From Candidatus Limnocylindrales bacterium (lineage in GTDB: Bacteria > Moduliflexota > Moduliflexia > Moduliflexales > JAUQPW01): 52,166 nucleotides of DNA. The stretch is taken from NCBI GenBank assembly GCA_035559535.1, contig DATMBG010000011.1:1-52166 (forward strand). Direction: 5' to 3'. The notes beneath the pieces were generated by a model, which saw only the letters and a program-made list of their open reading frames with translations, searched no databases and was not told the origin of the DNA. A program made the translations under genes and the position numbers. This document shows, in pieces, positions 1-52,166 of the stretch; the first letter of the stretch is position 1; each line of letters begins with the position of its first letter.

Positions 1-46
1 CCCGCCCCTACATACTCCCATACCCCCATACCCCCACACTCCCATT
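1..46. repeat. Degenerate 8-mer tandem repeat (CCCATACT/CCACACT-like), truncated at window edge
   Basis: catactcccatacccccatacccccacactccc; same unit family as 10176-10292 and 22719-22867. Confidence 0.8.
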
Positions 47-997
47 CTACTTTAACCTGGGGTCGAGCACATCCCGTAATCCGTCCCCTAAGAGATTAAA
101 TCCCAAGGTGGAAAGGAAAATAGCTAATCCGGGGAAGGTAATAACCCACCAGGCCCGGAGAATCAGAGCTCTGGCCTGATTGAGCATGGCCCCCCATTCT
201 GGAGTAGGGGGTTGGGCACCTAGACCCAGGAAGCTTAATCCGGCTGCTTCTACAATGGCCGTAGCGAAACCCAGGGTAGTTTTAACCAGAATCGGTGCAA
301 AGCAATTGGGCAGAATGGTAAGGAGGAGAATTCTCAAGTCCCGGGCACCCAGGGATCTGGCTGCCTGAACATACTCCCGCTGACGCTCTACCAACACCGA
401 AGCCCTTACAATTCGCGCGTATTCCGGGATTCCTACAATCCCGATGGCAATTATGGCATTGAACAGGCCGGGACCCAAAACTGCTACAATGAGAATCGCC
501 AGTAAAATGCCCGGGAAAGCCAGGAGGATGTCCATGAATCTCATGATGAGATGATCCAAAGCACCTGAATAATATCCGGACAAAGCGCCGAAAATAATCC
601 CAAATCCCAAAGAGATACCTACCGAAACCAATCCGACTTGAAAAGAAATGCGAGCTCCATAAAGGATTCGGCTGAGGATATCCCTTCCAAAATCATCGGT
701 TCCCAGAAGATGTTCCCGACTTCCCTTCAAGTCCCAAACAGGTGGCTTTAAGCGCCCATACAGGTCTTGGGCCAACGGATCATAAGGAGCCAGATAGGGA
801 GCCAAAAGGGCAGAAGTCAGAAATAACAGGAGAAGAATTCCCCCGGCCAGTGCAGCTTTGTTTTTTTTGAAGCGATACCAGGTTTTAAGTGTGGGCGTAG
901 AAGGGGATCGAGGTGTAAGAGATACCTCCGTATTTCCAGATGATCCGTTTGCTCTTCTTCTTTCCTTTCTTTCATCCTTTAATTCGAGGGTCCACAT
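47..997 (-). CDS. dppC: Dipeptide/oligopeptide ABC transporter permease (DppC/OppC type)
   Basis: HLLGTDDFGRDILSR, EYVQAARSLGA (EAA motif), LSFLGLGAQPPTPEWG; follows dppB; exact start uncertain. Confidence 0.9.
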   Translation of the reverse strand: MWTLELKDERKERRRANGSSGNTEVSLTPRSPSTPTLKTWYRFKKNKAALAGGILLLLFLTSALLAPYLAPYDPLAQDLYGRLKPPVWDLKGSREHLLGTDDFGRDILSRILYGARISFQVGLVSVGISLGFGIIFGALSGYYSGALDHLIMRFMDILLAFPGILLAILIVAVLGPGLFNAIIAIGIVGIPEYARIVRASVLVERQREYVQAARSLGARDLRILLLTILPNCFAPILVKTTLGFATAIVEAAGLSFLGLGAQPPTPEWGAMLNQARALILRAWWVITFPGLAIFLSTLGFNLLGDGLRDVLDPRLK

Positions 998-1973
998 ATG
1001 CGTATAAAAGATCTACAAGGAGATTAAGAAGTACAAAAGTTGTCGCCAGTAGCATGGCCCCACCTTGAACGGCCGGAAAGTCCCGGGCTTGAACGGCCAG
1101 AACCAGCCATCGTCCCACCCCCGGCCAGGCAAATATGGTCTCGGTCAGAATCGCTCCACCCAGGAGAAATCCCAATTGTAAGCCGGTTACCGTGATAATA
1201 GGAATCAGAGCGTTACGAAGGGCATGTTTATAAATTACCCATCGCTCTGAAAGGCCTTTAGCATAGGCAGTTCGGATGAACTCTTGCTGGAGAACCTCCA
1301 GCATACTTGAACGGGTCATGCGGGCAATGAGGGATAGGGGGATGGTTCCCAGAGCAACGGCAGGAAGAATCAGATGCCAGAGGGTGTCCTTGAGAGCGGC
1401 CCAGTTCCCGGTCAGCAGGCTATCTACGATATAAAAATTGGTTATTGTCTGTAACGAAAGCTGGGGATTAAGACGACCGGAGACCGGAAACCAACCCAGG
1501 TTAACGGAGAAAACGAGAATGAGAAGCAACCCAAGCCAAAAAATAGGCATAGAAGCCCCCATCAGGGCGCCGATCATGGTACCATAATCCAGGAAAGAAT
1601 ACCGTCGGGTTGAAGAAACAATCCCGGCCAATGTACCCAATGTTGTGGCAAAGATCATGCTGGCTATGGCCAATTCCATGGTGGCCGGAAATCGGTTCTT
1701 GATCTCTACAACGATCTTCTCTCGGGTTTTGATGGATCGCCCCAGGTCACCTTGCAAAACCCCCTTCAAAAACCGCCCATACTGAATGTACCACGGTTTA
1801 TCTAATCCCAATTCTCGCCGAAGCTCGGCTAAAGCCTGTTCAGAGGCTCGCTCACCCAGCATAATCCGTGCGGGGTCTCCCGGCGTTGCACGCAGGGTTA
1901 AAAAGACAAGAAAGGATATTCCCAGCAAGGTTGGAATGGTGGTCAGAAGGCGGTGGAGTATCTCTTGTAGCAT
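972..1973 (-). CDS. dppB: Dipeptide/oligopeptide ABC transporter permease (DppB/OppB type)
   Basis: PGDPA, LGLDKP, ARMTRSSMLEVL, TAYAKGL, ETIFAWPGVG, DPRI C-terminus. Confidence 0.92.
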   Translation of the reverse strand: MLQEILHRLLTTIPTLLGISFLVFLTLRATPGDPARIMLGERASEQALAELRRELGLDKPWYIQYGRFLKGVLQGDLGRSIKTREKIVVEIKNRFPATMELAIASMIFATTLGTLAGIVSSTRRYSFLDYGTMIGALMGASMPIFWLGLLLILVFSVNLGWFPVSGRLNPQLSLQTITNFYIVDSLLTGNWAALKDTLWHLILPAVALGTIPLSLIARMTRSSMLEVLQQEFIRTAYAKGLSERWVIYKHALRNALIPIITVTGLQLGFLLGGAILTETIFAWPGVGRWLVLAVQARDFPAVQGGAMLLATTFVLLNLLVDLLYAYVDPRIKG

Positions 1974-2012
1974 TTTCTAACTTCCTCAAGTATTCAACAC
2001 TTCGATCCTTAT

Positions 2013-2342
2013 CTATCGAGAATTCACATTGGAGAAGCCTAATTCCAACAACATGTGACAGGAAACACAGACCAGCTTATTTTCTAGAGCTTTATCTTCT
2101 GCAATAGAATAAACAACCAGTTGATGGCAGCGCTCACAGGAAACTACCGGCCGTGAGAAGTCTACCTCGGTTTCTGGAAGATCCCCTAAGGATAGTTCTT
2201 TCCCCAATGCCCGGGTGAAAGGCTCAAAGGTGGTGTAACAATTTGCACAGACATGGTTGAAACAACAGGAAGGACTACAGGTATAGGCTACCTCCTGAGA
2301 ATTACAGCCAGGACAGGCAATGGTAAGAGGGAGAAGTTTCAT
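2013..2342 (-). CDS. Small cysteine-rich putative zinc-binding protein
   Basis: CPGC, CSPSCC, HVCANC, CERC, CVSC motifs; start probably ATG 2342 or 2354 rather than 2468. Confidence 0.8.
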   Translation of the reverse strand: MKLLPLTIACPGCNSQEVAYTCSPSCCFNHVCANCYTTFEPFTRALGKELSLGDLPETEVDFSRPVVSCERCHQLVVYSIAEDKALENKLVCVSCHMLLELGFSNVNSR

Positions 2343-2477
2343 ATTTTCGTCCATTGTCCGTTGTCCGTTGTGTTTTGGTTTTTTAATAGGGATCCTTAGC
2401 TGAATGCGTAGGGGGCATAGGTACCAGGATAAGAATAGGGTCCATGAGGCGGGCCCCCTTAATGTCAAACAAGACGT

Positions 2478-2570
2478 TTACCCTACTAACCTTCCCCTGC
2501 TTTGCAAGAGAAGGAACTTTGAAGCGAAGTTCCCTTCCCTGTTAAACGGGGGAGGGACCGGGTGAGGCGC
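2478..2570. repeat. C-rich/G-rich palindromic REP-like element
   Basis: ggaactt..aagttcc and cttccc..gggagg inverted arms; similar style at 22391, 26446, 33063, 38436, 52105. Confidence 0.55.
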
Positions 2571-2722
2571 CTTAACCTGGTGCCTATGGGAACAAGAGGG
2601 ATTAGGTTCGAAAAACTTACCCCACAAAGCTTCTGCCTCTCCGTGAATCGGGAGAAAACCCATCCGATTTTGTTTTAAAGATTATGATTACAAAATGATA
2701 ACGGGCAACGGACAACAGGCCT

Positions 2723-3208
2723 CTATGAGAGTTTATATCCAAGCTTCCTTAAAAGTTCTTTCCTTGCTTTAATATCCTCTTCCGTTTCAATTCCTTTGGA
2801 TTTAAATCCGTCTATGACCCCTATGATACCTCGCCCCTGTTCTGTTTCGGCAACCAGAACCTCCAGAGGATTGGCGGTGGCGCAGAAAATCCGGCATACT
2901 TCTGGAACGTTTTTAATGGCATTGAGAACGTTGATGGGAAAAGCATCTTTCATAAAGACGATAAAGGAGTGACCACAGGCCAGGGAATAGGCATTATTTT
3001 TAGCCAGCTCAATGAGTTCAGGGTCGGTTCCACTGAATCGCACCAGGCAAGGACCCGAAGATTCACAGAAAGCTATTCCGAACTTAATACCGGGTACTGT
3101 ATTGACCATCACTTCATGGATATCTTCTACAGTTTTGATAAAATGACTCTGGCCTAAAATCAGGTTCACATTTTCCGGTTTTTGAATTCGAACGGTTTTA
3201 ATTTCCAT
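2723..3208 (-). CDS. Adenosine-specific kinase family protein (DUF355)
   Basis: [52 protein letters not shown] upstream of ATG 3208. Confidence 0.9.
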
Positions 3209-3252
3209 TTCTAAAGGCAACCTCCTTTCCCTGAAAGATCAGGCCTTTGCTA

Positions 3253-3684
3253 TCAGGCAGTATTGGAACCCTGCAGGGTTTCGTCGCGCTGCCACAAACG
3301 ATCTATCGACCACACTCCTCCTCCAGCCACAGCCAGGTAAAGAAACACGAAACAATAGAGTGCTGCCAGCTCTCCTCTGTTCAAGAGAGGCCAGAATCCC
3401 TGGGGTAAATGTACTTTAAAATAGGCTACGACCATTTCTCCTGCCAGGATAAATGCTACCGGTCTGGTGAACAACCCCAGCAGAATGAACAGTCCACCGA
3501 AGAATTCCAAAATTCCGGCTACCCACAACAATGACATCAGAGGAGGTAAGCCACCTTGCGGAGCAGTCGGTATGCCAAAAAGTTTCTGACTCCCATGCTG
3601 CATAAAAAGTAATGCTATAACAATTCGCATGATACTGAGCAGGTATGGCGACCAGGTTGCGTAAAAGGATTTTGAATTGGTCAT
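3253..3684 (-). CDS. DoxX family membrane protein
   Basis: LFMQHGSQKLFG, AGILEFFGG, LGLFTRPVAF, NRGELA; AGGAGG RBS. Confidence 0.92.
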   Translation of the reverse strand: MTNSKSFYATWSPYLLSIMRIVIALLFMQHGSQKLFGIPTAPQGGLPPLMSLLWVAGILEFFGGLFILLGLFTRPVAFILAGEMVVAYFKVHLPQGFWPLLNRGELAALYCFVFLYLAVAGGGVWSIDRLWQRDETLQGSNTA

Positions 3685-3941
3685 AAAGTCCCTCCTATCT
3701 CTCTAAGAAGAGCGTCTTATTGGATTATGGAAAAACCAATACTGGTTGCATCGGGAGATAATATACAGCTTTTGTAACCCCATTGTGAATAACCAACCCA
3801 GAGCCCTCAGAACTGCAAGCCAATAGGGTGTTTGCATAAGCTATTGGATTGTATCGGCAGTCCTTTACGTCAGGATCAAGAGCCAAAATTGAATAATTAT
3901 ATCCTTTTCCTAATGAAGAATTTAATATTTTCATAGGCAAC

Positions 3942-4104
3942 GTAACTATAACAATTTAGTTGGTAGGTGTCATTTTTTCTGTCTGAACACCCCCCTGGCC
4001 CCCTCCAGGGGGGACTTCGATCAGGAGCCATTCCCCCTTAAGTCCCCCCTGGAGGGGGGCCAGGGGGGTGTTTCTTTTTCCACCTACTAAATTGATACGG
4101 ATAC
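3942..4104. mobile_element. MITE-like non-autonomous element with palindromic core
   Basis: Imperfect TIRs (GTAACTATAACAATTTAGT vs rc of right end GTATCCGTATCAATTTAGT); flanked by 9-bp direct repeat ATAGGCAAC at 3933-3941 and 4105-4113; ~32-bp internal inverted arms. Confidence 0.8.
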
Positions 4105-4239
4105 ATAGGCAACCCTCCAAACGCATAATTTGCCTGCTGGAATAGTTTGGGAGTCAACAATCAGTTCATCACTAACTAACCCTGACCTGACGCCTATCGA
4201 TTGACAAAGAAGTACGCTGCTAAAGTGAATTTGTACCCG

Positions 4240-5235
4240 TTATGGATTCATTTTAATATCTATGAGTTCTACCCGTTCCCTGGTCTCGAGATCAATCTCT
4301 AATATCGGACCTATACCTGGGGCATAGTACTTGTTTTCCTCAGCACCAGGTTCAATCGGCGTAAAGTCCCTGGTAACCAAACAGTTGCCATTACATGAAG
4401 CTGCAGGTACGGTGGTTGACTCTGTTAGACTTAGTACCTGAGCCAGATCTTCAGCCCCACCGAGTGCAAATTCTTGACGATAAACATTGCCAATTTGGGG
4501 AAAAGACTTCATTACAATACCAGGCTTTGCTCCATCAACACCAGCTTTCCAGGAACCCTCGAGGCTAACGAGCTCACCATTATTAAATTCTTGAGAAATT
4601 TCACCGAAGTACCATACATTTCCTTGAACATCTTGAGCAAACCAATCTTCGGTATCCTCAATAGTTTGTCCGTTTTCTTGTACGATATCTCGCACAACCA
4701 CGCAGGTCACACCTAAAATCGTCTTGGTCGATTTAGTTACAGAAACTGTAGTTATCTGTCCACCACCCCTGTAAGTTCGGGTGGTACCCATTATAAGGGG
4801 AAAATAAGGATTAGGTGAGACAGTACTGCCAATCTGGGTTGGGTTAACAAAATTGCCGGGATCAATCTGCGGGTCATAACGTGCTTCACCCAACAACCTG
4901 CAGACTTCTAGACGCGCCTCCAATTGTTCTCTACACAGTTGCAGGTCTTCTCCCAATACGGCTACAGCCAAAGCTTCACACCCTGCACGAATATTTGGGT
5001 CTGATAAATTAGTGCAATTTCCCATCGAAATCCAGAAGTCATCTTTTACTTCATGCTGGCATGCTTTGAAAGCTGCATTTGCTGTTTGGGTACAAAAATC
5101 TGCCGCAACCGCTATGCCACCAACGAAATACAGTCCAATAATCAACATCACTAACCGATCAGAGAACGGCCGGATTCCTGGAAAATGTTTGCATGGCTTT
5201 ATATTTCTTATTTTTAAGTGCAGGGGTGGAGTCAT
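4240..5235 (-). CDS. Conserved hypothetical exported protein
   Basis: AAGGAGG RBS; signal peptide-like segment ending AVA-AD; Cys-rich N-region; NPYFPL and DWFAQDVQGNVWYFGE motifs. Confidence 0.85.
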   Translation of the reverse strand: MTPPLHLKIRNIKPCKHFPGIRPFSDRLVMLIIGLYFVGGIAVAADFCTQTANAAFKACQHEVKDDFWISMGNCTNLSDPNIRAGCEALAVAVLGEDLQLCREQLEARLEVCRLLGEARYDPQIDPGNFVNPTQIGSTVSPNPYFPLIMGTTRTYRGGGQITTVSVTKSTKTILGVTCVVVRDIVQENGQTIEDTEDWFAQDVQGNVWYFGEISQEFNNGELVSLEGSWKAGVDGAKPGIVMKSFPQIGNVYRQEFALGGAEDLAQVLSLTESTTVPAASCNGNCLVTRDFTPIEPGAEENKYYAPGIGPILEIDLETRERVELIDIKMNP

Positions 5236-5699
5236 TTTATTACCCTCCTTATGGGATCTTCTTATGATGTTGCATCTATAACTTTGGAACTACCTGTTTG
5301 GTTTGACATGAATCAAAATTAGATAAGACACCAAACGTATTCGTTTCTACTGTTTAGGAATTATCCTAATTGAGGGATATTTTTGACAGAATTGGTATTA
5401 GATATCGATGACTGCCTCCTCAAGGTTTTCTAGCTGGTGAATAGAATCTCGTACGATGACTTCCTTTACAATTCTATAAGGCAATCTAAACCATAACGGT
5501 TATGTCAGTTTATCTTATTATGAGAGGGTGAATATGTAAAGAAAAAATTCCATTTTTTCTATCAAAAAACACATGGATTGACTTCAACCCAAAACTTATT
5601 AACCTTAACAGGCTGGATTGGATTACCATTTTTTCTAAGCTTCTACATGTCGAGGCTCTTAAATACGTAATGAGGATAGAATGGAGGAATGCTGTTGGT

Positions 5700-5776
5700 C
5701 TAGAGTTTTTGACTCCCATGCGGCATAAAGAGTAACACTATAACAACTTGCATGAAATAAGCAGACGTGGTGACCA
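5700..5776 (-). pseudogene. doxX 5' fragment (frameshifted, premature stop)
   Basis: Translates WSPRLL/fs/MQVVIVLLFMPHGSQKL* versus WSPYLLSIMRIVIALLFMQHGSQKLF of 3253-3684. Confidence 0.8.
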
Positions 5777-5909
5777 TGGGGACGGAAGTCAGTAAACCGG
5801 ACATCGTCAGACCGGTCCGGACCAGGACCCGCACACATGCCCCCTACCTGTCTCGCATGAAGGGGTCCCAGGGACAGACCGAAGCTTCGTTGATTCTCCT
5901 TTCCGGCAC

Positions 5910-6770
5910 TTACCGCTTTGGTTGTATCGGCAATTTATTACCCATGATATTCTGCATATTGAATTCTTTATAACCCGGTGGGACGGTAAAGAGGGCATCA
6001 CTGAGTGATTTTCGTTCGATTTTGGTTACTTCCAGGGTCATCCTGGTCTTTCCATCCTCCTGTTTGGTGAGTTTTAAAGGAAAGGCACCACCCTGGAGAA
6101 ACTTCACCCATTCTGGATGGGCAGCCGCTGCCGTGAGAAGTTTGGGATCAAATATCAAATTCTTCAGCAAATTCCCGCCCCTTCCCATGGGGTTCCCCAT
6201 TCCGAAATAACCCAGTCCTTTAGCCACACATATATCTATCTCTTGTTGATCTCCCATCAACCAGTGTTCACACGGATAACCGGCAATTGTTTCTTGTTTG
6301 CCCGTAGGGGTAAGCTTGGGGAACTTTATCGGCTCCTCGGTGGCAGGTTCCTTATCCTTGGTCACTCCTTTCAGGCTTTCAACTGTTTCCTTCAAATCTA
6401 GGGTCATGTACATTTGCTTTGATGGGATCAAGGTGGTCATTTTTGCTGCTTCTAAATCCCACAGCATCACGGCCTGTCCTTCTGGCGTGTTAGCGGCTTT
6501 CGTCTCAATGCGAATATGCCGATCTTTAAGGAAGTAGATCATCTCCATTGTCTCTTTTCGGTTCTCGACATTCATCTTCATGGTGATGACTCCCTCAAAT
6601 TCTCCACTACCCTGGGCTACCGGAGAAGCCGTTGAAGCGGTTGAGGTTGTAGAATGATTTGACGGGGCCGGTTGCTCATTCCCGCTATAAACAAGGGTTA
6701 GGGTTGTACTACTCCATAAAATCATCCCTAAGACTATCCCGACCAGGTTAAAGATCCTTCTTTGAAACAT
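5910..6770 (-). CDS. DUF4412 domain-containing exported protein
   Basis: Signal peptide, Ser/Thr linker, TGKQETIAGYPCEHW, GAFPLK, LFTVPPGYKE; AGGAG RBS. Confidence 0.85.
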   Translation of the reverse strand: MFQRRIFNLVGIVLGMILWSSTTLTLVYSGNEQPAPSNHSTTSTASTASPVAQGSGEFEGVITMKMNVENRKETMEMIYFLKDRHIRIETKAANTPEGQAVMLWDLEAAKMTTLIPSKQMYMTLDLKETVESLKGVTKDKEPATEEPIKFPKLTPTGKQETIAGYPCEHWLMGDQQEIDICVAKGLGYFGMGNPMGRGGNLLKNLIFDPKLLTAAAAHPEWVKFLQGGAFPLKLTKQEDGKTRMTLEVTKIERKSLSDALFTVPPGYKEFNMQNIMGNKLPIQPKR

Positions 6771-7024
6771 AGAGTTCTCCTTTTAACTCGGAGGGTTTAA
6801 CACTCGCTTCAGACGGCGAGAGATAAACTCCACGTGTACAATTCTACGCTGTTCTCCAGCTTTAGCTATCCAATTAGAAACTTATCTCCAAAGCTCTAGT
6901 AGGAGAGAATACGGAATGGATTCAAAAAAGTCAATAACTTTTCGTCCTCAGTCCAGGGGGTACCCCCCTCCTGCCGGTAATTCTGATTGAATAGGCTACA
7001 CCGCCGGCAGGCAAATAACCCCTT

Positions 7025-7050
7025 GTAGGGGCGACCCTCGGTCGCCCCTA
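7025..7050. repeat. GTAG-type REP palindrome
   Basis: G-TAGGGGCGACC-ctc-GGTCGCCCCTA, perfect 11-bp stem. Confidence 0.75.
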
Positions 7051-7087
7051 TTCATTTTGAATACAACCTTCCCTCTCAGAAAGATTT

Positions 7088-7399
7088 TCACTCCTTGGGA
7101 GCAATCCAGATATCTTCATCTATTATCTTGACTTCGTAGAGAGGTACAGGAGCATAAGCCGGGAGCGTCTCCTCACCTGTTTTAACATTGAAACGAGCCC
7201 CATGGCGGGGACAGATGATATACTCACCTTCCAATTTCCCATCTACCAGGGGTCCACCGTCATGGGTACAGACATCTGAAATGGCATAGAACTTCCCTTC
7301 AAGATTAAACAATCCTACGGGTTCATCTTCGTACTTTACCCGCATTTTCTCTCCCGGTCCGAGATCTGTAATCTTCGCCACTTTGATGAATCTGGCCAT
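7088..7399 (-). CDS. Rieske [2Fe-2S] ferredoxin
   Basis: CTH...CPRH ligands, GARF; AAGGAGGT RBS. Confidence 0.93.
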   Translation of the reverse strand: MARFIKVAKITDLGPGEKMRVKYEDEPVGLFNLEGKFYAISDVCTHDGGPLVDGKLEGEYIICPRHGARFNVKTGEETLPAYAPVPLYEVKIIDEDIWIAPKE

Positions 7400-7589
7400 T
7401 TAGATTCTTTCACCTCCTTTAGGAGTCTTCTTTGTCCTTGTCGTCATAAGGCCGACAAAGTAAAGGCGACTGACCGATCACCCCTGTTCGGTGAAATCTT
7501 CCTGATCGCGGTTTATTTTATCTCAAAGAGCCACATTTCGAAACATCTATGGTAGTACTTACAGAAGAATGAGTCGTTTTGTCAATTGC

Positions 7590-8008
7590 GGGTATCTTAA
7601 AATGTAAACGGAAAATACCTCATTGAGCCGGTTCCTAAGCTTGCGTTGTTTGTACGGAACCTGTTTGAGTGGTATGCAACAGGACAGTATGCTATCAGAC
7701 AGTTGACTGAGAAAGCCAAACGGATAAAACTTATCTCAATGAAGGGATCTGGCTTCTCGAACTCGCGAAAAAGGCCGTAGAGCTATATTCTCAACAATCA
7801 GGAGAAGAAAAGAGAAAATTTGCTACAATGGGTACTTTCGAACTCGGTTTGGAGGGATGGGAAGTTGTATCCGGAGTACCGAAGACCTTTTGATTTATTG
7901 GTAGTTGCGAAGGAAGAAGAAAAGAAAAAAACCGCCTCCAAGGATGGAAGCGGCGATTTTTCAAATTGGCTCCCCGGGCCGGACTCGAACCAGCGACCAA
8001 GTGGTTAA
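7590..8008 (+). pseudogene. Decayed large serine recombinase (integrase) ending in tRNA-Asn
   Basis: Fragments in shifting frames: GYL/NVNGKYLIEPVPKLALFVRNLFEWYATGQYAIRQLTEKAK, DKTYLNEGIWLLELAKKAVELYSQQSGEEKRK, LLQWVLSNSVWRDGKLYPEYRRPFDLL...WLPGPDSNQRPSG*. Confidence 0.8.
7921..7955 (-). terminator. Rho-independent terminator after tRNA-Asn
   Basis: Minus strand CCGCTTCCA-tcct-TGGAGGCGG followed by TTTTTTTCTTT. Confidence 0.8.
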
Positions 8009-8042
8009 CAGCCACCCGCTCTACCTGCTGAGCTACCGGGGA
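7967..8042 (-). tRNA. tRNA-Asn (anticodon GTT)
   Basis: 76-nt cloverleaf: TCCCCGG/CCGGGGA acceptor, CTGTTAA anticodon loop, TTCGAGT T loop, encoded CCA. Confidence 0.98.
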
Positions 8043-8075
8043 ATAGGGTTCAAAGCGCTTGTTTTGAACATAATT

Positions 8076-8104
8076 AAGTTAGTATGGGGATTTTCTTTTG
8101 TCAA
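8076..8104 (-). promoter_or_regulatory. sigma70-type promoter of tRNA-Asn
   Basis: TTGACA-17 bp-TAACTT on minus strand. Confidence 0.7.
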
Positions 8105-8127
8105 TACCCTTAAATCCAATTTATTGC

Positions 8128-9225
8128 TCAAATTCGCTGGCCGGTACTATTGAAGAAAAAGGCCCGTTCCATTTGAAAGGTTACGTGTACCGCTTCGCCT
8201 TCGGCAACGGGAGCTTCCCCTTGAACGACCGATCGAATCTCCTTACCTTTGGCTTCCAGGAAGATGAGGGTTCGGCTTCCCAGGGGCTCGAGGAGGGTCA
8301 CACGGGCCGGAAAGGAATTCTCCCACTTAGGACCTATCGCGACAAACTCGGGGCGTATTCCTAAGGTGAGATTTTGGGAACTCAACGAAAGGTTTTTAGC
8401 TATAGCTTCAGGAATAGGGAGATAAAAAAGATCGGAGGTAGCCATCATTTCGGTTCCCCTGGACTGGATCGAACAGGGAAAGAGGTTGATGGGAGGAGCT
8501 CCAATAAAAGTTCCCACAAAGATGTTGGCCGGTTGGTGGTAAATTTGGTAGGGAGTTCCTACCTGTTGAATGACCCCATCCTTCATGACGGCAATGGTAT
8601 CCCCCAAGGTTAGAGCTTCTTCTTGATCGTGGGTGACAAAAATAGTGGAGGTCGAGAGTTTTCGTTGAATACGCTTGATCTCCGTTCGCATCTCTATCCG
8701 TAGAGCTGCATCCAGGTTGGCCAGGGGTTCATCCATGAGAAAGGCATCGGGCTCCATAACAATGGCCCGACCCAAGGCTACGCGCTGAGCCTGTCCTCCA
8801 GAAAGCTGGTTGGGTTTTCGATCCAGAAGCTCTTCGAGATGAAGGAGCCGGGCTGCTTCCCGAACCCGCCTGTCAATTTCTTCCTTACTGCAGGTTTTAC
8901 GCATGTCCAATCCAAAGGAGATATTTTTTCGCACGTTAAGATGGGGAAAAAGGGTAATATCCTGGAAAACAAAAGCCAGATTTCGGTCTTTGGGAGGTAA
9001 TCGGGTTACATTCCGACCTTTAATCCAGATGGCATCGTCATTATCCGGACTCTCAAGCCCTGCAATACAACGCAGGGTCGTGGTTTTACCACACCCGGAG
9101 GGGCCTAACAATACCATAAGTTCCCCTTCAGCAATGTCCAGATTCACATTTTTACAGGCCTGAACGGCGCCTTTTTGAAAAGACTTAACCAGATTTTTTA
9201 CTTGAATACCTGAATTTTTTACCAA
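8128..9225 (-). CDS. Sugar ABC transporter ATP-binding protein (MalK/MsmX/UgpC type)
   Basis: GPSGCGKT, LSGGQAQR, MDEPLANLD, VTHDQEEA, GIRPE/TOBE tail; start codon uncertain. Confidence 0.93.
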   Translation of the reverse strand: MVKNSGIQVKNLVKSFQKGAVQACKNVNLDIAEGELMVLLGPSGCGKTTTLRCIAGLESPDNDDAIWIKGRNVTRLPPKDRNLAFVFQDITLFPHLNVRKNISFGLDMRKTCSKEEIDRRVREAARLLHLEELLDRKPNQLSGGQAQRVALGRAIVMEPDAFLMDEPLANLDAALRIEMRTEIKRIQRKLSTSTIFVTHDQEEALTLGDTIAVMKDGVIQQVGTPYQIYHQPANIFVGTFIGAPPINLFPCSIQSRGTEMMATSDLFYLPIPEAIAKNLSLSSQNLTLGIRPEFVAIGPKWENSFPARVTLLEPLGSRTLIFLEAKGKEIRSVVQGEAPVAEGEAVHVTFQMERAFFFNSTGQRI

Positions 9226-9248
9226 AACTTTTCATCTGCAAAGGACCT

Positions 9249-9276
9249 GTAAGGGCAACCGGCCGGTCGTCCCTAC
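9249..9276. repeat. GTAG-type REP palindrome (minus orientation)
   Basis: rc GTAGGGACGACCGGCCGGTTGCCCTTAC. Confidence 0.65.
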
Positions 9277-9316
9277 TTTGTAGTCCTTCGTGGTCCTCCG
9301 TAGCTATTAACTTTTC

Positions 9317-10153
9317 TTAACGCCGCCTCACGGCAAAGGTTTTCATGAGTTGTTTCTGGGCTAGAATGTAAAGAAGTACCGGTGGAATCCCGGCCATCAG
9401 GGTCATCACCATCAAAACTTCCCATTCCACCCGTTCTCCCCCTACCGCTGTGACGTAGAGGATAACAGAAGCAGTTCTGGGTCCTTCACCAGTGGTTAGC
9501 ATGTTGGAAAATAGAAAATCACTCCATCCAATAAGAAAGGTCATAAACAACAACGAGACGATCACGGGCCTGGCCAGGGGAAGCATAACCCGGTAGAAGG
9601 CCTGAAACTGGGTACAGCCGTAAACCATAGCACACTCTTCCAAAGAAGGAGGTAATTCTGCAAAGAATCCACGTAAAATCCAGAGAGCAAAGGGGATAAT
9701 AAAGATCTGATAGGCAATCCATAATCCCGGCAAGGTATCATAAAGACCTATCCGAATCCAGGTAATAGTAATCGGTACAATCAACAGGACATAGGGGAAG
9801 AGTAAGGCCACCGTTATGATATAAAAAAATATTTCCTTCCCCCGAAACTGCTTCCGTCCGAAAATATAGGCCCCAGGTACTGCAATAAAAAGGGATAAGA
9901 TCGCAGCTCCCAGTCCTGCTATGAAGCTGTTGAAGATATATTTCTGGAACTCAACCGTTTTAAACGTATATCGCCAGGCTTCCAGACTCCATTCTTGAGG
10001 AAACCATTCGACTTCAAAGACTTCTCCAGGAGCTTTAAAGGCGGTAAGGGCAATATAGGAGTAAGGAATAAGAATGATAGAAAGAACTAAAATAAGCCCC
10101 GCATAGGCCAGGGTTTTATGTACGAAGGAAGAGCGGTCGGTTACATAGGCCAT
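9317..10153 (-). CDS. Carbohydrate ABC transporter permease (MalG type)
   Basis: 6 TM pattern, FFAELPPSLEECAMVYGCT EAA loop. Confidence 0.92.
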   Translation of the reverse strand: MAYVTDRSSFVHKTLAYAGLILVLSIILIPYSYIALTAFKAPGEVFEVEWFPQEWSLEAWRYTFKTVEFQKYIFNSFIAGLGAAILSLFIAVPGAYIFGRKQFRGKEIFFYIITVALLFPYVLLIVPITITWIRIGLYDTLPGLWIAYQIFIIPFALWILRGFFAELPPSLEECAMVYGCTQFQAFYRVMLPLARPVIVSLLFMTFLIGWSDFLFSNMLTTGEGPRTASVILYVTAVGGERVEWEVLMVMTLMAGIPPVLLYILAQKQLMKTFAVRRR

Positions 10154-10175
10154 AGTTTTGCCACCAAGTTACCAG

Positions 10176-10292
10176 GGGAGTGTGGAAGTATGGGGGTAAG
10201 TTCTCCTATCCCTCCACATACTTCCACACTCCCACACCCCCATACCCCCATACTTCCACACTCCCATACTCCCCCACTCCTCCACTCCCATC
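10176..10292. repeat. 8-mer tandem repeat array in inverted arrangement
   Basis: ggagtgtggaagtatggggg, linker ttctccta, then ccacatacttccacactcccacacccccatac... Confidence 0.85.
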
Positions 10293-11252
10293 CTACCCCT
10301 TCTTTCCGGCCTGGGTTACTAGAGTCTGGAACCGTCTCAGGAAAGGTATCATGAGGATCACCATGAAGGCGATCAGGAAAAGACCCACAGTAAAAGCCAT
10401 TCCGAAATCGCCTGATAAGAATGCAAACCGATAGGTCAGAACACTTAAAACACTGGTTTCATACCCCGGGCCTCCCCCGGTAAGCTGAAAGGGTTGATCG
10501 ATCTTCTCCAGATTCCAGACGATGCGGATGATAAAGGCTGCCAGGACAGCTCCTCGAATATGGGGCCAGGTTACGGTGCGAAATCGTTGCCAGAGGTTGG
10601 CTCCGTAAACTTCGGCCAGTTCGTAGTAGCTCTCTGGAATAGATTGAAGGGCAGATAGAATAATAAGGAACATGAAGGGCCAGAACGTCCAGGAAACAAC
10701 CAGAGTAATGACCCACTTTGCCCAGGTGGGATCTGAAGCCCAGTAAACAGGCTCGGAGAGAATACCCAGTTTTATAAGGTAGTGCGTGACCATACCCAGA
10801 TTGGGATCCAACAGGTACATCCAGATAGCCCCGGTCACCACCGGCGGCATGGCATAGGGCATCAGCATGATACCCCACCAGATTCCTTTAAGGGGGATAA
10901 ATTTTTGATTCAAAGCCAGGGCAGCAATCAGAGCAATTCCTAATTGAAAAACCGTACTGAGGGAGTAGATCAGAGTAGCCCGGATAGTAGTCCAGAAATA
11001 ACTTGCCATTATAAAATCCCGGTAATTTTGGAGTCCAACCCACTTCGGTTTACCGATAAAGGGCCAGTTGTGGAAACTCATCCAGATCCCTTGAAGAAAC
11101 GGTAACCACAGGAGAAAGATCAAGAAAGCCAGCGTAGGCAATAAAAAGAGAATAATAAGCCAGGTATCCCCTTGAAGCATTCTTCCCCACAGGCTGACTT
11201 CCCGGGTAGAAACGAACTGGGTTTCGCGCGTACGAGGTTTTGTATCGATCAT
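10293..11252 (-). CDS. Carbohydrate ABC transporter permease (MalF type)
   Basis: WVGLQNY, LQSIPESYYELAEVYGA, LTGGGPG. Confidence 0.92.
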   Translation of the reverse strand: MIDTKPRTRETQFVSTREVSLWGRMLQGDTWLIILFLLPTLAFLIFLLWLPFLQGIWMSFHNWPFIGKPKWVGLQNYRDFIMASYFWTTIRATLIYSLSTVFQLGIALIAALALNQKFIPLKGIWWGIMLMPYAMPPVVTGAIWMYLLDPNLGMVTHYLIKLGILSEPVYWASDPTWAKWVITLVVSWTFWPFMFLIILSALQSIPESYYELAEVYGANLWQRFRTVTWPHIRGAVLAAFIIRIVWNLEKIDQPFQLTGGGPGYETSVLSVLTYRFAFLSGDFGMAFTVGLFLIAFMVILMIPFLRRFQTLVTQAGKKG

Positions 11253-11335
11253 AGGATTGTAGTCGGTGAGAGCAGGTCCTGGGCGTGGGTAAGGATCGGT
11301 TTGTTTTCTCCCTACCGTCCATTATTCCTTACTTT

Positions 11336-12721
11336 TTAAGTTTTTAAGATCTTATTGACTTCTTCAGCATATGCTTTGAGTTCGGTGGCCACATCGGCTC
11401 CTCCCATAGCCTGCTGAATATGGGGGGCAAAAAGGTTGTATTGGATATCAACGCTCTTGGGATGATTGCTCCATACGCCTGGATTGTTCAGCATGGAAGT
11501 GACAGCTTCGATGTAATGATCTGGAGCCCCCTTAAGCCCGTCCCAGACGTCCCGGCGGGCAGAAAGTCCGCTGCTTTTAGCCAGAGCAATTTGGTTTTCA
11601 GCCCGAAACCATTCTTTGATAAACTCCCAGGCTGCCCGTTCTTTAATCTCTGCATCGGGCCCGGTCTGTTTGGTAATACTGAAGGAAGCCATGGCTTGAA
11701 AGACTACGGAACCCGTTGTACCTCCGGCCATAGGAAAGTGGGGTCCCCACTGGATAAGTCCGGCTTCCACTTCCTTGGGGATACGCTTCAAAAAGGTACC
11801 TCGATTCAAGATATCGGCGTGAACAATGCTCTTTTGCCCGCGGATAAGTTGTTCCACGGCATCCTCATCGGTACTTTGGGGACTATCTGGAGAAGAGTAG
11901 TGATATTTACGAAACAGATCGACATAAAATTGAACCCCTCGAATCCAGGGTTCTGAATCACAATTGGAACGGGTCCAGTCGGCATTAAGGAAATCACTCT
12001 TCTCAATATCCAGGGAGCGAACCCAACCATTCAATTGGGTATCTCCGGCGTCCCAAATCTTACCGTAAACTTCATAAGGATACTCGCTGACTTTCTGGTC
12101 TTTAAACACCTTAAGAAGTTCTAAGAAGTGATCGGTATCTCTGATAGGCCAATTTTTCTCAAAATCTAATCCGGCTTTCTTCCAGTGATCAAGCCGTGTG
12201 ACCACGGGTGCTTGGGGAATGATCAAAAAGGGAAGATCATAGATCTGATCGGCATCGGGAAAGCCACGATTCTGTACCTTGATCAACGGAAAAAGCCAGG
12301 AAACGGGTTCCCTGGTTTCCGAATCCCATTCTCCCACAAAGTCGTTCAGGGGTCTGAGGAAACTTCGAAGTTGTCCCGTCCAGCTAGAAATGGCATCAAA
12401 GACCGTGGGAATTTTGCCGGCCAGAAAGTTAGTACGATATTTGGGTCCTATGATACTTCCATAGGTATCCCAGGTTGTATTCACCTTTGCGCCGGTCCGT
12501 TGCTCAAATGCTTTAATAATGGATTCTGAAAGCTGTTTCACCACGGGATTCTGAACCCCGATCATATTCCAGTAATCGATGGTAATCCCCTTAAGATCGG
12601 TGCCTGCTTCCCCATAAAGAAGATCAGGGGTTAAACTGGTGGTAAGCCCGGCTGCAGCAAGGGCCGTTGTAATCTTCAAGAAATCTCGCCGTGAATAAGT
12701 TCTATCGAGTCCCTTGTTCAT
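11336..12721 (-). CDS. Sugar-family ABC substrate-binding protein with Tat signal
   Basis: SRRDFLK twin-arginine motif; FEQRTG, AAWEFIKE; heads the permease operon. Confidence 0.88.
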   Translation of the reverse strand: MNKGLDRTYSRRDFLKITTALAAAGLTTSLTPDLLYGEAGTDLKGITIDYWNMIGVQNPVVKQLSESIIKAFEQRTGAKVNTTWDTYGSIIGPKYRTNFLAGKIPTVFDAISSWTGQLRSFLRPLNDFVGEWDSETREPVSWLFPLIKVQNRGFPDADQIYDLPFLIIPQAPVVTRLDHWKKAGLDFEKNWPIRDTDHFLELLKVFKDQKVSEYPYEVYGKIWDAGDTQLNGWVRSLDIEKSDFLNADWTRSNCDSEPWIRGVQFYVDLFRKYHYSSPDSPQSTDEDAVEQLIRGQKSIVHADILNRGTFLKRIPKEVEAGLIQWGPHFPMAGGTTGSVVFQAMASFSITKQTGPDAEIKERAAWEFIKEWFRAENQIALAKSSGLSARRDVWDGLKGAPDHYIEAVTSMLNNPGVWSNHPKSVDIQYNLFAPHIQQAMGGADVATELKAYAEEVNKILKT

Positions 12722-12890
12722 AATGAACCCTCATTAAGTTTTACAGGTTATGAAAAAGTTAATTGGGTGAATCCTCTATCAAGAGGAAAGCTATCGATTC
12801 AGTACACAACCATACCGTAATCACCCTCTTAAAACTTTGTCAAGCAGTTTTTCTTTTTACCTGAGGATATCCCAACTGAGGCCTCCGACG

Positions 12891-13934
12891 TTATCTAACT
12901 GACCTGAATTCAAGGGTTTTCAGAATCATACAATCACGTCCTTTTTCTTTAGCTTCATAGAGAGCTTTGTCGGTGCATGCAATGAGATCTTCTACTGAAG
13001 GAGCCGTCAGTCCGTAATCTCTGGGTGGAACGGTGCTACAAACCCCCAGGCTTAACGTGACGTATTGGCTTACCGGGGATTGCTCATGGGGAATGGCCAG
13101 TTGTTGGACCTCTGTTCGTATGGTTCCGGCCACCTGGATGGCTCCCTGGGCCTTTGTATTGGGAAGAACTACCGCAAACTCCTCTCCACCGTAGCGAGCA
13201 ATTAAATCTGCCGGACGTCGGACACTTCGGGTGATTGCCTTTGCAATAGCACGTAAACAGTCATCTCCTTTTTGGTGCCCATAGGTATCGTTATAACGCT
13301 TAAAATAATCCACATCACAGAGGATTAAAGATAAGGGTTCTTGTTCTCGGGCCGATCGGCGCCACTCTTGACGAATATATTCGTCAAACTGAAGGCGATT
13401 GGCTACCTGGGTTAAGCCGTCTAAAGTGGCCAGACGTCGCAGTTCTTGGTTCGCTTTTCGTAGTGCTTCTTCGGTTCGCTTACGCTCGTTGATTTCTCGC
13501 TGAAGTTGTTGATTAAGTTTTTTCTGCTGCTTGATAAGCGCACGGAGTTGTAAGTGGGTCCGTACCCGGGCACGGACTTCTTCTTGTTGAAATGGCTTGG
13601 TGATATAATCTACCCCACCCGACTGAAAGCCTTCTACGATGGCTTCCATTTCTTTCTTTGCCGTAATAAAAATGACAGGAACATCTCGATTGGCTTCCTG
13701 CATTTTGAGTTGGCGGCACATCTCGAAGCCATTCATGTCCGGCATCATAACATCTGCCAAAACCAAATCAGGTAAAAAATGATCGGCAATCTTGAGGGCT
13801 TTTTCTCCACTAGAGGCTATGGCTAAATCATAACCTTCGGGTTCCAGGGTCCTGACCAAAATGTCGATATTTGCCGGTATATCGTCTACCAACAGAATCT
13901 TCATTTCAGATACGTTTAAAACCTCATCCTTCAT
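12891..13934 (-). CDS. Response regulator diguanylate cyclase (REC-GGDEF, PleD/WspR-like)
   Basis: ILLVDD..DVMMP..KP receiver; DGLT, RPAD I-site, RYGGEEF. Confidence 0.95.
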   Translation of the reverse strand: MKDEVLNVSEMKILLVDDIPANIDILVRTLEPEGYDLAIASSGEKALKIADHFLPDLVLADVMMPDMNGFEMCRQLKMQEANRDVPVIFITAKKEMEAIVEGFQSGGVDYITKPFQQEEVRARVRTHLQLRALIKQQKKLNQQLQREINERKRTEEALRKANQELRRLATLDGLTQVANRLQFDEYIRQEWRRSAREQEPLSLILCDVDYFKRYNDTYGHQKGDDCLRAIAKAITRSVRRPADLIARYGGEEFAVVLPNTKAQGAIQVAGTIRTEVQQLAIPHEQSPVSQYVTLSLGVCSTVPPRDYGLTAPSVEDLIACTDKALYEAKEKGRDCMILKTLEFRSVR

Positions 13935-14030
13935 TCTAAGTCCTTCTCTATTGCCCCTGCCAGTACCTGAAGATTTATCCCGGCTACCTCCCGAATTCCC
14001 TCCCCATCCATCGGCAATCCTACCCTTTTA

Positions 14031-16628
14031 TTAGGATGGTAGCCTTCCTACTATCTCTTGTAAACCCTCCAGATCATATCTGTTTACAAATTCCTTTAGA
14101 TATGTGGCCAATTGAGCTGCTTCTGGACCTAAGGTTTCCATTTCGGCGAGAGACTGTTTAAGCCGGGTAATCATACAAAACTCGGCGTCCTCTTTCAAGC
14201 GCCTTAAAAGATCTTCTGGTAGATGGAGTTTGGAAAGTACCGGAAGGGTTGTGGTATCTTTGCTATCCAAGCAATCTTCTGGTTTGGTTTCTTCAAATTC
14301 GTATTCGACCTTGAGAAGGTTGGCCAGGCAATCGAAAATCTCTTCCATCCGGATGGGTTTTGTAATAACTCTGTGGCATCCTGCCTGGAGAAATCGATCC
14401 TGCTCATGGTTGAAGGCTAAAGCGGTCATCATAACCATTTTAATCTTTTCCCTGCCGAATTCTTCGGTGATGCGTTGAATGGTTTCAACTCCATCTGGAA
14501 CAGGCATGAGATAATCCATAAATACAATGTCAGGCATCTGTTCACGGACTTTCTCTATAGCTTCCTGTCCATTCATAGCTTCCAGGACTTCAACCCCAAT
14601 TTCTGACAGCATATCCGATATCACTTCTCGATTGGAGGCGTCATCGTCAACAACCAGGGCTTTAACTCGATAACCGGGAGCCAGGCGAGAGACCTTTCCT
14701 TTACAATCCTCTCGTAAAAAGGACTCTTTTAAGACTGGTGAGAGGGGAATAGTGAAGAAAAAGCATGCCCCCTGACCTTCCTGGGACTCTATAGCCAGTT
14801 CCCCTCCCATCAATTCCACGTAGGTTTTGGAAATACGTAAACCCAGACCGGTTCCTCCTTTTCGGATTCCTTTCTCATCTTGATAAAAGGGATCGAAGAT
14901 GGTTTTCTGGATATTCACCGGAATACCTGGGCCCGTGTCGATAACTTCGAAGAGATATTGTGAAGCGTCTTTTTGGGTTACTCTTAGTACAACACTTCCC
15001 GAAGAAGTGAATTTAACCGCGTTATCCAATAAATTGATCAAGATTTGTCGGAGCTTGCCCTCATCTCCTCGCACCAGAAGATGGGATCTTCCTTCCAGGC
15101 CCTCTACCCGCCAGGTTAATCTGTTTTGCTCGCAACGAAGTTGAAACATGGCGGAAAGATCCGTAATCAAATCGACCAGATCAAAATCTGTGGAGTTTAA
15201 TTGTATACGTCCTGCTTCGATTTTAGATAAATCCAGAACATCATTAATAAGCTGTAGCAGATGGTCTCCACTCTTCTGAATGGTATTTACAGCTTTTCGC
15301 TGGGATCTGGTTAAATGAGGGTCGCGTTGTAAGATCTGGGTATACCCTAAAATGGCATTTAAAGGAGTACGAATCTCGTGGCTCATATGGGTTAAAAAAG
15401 TACTCTTGGCACGGCTGGCGATCTCTGCAGCTTCTTTAGCTTTGTAGAGTTCTTTTTCGGTACGCTTGCGTTCGGCTAATTCTTGTTGGGCCGAAGTATA
15501 TAATTGGGCATTATCTAAGGCAATGGAGGCCAGTTGGGCAAATCGATTTAACAACTCAACCTCATCTTCCCTGAACATTTGGTCTACTTCAAGTCGGCCT
15601 AAGCCGATAACACCTACCACATTTGGACCCGATTTAAGGGGAGCTGCTACAATGGCATGGAAAACATCACCCTTGAAAATGGGCAGGCGACCGGGCCAGG
15701 TTTGATAATCTTCCACCACCATCGTTTGACCGGTTTGCCAGACTTTTCCTACCAGGCCTTCATAGGGTTTTAAACAAATCCCAAGGTATTTACTATAAAC
15801 CCCCACACCTACCCGCAAAACCATGCCGGAAGCCGGGCTTAAACCTGTCCCCTTACTTTCCGAGTCAACTAAAAAGATAAATCCATGGGAAGTTCCCAAT
15901 AGGTTACCTGCCCGGGCAATGATCGTTTTAAGCAGATCATCTATTTCTAATCGATTCATTAAGGCCAGCGTCGTCTCATTCAAAGCCGCCAGATATTCAT
16001 TCTGCCGACGTAATTTTTCTTCGGATTGTTTACGTTCTGTAATATCCCGATTTAACCCGACGAGTCCAAAAATCCTCCCCCGGTTATCCCACAAAGGTAT
16101 CTTCGTCGTTAAAGACCATCCTGGGTTTCCCGTCCGGTCTATCATGGGTTCTTCTTGATGAACCAGGGGCTGGCCCGATCGGAAGATCTGCTGTTCATCG
16201 AGGTAATAGCGTGTAGCCAATTCTTTTGGGAAAAAGTCGAAATCCGTCTTTCCGATGATCTGATCCGGTGTTGCGATCCCTAAGAACTGCATCAGGGCGC
16301 GGTTAACGAGAACAAATTGGCTCTTAACATTTTTAACGTACAGGTAATCGGGTAGGCTATCTATCAATGTCTGCAATAAATTACGTTGCCTGACGAGAAT
16401 CTTTTCAATCCGCCTGTGCCGGATGATTTTTCGTTGAAGATGCCGGTTGATTTCGACTAATTGAGCCGTACGCTTTTTCACCTCTTCTCCCAAACGTTCC
16501 CGGTACTTTTGTAATTCCTCTTCCAGCCGGGCATATTTCGCCTTTAATTCTTTAAATTCGATCACCTGACCTGGTAAACCTTCGTATTTTTCCGGGTTGG
16601 ATTCTTTTATTTTATCTTTACTTTCCAT
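14031..16628 (-). CDS. Hybrid sensor histidine kinase (PAS-GAF-HisKA-HATPase-REC)
   Basis: IGKTDFDFF/RDITERK PAS, GAF, MSHEIRTPLN, NLLDNAVKF, GGTGLGL, DYLMP receiver. Confidence 0.95.
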   Translation of the reverse strand: MESKDKIKESNPEKYEGLPGQVIEFKELKAKYARLEEELQKYRERLGEEVKKRTAQLVEINRHLQRKIIRHRRIEKILVRQRNLLQTLIDSLPDYLYVKNVKSQFVLVNRALMQFLGIATPDQIIGKTDFDFFPKELATRYYLDEQQIFRSGQPLVHQEEPMIDRTGNPGWSLTTKIPLWDNRGRIFGLVGLNRDITERKQSEEKLRRQNEYLAALNETTLALMNRLEIDDLLKTIIARAGNLLGTSHGFIFLVDSESKGTGLSPASGMVLRVGVGVYSKYLGICLKPYEGLVGKVWQTGQTMVVEDYQTWPGRLPIFKGDVFHAIVAAPLKSGPNVVGVIGLGRLEVDQMFREDEVELLNRFAQLASIALDNAQLYTSAQQELAERKRTEKELYKAKEAAEIASRAKSTFLTHMSHEIRTPLNAILGYTQILQRDPHLTRSQRKAVNTIQKSGDHLLQLINDVLDLSKIEAGRIQLNSTDFDLVDLITDLSAMFQLRCEQNRLTWRVEGLEGRSHLLVRGDEGKLRQILINLLDNAVKFTSSGSVVLRVTQKDASQYLFEVIDTGPGIPVNIQKTIFDPFYQDEKGIRKGGTGLGLRISKTYVELMGGELAIESQEGQGACFFFTIPLSPVLKESFLREDCKGKVSRLAPGYRVKALVVDDDASNREVISDMLSEIGVEVLEAMNGQEAIEKVREQMPDIVFMDYLMPVPDGVETIQRITEEFGREKIKMVMMTALAFNHEQDRFLQAGCHRVITKPIRMEEIFDCLANLLKVEYEFEETKPEDCLDSKDTTTLPVLSKLHLPEDLLRRLKEDAEFCMITRLKQSLAEMETLGPEAAQLATYLKEFVNRYDLEGLQEIVGRLPS

Positions 16629-16652
16629 GGCCTTAGTTTTATCAAAATTTAT

Positions 16653-18317
16653 TCACCGTTGCAGATAGGATCGAAAGTAGGGTGGAACAAAATCCAGGTC
16701 GCTGGCTTCCTGGATAGCCAGTCGTATTTGGAAGTTCATCACTTCGGGAGGCACCGGATTTTGGTAATCGCTCAAGCATTCCTTGAGAGCCTCAGCCGGT
16801 CGACGGGATTCTGTACGAACCAATCGGTAAACTTTAACGGCCAGGGCTTCGGCAGCTCCCGGAGTAAGCAGTAAAGGAATGAGGGGTTCCAGTTCAGGGA
16901 ATTGGCTCTCCTCTATGTCGATTCCCCGTTTTCGGCACAAGGTCTGGATGAGTTGAAATCCTTCTCTGGTACTGGTAGTTGGGAAAATAGGTATTTTAAC
17001 GTCAATTCGACCCGGTCGTTTGAGATCTACTTCAATCAAATCAGGTCGACTGGAAGCTAAAATCCAGATGATTTTACCTCGATTCCGGGTTTGACCCATT
17101 TCTTCTGCTATCATCGAATACACGCGACCGGAAAGGCCTGAATCCCCGGTTCCAGAATCTCGCTTGCCAAGAGCCTGATCTGCTTCATCGATAAAGACGA
17201 AACAACGTCCCAACGCCTGAAGGAGTCTAAAAATTTTCTCCAAATTGCCTTCCGTACTTCCAACCCATTTGTCCCGGAAGTTTTTTAACTTAACTACCGG
17301 AACCCCGACTTCCCCGGCCAGACATTCTACCAGGAAGGTTTTACCCGTTCCTACCGGTCCACAAAGAAGATACCCCTTGGGCATTGCCTGGAGATCGTTT
17401 TGGTTCCACAGAACAATATCTTGTCGTAGCCAGGCCTTAATCTTTTCCTGTCCGTAGAGGTCGTCTAAAGTCCGTTGGGATTCGATGAATTCGATCAACC
17501 CATTACAATCCTTTTCCACAAGCTGTTTTTTTAATTCCACAAGGTCTTCGGATATCAGCTTTTGTTTTTGATACTCTTTCGTTTTAAGTAAGCTTTCGAT
17601 GGCACTGACCGTAGTACCGGCCAATTGATGGGCGAGGGTCTCAAAATGATCTCCGTATTCACCCAGAGCCGTTGTATAGCGAGGTGCCATCAGTTCAAAG
17701 GCTTTTTGTAAGTCCTGAGGGGAAGGTAAAGGAATTTTAATCTGAGCGGTCCGGGGGTTATTCACCAGGAGGGGATGCAGATCGTTAAGGTTTTCTGTGA
17801 TGAGAAACGTCGCCAGAGTGTGTCCGGTGAGTAAATTATCCCCAGCCCAGTCGCGAACAAGCAAGGCCATCGCATTTAAATCGTAGTTGAGGGCACCGTA
17901 CAGAGCCGGCATAACCAGATGGGCCGCTTTGATAAAGCAGCCGACCTGTAATCTGGAAATATTTAATCTGGCCAGATTCGCGCAGTAACGGAAGTAGTGG
18001 GTGAGCGTTTCGATGGCCATACGAGGGGCCTTAGGGAGTTGTTGGTTCTCCTTAAAACTTGGCCATTGGGAGAAGATTTCTCCTCCCTTTTCGATCCGAA
18101 TCCCATGACCCAGATCATAGCTGAGGATCACATCAAATCCCGCCATTAAAACCCGCAGAAGAAACTCGTTGAGGTCGCCCAGTACCGTCTTCGGACCTAA
18201 CGGTAGCACCAACCGATCATAAACATTCCCATACAGGATGAATTGGTTCGTGGCATTACTTTCGTATAAAGTGATGAGTTCTTTACTCCAATTGGGAAGT
18301 TGTTGGTCTGTCATCAT
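16653..18317 (-). CDS. Classical-clade AAA+ ATPase
   Basis: GPVGTGKT, KWVGSTE pore loop, FIDEAD, ASSRPDLIEVDLKRPGRID SRH; long N-region without a recognisable Walker A. Confidence 0.92.
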   Translation of the reverse strand: MMTDQQLPNWSKELITLYESNATNQFILYGNVYDRLVLPLGPKTVLGDLNEFLLRVLMAGFDVILSYDLGHGIRIEKGGEIFSQWPSFKENQQLPKAPRMAIETLTHYFRYCANLARLNISRLQVGCFIKAAHLVMPALYGALNYDLNAMALLVRDWAGDNLLTGHTLATFLITENLNDLHPLLVNNPRTAQIKIPLPSPQDLQKAFELMAPRYTTALGEYGDHFETLAHQLAGTTVSAIESLLKTKEYQKQKLISEDLVELKKQLVEKDCNGLIEFIESQRTLDDLYGQEKIKAWLRQDIVLWNQNDLQAMPKGYLLCGPVGTGKTFLVECLAGEVGVPVVKLKNFRDKWVGSTEGNLEKIFRLLQALGRCFVFIDEADQALGKRDSGTGDSGLSGRVYSMIAEEMGQTRNRGKIIWILASSRPDLIEVDLKRPGRIDVKIPIFPTTSTREGFQLIQTLCRKRGIDIEESQFPELEPLIPLLLTPGAAEALAVKVYRLVRTESRRPAEALKECLSDYQNPVPPEVMNFQIRLAIQEASDLDFVPPYFRSYLQR

Positions 18318-18363
18318 CTGTTCATGATGGGTTATCGGGTATGGGTCTCAGGAACAGCCTGGT

Positions 18364-19124
18364 TCAGCGCTCCGTCTCGGGACCCATGGTCTTGGTTTTT
18401 TGATTCGATGCCTCGGCAGAAGTATCCCCGGATCCTGCTGGGGGCTCCAGAACGATACCTTCTTTGGCAGCAAAATCGGCCAGGGCTTGTTCGGCCAGGG
18501 CTTGTTGTTCAGCTTCTTTCATTAAAACCTCGGTCATATCTATTTCACTGCGGGCGACCCGGACCCTTCCGGCTGCTTTTGCACGCTCCTCTTCTATCAT
18601 CTCATGGAGTCGATTGAGGGTATCTCCAGAACCTCCAATGGTCGTAATCATACCCGAGGCCATCTCCGTAAGCTCGGCCATGGCTTTTTTTATCTTGATG
18701 TCGTTAATTCCTGACTTAACAGCTTCAATCTTAGCCCGGGCAGCAGTAACGGCTACATCCCGGGCTTTGAGGAGATCTCGATACGTTGTCTCGGCCTGTT
18801 CTAGCTGTTTTCGGTTCTCTTCCAATTCACGGTTACCGTTTGTAATCGGAGCGCATATTGGGCAGCCGCCGATCGATTTCCCGCCTTTAAATTGGCTCCT
18901 GTTTTCGCCTTCAAATCCTGTTCTTCTACTTCGAGTTTCTTAACCTGGGCCATGAGTCTTTCACAAAGTGCTGCGTGGGAGGCTAAACCTTGATTATATT
19001 GACTGATCTGCCTGCGCAGATTTTCTTTCTCCGCTTCTAAAACAGCTTCCGGATTTCTCATTTCCAAACTCCCAATAAACAGACTAAAAAAACCCCTGAT
19101 TAAATTTGCAATGCGCCTAAACAT
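18364..19124 (-). pseudogene. PspA/IM30 family protein, split by a 1-nt frameshift at ~18831 (pseudogene or sequence error)
   Basis: GGAGG RBS; amphipathic MFRRIANLIRGFF start, NPEAVLE, long coiled coil; ORFs 18801-19199 and 18364-18825 join to ~253 aa on adding one base. Confidence 0.85.
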
Positions 19125-19170
19125 ATCTCTATCCTCCCTGAATGAGTTAATTCTTACCTGCTGTTCTGAA

Positions 19171-19199
19171 ATCGTATAAAGACTGACAGGAAATGTCAA
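19171..19199 (-). promoter_or_regulatory. sigma70 promoter of pspA with overlapping TGACA-N5-TGTCA palindrome
   Basis: TTGACA-17 bp-TACGAT on minus strand. Confidence 0.7.
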
Positions 19200-19229
19200 T
19201 AAAAAACGAGTTTAACCTGGATTTATCCT

Positions 19230-20114
19230 TTATCCTCCAAATCGATTCGATGGCAATCCGGTTACATCAAGTCGTACACAAAATAGATCTCCTGAGTAAA
19301 AGCTCTCCTGAATCTCCGGTTCGCTTAAACCTACCGATGCGGAGGTGACATAGAGCAGATCTCCTTCTTTTCCTCCAAAAACACAACTTGTGGGGCGTTT
19401 TACCGGCATGGGAACCCGTTGAATGAGTCGACCATTGGGCGCAAACCGAAGAATACACCAGCCGTCCCACTGGACGGACCATACACAGCCTTCTGCATCA
19501 ACGGTCAGGCCATCGGGGTAGGAAGGCGCATGGCTTAGATCAACAAAAATACGCCGGCGTGTAATATTTCCCGTTGGAGGGTCGTAGTCATAGGCATAGA
19601 TGATTTTTAAAGGAGAATCGGTATAATAAAAGGTTTTTTGATCCGGACTCCAGCCCAGGCCATTGGAGAGCGTCACATTCTTTTCCATAATGTGTAAACT
19701 TCCATCTGGATCGTAGCGATAAAGGGTCCCCTGACCTTTTTCCAGGGACCGGGACATAGAACCAAACCAGAATCGCCCCTGAGGATCACACTTGCCATCG
19801 TTAAAACGATTGTTGGGTTTATCCCCTTCTACTGTCTGAATAAGGGTAACCTCTCCTGTCAGGGTATCTAAATAAGCCAGGTCATGACGCAGGGTCATGA
19901 TTAACTTTTGGGATCGGGTTAATGCCACACAACTGACCATCTCACCCACCTTAAAAACACGATCCTGTCCCGTTGAAGGGGTAAACTGATGAACCACATG
20001 GTTGTAAATATCCACCCAATATACCCTCTGGGTTTGATCATCCCATACCGGACCCTCTCCCAAACGGGCTCTGGCTTCCAGAACATTTACAATGGGATAG
20101 TTGGTAAGATGCAT
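19230..20114 (-). CDS. SMP-30/gluconolactonase/LRE family protein
   Basis: LGEGPVW, RFNDGKCDPQGRFW, SNGLGWSPD, PDGLTVDAEG. Confidence 0.95.
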   Translation of the reverse strand: MHLTNYPIVNVLEARARLGEGPVWDDQTQRVYWVDIYNHVVHQFTPSTGQDRVFKVGEMVSCVALTRSQKLIMTLRHDLAYLDTLTGEVTLIQTVEGDKPNNRFNDGKCDPQGRFWFGSMSRSLEKGQGTLYRYDPDGSLHIMEKNVTLSNGLGWSPDQKTFYYTDSPLKIIYAYDYDPPTGNITRRRIFVDLSHAPSYPDGLTVDAEGCVWSVQWDGWCILRFAPNGRLIQRVPMPVKRPTSCVFGGKEGDLLYVTSASVGLSEPEIQESFYSGDLFCVRLDVTGLPSNRFGG

Positions 20115-20235
20115 ATTTCCCCTGTTTCTTTATAAGGTTAGATAAAGCCGTTCATCTAAAGTCCAAAACTCCCTACCTTCCTGCTAGAGGACCCCTTAAA
20201 AGGACCCTTTGATCCCGTCTTCTCAGTAAAAGAAA

Positions 20236-20264
20236 ATTATATAGAAAAATGACAGGTTTGTCAA
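20236..20264 (-). promoter_or_regulatory. Consensus sigma70 promoter with TGACA-N4-TGTCA palindrome
   Basis: TTGACA-17 bp-TATAAT on minus strand. Confidence 0.8.
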
Positions 20265-20363
20265 ATGCTATTCAAAACATGAAATCGGATTTTTTATACT
20301 TAAATTTGTAAATTTACAGGGAATGGATAGATAGGCTTACCTCTTTACCCATTTTCTCCTTAC

Positions 20364-21608
20364 TTACTTCCGGGCCTCCAGGCGTCGTAGGGCTTTAATC
20401 CGTTCCAACACAGGTGGATGGGAATAGTTCAAAAAAACATAAAAAGGATGGGGTGTTAAATTGGATAAGTTATGCCTGGAGAGCTTTTTCAAAGCTTGAA
20501 TCATAATCTCAGGCTGATCGGCCGTCTCGACGGCAAAACGATCCGCTTCATATTCGTTTTTGCGAGAGAGCTTTTGCACGAAAATGGAGAGCAGAGTCTC
20601 TAGGGGGGTATAAAGGAGGCCAAAGAAAATGAGTCCGGCATAGAGGGAACGGTGATCCATGTAAAAGGCATCAAAAAGTCCCTGATGACTGATAAAGATA
20701 GAGAGTAAGAAAAATAGCACCCCCATATGTAGGATGCTGAGGATCATCCCTTGCAGGATATGTTTCTTCTTATAGTGACCAATCTCATGGGCTAAAATTG
20801 AGACAAGCTCAGGGACTGTATGGTTTGCGATCAGGGTATCAAATAAGGCAATACGTTTATTTTTACCAAAACCGGTGAAGAAGGCATTGGATTTACTGGA
20901 ACGTCGAGAGCCATCCATAATGAAGATGTCCTGAATCGGAAAATTGACAGAATGGGCATAGGACAGGATCTTCTCCTTTAACTCACCCTCTTCGAGGGGT
21001 TTAAATTTATTAAAAAGCGGCATAATCCACGTCGGCGCAATGAATTGAGTAAACAGGGCAAATCCGGTGGAGACAATCCAACAGTATACCCAAGCGTAGG
21101 ACCCTGCGTATTCAAAGAAAGCCAGTATCCCCGCCAGTAGCGGTCCTCCTAGTACTATGGCAAGGGCTAACCCTTTAAGAATATCGGTCACAAAAGTAGC
21201 CGGAGTCGTTTTATTAAAACCAAAACGTTCCTCAATGACAAAAGTCGAATAGATACTGAAAGGTAACGATAACAACATCTGGAGGAATAACAAGATTCCG
21301 ATATAAACTAAACCGGTCCCTATAGACCCTAACTGCCAGCTTCGAACTATTCCATCCAGGTAATTAAAACCTCCTGCAAACCAAAATATCAGAGTGACCA
21401 TAAGGTCGAAGGTCGATGTAAGAAATCCAAATCGGGTAGTAACCCGTGTGTATTCTTGAGATTTACGATAAGCTTCTGCGTCGTAAATATCTTTGAATTC
21501 GTCCGGTAATTCATCCCGTAAGGCCCTTAGATTCAGAAAATCTGCAAGGAGATCTAAGATGTAATTTATAATGAGTGCCGAAAGAATAATTATTGCGTAA
21601 ATATTCAT
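20364..21608 (-). CDS. M48 family metallopeptidase (Ste24/CAAX protease-like)
   Basis: IEERFGFN, DGSRRSSKSNAFFTG, HEIGH, EYEAD, YSHPP. Confidence 0.95.
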   Translation of the reverse strand: MNIYAIIILSALIINYILDLLADFLNLRALRDELPDEFKDIYDAEAYRKSQEYTRVTTRFGFLTSTFDLMVTLIFWFAGGFNYLDGIVRSWQLGSIGTGLVYIGILLFLQMLLSLPFSIYSTFVIEERFGFNKTTPATFVTDILKGLALAIVLGGPLLAGILAFFEYAGSYAWVYCWIVSTGFALFTQFIAPTWIMPLFNKFKPLEEGELKEKILSYAHSVNFPIQDIFIMDGSRRSSKSNAFFTGFGKNKRIALFDTLIANHTVPELVSILAHEIGHYKKKHILQGMILSILHMGVLFFLLSIFISHQGLFDAFYMDHRSLYAGLIFFGLLYTPLETLLSIFVQKLSRKNEYEADRFAVETADQPEIMIQALKKLSRHNLSNLTPHPFYVFLNYSHPPVLERIKALRRLEARK

Positions 21609-21975
21609 AAAATCCCTTTAAAACCTATTCGATTCAGCTATGGTTATCACAGGTAAGATCGACAGGTAAATCCTGGAGAAGGTCTTTAGTAAGATAGGCT
21701 TTTCTGGAATCCTCGCCGGATGATTTTAACCAACTGTTTTGGACCTGGGGTTTTCAACAGTTTGATAAAATCTTACTTTCTATCCTATCTCATCGTATGA
21801 TAACAATACAACCATCCCGGCTGGAATGTCAAAAAAAATGCTCTTTCTCAAGGGTAATACAAATTTTCACTAAATAAATCCTGTAACCTTGACAGGAGCG
21901 GCAAATCGACCGTTTCTATAACCGGATTTTGGGTGAGCCTGTCTAATCGTATTTGAATAAATTGCATGGGGAAAG

Positions 21976-21992
21976 CGTCTAATTTTTAGACG
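21976..21992. promoter_or_regulatory. Perfect palindrome, candidate sigma54 enhancer (UAS)
   Basis: CGTCTAA-ttt-TTAGACG about 100 bp upstream of the -24 box. Confidence 0.5.
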
Positions 21993-22089
21993 TTATTCCA
22001 TAGGACAATTGCAAGATTTTTGGATAAAAAAACTCAAAAAACAGTATACAACCCGTCAGGAACCGGACTTATCTTAAATGAGAGAAATT

Positions 22090-22106
22090 CTGGCATTAAA
22101 TTTGCC
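22090..22106 (+). promoter_or_regulatory. sigma54 (-24/-12) promoter
   Basis: CTGGCATTAAATTTGC: GG-N10-GC with TGGCA and TTGC. Confidence 0.72.
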
Positions 22107-22116
22107 CTTATAAGTA

Positions 22117-22200
22117 AAGTCAACATTGACCGGATTAAGTGAAAAACTGAGTCCTACCCACTACATACTCTATACGACCGCTTAATCCGGCCAATTTTTC
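22117..22200 (+). ncRNA. Candidate sigma54-dependent small RNA
   Basis: 17-bp stem ATTGACCGGATTAAGTG (22125-22141)/CGCTTAATCCGGCCAAT (22179-22195), 37-nt loop, T-run after; no ORF; ends are estimates. Confidence 0.45.
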
Positions 22201-22440
22201 TACTTAACAGTAGCCTCTCAGAGCCAGGAGAATCGATCTCCCCTTTTCTTTGCCTTCTTTTTTAAAGGCTCCATATAACCTTTTTTATTCCAGGGCTGCT
22301 TTCTCAAGGGTATGATCTTCTACTAACAGAGCGATCTCCCAGGATCGCCCTTAAACTCGAGAAGGGAGAATTTGAGGATTGCCTCTATCTCGACTCCTCC
22401 CTGCCGGGGAAGGGAAGTCGGAGGGGTTAGATTAAAAAAA

Positions 22441-22495
22441 TACCCTTGGAAGGGGGGCGAAACAGGGGGGTGTTTCTTTTTCCACCTGCTAAACG
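22441..22495. repeat. Degenerate right half of the 3942-4104 MITE family
   Basis: ggggggtgtttctttttccacctgctaaa matches the MITE right end. Confidence 0.75.
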
Positions 22496-22718
22496 GTCAT
22501 AACCTTTCAGGACCTCACGAAGCATGAAAATCGTAAGACGATTTTCGTAAGAAATTGATATGGATACTAGAAGGTTATTTTCGTTGACGAGATTATATAA
22601 ATATTCTATATGTTCTATGCTGGGAGGAGGAAAGTAAAGGAAAAAAGGTGGTGATTTTAATACTAAGTATGGAATTCACTTTCCAGAAGTTATGGATTTT
22701 ATCCCTCCCTGAAGGGCC

Positions 22719-22867
22719 GTGGAAGTGTGGGAGTGTGGAAGTAAGGGAGTGTGGAAGTGTTGAAGTATGGAAGTATGGGAGTAGAGGTGGAAATTCTCCT
22801 ACACACCCCCACCTCCACACTTCCACACTCCCTTACTTCCACACCTCCATACGCCCCTACTTCCACA
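22719..22867. repeat. 8-mer tandem repeats forming a long inverted repeat
   Basis: (GTGTGGAA/GTATGGGA)n arm, linker ttctccta, (TTCCACAC)n arm. Confidence 0.88.
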
Positions 22868-22880
22868 GAGAAGACCGAGT

Positions 22881-23930
22881 ATGAAATTTCCAAATAAAAT
22901 GCAGGCCATGGTATTGGAAGCGCCGAAGCAGCCCTTGCAGGCACGGGAAGTACCTGTTCCCCATCCCAACCCGGACCAGGTTTTAGTTCGTGTTCATGCC
23001 TGCGCCGTATGCCGCACCGATTTGCATGTTTTTGAAGGGGAACTTCCCGATCCAAAGCTTCCACTTATTTTAGGTCATGAGATTGTAGGAACGGTTATTC
23101 AAGTGGGGGATCGGGTTGAGCGATTTCGTGTGGGTGACCGAATTGGGATACCCTGGTTGGCATCTACCTGTGGTCGGTGTCGTTACTGCCAACGTGGACA
23201 GGAGAATCTGTGTGATCGTCCACTTTTTACAGGTTATACGGTTGATGGAGGTTATGCCGAATATACGGTTGCCCATCAACGCTATGGGTTTCACTTACCG
23301 GAAACTTATTCCGATGTAGAAGTAGCTCCCCTTCTGTGTGCGGGACTCATCGGATACCGATCCTATCGGCTGGCCGGGCCTAACGTAGAACGGTTGGGAA
23401 TTTATGGATTTGGGGCTGCTGCGCATATTATTCTTCAGATAGCAATATTTCAGGGGAAACAGGTTTATGCCTTTACCCGACCGGGTGATATTCAGGCCCA
23501 GGAGTTTGCTCGCCAGCTTGGGGCTGTCTGGGCCGGCAGTTCCACAGAGTTACCTCCAGAACCGTTGGATGCAGCTATTATTTTTGCCCCGGTGGGCTCC
23601 CTGGTTCCGGCAGCTCTCGCTGCAACGGTTAAGGGGGGAATCGTGGTTTGTGGGGGGATTCATATGAGCGATATTCCTTCTTTTCCGTATCGCCTGCTCT
23701 GGGAAGAGCGGGCTATTCGCTCCGTGGCGAATTTGACCCGCCAGGATGGTGAAGAATTCCTGGCCATCGCTCCGAAGGTACCGGTTAAAACAACGGTACA
23801 GGTATTTCCCCTTCAACAAGCCCAGGATGCCCTGGAGCGCTTGCGACGGGGAGAAGTACATGGGGCTGCCGTGCTTACCCTCTTCGAAGAACCCTCCCAA
23901 AAGATGGAAAACCCGGAGGTAAGATCCTGA
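22881..23930 (+). CDS. Zinc-dependent alcohol dehydrogenase family protein
   Basis: CRTDLH, GHE, CGRCRYC..ENLC, CAGLIGYRS, YGFGAAAH. Confidence 0.95.
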   Translation: MKFPNKMQAMVLEAPKQPLQAREVPVPHPNPDQVLVRVHACAVCRTDLHVFEGELPDPKLPLILGHEIVGTVIQVGDRVERFRVGDRIGIPWLASTCGRCRYCQRGQENLCDRPLFTGYTVDGGYAEYTVAHQRYGFHLPETYSDVEVAPLLCAGLIGYRSYRLAGPNVERLGIYGFGAAAHIILQIAIFQGKQVYAFTRPGDIQAQEFARQLGAVWAGSSTELPPEPLDAAIIFAPVGSLVPAALAATVKGGIVVCGGIHMSDIPSFPYRLLWEERAIRSVANLTRQDGEEFLAIAPKVPVKTTVQVFPLQQAQDALERLRRGEVHGAAVLTLFEEPSQKMENPEVRS

Positions 23931-24033
23931 GGGCCTTGAGGGAACCTCCCTCAAAGGTTAACCTCAACAGATAGGGGTTTTCATTTCTATCTGTTATTTC
24001 TATTCTAATATTAGATAAATTTAGCTATTTTTG

Positions 24034-24062
24034 TTGACTTTATCATAAAATGGTTTTAGTAT
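24034..24062 (+). promoter_or_regulatory. sigma70-type promoter
   Basis: TTGACT-17 bp-TAGTAT. Confidence 0.55.
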
Positions 24063-24268
24063 ATATCTGGCAAGGTAAGTAAAGCACGTAACCTAAGTAA
24101 GATGGATAAGGATCTCTTCCTTAGTAGCTTAAAAGTAGCTTAAAAAATCCTCTCAGTATTTAAACTTGTCTTTTAAGGAATAAATCTAAGCATTAGAAAA
24201 CCAACCCTTGTATCTTCTTCAAGTCGGTGAAAGCCTTATAACCTCTCCCCTTCACCAGGTCTATAAGA

Positions 24269-26428
24269 GTGGATAAAGTAACTCATAAACCCCTTAAAGT
24301 TTTACTATTTGAAGTCAATTCAGAAGACTCTTGTCTACTGCAGGAACTTTTAACAGAACTAGGTACGACTCCATTGGAGTTCATATCTGTGAAACTCTTA
24401 GAGGAGGGATTAGGGCGTCTCACGGCAGAGAATTTTGATGTGGTCCTCGTGGACTTATCCGACAGGTGTAGTTTGGAGGTTGTTACAAGGATACGAGCCG
24501 TTACTTCTTCCGTACCCATCGTACTACTTATAAGTTCCGGTAATCAAGGGCTTGCAGATCAGGCGAGAAGGGCGGATGTAGAAGCTTATCTTTTTAAAGA
24601 GCAGCTAAATCCTGCTCTACTCGTCCATACTCTCCAGTATGCCGTTGAGCTCAGAAGGATAAAAGAAGAGAACGCCCAACTCCTTCTTCAGGTGCAAATT
24701 GCTCAGGCAGAAGCCGAGGCAACACAAAAACAAATAATCAGCCTTCTTGAAGGTGTTACAGAAAAAGAACTTATCAGGGCGAAAGATGAACTGGCACGTC
24801 AACTTGCCGATATGGCCCATCTCTATAAGTTAAGTACACACCTTTCAATGACGATGGAGTTCGACAGGATTCTGGAAGAAGTCATTACCTCGGCAACCAC
24901 CCTGGTAAGCACCAACATGGGGACGCTCCTGCTTTATGATCGTGAAAAAGACGATCTTTATACGGTAGCCAGTGTCGGCTTTACCAATGAATATCTGAAC
25001 TTCGTAAGGCGTATACCTCTGAGTGCCGGAATTTGTGGAAGGACCGTATTAGAGTGTCGGCGATTTATTATTGAAGATATAGAAGCAGATCCCCTCCTTA
25101 CTTCCTATCTTCCAATTGCACGTTTGGGAGGTTATCGGGCTATCTGTAGCACGCCCTTACTTACTCAGAGTGGAGATATCATGGGAGCCATTGTTGTTTA
25201 TTTCCGTGAGCCCCATACTCCTTCAGATCGTGAACTCCATCTGTTGGATTTATATGTCCCTCAAGCCTCCCAGGTCATCCATAATACCAGGCTCTACAGG
25301 GAAATTCGAGAGGAGAACCGGCGCAAAGATGAATTTCTGGCTATATTAGCCCACGAATTAAGGAATCCCCTGGCTCCCATTCGGAATTCTCTGGAGCTTA
25401 TACGCTTGCAAGATCTAGACAATCCAGTTCTCCATCGGTCTATAGAGGTAATAAAACGACAGACCCGGTATATGACCCGACTTCTCGACGATTTATTAGA
25501 TATCTCTCGGATTACGCGTGGTAAAGTTACCCTTCAGAAGGAGATTTTGGATCTGGCGACCGTGGTAAACCGCGCCGTGGAAACCAGTCGTCCTCTTATT
25601 GAAGCCAGGCAACATCAACTCCTGGTCTCTCTACCTGAAGAACCTGTGCAACTGGAGGCAGACCCTCTCCGATTAGAGCAGATATTGGTTAATTTATTGA
25701 ACAATGCGGCTAAATATACAGAACCAGGAGGTCGTATCTGGCTGAGTGCTCATCAAGAAGGGGGAGAAATTGTGCTCCGGGTGAAGGACACGGGGATCGG
25801 TATTTCCCAGGACATGCTCTCTCGGATCTTCGATTTATTCATCCAGGTCGATCAGTCCCTCACTCGGATACAGGGGGGACTTGGAATAGGATTAACGCTG
25901 GTGCGGAGTTTGGTGGAGATGCATGGAGGGAAGGTACAGGCTTTTAGTGCAGGTCTCAGCCAGGGAAGTGAATTTGTCGTACGCCTTCCGGCTCTTAAAA
26001 CCCCTCCAAAGAGTTTATCAGATCCAAAGGGGATTCAGGCAATCCAAAAACCCCTTCGGGTGTTGATTGTGGACGATCATCTGGATACCCTGACTACTTT
26101 AAGGGACGTGGTTACCCTATGGGGATATGAGGTACAGACCGCTCAGGATGGTCCAACTGCCATAGAATTAGCTCTAACCTTTCAGCCCCAGGTAATCCTT
26201 TTAGACCTTTGCTTACCCGGAGTGGACGGTTATGAAGTAGCCCGGCGGCTTCGACAAGAAACAGGCCTGTCTAACGTTGTCCTGATAGCCCTTACGGTAT
26301 ATAAGGAGGAGTTGGTCCAACCTCGTTTTCAAGAAGCCAGATTTGATTATCATTTTGTCAAACCCATCGATTTACCGGCTCTAAGAAAAATACTCTATAC
26401 CCTGGCATCTAATACCCATCCTGATTAA
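24269..26428 (+). CDS. Hybrid histidine kinase (degenerate REC-GAF-HisKA-HATPase-REC)
   Basis: LAHELRNPLAP, NLLNNAAKY, GGLGIGL, C-terminal receiver. Confidence 0.94.
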   Translation: MDKVTHKPLKVLLFEVNSEDSCLLQELLTELGTTPLEFISVKLLEEGLGRLTAENFDVVLVDLSDRCSLEVVTRIRAVTSSVPIVLLISSGNQGLADQARRADVEAYLFKEQLNPALLVHTLQYAVELRRIKEENAQLLLQVQIAQAEAEATQKQIISLLEGVTEKELIRAKDELARQLADMAHLYKLSTHLSMTMEFDRILEEVITSATTLVSTNMGTLLLYDREKDDLYTVASVGFTNEYLNFVRRIPLSAGICGRTVLECRRFIIEDIEADPLLTSYLPIARLGGYRAICSTPLLTQSGDIMGAIVVYFREPHTPSDRELHLLDLYVPQASQVIHNTRLYREIREENRRKDEFLAILAHELRNPLAPIRNSLELIRLQDLDNPVLHRSIEVIKRQTRYMTRLLDDLLDISRITRGKVTLQKEILDLATVVNRAVETSRPLIEARQHQLLVSLPEEPVQLEADPLRLEQILVNLLNNAAKYTEPGGRIWLSAHQEGGEIVLRVKDTGIGISQDMLSRIFDLFIQVDQSLTRIQGGLGIGLTLVRSLVEMHGGKVQAFSAGLSQGSEFVVRLPALKTPPKSLSDPKGIQAIQKPLRVLIVDDHLDTLTTLRDVVTLWGYEVQTAQDGPTAIELALTFQPQVILLDLCLPGVDGYEVARRLRQETGLSNVVLIALTVYKEELVQPRFQEARFDYHFVKPIDLPALRKILYTLASNTHPD

Positions 26429-26672
26429 ACAGGTCGTCAAGTAGGCCCCCTACCCTTCTTCTCTGCATGCGGAGGGAGGAGGAAGGGGACCTCTTCAGGT
26501 ATCTCACTTTTATCCCGGCGCCTACGGGAAGGGGGTGGGGCGGTTTTTATACTTTATATCCCATTTCGATACCGATTGGGTATAGGATGGACTTTTCCAC
26601 TTCTTGCGTACTCAGAAGGGGTTTGTTTTAATTCTTCAGAGAACCAGGTCTCAGAGGCTCTGAGCACCCGGA

Positions 26673-27281
26673 TTAAAAAGAAGATCCAGGCTGGGTGAGA
26701 AACTCCAGCTCTTCTGGAGTCGAAGCCCGGCCAAGAATTTCGTTGCGGTGGGGAAATCGTCCGAATTTCTCGATGATGGCATAATGCCGTATGGCATAAT
26801 CCAGAAAGCTCTCAAAGGGGTTTTTCATGTTGGGTGGAGCTGCCTTTACGAGGCTTTCAAAAGCCTTTACCGATTTCCGTTGAATCTCCAGATCCTCAGC
26901 ATGTTCCATGGGAAGATAAAAAAATACCCGTTCCAGGAGGTCTAGAGCCAGATCTTTACCTCGATCCATACCTCGAAGGCATATTCCGAGGGCCATTTCA
27001 TCCTGGGCAAAAGCTCGGGGTGTATTCCGATAAATGTTACGGGAGAACTGATCCAAAAGGATGATCAGGGCAAGAGTTCCTCGAGGCGTTTCTTCCCAGT
27101 GAGCAAGCTCTCCACTTATCGCCTGTAGCAGGTCCGGCTCGAATTTATCTCGAATGAGTCGGTCGGTTTCTTCCTCTCCACCAAACCAAAGCTTCAAGCG
27201 CTCTTCCAGGTTAATGGTTTGAAGGTCTCCAAACCAAAAATGTAAAATTTCCTCGATCCGATTGGCCGTGGTATTTTCCAT
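26673..27281 (-). CDS. DUF924 family protein
   Basis: ILHFWF, IILLDQFSRN, FYLPMEHAE, FGRFPHRNEILGRAST. Confidence 0.95.
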   Translation of the reverse strand: MENTTANRIEEILHFWFGDLQTINLEERLKLWFGGEEETDRLIRDKFEPDLLQAISGELAHWEETPRGTLALIILLDQFSRNIYRNTPRAFAQDEMALGICLRGMDRGKDLALDLLERVFFYLPMEHAEDLEIQRKSVKAFESLVKAAPPNMKNPFESFLDYAIRHYAIIEKFGRFPHRNEILGRASTPEELEFLTQPGSSF

Positions 27282-27442
27282 TTTTATTTTACTCCTTCCT
27301 ACGTCACCTCAATTCCTATTTCATAGGATAAAGATACGGGTCTTCTGCCGAAGCAGATTTCAAACTGCCTCTACTTCATGAAACACAAAGGGGTAAGAGA
27401 CAGTCCCGTAAGTAGGCGGGACTGTCTCACCGTTGTTAATTT

Positions 27443-29122
27443 CTATTGATCGGTTACACATCCTTCCGAGGCCGAAGAAACAGTTTTGATGAATTTGTAC
27501 AACACCCCTTTGGTTACTTTGTAAGGTGGAGGGCTCCATCTGGCAAGGCGTTGATCGATCACTTCCTGGGGTACTTCCAGGGTAATGGTATTCTGTTCTG
27601 CGTCAATGGTAATACGGTCCCCGTCCTCCACAATAGCAAGAAGGCCACCGGATTGTGCTTCGGGGGTTATATGACCCACCACAAAACCATGGGTACCTCC
27701 GGAAAAACGGCCATCGGTGATGAGGGCGACACTACTTCCCAAACCGGCTCCCATAATAGCACTGGTAATGGACAGCATCTCTCGCATTCCGGGTCCCCCT
27801 TTAGGCCCTTCGTAACGAATGACCACCACATCACCGGCCACTACTTTCCCCTTTTCGATTCCTTCAAGGCAGGCTTCTTCTGAATCGAACACTTTAGCAG
27901 GACCGGAAAAATGGGTACCTTCCTTGCCGGTGATTTTCGCAACAGCTCCTTCCGGGGCCAGATTGCCGTAGAGAATTCGGAGATGGCCGGTTTTCTTGAT
28001 GGGATTGGATAAAGGAAAAATGATTTTCTGGCCTGCGGCGAGGTCAGGGGCATTTTCTAAATTTTCGGCCAGGGTTTTTCCCGTGACTGTCAAGCAATCC
28101 CCATGCAGTAGCCCTTCCTTCAAGAGTAATTTCTGAACCGCAGGTACTCCCCCAACCTGGTATAGATCTTCCATTACATACTTACCGCTGGGTTTCAAGT
28201 CTGCTATATAAGGCGTTCGATAACCAATTTCTTGAAAGTCGGAGAGGCTCAAGGGGACCTCCACTGCCTTGGCGATAGCCATAAGATGGAGCACTGCATT
28301 GGTAGAGCCACCGAGGGCCATTACCATGGTAATGGCATTTTCAAAGGCTTTACGGGTCATGATATCCCGGGGCTTGATGTCTTTCTCCATCAGATTCCGT
28401 ATGGCCGGGCCGACCTGGGAACATTCTCGACGTTTTTCTTCGCTGGTAGCGGGGCTGGAGGAACTAAAAGGGAGGCTCATTCCCATGGTCTCGATGGCAG
28501 CAGCCATGGTGTTGGCTGTGTACATACCTCCACACGCTCCGGGACCCGGACAGGCATATCGAATTACTTTTTTCATTTCTTCTTCGGTTATTTGACCCGC
28601 AACGAACTGGCCGTAGGCTTCAAAAGCCGAAACCAGATCCAGCTTCCTGTTACCGAGAAACCCAGGTCGAATCGTACCCCCGTAAATCATGATACTGGGC
28701 CGGTTTAATCGTCCCATGGCAATCAGCGTACCCGGCATGTTCTTATCGCATCCGGGAATAGAGATGTTGGCATCGTACCATTGGGCTCGCATCACCGTTT
28801 CAATGGAATCTGCAATGATTTCACGGGAAAGCAGCGAATATTTCATCCCTTCGGTCCCCATGGAGATCCCATCGCTGACGCCAATGGTATGAAAAATAAA
28901 TCCAACCAGTCCCGCTTCCTGAACACTGGCCTTAACCAGCCTGGCCAGGTCGTTAAGATGCATATTGCAAGGGTTTCCTTCCCAACCCATGCTGGCAATA
29001 CCAACCTGGGCTTTATCCATATCTGCTTCGGTCAAACCTGTAGCATAGAGCATGGCCTGCGAGCCAACTTGTGACCGCTTTTGGGTTAAAACAGAGCTAT
29101 ATTTATTCAACGGACCGCTCAT
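27443..29122 (-). CDS. ilvD: Dihydroxy-acid dehydratase
   Basis: [47 protein letters not shown]. Confidence 0.97.
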
Positions 29123-29172
29123 TACTGACCTCCTTAAAGTTTTTTATTTATTTATGGGATTCCCTCCTGCAA

Positions 29173-29198
29173 AGGAGCGTACGGCCGTACGCCCGTAC
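29173..29198. repeat. REP-like palindrome
   Basis: gagcgtacggccgtacgccc followed by gtac. Confidence 0.55.
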
Positions 29199-29287
29199 TT
29201 ATGAATTCGTTAAGGCTTATTCAAGAAATAATAATCATGGATAGAGCAAGAAATCAAGTAGAATTCTATATATTTAGTCATCCCAGG

Positions 29288-30283
29288 TTAGGGTTGTGGG
29301 GATGACCCGGGTTGGATGAGGAGATTCAAGCGTCCTTTAATGATTTCTTCTGCCTGGGCAATCATGCGGTGGACGATCTCACCGGCCGGAAGTATGGCAT
29401 CGATGAGTCCGGCATCCTGTCCAAACAGGATAGGGGCATTTTCAACATCCCCGGCCAATCGGGCTTCCAGGGCTGCCCGACCCTCCTCCTGGTAACGCTG
29501 ACGTAACATCCATTCTCTTCCGGCCCAGCGTTCGATGAAGCGGTTACGCAGAGCACGGGCCATGGCTCCCGGCCAGATTTGTCCGGTGGCAATATCCGGG
29601 ATCTCAGTCAGTACGGTGTCATGACCGTCACTTCGGATGATAGCCTGCTTGAGATTAGGGTGAAGGGGTGATTCCTCGGTGGCCAGCATGCGGGTTCCCA
29701 GGAGAACTCCCTCTGCTCCCAGGGCCAGAGCGGCAACCAATCCACGTCCGTCGGCGATGCCCCCTGCCGCAAGTACAGGGCGCGGTGCAACCACCCTTAC
29801 CACCATGGGTATCAGGGCCATGGAGGCCATCCACCCCACGTGGCCACCCCCCTCGGTACCCTGGGCGATAATGACGTCGGCCCCCGCTTCAGCGGCCCGT
29901 ATGGCTTCGGGAACTTCGCTAACCATGTGAATAACCTTTAATCCGGCCTCGTGTACACGGTCAAAATAGGATCGCAGGTCTTGATTAGAACGTGCCCAGG
30001 CAGTGGAAATAACCGGAGCTCCGGCAGTCAGAGCAGCCTCAAAGCTTGCATCGTCGGTTCGGAATAAAAGGTAATTTACCCCAAAAGGCTTGTTGGTCGT
30101 AGCCCGAATGGCAGTAATCTGTTCATTTATCTGAGCAGCGCTCATTCCGGTAACTCCCAGAATACCCAGTCCACCTGCATTGGAGACAGCAGCAACCAGG
30201 GGTACAGAGGTTCCGGTACTCATTCCACCCAGAACAATGGGATGGGTAATTCCGAGAAGGTCGCAAATCGGTGTATGGATCAT
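29288..30283 (-). CDS. Nitronate monooxygenase/FabK-like flavoprotein
   Basis: AVSNAGGLG, QGTEGGGH, AAGGIADGRG, GTR. Confidence 0.92.
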   Translation of the reverse strand: MIHTPICDLLGITHPIVLGGMSTGTSVPLVAAVSNAGGLGILGVTGMSAAQINEQITAIRATTNKPFGVNYLLFRTDDASFEAALTAGAPVISTAWARSNQDLRSYFDRVHEAGLKVIHMVSEVPEAIRAAEAGADVIIAQGTEGGGHVGWMASMALIPMVVRVVAPRPVLAAGGIADGRGLVAALALGAEGVLLGTRMLATEESPLHPNLKQAIIRSDGHDTVLTEIPDIATGQIWPGAMARALRNRFIERWAGREWMLRQRYQEEGRAALEARLAGDVENAPILFGQDAGLIDAILPAGEIVHRMIAQAEEIIKGRLNLLIQPGSSPQP

Positions 30284-30307
30284 TTTTCCACTCCTTCATC
30301 CTTCTGG

Positions 30308-31846
30308 TTAAGACTTCGGTTTAATCCCTACCCCTACTGCTACCAGGAAAATGGTACTTTTTCCAGCAGCATGGGGCGAGAAGAACTCCACGACTGCGTC
30401 ATCATAAAAGGTCAAACCCGTTGCACCCAGGCGTTGGGCATACGCCGCCAGATAGAGTTTTCCTCCTAGAATGCCCGCTTCCAGTTGAACCGCCCGATAG
30501 CCCCGGTTCCCAAACCGTTCCAATATCCCATGGAGATCTGCAAGAAAAAAGACATCCACACTGGCATCTGCCGGTAATTCCTGCTCAAGCCCTAAATAGC
30601 CTGCCTGTTGCCTGAAGTCTCCTTCTTTAAGTAGTTCGAGGGCTTTTCTGTCCCGACGAAAGAAATACGCACCCGGAGGCAGGCCCTCCACGGCATGGAC
30701 TATGAGGTAGAGGTCGTTGAGTTGTGTACCGAAAGGCTCAAGAAAATCCGCAGATATTCCTCGTGTAGCCAGAGAGAGTAAAATAGAGAGTTGTACAAAG
30801 GAAATCGACTCCCAGGCAAACTGTCTCGAAGACCCCCGCCTCAGGATAACCTTGTGAATGGGATCCACAGGCAGTTCTTCCTCCCGATAGGGTGGGAGGG
30901 GAAAAAGCCTTCCTGTCGGTTCCGGAGTCGATATCTGGAAAGTTCCGCTTCGCCAGATGCGGACCTCTTCAGGGCTCGTAAGCATGGAGGCTTCATGCAT
31001 CTTTCTCATACTGGGATAATCCACTTCTCGCCTGGACAGGGGAACCGTTTCAAGATGGAGGGGTAAGATTTCTTCCTGGACCGCCGGGGGTGGTTCGGTA
31101 ACCCGACCCAGAGGTACCAGTGAGAGAGCCACTTCACGCCGGGTATCGAGATCCAATAGCCGATTCACTTCCTCGTCCACAAACCCCAACACAATCCGCG
31201 CAGGCACCTGGAGTGATGTAGAGATCGATAGAAGATTGGCCAGGATGGTTCCATTATCCCAAAAGAAATGCCGATAGGTTCGAGCCCTGTATTTCCAGGC
31301 ATTGCGCCAATAGGTTCCGGTACAGATAAGGATTGCCGGGGACTGAGAGATGACAGGCTCATCTCCACTGGCCTTTACCAATATTCCCCGATAGTCTCCC
31401 CGACGTAATCGCCTGAGGGCAAAATCCCGTACACCAAAATGATAAACCCCGGCTTCCAGATCGGGCAGGTTACCACAGACCAGGTAGAGTTCTATTTCGT
31501 AGAGCGCTCCTGTACAAGCAGCCGCACGAAAGTAAATCTCTCCGCCGGGATAAGTCCTTCGCCGGGTAATACCTGCAGAGAAATAAAGAATTCGTGCCAG
31601 GGTAGTAAGATCTGGGATACAATCTCCTTCCGGTCGGATGTTCACTCCGGAGATGGCCGCTCCTGCAGCCATCTCCGGTGGATCCATGGGATTTGGTAAA
31701 GAAATAGGTTCGAGGGTAGAGTAAATTTTAAACGGAAGAGGCTGATTCTCCCAATCTAAAAAATGGGGCTGGTTACGGACACTCCAATAGGAGTGTTTCG
31801 TTGCATTATGATAAGCCCAGGTGGCTTCTATATTACTGTTGACCAT
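30308..31846 (-). CDS. SagB/ThcOx-family (tandem nitroreductase-fold) dehydrogenase
   Basis: YHNATKH, RAAACTGALYEIELY, WKYRARTYR, second domain RRGSSR, RFGNRGYR. Confidence 0.9.
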   Translation of the reverse strand: MVNSNIEATWAYHNATKHSYWSVRNQPHFLDWENQPLPFKIYSTLEPISLPNPMDPPEMAAGAAISGVNIRPEGDCIPDLTTLARILYFSAGITRRRTYPGGEIYFRAAACTGALYEIELYLVCGNLPDLEAGVYHFGVRDFALRRLRRGDYRGILVKASGDEPVISQSPAILICTGTYWRNAWKYRARTYRHFFWDNGTILANLLSISTSLQVPARIVLGFVDEEVNRLLDLDTRREVALSLVPLGRVTEPPPAVQEEILPLHLETVPLSRREVDYPSMRKMHEASMLTSPEEVRIWRSGTFQISTPEPTGRLFPLPPYREEELPVDPIHKVILRRGSSRQFAWESISFVQLSILLSLATRGISADFLEPFGTQLNDLYLIVHAVEGLPPGAYFFRRDRKALELLKEGDFRQQAGYLGLEQELPADASVDVFFLADLHGILERFGNRGYRAVQLEAGILGGKLYLAAYAQRLGATGLTFYDDAVVEFFSPHAAGKSTIFLVAVGVGIKPKS

Positions 31847-32327
31847 GATGTCCTGACATATCGTTGTTCCAGGTATCTACCTGAATTTTCCAGGAACCAT
31901 CCGCCTGCCGTTTCCATATATCGAGAAATTTACCCGAATCGGTTACCGGGGGATGATCCTGAGGCTGGACGGTAAGGGTGTATTTCCCGATTCGGTAGGC
32001 CAGATCTCCACTTACCTGGATATCCACAACGGTTGTGTTTACATTCTTTATGCCCATTTGAATACTCGTATGCCAGAATTCCTGGATCGCCGACCTTCCT
32101 TTGATCATTTCACTATTCGGTGGCATAAGGATGGCATCATCGGCATAAAGGGCAGCCGCTGCAGAGGCATCCCCTTTGTTAATTGCTTCAACAAATTTGA
32201 TCCCACCTTCTTCGAGAATCTTACGAACCTGACTGATATCCTTTTCTTCGCTTTGTACCAATGAAGCGGAGAAGATTATCCACAAGAACATCCATCCAGG
32301 TAGAAAACCATAACGTGGGAATTTCAT
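31833..32327 (-). CDS. Exported NTF2/SnoaL-like (DUF4440/YybH) protein
   Basis: Signal peptide; LYADDAILMPP, GKFLDIWKRQADGSWKI; start at ATG 32327 with RBS. Confidence 0.88.
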   Translation of the reverse strand: MKFPRYGFLPGWMFLWIIFSASLVQSEEKDISQVRKILEEGGIKFVEAINKGDASAAAALYADDAILMPPNSEMIKGRSAIQEFWHTSIQMGIKNVNTTVVDIQVSGDLAYRIGKYTLTVQPQDHPPVTDSGKFLDIWKRQADGSWKIQVDTWNNDMSGHHGQQ

Positions 32328-32496
32328 AACACCTTCCTTTTGTAACGAAAGTATCTGGTTGAAGTTACCTACCTCAGCAGACACCTTCTCAGGCCTTACC
32401 CAAGATAGTCTCTTAACCGGATATACCCGGTAACTCTACAAAACTCCCCCCGGCAGTTAGTGTCAAGGTGAAACTTAACTGAAGCGCAGGTTGAGA

Positions 32497-33054
32497 TTAC
32501 TTCTTTCTCCCACGGGTAAGCCAGACCATCTCTGCAATTGTAACCTGGCTTTCATCCCGGTGGATTAATTCAATGACATCTCCGGCTCCAACTTCTCCTT
32601 CCTGTAAAACCGTGAGATAAAATCCCGTACGACCACTGGTCAGAAACCTCCGGATGATGTCGGCCCTCCCAAACTTGACCCCCAATTTGTAACAGGGCAT
32701 TCGGGGTTGCGTAACCATGACTTCAGCCGAGCCGATTCGAAATCGATCCCCTTTATGGACCTCATTTTCCCATAAACCTTTGGTGGTGAAGTTCTCACCG
32801 AACATACCCCAGGGCAGGTTCATGCCAGGGAATTGTTGCTGCCAAAACCCATAATGTTCAGAAGGGTATACGTAAACTGCTTTGTTCTCCCCCCCATGTA
32901 CCGACAGATCTGCCTGTCGGTCCCCGTCCAGATTATATTTTTGTAGTAAAATACGGCGATCCCGGACAGGTTCTTTGAAAATTCCCGTCATCACGATCTT
33001 GCCCTTCCAGGTTATAGGACGGGGACTTCCTATATTAACAGAAATGAGTTTCAT
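32497..33054 (-). CDS. MOSC domain protein (YiiM-like)
   Basis: GDRQADLSVHGG, FGENFT, QPRMPCYKL, TGFY; the extension to 33147 is translated repeat. Confidence 0.92.
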   Translation of the reverse strand: MKLISVNIGSPRPITWKGKIVMTGIFKEPVRDRRILLQKYNLDGDRQADLSVHGGENKAVYVYPSEHYGFWQQQFPGMNLPWGMFGENFTTKGLWENEVHKGDRFRIGSAEVMVTQPRMPCYKLGVKFGRADIIRRFLTSGRTGFYLTVLQEGEVGAGDVIELIHRDESQVTIAEMVWLTRGRKK

Positions 33055-33062
33055 GGATCCCA

Positions 33063-33145
33063 GGCCCTCACCCTCAGCCCCTCTCCGCCCCCACCCCTTC
33101 CCTCCCCGTGGACGGGGAGGGGGAGAGGGGCCGGGGGTGAGGGCC
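33063..33145. repeat. Long C/G-rich palindromic REP-like element
   Basis: ggccctcaccctcagcccctctcc ... ggagaggggccgggggtgagggcc arms with inner cctcccc-gtggac-ggggagg hairpin. Confidence 0.8.
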
Positions 33146-33180
33146 ACTTAAACGTTAAGTAAAACTAAGTGGACCCTGGA

Positions 33181-33909
33181 CTAAGGAGGATTTGTTTTAC
33201 TTCTAAGAACCTTAACCAGGGCCGTGTACCACCTGGTGGCCATTTTCTCCTCTCCCGATTCATTGGGATGGAGGCCATCAAAGGTATCCTCCCGGGCATC
33301 GAAACCCTCGGCTTGATTAACCAGAAGAACAGGGGATTCCCTAGTATTTTTTGCCATGGCCAGCCGGGATATCTCTGCATTCAACTTTTGAATGGCAGGA
33401 CTGGGTGGATAGGTTGGAATGATTTGGGCCAAAAGCACGATTATGTGAGCATTCTGACGACGTAAGATATCTATAATTTCGCCCAATTCTTGAACGGTAC
33501 TGGAGATACTGTGCCCCCGGCCCAGATCGTTATGTCCCAGGTGAATCAGCACGATATCCGGTTGATAAGTGGTTGCCCATCCATCGATTTTTTCCAGGAT
33601 TTGATCCACCCGCCAGCCCCAATGGCCCTCGTGATCCAGATCAAAATCAGGATTCGGAGGCGGGCCTCCGAAGTTTTCCTTCTGGCTTCCGACAAAGTCT
33701 ATATTATATCCGTCGGCTTTGAGCTTTTGCCATAAGTTCCTGCGGTAGCTGTTATGTTGAGAATCCGATTGGGTGATGGAATCACCCAACGGCATTATTT
33801 TAACAGGCTTCGCCCTGTATAAGCGGACAGGGTCTACAGGGATTAAGATCAGGGCTATCAGAAAAGTCAGAGTGGTTAAAATTTTTACAAAGGGATCCTT
33901 AAAACTCAT
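33181..33909 (-). CDS. SGNH/GDSL hydrolase family protein
   Basis: MPLGDSIT, HEGHWG, LGHND, DGLHPN; N-terminal anchor. Confidence 0.93.
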   Translation of the reverse strand: MSFKDPFVKILTTLTFLIALILIPVDPVRLYRAKPVKIMPLGDSITQSDSQHNSYRRNLWQKLKADGYNIDFVGSQKENFGGPPPNPDFDLDHEGHWGWRVDQILEKIDGWATTYQPDIVLIHLGHNDLGRGHSISSTVQELGEIIDILRRQNAHIIVLLAQIIPTYPPSPAIQKLNAEISRLAMAKNTRESPVLLVNQAEGFDAREDTFDGLHPNESGEEKMATRWYTALVKVLRSKTNPP

Positions 33910-33937
33910 ATAAAATCAACAGAGGTCCTTGACTACC

Positions 33938-35290
33938 TTAATATCTTATCATCATCTGACCTCGTCGACCATCCTCGATAATACGACCTTCTGCGAACAC
34001 CGTCCGACCCCGCAGGATAGTTCGAACAACAGTTCCGCGTAAGGTACGTCCCAGGTATGGACTCTGTTTGTGGCGATATAAAATATCCTCTGCCCGGGGG
34101 GTGATTGTTTTATGAAGATCTACTAATGCAATATCGGCATCGGCACCGACGGTGATGGATCCCTTTGCGGGAGCCAGGTTAAACCGTTGGGCCGGTCTGG
34201 TACTATAGAGTTCCACGATTCGATTAAGGGGGATACCTCGTTGGTGATAGCCGTATTCCAGCATAGCCGGGAGACCAAATTGACAGCCCGGGATACCTCC
34301 CCAGGCGTCCAGAAGCTTTCTGGCTTTAAGCTCCGGTGGGCTGGGAGAGTGATCCGATACAATGATATCCAGGGTTCTATCCTCAATAGCCCTCCATAAG
34401 GCCTCTCGATGAACTCCACCCCGAATAGGGGGTGCACATTTAGCTACAGGGCCTAGGACATCAACGTCTTCCAGTTCAAAGATCAGATAATGGGGACAGG
34501 TCTCGGCGGATACATTTATTCCTTTTGTTTTGGCTTCTCGTATTGCCAGGATTCCTTCCCGTGATGAAACATGCAAGATATGCAGTGGGGCATCTCGATG
34601 GGAAGCCAGAAGCAGAGCCCTTTGGATACCCTCAACTTCGGTGATAGGCGGACGGGTAGCCTCGTAAGCAGCCGCCGAGTGATCTCCTTTGAGTTTTGCC
34701 CGTGCGGTGAGTGTTGTAACAATATCGTGGTTTTCAGCATGGACGCTCACTATAGCCCCCAAATCCGCTGCCACTTTCATTCCATCGTACAGAGCGGCAT
34801 CATCACACCAGGGATAGTCTTCAATTCCTGAGAAGCACATGAAAGCCTTGAAAGCCAGGGCTCCTCGTTGCCATTGTTCGATCATTCCCCGGGCATTACC
34901 GGGGATCATGCCGCCACAAAGACCAAAATCTATAATGGATTCCCGCTCTGCGCAGGCTTTTTTAGCTTCAAAGGTAGCTCCATCTGTAACCGGTGGGGTG
35001 GAGTTGAGCGGCATATCGATAAAACCTGTAACCCCGTTGGCTGCCAACGCCCGGCTCCCTGTAGCCAATCCTTCCCATTCGGTCCGACCCGGCTCATTGA
35101 AATGAACGTGGGCATCGATTAAACCTGGAAATACATAAAGACCCGTTGCATCGATTTCTTCTCTTGTACTTCCCGATAAATTCTCTCCAAGGGCACTGAT
35201 CTTACCCTCTTTGATGCCTATATCGGCAATCCGGGTACTAGCTGCGTTGATCAGGGTCCCACCTCGTACGATTAAATCGAATTCCGGCAT
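33938..35290 (-). CDS. allB: Allantoinase
   Basis: DAHVHFNEPGRTEWEG, DMPLNSTP, FKAFM, ETCPHYL, KCAPP, SDHSP, WGGI. Confidence 0.9.
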   Translation of the reverse strand: MPEFDLIVRGGTLINAASTRIADIGIKEGKISALGENLSGSTREEIDATGLYVFPGLIDAHVHFNEPGRTEWEGLATGSRALAANGVTGFIDMPLNSTPPVTDGATFEAKKACAERESIIDFGLCGGMIPGNARGMIEQWQRGALAFKAFMCFSGIEDYPWCDDAALYDGMKVAADLGAIVSVHAENHDIVTTLTARAKLKGDHSAAAYEATRPPITEVEGIQRALLLASHRDAPLHILHVSSREGILAIREAKTKGINVSAETCPHYLIFELEDVDVLGPVAKCAPPIRGGVHREALWRAIEDRTLDIIVSDHSPSPPELKARKLLDAWGGIPGCQFGLPAMLEYGYHQRGIPLNRIVELYSTRPAQRFNLAPAKGSITVGADADIALVDLHKTITPRAEDILYRHKQSPYLGRTLRGTVVRTILRGRTVFAEGRIIEDGRRGQMMIRY

Positions 35291-35352
35291 GGTCTTTTAT
35301 CCTTTATCCCTTGTTTGCTTCGAGGAAGAATAAACAAAGGACAAACTTGATT

Positions 35353-36096
35353 TTACTTCTTGCTGGACGGGGCAAAAGGACGTAGCATCCCCGTATAGGT
35401 TTTGACCAGGGGGTACGCCAGGTCACCGACCTTGCTGGTACCCAAACCTAACCCTACCAGGGCCTCCACAAATTTGACTGCAGCCGCAACGCCGTCGATC
35501 ACAGGGGCCCCGATTTCCCGGGAGATTTGGGAAGTCAGATCGGCCATTCCTGCACAACCCAAAACGATAGCTCCGGATTTGTCTTCAAGGAGGGCCCGAC
35601 GGCACTCTTCGGTAATGATCCGTCGTGCGTTGGAACCTTCTTCTTCCAGCTCCAGCACCGCCAGGTCTGTAGCCCGGATATTTCTGCAAAATCGGGTCAT
35701 ACCGTAATTCTCGACCAGTTGTCGGGCAATGACACAGGTACGGGCCAGGGTAGTTACAATGGAGAAACCCGTTGCAATGAAGCTGGCTGCATGCATGGCT
35801 GCTTCGGCAATACCGATCACAGGTCCCCGTGCAATTTCGCGGGCAGCCAGCAGGCCAGGATCGCCGAAACAGGCGATAACATAGCCATCCACACCTTCTT
35901 CTTCGCCTTTACGAACCTCTTCCAACATCCCGAGGACACTGATAGCCTCGTCGTAATGTCCTTCAATGGAGACAGGTCCCATGGTGGGATTACAGGCCAG
36001 AATTTCGGTTCCCGGAGCAGCAACGGCACGGGCCGCCTCGCCGATTTTCTTGGTCATACTTTCGGTTGTATTGGGATTAATTACCTTGATTTTCAT
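35353..36096 (-). CDS. Allantoin/hydantoin racemase (HpxA-like, Asp/Glu racemase family)
   Basis: INPNTT, SIEGHYDE, IACFGDPG, LGCAGM. Confidence 0.92.
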   Translation of the reverse strand: MKIKVINPNTTESMTKKIGEAARAVAAPGTEILACNPTMGPVSIEGHYDEAISVLGMLEEVRKGEEEGVDGYVIACFGDPGLLAAREIARGPVIGIAEAAMHAASFIATGFSIVTTLARTCVIARQLVENYGMTRFCRNIRATDLAVLELEEEGSNARRIITEECRRALLEDKSGAIVLGCAGMADLTSQISREIGAPVIDGVAAAVKFVEALVGLGLGTSKVGDLAYPLVKTYTGMLRPFAPSSKK

Positions 36097-36226
36097 GGTT
36101 ATCCTTCCTGCTTATATCTTTTCCTTGCCGGTAATGGCAGGAGCGAGGTAATCTGTTTGATCAGGAGTAGAAGTGAAGCGATGGTTTCATCGCGCCACTT
36201 CTGGTAATGATAGATCCCTTCCCGTT

Positions 36227-37456
36227 CTATTCCTTCTTCTGCCATCCCTTCCAACCACTTTCCTCCAGACTCATGGAGACTTCCTCGGCTGGAATGATCA
36301 TAAGGGGCTTGGGATAAGGGAAATCATAATAGGGGGTCTTTTCTACCACTTCCCCTATGACGACCGGGGTTTGTATCTGATGATCCTCTTTTCTCATGGT
36401 TAAAGTTCCAATGGGACCTTCCATGGACATCCCCTCAAAAGCCTCGATAATTTTTTCGGTATCCAGAGAACCTGCTTTTTTGATGGCCTGTAAGAACATC
36501 TTGGTTCCAAGATAGGCTTCCATGGCTACAAAAACCGGCCATTTTCCTCCACTGAGTTTGTTAAAATTCTCTTCAAAGGCTTTAGCACTGGGGGTATCTA
36601 TGCCTGCCAGGTACATGTTGGCCGTGATAGAACCAAGGGCATTCTCCCGAACAATATTCATAACCCCATCATCATCAAAGAAGGTTCCTCCTACCAATAT
36701 TTTCATTCCAAATTGCCTTCCCTGGATCATCAACTGGGCCAGGTCTGTTCCCCAGTTTCCACTGATAACGTACTCAGCTCCTGAGGCATTAATTTTGCTG
36801 ATATAAGGACCGAAATCCTTATTAAATATGGGATGGAATTCCTTACCCACAATCTGGGTGTCGGGCGCAAAGGCTTTGATGAATTTCTCATAATAGTCGG
36901 CTACATCGTGTCCCCAGGAGTAATCCTGGTTGATGAGGAAGACCTTTTTATAGCCCTTACTGGCAAAATACCTGGCCAGACCCTTTACGTGCATGGCGGC
37001 ATTGAGACAGGTCCGAAATACATAGGGATTAAAGTTCTCCCCGGTGATACTGACGGCTTCCGCAGCCAAATCCAGATAAATCTTTTTGTACCGGGGCATG
37101 GTTTGTGCGATACCGCCTCCTACACTACTGGACGATCCCTGGAGAATGGCAATGGCCTGATCCTCAAGAATGAGTTTTTTCACCTTCTGGACCGCGATAT
37201 CGTTTTTCATCTGATTGTCCTCCACGACAATTTCAACCTTTCTCCCCAGAAGTCCTCCGGCGTCGTTGACTTCCTTCACAGCCGCTTCAATACCCCAGAT
37301 AATGCGATCTCCATTGGATTTAAAAGCTCCCGAGCGAATCTCATTGACTCCTAGTATAATCGGAGGTTCTTCAGCCTGAAGATTTATAAACCAGATCAAA
37401 ATAACCCCTACAGCCAAAGTGAGAGACAATATAAAGATGAGCAGATTTTTTTTCAT
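36227..37456 (-). CDS. Branched-chain amino acid-type ABC substrate-binding protein
   Basis: VNDAGGLLGRKVE, DYSWG, DFGPYISKI, MRKEDHQ. Confidence 0.9.
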   Translation of the reverse strand: MKKNLLIFILSLTLAVGVILIWFINLQAEEPPIILGVNEIRSGAFKSNGDRIIWGIEAAVKEVNDAGGLLGRKVEIVVEDNQMKNDIAVQKVKKLILEDQAIAILQGSSSSVGGGIAQTMPRYKKIYLDLAAEAVSITGENFNPYVFRTCLNAAMHVKGLARYFASKGYKKVFLINQDYSWGHDVADYYEKFIKAFAPDTQIVGKEFHPIFNKDFGPYISKINASGAEYVISGNWGTDLAQLMIQGRQFGMKILVGGTFFDDDGVMNIVRENALGSITANMYLAGIDTPSAKAFEENFNKLSGGKWPVFVAMEAYLGTKMFLQAIKKAGSLDTEKIIEAFEGMSMEGPIGTLTMRKEDHQIQTPVVIGEVVEKTPYYDFPYPKPLMIIPAEEVSMSLEESGWKGWQKKE

Positions 37457-37655
37457 GGTTATTTAATCCCCTGATCCTTTGCAATCTACGGAATCCTTGA
37501 ATCTGCAGATTACAGTGGATAGCAGGTTAAAATTTTTACTGGATGGTGACAGGTCCCTATCAAACTGAAACTTAATATATTTAAACCTCCTTCAACCCCG
37601 GTCAAAATTCTTTTCTTGAAAGACCTTTAAAAGCTCTCAGACCATGGATGGGTTT

Positions 37656-38375
37656 TCATTGGGATACTTCCAGATATTTCTTTCGCACCTCCTCTTGTTG
37701 ACGTAGATCCTCCGGAGTTCCTTCCCATTGGATCGTTCCTTTACTCATGACATAAATTCGACTGGCTAAAGCTAAGGCAATAGCCAGTTTTTGCTCTACC
37801 AGAAGGATGGTAGTTCCCGTCTGGTTGATTTCTTGAATGATGTTACGTACGGCTTCTACAATTTTAGGGGCAAGTCCTTCTGTAGGTTCATCGATGAGAA
37901 TTAATTCAGGGTTTCCCATCAGGGTTCGCGCAATGGTCAGCATCTGTTTTTCACCGCCGGAGAGAACCCCTCCTTTGAGATTTTTCCTTTCTCGAAGGGC
38001 CGGAAAATACTCATAGCATTTATCTAAATTCCAGCCTTTTTCAGATTTTTCCCTGGCCGCCGGGCCGGTTTTGATTCCAATCAGGAGATTTTGATGGACG
38101 GTTAATTTCGGGAAAATCCAGCGTTCTTCAGGTACAAAACCAATCCCGGCCCGGGCTATTTGAAAAGGTTTTAGACCGGCTATCTCTTTTCCTTTGAAGA
38201 GGATAGAACCGCTACGGGGTGGGGTCAAACCCATGATGGTTTTCAGGGTGGTTGTCTTTCCAACCCCATTTCGACCCAGTAACGCCACAATCTCTCCACC
38301 GTAGACTTTAAGCGAAACATCGTGCAAGATATGACTTTTATCGTAGTAGGTATTAACCGATTTTAATTCCAGCAT
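37656..38375 (-). CDS. livF: HAAT ABC transporter ATP-binding protein (LivF type)
   Basis: GRNGVGKT, VPEER, LSGGEKQML, DEPTEGLAP, LVEQ. Confidence 0.9.
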   Translation of the reverse strand: MLELKSVNTYYDKSHILHDVSLKVYGGEIVALLGRNGVGKTTTLKTIMGLTPPRSGSILFKGKEIAGLKPFQIARAGIGFVPEERWIFPKLTVHQNLLIGIKTGPAAREKSEKGWNLDKCYEYFPALRERKNLKGGVLSGGEKQMLTIARTLMGNPELILIDEPTEGLAPKIVEAVRNIIQEINQTGTTILLVEQKLAIALALASRIYVMSKGTIQWEGTPEDLRQQEEVRKKYLEVSQ

Positions 38376-38435
38376 AGACGAAGTACCGGCTTTCCTCTCT
38401 CCCCATTGACGGCTTTCCGGAGCAGGTTTTTTGGA

Positions 38436-38530
38436 CCTGACCCCTCTAACTTCCCTTCTCTGGGAGAGTTAGGATCCAGACCATCCTCAAGGCCCCCTTC
38501 CCGAGTCGGAAAGGGGATTAAGGGGCCTAG
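38436..38530. repeat. C/G-rich REP-like palindromic segment inside the transporter operon
   Basis: ctaacttccc..gggagagttag and cccccttccc..ggaaagggg hairpins. Confidence 0.55.
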
Positions 38531-38711
38531 GCACTAGGATAAGAAGGTTAGCCCCGGCGGGGCGACCTGTTTAACCAGCCGCTTCTCCGGAGCTTGAAAA
38601 AAATTTCTGAATAACTGAATCCCCTAAAACCCTCCTGTCAACGGGGGAAATGGAAGAGGGGAAGGAGGGGCAGTTGGGTTGTTTTTAAACTCCGGAAGTT
38701 TGGCAGGTTCC

Positions 38712-39467
38712 TCAATTTACATGTTCTCCCAAATAGGCATCTTTGACCGACGGATTCCCCCTTATTTCTCCGGGTTTTCCGGTTGCCAGGACTTTTCCAT
38801 AATGGATCACGGTAATTACATCCGCCAGAGTAAAGACGACTTCCATATCATGTTCAATAATCATCAGGGTTTTTCCTCGGGTTAATTGATCAATAAGCTT
38901 AACCACTTCCCGGGTTTCGGCGATGGACATACCGGCCGTAGGTTCATCCAGCATAATCAGTGCGGGATCTGTGGCCAGGGTAATCCCGATTTCCAGGGCC
39001 CGCTGTTCTCCATATGCAAGTTCTCCGGCCGGTTGATCCTTTTTGTCCAGGAGATTTATTTTTTGGAGGATAAAGTAGGTTTCTTCGGTGATATTTTTCA
39101 TCCGGTCTACCCGGGAAATAAGATTAAACCGAATATGATTTTTTGAAAGAACTGCCGCCCGCACATTTTCAAAAACGGTCAATCCAGGAAAAATATTGGT
39201 AATTTGAAAGGACCGGGAGATTCCCATCCGGTTAATCTTATGGGGAGGCCATCCCGTGATCTCCTGGCCATTGAAGTAGATATGCCCTCTGGAAGGTTTA
39301 TACCGCCCCGTTAAAAGGTTAAAAAAGGTCGTCTTTCCGGCTCCATTAGGACCGATGATGGCATGTCGTTCACCCTTTTTTACAGATAAATCGATTCCTT
39401 CAATAACTTTGATTCCACTAAAATCTTTATAAAGTCCCCTTATTTCCAATAAGACCTCGTTTTCCAT
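38712..39467 (-). CDS. livG: HAAT ABC transporter ATP-binding protein (LivG type)
   Basis: GPNGAGKT, RSFQ, LAYGEQR, DEPTAG, IEHDM, AYLG. Confidence 0.9.
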   Translation of the reverse strand: MENEVLLEIRGLYKDFSGIKVIEGIDLSVKKGERHAIIGPNGAGKTTFFNLLTGRYKPSRGHIYFNGQEITGWPPHKINRMGISRSFQITNIFPGLTVFENVRAAVLSKNHIRFNLISRVDRMKNITEETYFILQKINLLDKKDQPAGELAYGEQRALEIGITLATDPALIMLDEPTAGMSIAETREVVKLIDQLTRGKTLMIIEHDMEVVFTLADVITVIHYGKVLATGKPGEIRGNPSVKDAYLGEHVN

Positions 39468-39545
39468 TCAATGTGTTCCTCAACTTATAGAATCCCTTAT
39501 TTTCAGTTATGGAGCAATCCCAAGAGTTTTGGGATATCTCTGCTT

Positions 39546-40520
39546 CTAAGCCCTTTGTACTTCGCCTGTTTTATCCAGTATTTTCGTCAGGGACTCTGCA
39601 AGTCCAGAAAGTCCCCGGGGGGCATAAAGAACCAGCAGGATAAAGATAGCTCCCTGGATTACGGCCCACCTTTCGGTAAGGGTGCTGAGAAGATCGTTGA
39701 TGTAAATCAGAAAACAGGCTCCCAGGATAGGACCGACGAACGTTCCTCCTCCTCCAATAAAGGTCATCATCAGGACCTCGGCAGATTTATCTAAGTTAAT
39801 AAACGAAGTAGACACAAATTCCTGAAAGGATGAAGCTAAAGCTCCTGCAATTCCGGCGAAAAACGTCGAGATAACATAAATGATCAACCTGGAAAGGTAG
39901 GTATTATAACCGATAAACCCGGCACGTTCTTCATTCTCTCGCATACAGAGGTTTAGACGGCCTAGAGGGGTCTTGGTGAAGTACCAGCACCCGAAGATAG
40001 AGAGGAGTACCGTAATCAGAACAAAGTAGTACCAGTGGACCGTGCTGAACATTTCCACCTCTCCAATTCCCGGGATATACATATCGGGTCGACTGGCCGT
40101 CAAACCATCTTCTCCGCCGGTGACCGATCGCCATTTTTCGGCTACAGCGTAGATAAACTGATTAAAAGCCAGGGTCAGAAGGCCAAAGGAAACCCCTCCG
40201 AGTCGAACTACGAAAATCCCGAACACGAGTCCCAGAAGCCCTCCAAGCATACCACCGGATAAAATACCTCCTATAAGGGGCATCTTAACGTGTTTAAAGA
40301 GAAAAAGTGTGGCGTAGGCCCCCATCCCGAAATAAGCCGCGTGGCCGAATGAAAGTAACCCGGCCTGCCCAAACAGAATATTGTAGCTTACGGCAAACAG
40401 GGCATAGATGGCCATTCTGATAATCAGATTGAGTTTATATTCTGAAATGAGAGTCGGCATGAAAACAAGAATAACCAGAACGATCAAAACACTGAGTTGG
40501 TAGAGGATTTTTCTGTTCAT
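39546..40520 (-). CDS. livM: HAAT ABC transporter permease (LivM type)
   Basis: LLSFGHAAYFG, LTLAF, TGGEDG, RENE. Confidence 0.9.
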   Translation of the reverse strand: MNRKILYQLSVLIVLVILVFMPTLISEYKLNLIIRMAIYALFAVSYNILFGQAGLLSFGHAAYFGMGAYATLFLFKHVKMPLIGGILSGGMLGGLLGLVFGIFVVRLGGVSFGLLTLAFNQFIYAVAEKWRSVTGGEDGLTASRPDMYIPGIGEVEMFSTVHWYYFVLITVLLSIFGCWYFTKTPLGRLNLCMRENEERAGFIGYNTYLSRLIIYVISTFFAGIAGALASSFQEFVSTSFINLDKSAEVLMMTFIGGGGTFVGPILGACFLIYINDLLSTLTERWAVIQGAIFILLVLYAPRGLSGLAESLTKILDKTGEVQRA

Positions 40521-41389
40521 TATCCTTTCTCTCCCAATAATCCTTCGGGTTTGATGATCAAAATCACGGCCATCAACAAGAATTCAAAGACAATGGCCAG
40601 TTCTGGAATGAATAAAACTCCCAAGGATTGAAGCTCTCCGACCAAAAACGAGGCCAGTAGGGCACCTTGAATGGAGCCGAGACCTCCTGCAACGATAACG
40701 ACAAACAGATCTACAATAATGGTGGCAGCCATACCTGGGTGGGTGATCAGGTAAGGACCTCCGATAACTCCGGCCAAACCGGCCAGGGCTGCACCGACAC
40801 CGAAAAGAACTGTAAAGACTAGGGGAACATTGATCCCCAGGGCATTAACCATATCCCTGTTAGATACGGCAGCCAGAACGATAATTCCTGCTCGGGTTTT
40901 AAAGAGAATCATAAACAGGATGGCAAAAACGACCAGCGAGGTTGCCAGAATAAAGAGACGGTAAGTCGGGTAGGAGATACCCAGAAAATGGACGGAGCCG
41001 GATAAGATGGCCGGAATTTCTACAAACAACGGCTCATTTCCCCAGATCCACTTAACCAGTTCTTCAATGATAAAAGCAACTCCGAAGGTAAGCAGCAATT
41101 GATGGGCATGGCCGTAGGTATGGATTTTTCTAAGCAGGAACCTTTCGATTAAGATTCCAATACCCCCTACCAGGATCGGAGCCAGGAGTAGACTGAGCCA
41201 GAAATTTCCGGTTGCTTGAAGGATTGTAAACGAAAAATAGGCTCCCAACATGTAGAGAGTTCCATGGGCAAAATTAAGTACGCCCATCATTCCAAAGATT
41301 AAGGTGAGTCCGGAGGCAACCAGAAATAAAAGCATTCCATAGACCAGGCCATGGAGTAGTTGAACCGGTAAGGCAGAAAGTATTTCCAT
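40520..41389 (-). CDS. livH: HAAT ABC transporter permease (LivH type)
   Basis: GLTLIFG, NFAHG, GGLGS, KPEGL; ATG 41389 preferred start. Confidence 0.9.
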   Translation of the reverse strand: MEILSALPVQLLHGLVYGMLLFLVASGLTLIFGMMGVLNFAHGTLYMLGAYFSFTILQATGNFWLSLLLAPILVGGIGILIERFLLRKIHTYGHAHQLLLTFGVAFIIEELVKWIWGNEPLFVEIPAILSGSVHFLGISYPTYRLFILATSLVVFAILFMILFKTRAGIIVLAAVSNRDMVNALGINVPLVFTVLFGVGAALAGLAGVIGGPYLITHPGMAATIIVDLFVVIVAGGLGSIQGALLASFLVGELQSLGVLFIPELAIVFEFLLMAVILIIKPEGLLGEKG

Positions 41390-41393
41390 AGGG

Positions 41394-42158
41394 TTATTCC
41401 CCAAGATAAGCGGCGACCACGCCTGGATCGTGGACCACTTCTTTGGGAGTTCCTTCAGCTATCTTTTCTCCATGGTGGAGAACCACCACCCGATCTGAAA
41501 GTTCCATAATAGCCTTCATGATATGTTCGATCAGGCAAATGGTAATTCCTCTCTCCCGGATTTGTCGGATCAGGAACATGGTGGAAGAGATTTCCGATGG
41601 TGTAAGACCGGCCATGACTTCATCCAGTAACAGAAGTTGTGGATGAGTACCTAAGGCCCTGGCAATTTCCAGACGTTTTCGTTCCATTATGGTTAGATTC
41701 CTGGCTAAAGTATGGGCTTTGTGGGAAAGCCCAAGAAAGTCCAGAAGTTCTAAGGCTTCCTGTTCCGCATCCTTTTTTCTTCCCCCTCCTGTTTTTTCCT
41801 CTTTTCCTTCTGCTCCATACCGGGTGGACCGCTTAGCCTGTCCAAAGTAGATCCCAACCAAAACATTTTGAAGAGCCGTCAGCGAAGGAAAAGGTCTAAC
41901 CAGTTGATAGGTTCGGCTAATTCCCAGGTGGCAAATCTGATGGGGTTTGAGTCCGGATATAGGGATTTCCCTAAACAGGATTGTTCCCGAGCTCGGAGTG
42001 TAGACGCCGGTAATTACATTAAAGAGCGTGGTCTTTCCGGCTCCATTGGGGCCGATCAAGCCTAAAATCTCTCCAGGCTTAATGAAGAAATCGACTTTAT
42101 TTAAAGCGACCAGTCCTCCAAACCGTTTGGTAATCTGGTGGCCTTCCAATAAGTACAC
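41394..42158 (-). CDS. Second LivG-type ABC ATP-binding protein
   Basis: KRFGGLVAL, GPNGAGKT, RTYQ, LDEVMAG, IEH, AYLG. Confidence 0.9.
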   Translation of the reverse strand: MYLLEGHQITKRFGGLVALNKVDFFIKPGEILGLIGPNGAGKTTLFNVITGVYTPSSGTILFREIPISGLKPHQICHLGISRTYQLVRPFPSLTALQNVLVGIYFGQAKRSTRYGAEGKEEKTGGGRKKDAEQEALELLDFLGLSHKAHTLARNLTIMERKRLEIARALGTHPQLLLLDEVMAGLTPSEISSTMFLIRQIRERGITICLIEHIMKAIMELSDRVVVLHHGEKIAEGTPKEVVHDPGVVAAYLGE

Positions 42159-42244
42159 TTCTTTAACGCAAAGGGCAGGAAGCTCCCCCTAAAGGGTAAG
42201 GGACAAGAAGCCAGGAGTAAAAAGCAAGGAATTTACTTTCTGGG

Positions 42245-42283
42245 CCTTGCTTCCTGCTTCTTGCTTCTTGTTTCCTGTTTCTG
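42245..42283. repeat. 7-mer tandem repeat (CTTGCTT/CCTGTTT)
   Basis: cttgcttcctgcttcttgcttcttgtttcctgtttctg. Confidence 0.7.
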
Positions 42284-43072
42284 TTATTTTCCTTGAAATT
42301 GCGCTTTTCGTTTCTCCACAAAGGCCGTAATGCCCTCTTTGAAATCCATTGTTTTTCCGGCCATGGCAATAAATTGAGCTTCATTTTCCATCTGAGTTTC
42401 TAAAGAAGCATGCTCACTGAGGTAGAGAAGGCGCTTGGTGTGTCCTAAAGCCCAGGTAGGGCCTTGAGCCAGTTGTCCGGCCAGAGTCTCCACGGCGGCT
42501 TTAAAGTCTGATTCAGAGACCACCTGATTGATAAGTCCCCACTCGAGGGCTTCTTTGGCCGTTAGCACACGATTGGTATACACCAATTCCATGGCCCGTT
42601 TCAATCCCACCAGTCTGGGAAGAAAATAAGTAGAACTCCCATCCGGGGTAGCCGCAATGCCGGTATAGGCCATGGTAAACCTGGCCGTTTCAACGGCAAC
42701 AGCCATGTCACAAGCCATAGCCAGGCTCATCCCGGCACCCGCTGCAACCCCGTTGACCGCTGCAATCACAGGTTTTGGCATCCGGGTAATCTCGGAAAGA
42801 GCCGTATGAAAATAGAGAATAAGTTGTTTAAGAAAAATGGAAATAGAATCCAGATTATCTTTAAAACTCTTCACATCTCCACCGGCACAAAATGCTTTTC
42901 CGGCCCCCGTAATAACTACCGTCCGGATACCTGGATCTTCGCCACAGTGTAAGATAGCCTCCAGAAATTCCTTTCCTAAAGTATTATTTAAGGCATTATA
43001 ACTTTCCGGCCGATTGAGAGTAATGGTTGCAACCGGTCCTTTCTTGTCCAGAATCAAGGTTTCATAGTTCAT
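42284..43072 (-). CDS. Enoyl-CoA hydratase/isomerase family protein (PaaG-like)
   Basis: LNRP, AFCAGGD, AVNGVAAGAG, PDG, AFVEKR; ATG 43072 best fits the RBS. Confidence 0.93.
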   Translation of the reverse strand: MNYETLILDKKGPVATITLNRPESYNALNNTLGKEFLEAILHCGEDPGIRTVVITGAGKAFCAGGDVKSFKDNLDSISIFLKQLILYFHTALSEITRMPKPVIAAVNGVAAGAGMSLAMACDMAVAVETARFTMAYTGIAATPDGSSTYFLPRLVGLKRAMELVYTNRVLTAKEALEWGLINQVVSESDFKAAVETLAGQLAQGPTWALGHTKRLLYLSEHASLETQMENEAQFIAMAGKTMDFKEGITAFVEKRKAQFQGK

Positions 43073-43405
43073 AGCAGTCACTCCTCCCTATGGAGGTTGA
43101 TATATCTCACAAGTTAAATCCGGTCAATAATTTTTAATAATTTTTATATTGAGAGAACGTTCGAATCCCTGTGGAAATTTAGCAAGCCTTTTTAACTCAG
43201 TATCTTAGCAAAAAATCAATAAATCTCTTTAAAAAAACCTTGGATTTCTTATAGACCGGATTTTTTCTCAGTTTCTCCAGCCGGTTTCCCTGTGACTGGT
43301 AAGCCGTTATCCCGTTAAAAACGATAACATTACTTGGTAAAGTAAATTTTGTGCCCCTCTCCGCCTTCACCCCCGGCCTCCATATGCGCCAGGATAAGCA
43401 GAGAA

Positions 43406-43526
43406 GAACACCTCCTTAGCCCCCCTCCAGGGGGGACTTAAAGGGGAATGGCTCCTGACCGAAGTCCCCCCTGGAGGGGGGCTAAGGAGGTGTTTCTTTT
43501 TCCACCTACTAAATGGATACGGATAC
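43406..43526. mobile_element. Second (left-truncated) copy of the MITE family
   Basis: Same palindromic core and right end tttctttttccacctactaaatggatacggatac; no clear left TIR or TSD. Confidence 0.8.
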
Positions 43527-43569
43527 TTAAAATTTTCGCCGGGGTATCCGAGGATTTCTTATTTGGGAG

Positions 43570-44457
43570 TCAGGATTGTGGAAAAGTTCTTTTAACCGTG
43601 CCAATGGGATCTTCGAGGAGGGGAATAGGGATAAATATCGTCGAACGAGAGCGGGCCACCTGAGCTATCGACTGAAAACGATCTTGAGCTTTCTGTCGTC
43701 TGCGATCCGTGTCACCTTCTTTTCGTAAATCATCCTGGTGGAATACCCGGGTGTCTGGGTCTATAAAGGTTACCCCATAGCTTTGAGGGGAAAATCCCTT
43801 CCATTCATCCAATCCACAGAGAATGGCACGGATATTTCTCTTAGGCATATTCAGGCGTCTTAAAGACTCCATTTCTCGATCCCACGGTGTGGTAAAGTCA
43901 GAAATTCCAATCACCAACGTATCTCGGAGCCGGAAAGGGGCCAGAAGACCGAACATATCTAAATTCTTCTTGGGTGGAAAAGCACGTACCCGTTGTTGAG
44001 ACAAAGCCCGAAGAAACATCTTAAAGTGTTCCTCCGACATATTCCACCCTGAATCGTAGGACCATTTTGGATGAAAACAGATGAGGCGAAAAGGATCCTG
44101 GTTTTCAAAAGCGGAGAGCGCAAACAGCCAGAGGAGTTCTGTGGCGTATTCCTGCTTTCGGATCGGAGCCGCCATAGAGGGTCTGGTATCCAAAATGCAA
44201 ATCACACGGATGGTTTTTTCCGCATAATAGGTCCGCACCCAGGGCTCAAGATCCGGCATATTCGAGATCCTCTCGGATACAGAATCATCAATATGGAGGG
44301 GATTATCAGAACTTCTATAGGGGCGAAATCCCTTAAAATCCAATCCTTTTCCACTTATAAGGCTATTATGCACACCGGTATATACCGAAGTCATAACCTT
44401 TCGAATTTTAAGTGGAAGGCGTCCGACAGGTTTTACAACGGGTATAGAGAGGGTCAT
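43570..44457 (-). CDS. DUF58 domain protein (divergent)
   Basis: GVHNS..GKGLDFKGFRPY..SD..HID, LDTRPSM, ISDF; directly after moxR. Confidence 0.82.
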   Translation of the reverse strand: MTLSIPVVKPVGRLPLKIRKVMTSVYTGVHNSLISGKGLDFKGFRPYRSSDNPLHIDDSVSERISNMPDLEPWVRTYYAEKTIRVICILDTRPSMAAPIRKQEYATELLWLFALSAFENQDPFRLICFHPKWSYDSGWNMSEEHFKMFLRALSQQRVRAFPPKKNLDMFGLLAPFRLRDTLVIGISDFTTPWDREMESLRRLNMPKRNIRAILCGLDEWKGFSPQSYGVTFIDPDTRVFHQDDLRKEGDTDRRRQKAQDRFQSIAQVARSRSTIFIPIPLLEDPIGTVKRTFPQS

Positions 44458-44459
44458 AC

Positions 44460-45719
44460 CTACCAGGCCTCCTCAATCAGAGTTTGCAAAATGATATCCG
44501 CTGTAATGCTGGAGTTGATTTTATCAAACCGGGCCAGTGTTTTCTTAAGAATTTTTCGCAAAGGCTCAGGCAGGTCCTCGGGATCTGTTTTCATCAATTC
44601 CTCAGAGAAAAATTCAAGCACGGAGGGCGCAAAAACTATGCGATGCCTAAAGACCGGTAGCAGAACTTCCTTTACGTCTTCCGGCAAAACATAGTTTCGA
44701 TAGTGTCTAAAGGCGTGGACCTTTGCCGCCCCTTCCCAATGGGTTGCCCCTCGGGCGGAAATTCCACATAGGATAATAGGAGCTTGAAATTTTTCATGGA
44801 ACCACCGAAGGTAATTAACCGGGTTATGGGAAATGGTAATAAATCGACCCATGGCCTGACGGATCAACTTACTGACATAAACGTTTTGATGGATGAACCT
44901 GCGAATCTCGTCGACCAGTTTTACATCGCATACCTGCTTGAGCTCAAAATCTACAAAACTACTGGTTCGTTCTAAAATCTCTGCATATTCCTCCGCTGTA
45001 AAGGGCCTGCCAATAATCTTAAACATGGTTCGATCCAAAAGCGGCGGGGGAATTCGATAGGTCCCTTCGGCTTCAATCCAGTTCATGGTCATAATGGCAA
45101 AGGGCCTGGTGGAATAGGTCACACCCCGGGAAGTAACTTTCCCTTCACCCAACAATTCCAAAAGAGCTCCACCCAAAAAACTAGGAGTATTTCGGTTTAT
45201 TTCATCCAGAAGCAGGAAATCTGCAAAAGCGGCCCCGGGGACAAACCGGAAATAGCGCTTGTCGTTTTCATCCACATCCACCACCCAGCCTCCGATTAAA
45301 TCTGCCGGTACGTTGTCGTTGGCACCCTGAAACCGTTCCCACTTGCCTCCAAGCACCTTCGAGGGGATGGTAGCCAGCAGGGTTTTTCCCTTACCTGGGT
45401 CATCCTCGTACAGCACATGACCGCGTCCCAAATGACCCAGATCCCGATCTCCCACGGCAAAAAGCCCCAGGGTGGTATACTTGATCAGGTCATCCTGGGC
45501 TACAAGGACACGTCTAAAGGAAGATTCCACAGGCCATATAACTTTAGAAACGTACCAAAACTGTTTTTCCGAGCAGGGAAGCTTACCCTGTTTTATACCT
45601 TCTTCCAGGTAAGGATCAGGACCAAAGTCAGGATCAAAATCTACCTCATAATCTAAATCTATAAGCTTAGACCTATCGAAATTTGGATCCAGGTATTCAT
45701 AACTATCTCGAAGACTCAT
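44460..45719 (-). CDS. MoxR family AAA+ ATPase (divergent)
   Basis: GHVLYEDDPGKGKT, PADLIG, LLLDEINR, EGTY, LDR, VLPEDVKE, FRHRI. Confidence 0.88.
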   Translation of the reverse strand: MSLRDSYEYLDPNFDRSKLIDLDYEVDFDPDFGPDPYLEEGIKQGKLPCSEKQFWYVSKVIWPVESSFRRVLVAQDDLIKYTTLGLFAVGDRDLGHLGRGHVLYEDDPGKGKTLLATIPSKVLGGKWERFQGANDNVPADLIGGWVVDVDENDKRYFRFVPGAAFADFLLLDEINRNTPSFLGGALLELLGEGKVTSRGVTYSTRPFAIMTMNWIEAEGTYRIPPPLLDRTMFKIIGRPFTAEEYAEILERTSSFVDFELKQVCDVKLVDEIRRFIHQNVYVSKLIRQAMGRFITISHNPVNYLRWFHEKFQAPIILCGISARGATHWEGAAKVHAFRHYRNYVLPEDVKEVLLPVFRHRIVFAPSVLEFFSEELMKTDPEDLPEPLRKILKKTLARFDKINSSITADIILQTLIEEAW

Positions 45720-45935
45720 CGTCGACCTCTCTTCAGATTAGATTTAAAGATTTAATGTAATAAGCTATACAGGTGCTTTATTTTTTTAAGAATTACAGAT
45801 ATTTTTATATCTTTTTATCAAGGGTGTCAATAAAATAAGAAAAGAATGAGGGTTCGGTAAAATAATCCATAAATTGAACCCACAGGTTATTTAGCTATTG
45901 ACTTCCTGTCTGGTTGATGCTTTAAATATTTTTCT

Positions 45936-47831
45936 ATGATGACAGAAACTTCTTATAAAACGATGACCTTACCAAAGGAAAAAACAAGGTTTTTGGATAC
46001 CTTCCATCTCCTTTTTCTGGGAATCCTCGGGTTTGCTTTGTTTCTGAGGTTATTCCAGTTGGGTGAAAAACCCTATCACCATGATGAAAGTCTCTATGCC
46101 ACCTATTCCTGGAACCTTTATACAGGTAGGGGATACCAATACTTTCCTATGCTGCATGGGCCTTTTCTGTTTCATATCAATACCCTGTTCTTTTTCCTGT
46201 TTGGGGTCAGTAATTTTACCGCCCGGTTATCGGTAGCCCTTTTTGGAACGGCCCTGGTTGGACTGACTTATTATTTAAAGGAACAGCTTGGGGAAAAGGG
46301 GGTTCTGGCTGCCGCAACGTTTCTGGCCCTGTCTCCTATTAATCTTTATTTTAGCAGATTTTTAGCCCATGACAGCTACGTGGCTGTATTCACCCTGCTT
46401 CCGGTTATTTTTTTTATTAAATACCTTAAAGATCTGAATAACAGATCTTATCTGTATGGTCTTGCGATCTCTCTGGCCTTCCTGTTTACCATTAAATTGA
46501 CGGCCTATATTCATACCTTTATTTTTGTCACGTTTGGCGTGGTCTATGAGTTTGTAATTCGTCGCCGGCAGTTCGTTGTAAAAAATAAGAAGGACCTTTC
46601 CTCAGGCAAGGGGAAGAAATCCCGAACCCCGAATGATGGTCAGTTGTTTACGGCTGACAGGTCTTTTCTAAGAGAAGCTCAAAACTTTCTACGGGAGCAC
46701 AAATTCCCCCTCCTCCTTGCATCCTTCATGTTTATAGGTATATACATTACGCTCTATACCACCTTCTTCACCAACCCCAGGGGAGTCTGGGATAGTATTT
46801 TTACCACCTTTCAATATTGGATCGAACAGAATCGAATTCAACGAATCCGGGGGGCCTTTACGTATTATCTCCCGTTTTTAGTCCTCTATGAACTCCCGGT
46901 AATTCTGGTTGTTGGATTAGGACTTTTCACCAAACTTTCTAAAACAGCGTATACCCGAGAGATTTTTATCGGGGCAACCCTGACAACTGGAGTCCTGATG
47001 TATACTTTCTGGAATAGTCTTCTTCCCAAGGAGTTGAGTCTTTTCGGGCAGGTTTTTCAGGTAAATCATCTGACCCATATGGATACCTTCGCAGATGTTG
47101 TTTATGCCCTTTATTTGATTTTTCTAGGGGGGTGGGGAGTCTTTCATTTCCTTGGCCAAAAGGAGGTTTTCACTGCCTTTCTTCTTTACTGGTCCGTTAT
47201 GGCCCTTTTGATTTACTCCTATGCCGGGGAGAAAATACCCTGGTTATCCGTTCACGTAGCTCTTCCCCTTATACTTTTAGCCGGAAAGTTTATGGGAGAA
47301 TTTTTAAACTCTCCTTTCTTTCAACGTCATTTAAAGTATTTTCTGATTTGTATACTCCTTGCTCTGGCCTTTACCCTGCACACCACCATCCATGCGAATT
47401 TTTATTACAACGCCAATCCTATAGAACGCCTGGTTTATACCCATACCTCACCGGAAGTGGTGAAAATGGTTGATAAAATCGAAGAGGTAAGCTTCAAATT
47501 CGGTAAAGGAAAGGATACCCCTTTAGCCGTTCAAGGGATTGCCGTCTGGCCCCTGAGTTGGTATTTGCGGGAATATCGAAACTGGTACTATCCGGGGGAT
47601 ATCAAGACGGCTCTGGATCGGCCTGTTATTATTATAGATTGGGTTTCCCGCGAACAGTACAAGGAGTTACTTCAAGACTATTTTGAAATCCACGTGAAAC
47701 TAAGGGAGTGGTGGATTCCAGGTGAGAATCCTACCTGGCGGCAATTATGGAACTATTTCCTTTTTCGAGAGGTTTATAATCCTACCGGTTCAGAAGACAT
47801 TGCGTTTTATGTGAAAAAAGAATTTATGTGA
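45936..47831 (+). CDS. GT-C (PMT/ArnT-like) membrane glycosyltransferase, TIGR03663/Agl23-like
   Basis: HHDESLYA, PMLHGP, YFSRF, EKIPWL, WPLSWYLR; many TM helices. Confidence 0.85.
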   Translation: MMTETSYKTMTLPKEKTRFLDTFHLLFLGILGFALFLRLFQLGEKPYHHDESLYATYSWNLYTGRGYQYFPMLHGPFLFHINTLFFFLFGVSNFTARLSVALFGTALVGLTYYLKEQLGEKGVLAAATFLALSPINLYFSRFLAHDSYVAVFTLLPVIFFIKYLKDLNNRSYLYGLAISLAFLFTIKLTAYIHTFIFVTFGVVYEFVIRRRQFVVKNKKDLSSGKGKKSRTPNDGQLFTADRSFLREAQNFLREHKFPLLLASFMFIGIYITLYTTFFTNPRGVWDSIFTTFQYWIEQNRIQRIRGAFTYYLPFLVLYELPVILVVGLGLFTKLSKTAYTREIFIGATLTTGVLMYTFWNSLLPKELSLFGQVFQVNHLTHMDTFADVVYALYLIFLGGWGVFHFLGQKEVFTAFLLYWSVMALLIYSYAGEKIPWLSVHVALPLILLAGKFMGEFLNSPFFQRHLKYFLICILLALAFTLHTTIHANFYYNANPIERLVYTHTSPEVVKMVDKIEEVSFKFGKGKDTPLAVQGIAVWPLSWYLREYRNWYYPGDIKTALDRPVIIIDWVSREQYKELLQDYFEIHVKLREWWIPGENPTWRQLWNYFLFREVYNPTGSEDIAFYVKKEFM

Positions 47832-47902
47832 ATCTACACCCGGGAGTTAGAATTCAGAAGTCCTGGGGCATCCGACTCCTGGTTTCTGACTCCTGTAAAA
47901 AT

Positions 47903-48655
47903 ATGGGAAAACTCGACGGGAAAGTAGCCATTGTAACCGGAGCAGCCGGTGGAATCGGTCAGGCTATCTGTCAGACTTTAGCCCGGGAAGGGGCTGCTGT
48001 GGTAGCTTCAGACATTGACCTTCCCAGATGTCAGAAACTGGTTCAAGAAATAGAGAAATCAGGTGGACAGGCTATGGCGATTCAGACCGATGTAACGAAC
48101 AAAACCGATATAAGGGGCATGGTAGACACCGTTATGCAAAAATGGGGTCGGATCGATATTTTGGTGAATAATGCCGGCATTATTTCCTTTGGACCGGTTG
48201 CTGAATTGGCTGAGGAAGAGTGGGACCGGGTACTTCGGATCAATTTGAAGAGCGTGTTTCTCTGCTCTCAAGCGGTGATGGGTGCCATGAAAAAGCAAAA
48301 GAGCGGTAAAATTGTCAACATGGGTTCTCTGGCCGGAAAAGTCGGAGGAATAGTCGTTTCATCGGCCTATGCCGCCTCAAAGGCAGGGGTCATGTGCCTG
48401 ACCCTCTCCCTAGCCAAGGAACTGGCTCCCTTCAATATTAACGTAAATGCCCTAGCTCCCGGCCCGGTCGATACCGATATGACCCGAGCTTTCCCCCCAG
48501 GCGCACTGGATCAAACCATCAATCAGACACCGCTTAAACGGCAGGCAACCCCCCAAGATATTGCCAATGTAGTTCTTTTTCTTGTGACGGAAGATTCACG
48601 ACATATTACCGGAGAGGTCATCGATGTAAACGGTGGGATCTTGATGGATATTTAG
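47903..48655 (+). CDS. SDR family oxidoreductase (FabG-like)
   Basis: TGAAGGIG, NNAG, YAASK, PG, VNGG; start at MGKLDGK. Confidence 0.93.
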   Translation: MGKLDGKVAIVTGAAGGIGQAICQTLAREGAAVVASDIDLPRCQKLVQEIEKSGGQAMAIQTDVTNKTDIRGMVDTVMQKWGRIDILVNNAGIISFGPVAELAEEEWDRVLRINLKSVFLCSQAVMGAMKKQKSGKIVNMGSLAGKVGGIVVSSAYAASKAGVMCLTLSLAKELAPFNINVNALAPGPVDTDMTRAFPPGALDQTINQTPLKRQATPQDIANVVLFLVTEDSRHITGEVIDVNGGILMDI

Positions 48656-48664
48656 GATCGAGGG

Positions 48665-49243
48665 TCAGGGTCCGGATTGGGGTTTAAGGGTTTTTAACAA
48701 CTCCTCTATATTTCCGAGAACAAGAGTTTCGAGCCTTGGAATATGGATAACCACGGGTTGAGGGGGAATAGCCAGGGCTGCAGTTCCCAAGGCAGTAACA
48801 TCAACTCCTTTTTCTTTTAGTAAGCCAACAGCCGGGTTATTGGTCCCCTCCAACAAGGCTGCCAACATATGTTGGGTCAGGATGGCCGAAGCGTTTGCCG
48901 CCAGTTCGTTGGCCCGAGCAAAAACGGCTTTACTGGCGGGTGAACGACTTATCGTCCTTCGATCCTGAACCGAAAAGCTGCCTTTTCCAATCCGGGTACG
49001 CAGTTCACGACGGAAGGGGATCGGATCTATGTTAAACCGGGCGAATAATTCAGCAAGTATTGTCCACTCCCTGTGTAACTCCGCCGCTATCGGATCCGGT
49101 AGTTGTAATTGCGTGAACATCTTATCCAGGCTGCATAACCCCATAAAGAGATGGGCCGGGGCAATGAGAGCGTGATGGCCATACAAAGCCTCAGCCGCAG
49201 CAATTTGCCAGGTAAAATACAAACCGATAGAAATGTCCGGCAT
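48665..49243 (-). CDS. Stand-alone Clp N-terminal (Clp-R) domain protein
   Basis: IAAAEA..IAPAHLFMGL and VFARANELA..LTQHMLAALL repeats; no Walker motifs; GAGAGGA RBS. Confidence 0.75.
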   Translation of the reverse strand: MPDISIGLYFTWQIAAAEALYGHHALIAPAHLFMGLCSLDKMFTQLQLPDPIAAELHREWTILAELFARFNIDPIPFRRELRTRIGKGSFSVQDRRTISRSPASKAVFARANELAANASAILTQHMLAALLEGTNNPAVGLLKEKGVDVTALGTAALAIPPQPVVIHIPRLETLVLGNIEELLKTLKPQSGP

Positions 49244-49550
49244 AGGTCCTCTCGTAATCTATAAATTTTGAGAACTACAGGATTACGTTTTATCCAGGAT
49301 GCGTAATTCGCCGAATTTACCCATCCTTAAGAAAGACAAAGTTCTTCATTCAACCCCAACCTTATCCGAAAACTTCTGTAATGTCTATACTAAAATACGT
49401 TCTTTTTAAAAGCAACTTGATTTTTGATCATCCGGTCGCTTGACAAGAGTTAACCGAAACAATAGGTTAATCAAGAAGGTATCTTTTACAACTTGTCAAG
49501 TTTTTTCGTTGATATTCCTTTAACCCTCGACAGATAACGAACAATTCAAG

Positions 49551-52076
49551 ATGAGCCTATCTACCTCTAAAATACAAAACTTATTGGGAGTTTTCTTCAC
49601 TTCACTGGCCATTTTAATGCTGGAACTGGCACTCACCCGGATCTTTTCCGTAACCATGTGGTATCATTTTGCCTTCATGTCTATCTCCATAGCCATGTTT
49701 GGACTGGGGTTAAGTGGCATCTATATTTACCTTTTTCCCCACCAGTTTAAACCCCATAACGCAGAGAAACATCTTGTACTTTTCTCCCTATTTTTTTCCC
49801 TTTCCATATTTGTTTCTCTTATCGTGCAGTTACAAATCCCCTTTACTCCCGAACTTTCTCTGGAAGGGTTTATAACGGTGGGAGCCACGTATCTGGTTAC
49901 CTCCATTCCTTTCTTCCTGGGAGGACTTACCCTTTCTCTGGCGTTATTCCACTATCGTCACCTGGTAAGTATCCTCTATTTTTCCGATCTCCTGGGAGCC
50001 GGTATCGGTTGTATCCTTTTGATTCCTACCCTTAATCTACTGGGCGGGCCCAACGCCGTCCTGGCCATTGCCATTCTGGCCATGGTAGGAACGCTTTTTT
50101 TTAATTCGGCCTTAAGAAATAAAGAACGGTGGACAAGGGAAGATGAGCAAAAATCGGCAGAAGTAGGCGGCCCGGTATCCCTGCGGTCTATGCCTTCTTA
50201 TCCATTATCTACGGTTCTCTCAAGCTCCAGACTCTTTACTTTCTCCGGTCTTTTGCTCGCCCTCTTGATAACTACCCTCCTGGCCAACCTTCAAAATGAC
50301 TTTGTAAGGGTCCGTTTTTCTAAAGGGACAACCCTTCAGGAAGAAGGATTTTTATACAAAAAATGGAATGCTTTCTCCCTGATCTCGGTCACCAGGGAGT
50401 ATGATGAAGGGCCCTTTGGATGGGGTTTGAGCGAGAAAGCCTACGAAGGGAACGATCCCGAAGAGTTGATGATGTATATCGATGAAGCGGCCGGAACACC
50501 TATCACGCGGTTTGATGGGGATTTAGAAAAAGTAAACTACCTAAAATACGATGTAACGGCCCTGGCCCATTATCTTAAAAAAGATGCTGATATTTTGATC
50601 ATAGGACCCGGCGGCGGACGGGACATTTTGACTGCTCTGGTCTTCAGACAAAAAAAAATTACCGGAGTTGAAGTGAATCCCGTGATCATTCAGACTGTTA
50701 ATGAAGTATTTGGGGATTTTACCCATCACCTGTATGACTATCCCGGAGTCAACATTGTCATGGACGAAGGGCGGAGCTACATTGCCCGAACCAACGAACT
50801 TTACGATATTATCCAGGCTTCTCTGATCGATACCTGGGCGGCCACCACGGCCGGGGCCTTTATCTTAACAGAAAACAACTTATATACCCAGGAGGCTTTT
50901 TTAAACTACTTCCACCATCTTAAAGAAGACGGCATTTTAACCATGTCCCGGTGGTTTTTTGAAGGTCTTCCTGCCGAAAGTCTCCGACTTTCAGCTCTCG
51001 GACTCGAGGCCTGGCAGAAGGCCGGAGTCCAACATCCCGAACAACATATGATTATCATCAAAAAAACAACCTGGAAAGCCTTCGGCCCCAACGGAGTTGC
51101 AACCCTTTTGATGAAGAAGCAGCCTTTCACCACCGAGGAAATCCAAACCCTCCTGGAAGTAAGCCGGCAACTCGGATTCGAGGTCATTTATACACCGGGG
51201 TCTCCCCAGGACCCCTACTTTGCCCAACTGACCGGCTCAGCCGATCGATCTGCTTTTTACGAAAATTTCCTTCTGGATATCTCCCCACCGACCGATAATA
51301 AACCCTTCTTCTTTCACATGATGCGTTTCAGTGACTTTTTCAATAAAAACATCCCTCCTGAAATCATAAACATGAATTTTCGGGCCGTTTCTGTACTCGG
51401 AATCCTCTTTCTCGTGGTTACAAGCCTGGTCATTGTTTTTATTCTGGGACCCTTATGGATTTTTAGCAGGGATGGAATTTCGGCCCATTCGTATGCCCAA
51501 ACGCCGGAAACCATTTCCTTCCTGGTCTACTTCTCCTGCCTGGGCCTGGGATTTATATTGGTAGAAATCCCTTTGATCCAGAGATTTATTCTTTTTTTAG
51601 GCCATCCTATTTACGCCCTTTCGGTTATTCTTTTCTCTCTTCTCCTGTTCAGTGGAGTAGGCAGTTATCTTACCACGTTTATTCCTCCCACCCAGACGAA
51701 AAAATATCTCTTGAAGATCCTGCCGATACTGGGTCTTCTTCTGGTCTTCTATATTTTTTATCTTCCCCATTTGATCAATGCCCTTCTGGCCATTAAGACC
51801 GGTTATAAAATTCTCTTGACCGTTCTGCTTTTATTACCTCTGGGACTGCTCATGGGAATGCCCCTTCCCTTAGGGATCAAGCTGGTAGATACCTATGCCA
51901 GTACCTTAATTCCATGGGTCTGGGGAGTTAATGGGGCCACTTCGGTCTTAGCCTCGGTTTTGGCTATGGTATTGGCCATTACCCTGGGGTTTTCTGCAGC
52001 TTTAATCGGTGGTCAGATTGCTTATTTAACCGCCATCATTCCCATATATTTTTTATCTGCAAAGAACGATACATAA
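49551..52076 (+). CDS. Membrane-fused spermidine synthase-like / class I SAM-dependent transferase
   Basis: LELALTR, LYFSDLLGA TM region; IIGPGGGRD, VEVNP, DEGR, ENNLYT, PTDNKPF; C-terminal TMs with WGVNG. Confidence 0.88.
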   Translation: MSLSTSKIQNLLGVFFTSLAILMLELALTRIFSVTMWYHFAFMSISIAMFGLGLSGIYIYLFPHQFKPHNAEKHLVLFSLFFSLSIFVSLIVQLQIPFTPELSLEGFITVGATYLVTSIPFFLGGLTLSLALFHYRHLVSILYFSDLLGAGIGCILLIPTLNLLGGPNAVLAIAILAMVGTLFFNSALRNKERWTREDEQKSAEVGGPVSLRSMPSYPLSTVLSSSRLFTFSGLLLALLITTLLANLQNDFVRVRFSKGTTLQEEGFLYKKWNAFSLISVTREYDEGPFGWGLSEKAYEGNDPEELMMYIDEAAGTPITRFDGDLEKVNYLKYDVTALAHYLKKDADILIIGPGGGRDILTALVFRQKKITGVEVNPVIIQTVNEVFGDFTHHLYDYPGVNIVMDEGRSYIARTNELYDIIQASLIDTWAATTAGAFILTENNLYTQEAFLNYFHHLKEDGILTMSRWFFEGLPAESLRLSALGLEAWQKAGVQHPEQHMIIIKKTTWKAFGPNGVATLLMKKQPFTTEEIQTLLEVSRQLGFEVIYTPGSPQDPYFAQLTGSADRSAFYENFLLDISPPTDNKPFFFHMMRFSDFFNKNIPPEIINMNFRAVSVLGILFLVVTSLVIVFILGPLWIFSRDGISAHSYAQTPETISFLVYFSCLGLGFILVEIPLIQRFILFLGHPIYALSVILFSLLLFSGVGSYLTTFIPPTQTKKYLLKILPILGLLLVFYIFYLPHLINALLAIKTGYKILLTVLLLLPLGLLMGMPLPLGIKLVDTYASTLIPWVWGVNGATSVLASVLAMVLAITLGFSAALIGGQIAYLTAIIPIYFLSAKNDT

Positions 52077-52104
52077 TACCCTTTCTACGTTGAAACCTCG
52101 CATA

Positions 52105-52166
52105 CCTCACCCCCATCCCCCCCCCTCTAACCCCCCAGTTTCCCCTCTCCGTAGGGGCGGGAGGCC
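52105..52166. repeat. C/G-rich REP-like element, truncated at window end
   Basis: cctcacccccatcccc..ctaacccccc..cccctctccgtagggg. Confidence 0.55.

Follow-up and report, generated by a model that had tools for sequence, protein, structure and literature searches.

ESCRT-III has accepted bacterial relatives in PspA and Vipp1, and the locus described here raises the question of whether a protein of the PspA branch might be served by an AAA+ ATPase of its own, as ESCRT-III is by Vps4. The locus lies in a stretch of 52,166 nucleotides (contig DATMBG010000011.1, Candidatus Limnocylindrales bacterium), referred to below as the window, and it consists of a gene for a PspA/IM30-like protein and a gene for an AAA+ ATPase, which a first-pass annotation made from the letters of the window had presented as a candidate ESCRT-III/Vps4-like pair. 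In the parts considered here, the reviews PMC7619361 and PMC10936438 state that a Vps4-like ATPase appears to be absent from bacteria. The annotation had also stated that neighbourhoods of this type were noted by comparative genomics but had no functional characterisation, and this agrees with the literature: they are described by Ravi et al. 2024 (mSystems, PMC11237479), and no experiments on the pairing of PspA with a tandem-AAA ATPase were found in published work. In the portion of that article drawn on here, a PspA homologue neighbours an ATPase whose two AAA+ domains include an inactive one at the N-terminus; relatives add a transmembrane (TM) coiled-coil protein, an ABC ATPase, a permease and a PBPB/NMT1+OmpA protein; and ATP-dependent membrane remodelling is proposed by analogy with Snf7/Vps4, together with a suggested link of remodelling with transport. 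Because the article states that the accessory genes "may occur", their lack at a given locus does not exclude membership of the module. The window likewise has a PspA homologue and a same-strand ATPase with a predicted inactive N-terminal AAA domain, and it differs from the published module, as far as the portion considered goes, in holding the two-gene core only and in coming from a poorly sampled phylum. It is the minimal two-gene form of the PspA and tandem-AAA operon class known from the 2024 comparative genomics.

The ATPase gene is intact and encodes 554 aa, as annotated (16653-18317, minus strand). The PspA-like gene is located upstream on the same strand, and the 46 bp that the annotation had placed between the two genes are found between the TGA stop at 18364-18366 and the ATG of the ATPase gene at 18317. 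The annotation had given the upstream protein a length of ~253 aa; this length is obtained once a base is restored, but as it stands in the window the gene is interrupted by a frameshift that the annotation had missed. The span of the gene (18364-19124) measures 761 nt, which is not divisible by three; one frame runs from 19124 to 18804 (107 codons) and ends with a TAG at 18801-18803, and the remainder, as far as 18364, is read in the -1 frame. Alignment to relatives located the frameshift at 18829..18832 (minus strand), where the window reads CC and the relatives CCC, so that one C has been lost from the CCC run at 18831-18832 and the next Arg codon is broken. The first 98 codons (18831..19124, minus strand), which are 96% identical to those of the intact orthologue L003, encode helix alpha0, which is amphipathic, and the first part of the coiled coil, and the last 154 codons with the TGA (18364..18828, minus strand, -1 frame) encode an ALADFAAKEGI helix, a variable linker and a K-T-M-G-P motif.

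If the deletion were real, the PspA-like gene would be a true pseudogene, and the ATPase would work alone or with the canonical PspA encoded on contig 17 of the genome (C17:10422-11066, 196 bits). The frameshift is indeed present in the window sequence as given, and that second PspA would be at hand, but we consider this very improbable. A 12.3-kb contig (depth 30.4) from the likely source run, X1, is otherwise identical to the window and has the extra base, and so have contigs of relatives from two other soil runs of other studies (X3 and X5); in all three the base is a G inserted behind plus-strand position 18830, and in run X2 the site was not covered. Moreover, both halves of the split gene still match the intact L003 gene at 94-96% identity and show no other damage, and the frameshift site is a short homopolymer run. 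The break is most likely an assembly error, given that the missing base is present in the independent X1 contig; since contigs drop rare variants, the source sample may also hold a frameshifted minority allele. Programmed -1 frameshifting was ruled out: all 20 relatives of a first survey are read in one frame, as are 79 of 81 PspA-like genes collected later (the two others, L030 and L037, contain stops), the contig from the source sample has the extra base, and no slippery heptamer was seen at the frameshift site.

The broken N-terminal fragment from the window, taken alone, gives 24.8 bits with the Pfam profile PspA_IM30 (PF04012), below the gathering cut-off of 33.9 bits, and the C-terminal fragment does not match this profile. 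The intact 253-aa L003 protein, 96% identical, reaches 41.3 bits, its match covering profile positions 3-216 of 220, and 42 of 44 members of the family match PF04012 at E <= 0.001. An atlas look-up placed the family with PspA clusters at 0.98. The amphipathic N-helix seen by the annotation is also apparent here, with a hydrophobic moment of 0.62 for residues 1-18, the maximum of the protein (mean 0.24), and this segment (alpha0) is nearly invariant in 79 PspA-like sequences. When the family profile was used against the PDB, no PspA or Vipp1 chains were retrieved at E <= 1; hhalign of the family with the canonical PspA of the same genome gave a probability of only 42.5%, and BLASTP of the PspA-like protein with this canonical PspA gave an E value of 0.17. 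[quoted passage not shown]

The ATPase is predicted to be built of two AAA domains. An alignment-based AF2 model (pLDDT 92.5) places a degenerate N-terminal AAA domain (D1, residues 1-270; 17508..18317, minus strand) upon an active classical-clade AAA domain (D2, residues 271-554 and the stop; 16653..17507, minus strand). D2 contains Walker A GPVGTGKT (G320-T327), Walker B D377-E378, the pore loop K350-W-V-G353, the R434-P-G-R437 of the second region of homology, which supplies the arginine fingers, and a C-terminal helical lid. Its reading as a classical AAA domain, made already in the annotation, is backed by Pfam AAA (E 1.3e-24), by NCBIfam and by PDB matches in sequence and in fold, and its catalytic and pore residues, among them the annotated KWVG and RPGR, occupy columns of a 54-sequence family alignment that vary hardly or not at all. 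D1 lacks both GxxxxGK[ST] and hhhhDE, the corresponding positions reading LYGNVYD and FIKAAH. Foldseek aligned ~583 columns of the model to AFG2, Rix7, Cdc48 and p97 (E 1.5e-21), and the fold comparison with VIA gave a Z score of 22.5 for NVL over 473 aligned residues; residues 5-542 of the model are matched with D1-D2 of NVL, Rix7 and Pex1/6, with model residue 5 corresponding to NVL residue 271. Both the model and the fold alignments bear out the annotation's suggestion of a dead AAA domain in the N-region, which we accordingly describe as a predicted nucleotide-dead D1.

As a statement of family, the Vps4-like label given by the annotation did not hold. The ATPase is not a member of the Vps4 family, because an MIT domain was not found in it (Pfam gives AAA only, and residues 5-270 fold AAA-like), its build is a tandem and not a single AAA, and CDC48 (77 bits) and FtsH (66) outscore CdvC (44.1) among the NCBIfam models, PAN giving 57; these scores lie far beneath the cut-offs of CDC48 (802.65 bits) and CdvC (650 bits). 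With D2 alone, the VIA comparison with Vps4 gave a Z score of 21.4 (rmsd 2.8, 262 aligned residues), tied with spastin, FtsH and Ycf2/FtsHi. Since Cdc48, FtsH, spastin and Ycf2/FtsHi are at least as close to the ATPase as Vps4 is, the analogy with Vps4 is one of context and not of ancestry. As for this context, ESCRT-III/Vps4 and CdvB/CdvC likewise have a gene of the ESCRT-III superfamily immediately in front of that for a classical-clade AAA+ unfoldase, and Vps4 and CdvC share with the ATPase of the window the classical-clade AAA domain, the aromatic pore loop 1 and the second region of homology. However, they combine an MIT domain, which binds the MIM motifs of ESCRT-III, with a single AAA cassette, whereas the ATPase described here has a D1(dead)-D2 tandem and no MIT domain, and the polymer protein of the window is of the PspA branch and not of the Snf7 branch. 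The stacked D1-D2 arrangement is that of Cdc48/p97/VAT, NVL/Rix7, AFG2/Drg1 and Pex1/Pex6 (450-480 residues, Z 20-22.5), and in Pex1/6 and NVL one ring is also catalytically weak or dead. Cdc48/p97/VAT have an N-terminal double-psi-barrel and an ATP-binding D1, whereas the ATPase of the window starts at D1, with neither a double-psi-barrel nor another adaptor domain before it, and lacks Walker motifs there; from Cdc48 and the other type II classical AAA+ proteins it further differs by its dedicated PspA neighbour.

In the PspA-PspF system of Proteobacteria, PspA is likewise tied to an AAA+ ATPase encoded nearby. PspF, however, belongs to another AAA+ clade and is an enhancer-binding protein for sigma-54; it carries an HTH domain and is inhibited by PspA, whereas the domain search found neither a DNA-binding nor a sigma-54 activator domain in the classical-clade unfoldase of the window, and the candidate promoter is sigma-70-like. 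This candidate (TTGACA-17-TACGAT, 19171..19199, minus strand, 10/12 matches) lies in the 105 nt that separate the PspA-like gene from the gene before it, and the sigma70-type promoter of the annotation is well placed; its location is what speaks for it, and nothing else does, since one such site was found in 16400-19400 vs 3.6 in shuffles. A GGGAGG ribosome-binding site (19133..19138, minus strand) can be read 8 nt before the ATG at 19124, and no GG-N10-GC-type (sigma-54) site was seen by eye upstream of the PspA-like gene. The four flanking genes encode an SMP-30/gluconolactonase, an M48 peptidase, a hybrid histidine kinase and a REC-GGDEF protein. The lack of pspB, pspC and pspF noted by the annotation is true of these four genes, and for PspC (PF04024) it extends to the whole genome (95.76% complete), where no match was found.

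The pairing first read from one locus is strongly conserved. Of 104 related loci, 83 have the PspA-like gene in front of the ATPase gene and on its strand; of the 21 others, 11 have too little upstream DNA and 10 have at least 1,700 nt upstream with no PspA-like gene; among the genomes of these 10 loci, all five tested have a PspA-like gene elsewhere, which scores 367-404 bits and shows the same tail motifs. Of 151 Acidobacteriota genomes, 12 carry both genes, 2 the ATPase only, 2 the PspA-like gene only and 135 neither. In an ATPase subfamily at 35% identity, a PspA-like gene again precedes the ATPase in 6 of 28 loci. Across many phyla the two genes are thus either linked or present in the same genome, and the linkage counts led us to reject chance adjacency. 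In the window's own phylum, represented by 9 species genomes, the module is confined to the genus of the window.

Longer forms of the operon contain, in this order, the PspA-like gene, SBP(NMT1)+OmpA, a permease, an ABC ATPase, c4 (a 2-TM membrane coiled-coil protein with its own conserved acidic C-terminal motif) and the AAA ATPase; this extended operon, with the same accessory genes, was recovered here independently of Ravi et al. 2024. One may ask whether these forms reveal the true function, namely an envelope or solute-transport device in which the pair, a wall-tethered solute-binding protein and an ABC importer couple the state of the membrane to uptake, and of which the window form would be a remnant. 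The suggestion of a link between remodelling and transport in the portion of Ravi et al. 2024 (PMC11237479) considered here points in the same direction as the long operons. However, in the window the genes beside the pair include no transporter gene and none of the accessory genes (TM coiled-coil protein, ABC ATPase, permease, PBPB+OmpA), and in 45 of the 104 loci the PspA-like gene is followed directly by the ATPase gene, with no c4 between them. In addition, the operon architectures are interspersed on the ATPase tree (FastTree), where at least 8-13 changes are needed, which argues that the core pair persists alone, and we regard the transport device as improbable. Regarding c4, hhalign with the PspA-like family gave a probability of 2.4%, so that a Snf7-like nature of c4 is not confirmed; an atlas lead to Rv2743c/PspM scored 0.88 and is a lead only. 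The role of the membrane protein and the ABC importer that many relatives carry is not covered by a disassembly model.

A feature that would suit a physical contact between the two proteins is the C-terminal tail of the PspA-like protein. As the annotation had noted, the tail appears flexible: its last ~30 residues are variable and rich in Pro/Ala/Ser/Thr/Gly/Glu, and the linker is probably disordered. At this end of the protein, a conserved A-L-A-D/E-F helix is followed by the variable linker and by a K-x-M/L-G-P motif near the C-terminus, which in the window is the K-T-M-G-P placed 5 residues from the end. This two-part motif is conserved across 79 aligned PspA-like sequences, with the form K-D/E/Q-L-G-P in distant subfamilies, and it resembles the MIM motifs of ESCRT-III in being short, conserved, C-terminal and carried on a flexible linker. 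The portion of Ravi et al. 2024 (PMC11237479) considered here makes no mention of A-L-A-D-F ... K-x-M/L-G-P, and Text S2.2 and Table S3 of that article may bear on it. The tail motif is retained in the genome of the window, in which a profile search with a positive control did not find a c4 protein. Because the motif is kept where c4 is not found, the ATPase is the remaining conserved candidate partner of the tail, and the motif would suit docking of the ATPase.

We give an even chance to the view that the pair is a two-gene module in which the ATPase remodels or recycles the PspA-like polymer via its tail, as Vps4 does for ESCRT-III. The PspA-like protein would polymerise on the inner face of the cytoplasmic membrane via its amphipathic N-helix, and the ATPase, presumably a hexamer, would dock on the exposed tail motif, probably via the dead D1 ring in place of an MIT domain. 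The D2 pore could then pull the tail through at the cost of ATP and extract subunits, so that the polymer would be remodelled or recycled. More tentatively, and at rather less than even chances, we propose that this ATPase family is the dedicated counterpart of Vps4 that has been missing in bacteria and that it arose independently, from a tandem AAA protein of the Cdc48 type; it would dock via its dead D1 on the tag of a specialised PspA (A-L-A-D/E-F, then K-x-M/L-G-P), thread it through D2 and disassemble or constrict the polymer.

Since E. coli PspA regulates PspF and is not its substrate, the action could also run in the opposite direction. The PspA-like protein would then be a regulator or membrane adaptor that holds the unfoldase inactive or brings the ATPase to the stressed membrane, where the ATPase would extract or unfold other clients, such as damaged membrane proteins or, where it occurs, c4. 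The regulation of PspF by PspA is an established precedent in the reviews, in the parts considered here, and the membrane-protein extractors Msp1/ATAD1 and Pex1/6 are among the fold matches of the ATPase. Furthermore, in an ATPase subfamily at 35% identity c4 lies directly upstream in 17 of 28 loci and is thus commoner there than the PspA-like gene, which precedes in 6 of 28, and c4 has a terminal motif of its own, as described above. Against this stand the lack of DNA-binding and sigma-54 activator domains in the ATPase, the conserved terminal motif on a variable linker, which has the look of a threaded or docked substrate, and the genome of the window, which keeps the pair without c4. On balance we hold the reversed direction to be rather unlikely, and we favour the turnover of the PspA-like polymer by the ATPase.

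The PspA and tandem-AAA neighbourhood itself was already known from Ravi et al. 2024 (PMC11237479, in the portion considered), and the window provides one more example of it, in its minimal two-gene form and from a poorly sampled phylum. What is added to the published neighbourhood is a confident model of the ATPase, counts of co-occurrence at the genome level and the conserved C-terminal tail motif, which offers a precise handle for binding and mutation work. A dedicated AAA+ partner of the PspA branch, kept across many phyla, bears on the apparent lack of a Vps4-like ATPase in bacteria (PMC7619361, in the part considered), and the pairing suggests a route for the recycling of bacterial ESCRT-III-type polymers. 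If the ATPase family were indeed the counterpart of Vps4, the turnover of ESCRT-III-type polymers at the cost of ATP would extend beyond archaea and eukaryotes.

The 554-aa ATPase is encoded by an intact ORF running from 18317 to 16653 on the minus strand, and 46 nt upstream of it, exactly the gap given in the first-pass annotation, lies the TGA stop (18364-18366, minus strand) of the PspA-like gene. The latter had been taken as one ORF at 18364-19124, but this span is 761 nt long and therefore cannot be read as one frame: a first frame of 107 codons extends from the ATG at 19124 to a TAG at 18801-18803 (minus strand), and the rest of the gene, as far as 18364, is open in the -1 frame. Alignment with four relatives revealed that one C of a CCC run is missing in the window at 18831-18832 (minus strand). 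Contigs from public sequencing runs were compared with the window over 18300-19300. In run X1, the likely source sample, a 12.3-kb contig (depth 30.4) carries a G inserted after plus-strand position 18830 and otherwise shows no differences from the window in this stretch; the same inserted base was observed in contigs of X3 and X5, two soil runs from another study, and run X2 had no coverage of the site. With the base restored the gene has 762 nt, i.e., 253 aa plus the stop, which matches the claimed length of ~253 aa. Since the contigs of X1, X3 and X5 carry the base and a 762-nt gene results, the frame break in the assembled record most likely reflects an error or a minor variant, within the limits of a comparison based on contigs, which drop rare variants. 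The reported observation holds apart from the frameshift, which had gone unnoticed. Frame breaks are also found in related metagenome-derived loci: the L030 ATPase (L030:4001-5604) is split over two frames, the PspA-like tail of L083 (L083:2965-3738) is out of frame, and there are stops inside the PspA-like genes of L037 and L030. Assembly errors of this type may be common in these metagenome bins.

The PspA-like gene is preceded by a GGGAGG ribosome-binding site and by a sigma-70-like candidate site, TTGACA-17-TACGAT (19199-19171); the proposed sigma70-type promoter has a candidate sequence in place, but the promoter scan was not above chance for the region. SMP-30/gluconolactonase and M48 peptidase genes flank the module upstream. 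On the other side, the next gene is that of a PAS-GAF-HisKA-HATPase-REC hybrid histidine kinase (14031-16628, minus strand), which starts 24 nt past the ATPase stop; a REC-GGDEF diguanylate cyclase gene (12891-13934, minus strand) comes after it. Downstream of the module in the related locus L003, genes of the same similarity clusters (which are not domain assignments) occur in the same order, and other phyla lack this gene order. Co-transcription of the module with c-di-GMP signaling genes is a possibility for the window's genus only. In line with the pspC absence claimed for the stretch, no PspC turned up in the window's genome (95.76% complete). Elsewhere in the window, two short intergenic tandem arrays (22719-22782 and 22796-22867) precede an alcohol-dehydrogenase-like gene at 22881; one consists of eight copies of GTGGAAGT and the other of three copies of a 24-nt unit containing the reverse complement, ACTTCCAC, so that the two arrays are an inverted pair.

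The N fragment of the window gene scored 24.8 bits against Pfam PspA_IM30, below the threshold of 33.9, and the C fragment had no match to this profile. The intact L003 orthologue (253 aa, 96% identical) reached 41.3 bits and covered positions 3-216 of the 220-position profile, PF04012 was matched at E <= 0.001 by 42/44 members of the family alignment, and the protein atlas placed the protein among PspA clusters at 0.98, all of which bears out its proposed PspA/IM30 identity. At the sequence level it is a divergent branch of PspA: the same genome also encodes a canonical PspA (G000:C17:10422-11066, locus L001; PF04012, 196 bits), to which the window protein is barely similar (BLASTP E 0.17; hhalign probability 42.5%). 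A family profile search of PDB sequences found no PspA or Vipp1 chains at E <= 1. The highest helical hydrophobic moment (0.62) falls on residues 1-18, where an amphipathic N-helix had been claimed. From related loci 81 PspA-like genes were extracted and, leaving out L030 and L037 because of their stops, 79 were aligned. The protein is unusually conserved, with a cross-phylum identity of 55-75%, and carries a three-part C-terminal tail: a nearly invariant A-L-A-D-F-A-A-x-E-G, a variable, 15-30-residue linker enriched in Pro, Ala, Ser, Thr, Gly and Glu, and a conserved K-S/T-M-G-P that lies 3-12 residues short of the C-terminus. The canonical PspA on contig 17 of the window's genome, the only one compared, stops before any such tail.

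In the ATPase, Pfam detected one AAA domain (residues 316-443); the NCBIfam scores (CDC48 77 bits, FtsH 66, PAN 57) were all far under the cut-offs, and the best PDB sequence matches were domains of VAT, Cdc48, p97 and AFG2. A model obtained from a 54-sequence alignment (pLDDT 92.5, pTM 0.75) matched, as a whole chain in Foldseek, AFG2/Drg1 (E 1.5e-21, ~583 columns) and also Rix7, Cdc48, p97 and NVL. With VIA, residues 5-542 matched NVL (Z 22.5, 473 aligned), and the whole chain Rix7 (Z 22.4) and Pex1/6 (Z 21.0). By these matches the N-region is an AAA-like D1. Its Walker A and Walker B positions are occupied by LYGNVYD and FIKAAH, so that D1 is unable to bind or hydrolyze ATP in the usual way; the dead AAA domain, suggested as a possibility in the first pass, is borne out by both the fold and the lost motifs. 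The C-terminal domain, D2, keeps GPVGTGKT, D377-E378, the KWVG pore loop and R434/R437, invariant or nearly so in the 54-sequence alignment, and hence the pore loop and the second region of homology arginines were correctly noted. In VIA comparisons of D2 alone, the scores for Vps4 (residues 268-538; Z 21.4, rmsd 2.8, 262 aligned), Ycf2/FtsHi (Z 20.5), spastin (Z 20.2), FtsH (Z 19.9) and katanin (Z 19.7) were effectively tied. Unlike Vps4, the ATPase has no MIT domain, and unlike Cdc48 it has no Cdc48-type N domain. By sequence and model the protein belongs to a type II classical AAA+ family of its own, neither Vps4 nor Cdc48; "Vps4-like" describes an analogy and not membership, given the missing MIT domain, the tandem build and a CdvC score of only 44 bits, which is likewise far under its cut-off.

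Related ATPases, 54-96% identical to that of the window, were collected at 104 loci in two scans of species-representative genomes, the second scan contributing the best 80 of at least 577 confirmed relatives. In this set, best 80 included, a same-strand PspA-like gene was present upstream in 83/104 loci, lying directly before the ATPase in 45 and separated from it by c4, a gene for a ~275-aa membrane coiled-coil protein, in 38; c4 stood at the contig edge in 4, less than 1,700 nt of upstream sequence with nothing seen was available in 7, and 10 had at least 1,700 nt upstream without a PspA-like gene. A gene-neighborhood survey had been proposed earlier; in this set it shows strongly conserved linkage. 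The 10 loci without an adjacent PspA-like gene were mostly from Verrucomicrobiales and Akkermansia, and in 5/5 of their genomes examined the gene was found elsewhere (367-404 bits, same tail motifs). Among 151 evenly sampled Acidobacteriota genomes, 14 matched the ATPase D1 region and 14 the PspA-like profile (each at E <= 1e-20). The two coincided in 12 genomes, each occurred alone in 2, and 135 had neither, these being related and not independent genomes. Another four profile matches were weak (E 1e-11 to 1e-13) and resemble canonical PspA. In a 35%-identical ATPase subfamily (28 loci), the gene directly upstream was PspA-like in 6, c4-like in 17 and neither in 5. Long operons have the order PspA-like, SBP(NMT1)+OmpA, permease, ABC ATPase, c4-like, AAA ATPase, and in distant forms the tail reads A-L-x-D/E-L/F ... 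K-D/E/Q-L-G-P. The two- and three-gene architectures are intermingled on a FastTree built from 129 ATPases, where the starred branches require no fewer than 13 changes for the PspA-ATPase form and no fewer than 8 for the c4-containing form; the window groups with L003 only. Within the window's phylum the D1 region was found in the window's genus only (2/9 species genomes), and the nearest homologues outside the genus (three, one from Planctomycetota) are 72-81% identical. This patchy distribution arose through either transfer or loss.

The c4 protein (e.g., L008:3135-3968, L011:3152-3976, plus 36 other loci) carries two TM helices at its N-terminus and a long helical region; its C-terminus bears a conserved acidic motif, F-G-E-S-E-x-A-V-A-D-L. 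It had no match in Pfam, hhalign against the PspA-like protein found no relation to PspA (2.4% probability), and an atlas lead to Rv2743c/PspM (0.88) was below the trust line. Two c4 copies (C5, C21) and one ATPase D1 match at E <= 1e-20 were observed in G014, the Acidobacteriota genome of L008; a further module, its ATPase more distant, may be present there. In the window's genome (95.76% complete) c4 was not found with a model that finds it in two control genomes. The tail motif is nevertheless kept there, which leaves the ATPase as the remaining conserved candidate partner of the motif. The two families, the dead-D1/active-D2 build, the linkage and the tail motif are established. The PspA-like protein would polymerize on the membrane via its N-helix, the ATPase would form a hexamer and dock on the exposed tail, probably via D1, and the tail would be threaded through the D2 pore, so that subunits are removed. 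Vps4 acts on ESCRT-III in the same way, but the recognition device here would be unrelated. The main rival reverses the polarity: the PspA-like protein would be a regulator or adaptor of the ATPase, for which PspA acting on PspF is a precedent, with c4 or damaged membrane proteins as the clients. Recycling of PspA-type polymers by the ATPase, as first suggested, is plausible by analogy.

According to Ravi et al. 2024 (PMC11237479), bacterial PspA occasionally co-occurs with a two-AAA+-domain protein whose N-terminal domain is inactive; longer operons may hold PspA and TM-bearing Snf7 homologues with that ATPase, their further genes being those of an ABC ATPase, a permease and a PBPB+OmpA protein; ATP-dependent remodeling comparable to Snf7/Vps4 was suggested. 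This neighborhood is the window's module, c4 may be their 'TM Snf7', and PspA-AAA neighborhoods were indeed already known from comparative genomics. A Vps4-like ATPase is still treated as absent from bacteria in passages of a 2025 review (PMC7619361) and likewise in passages of Makarova et al. 2024 (PMC10936438). In Popp et al. 2022 (PMC9239133) 'AAA' or 'ATPase' occurs in the reference list only, and the same applies to 'AAA+' in a Plant J 2026 review (PMC13051332), where Vps4 is mentioned only for eukaryotes and Asgard archaea. A full-text search of a limited literature collection found no experimental study of the PspA plus tandem-AAA pair, in line with the earlier statement that no functional characterization was known. 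The module is real and conserved, and its kind had been described before from in silico work; what is added here is a confident ATPase model, co-occurrence counts and a tail motif that offers a handle for experiments.
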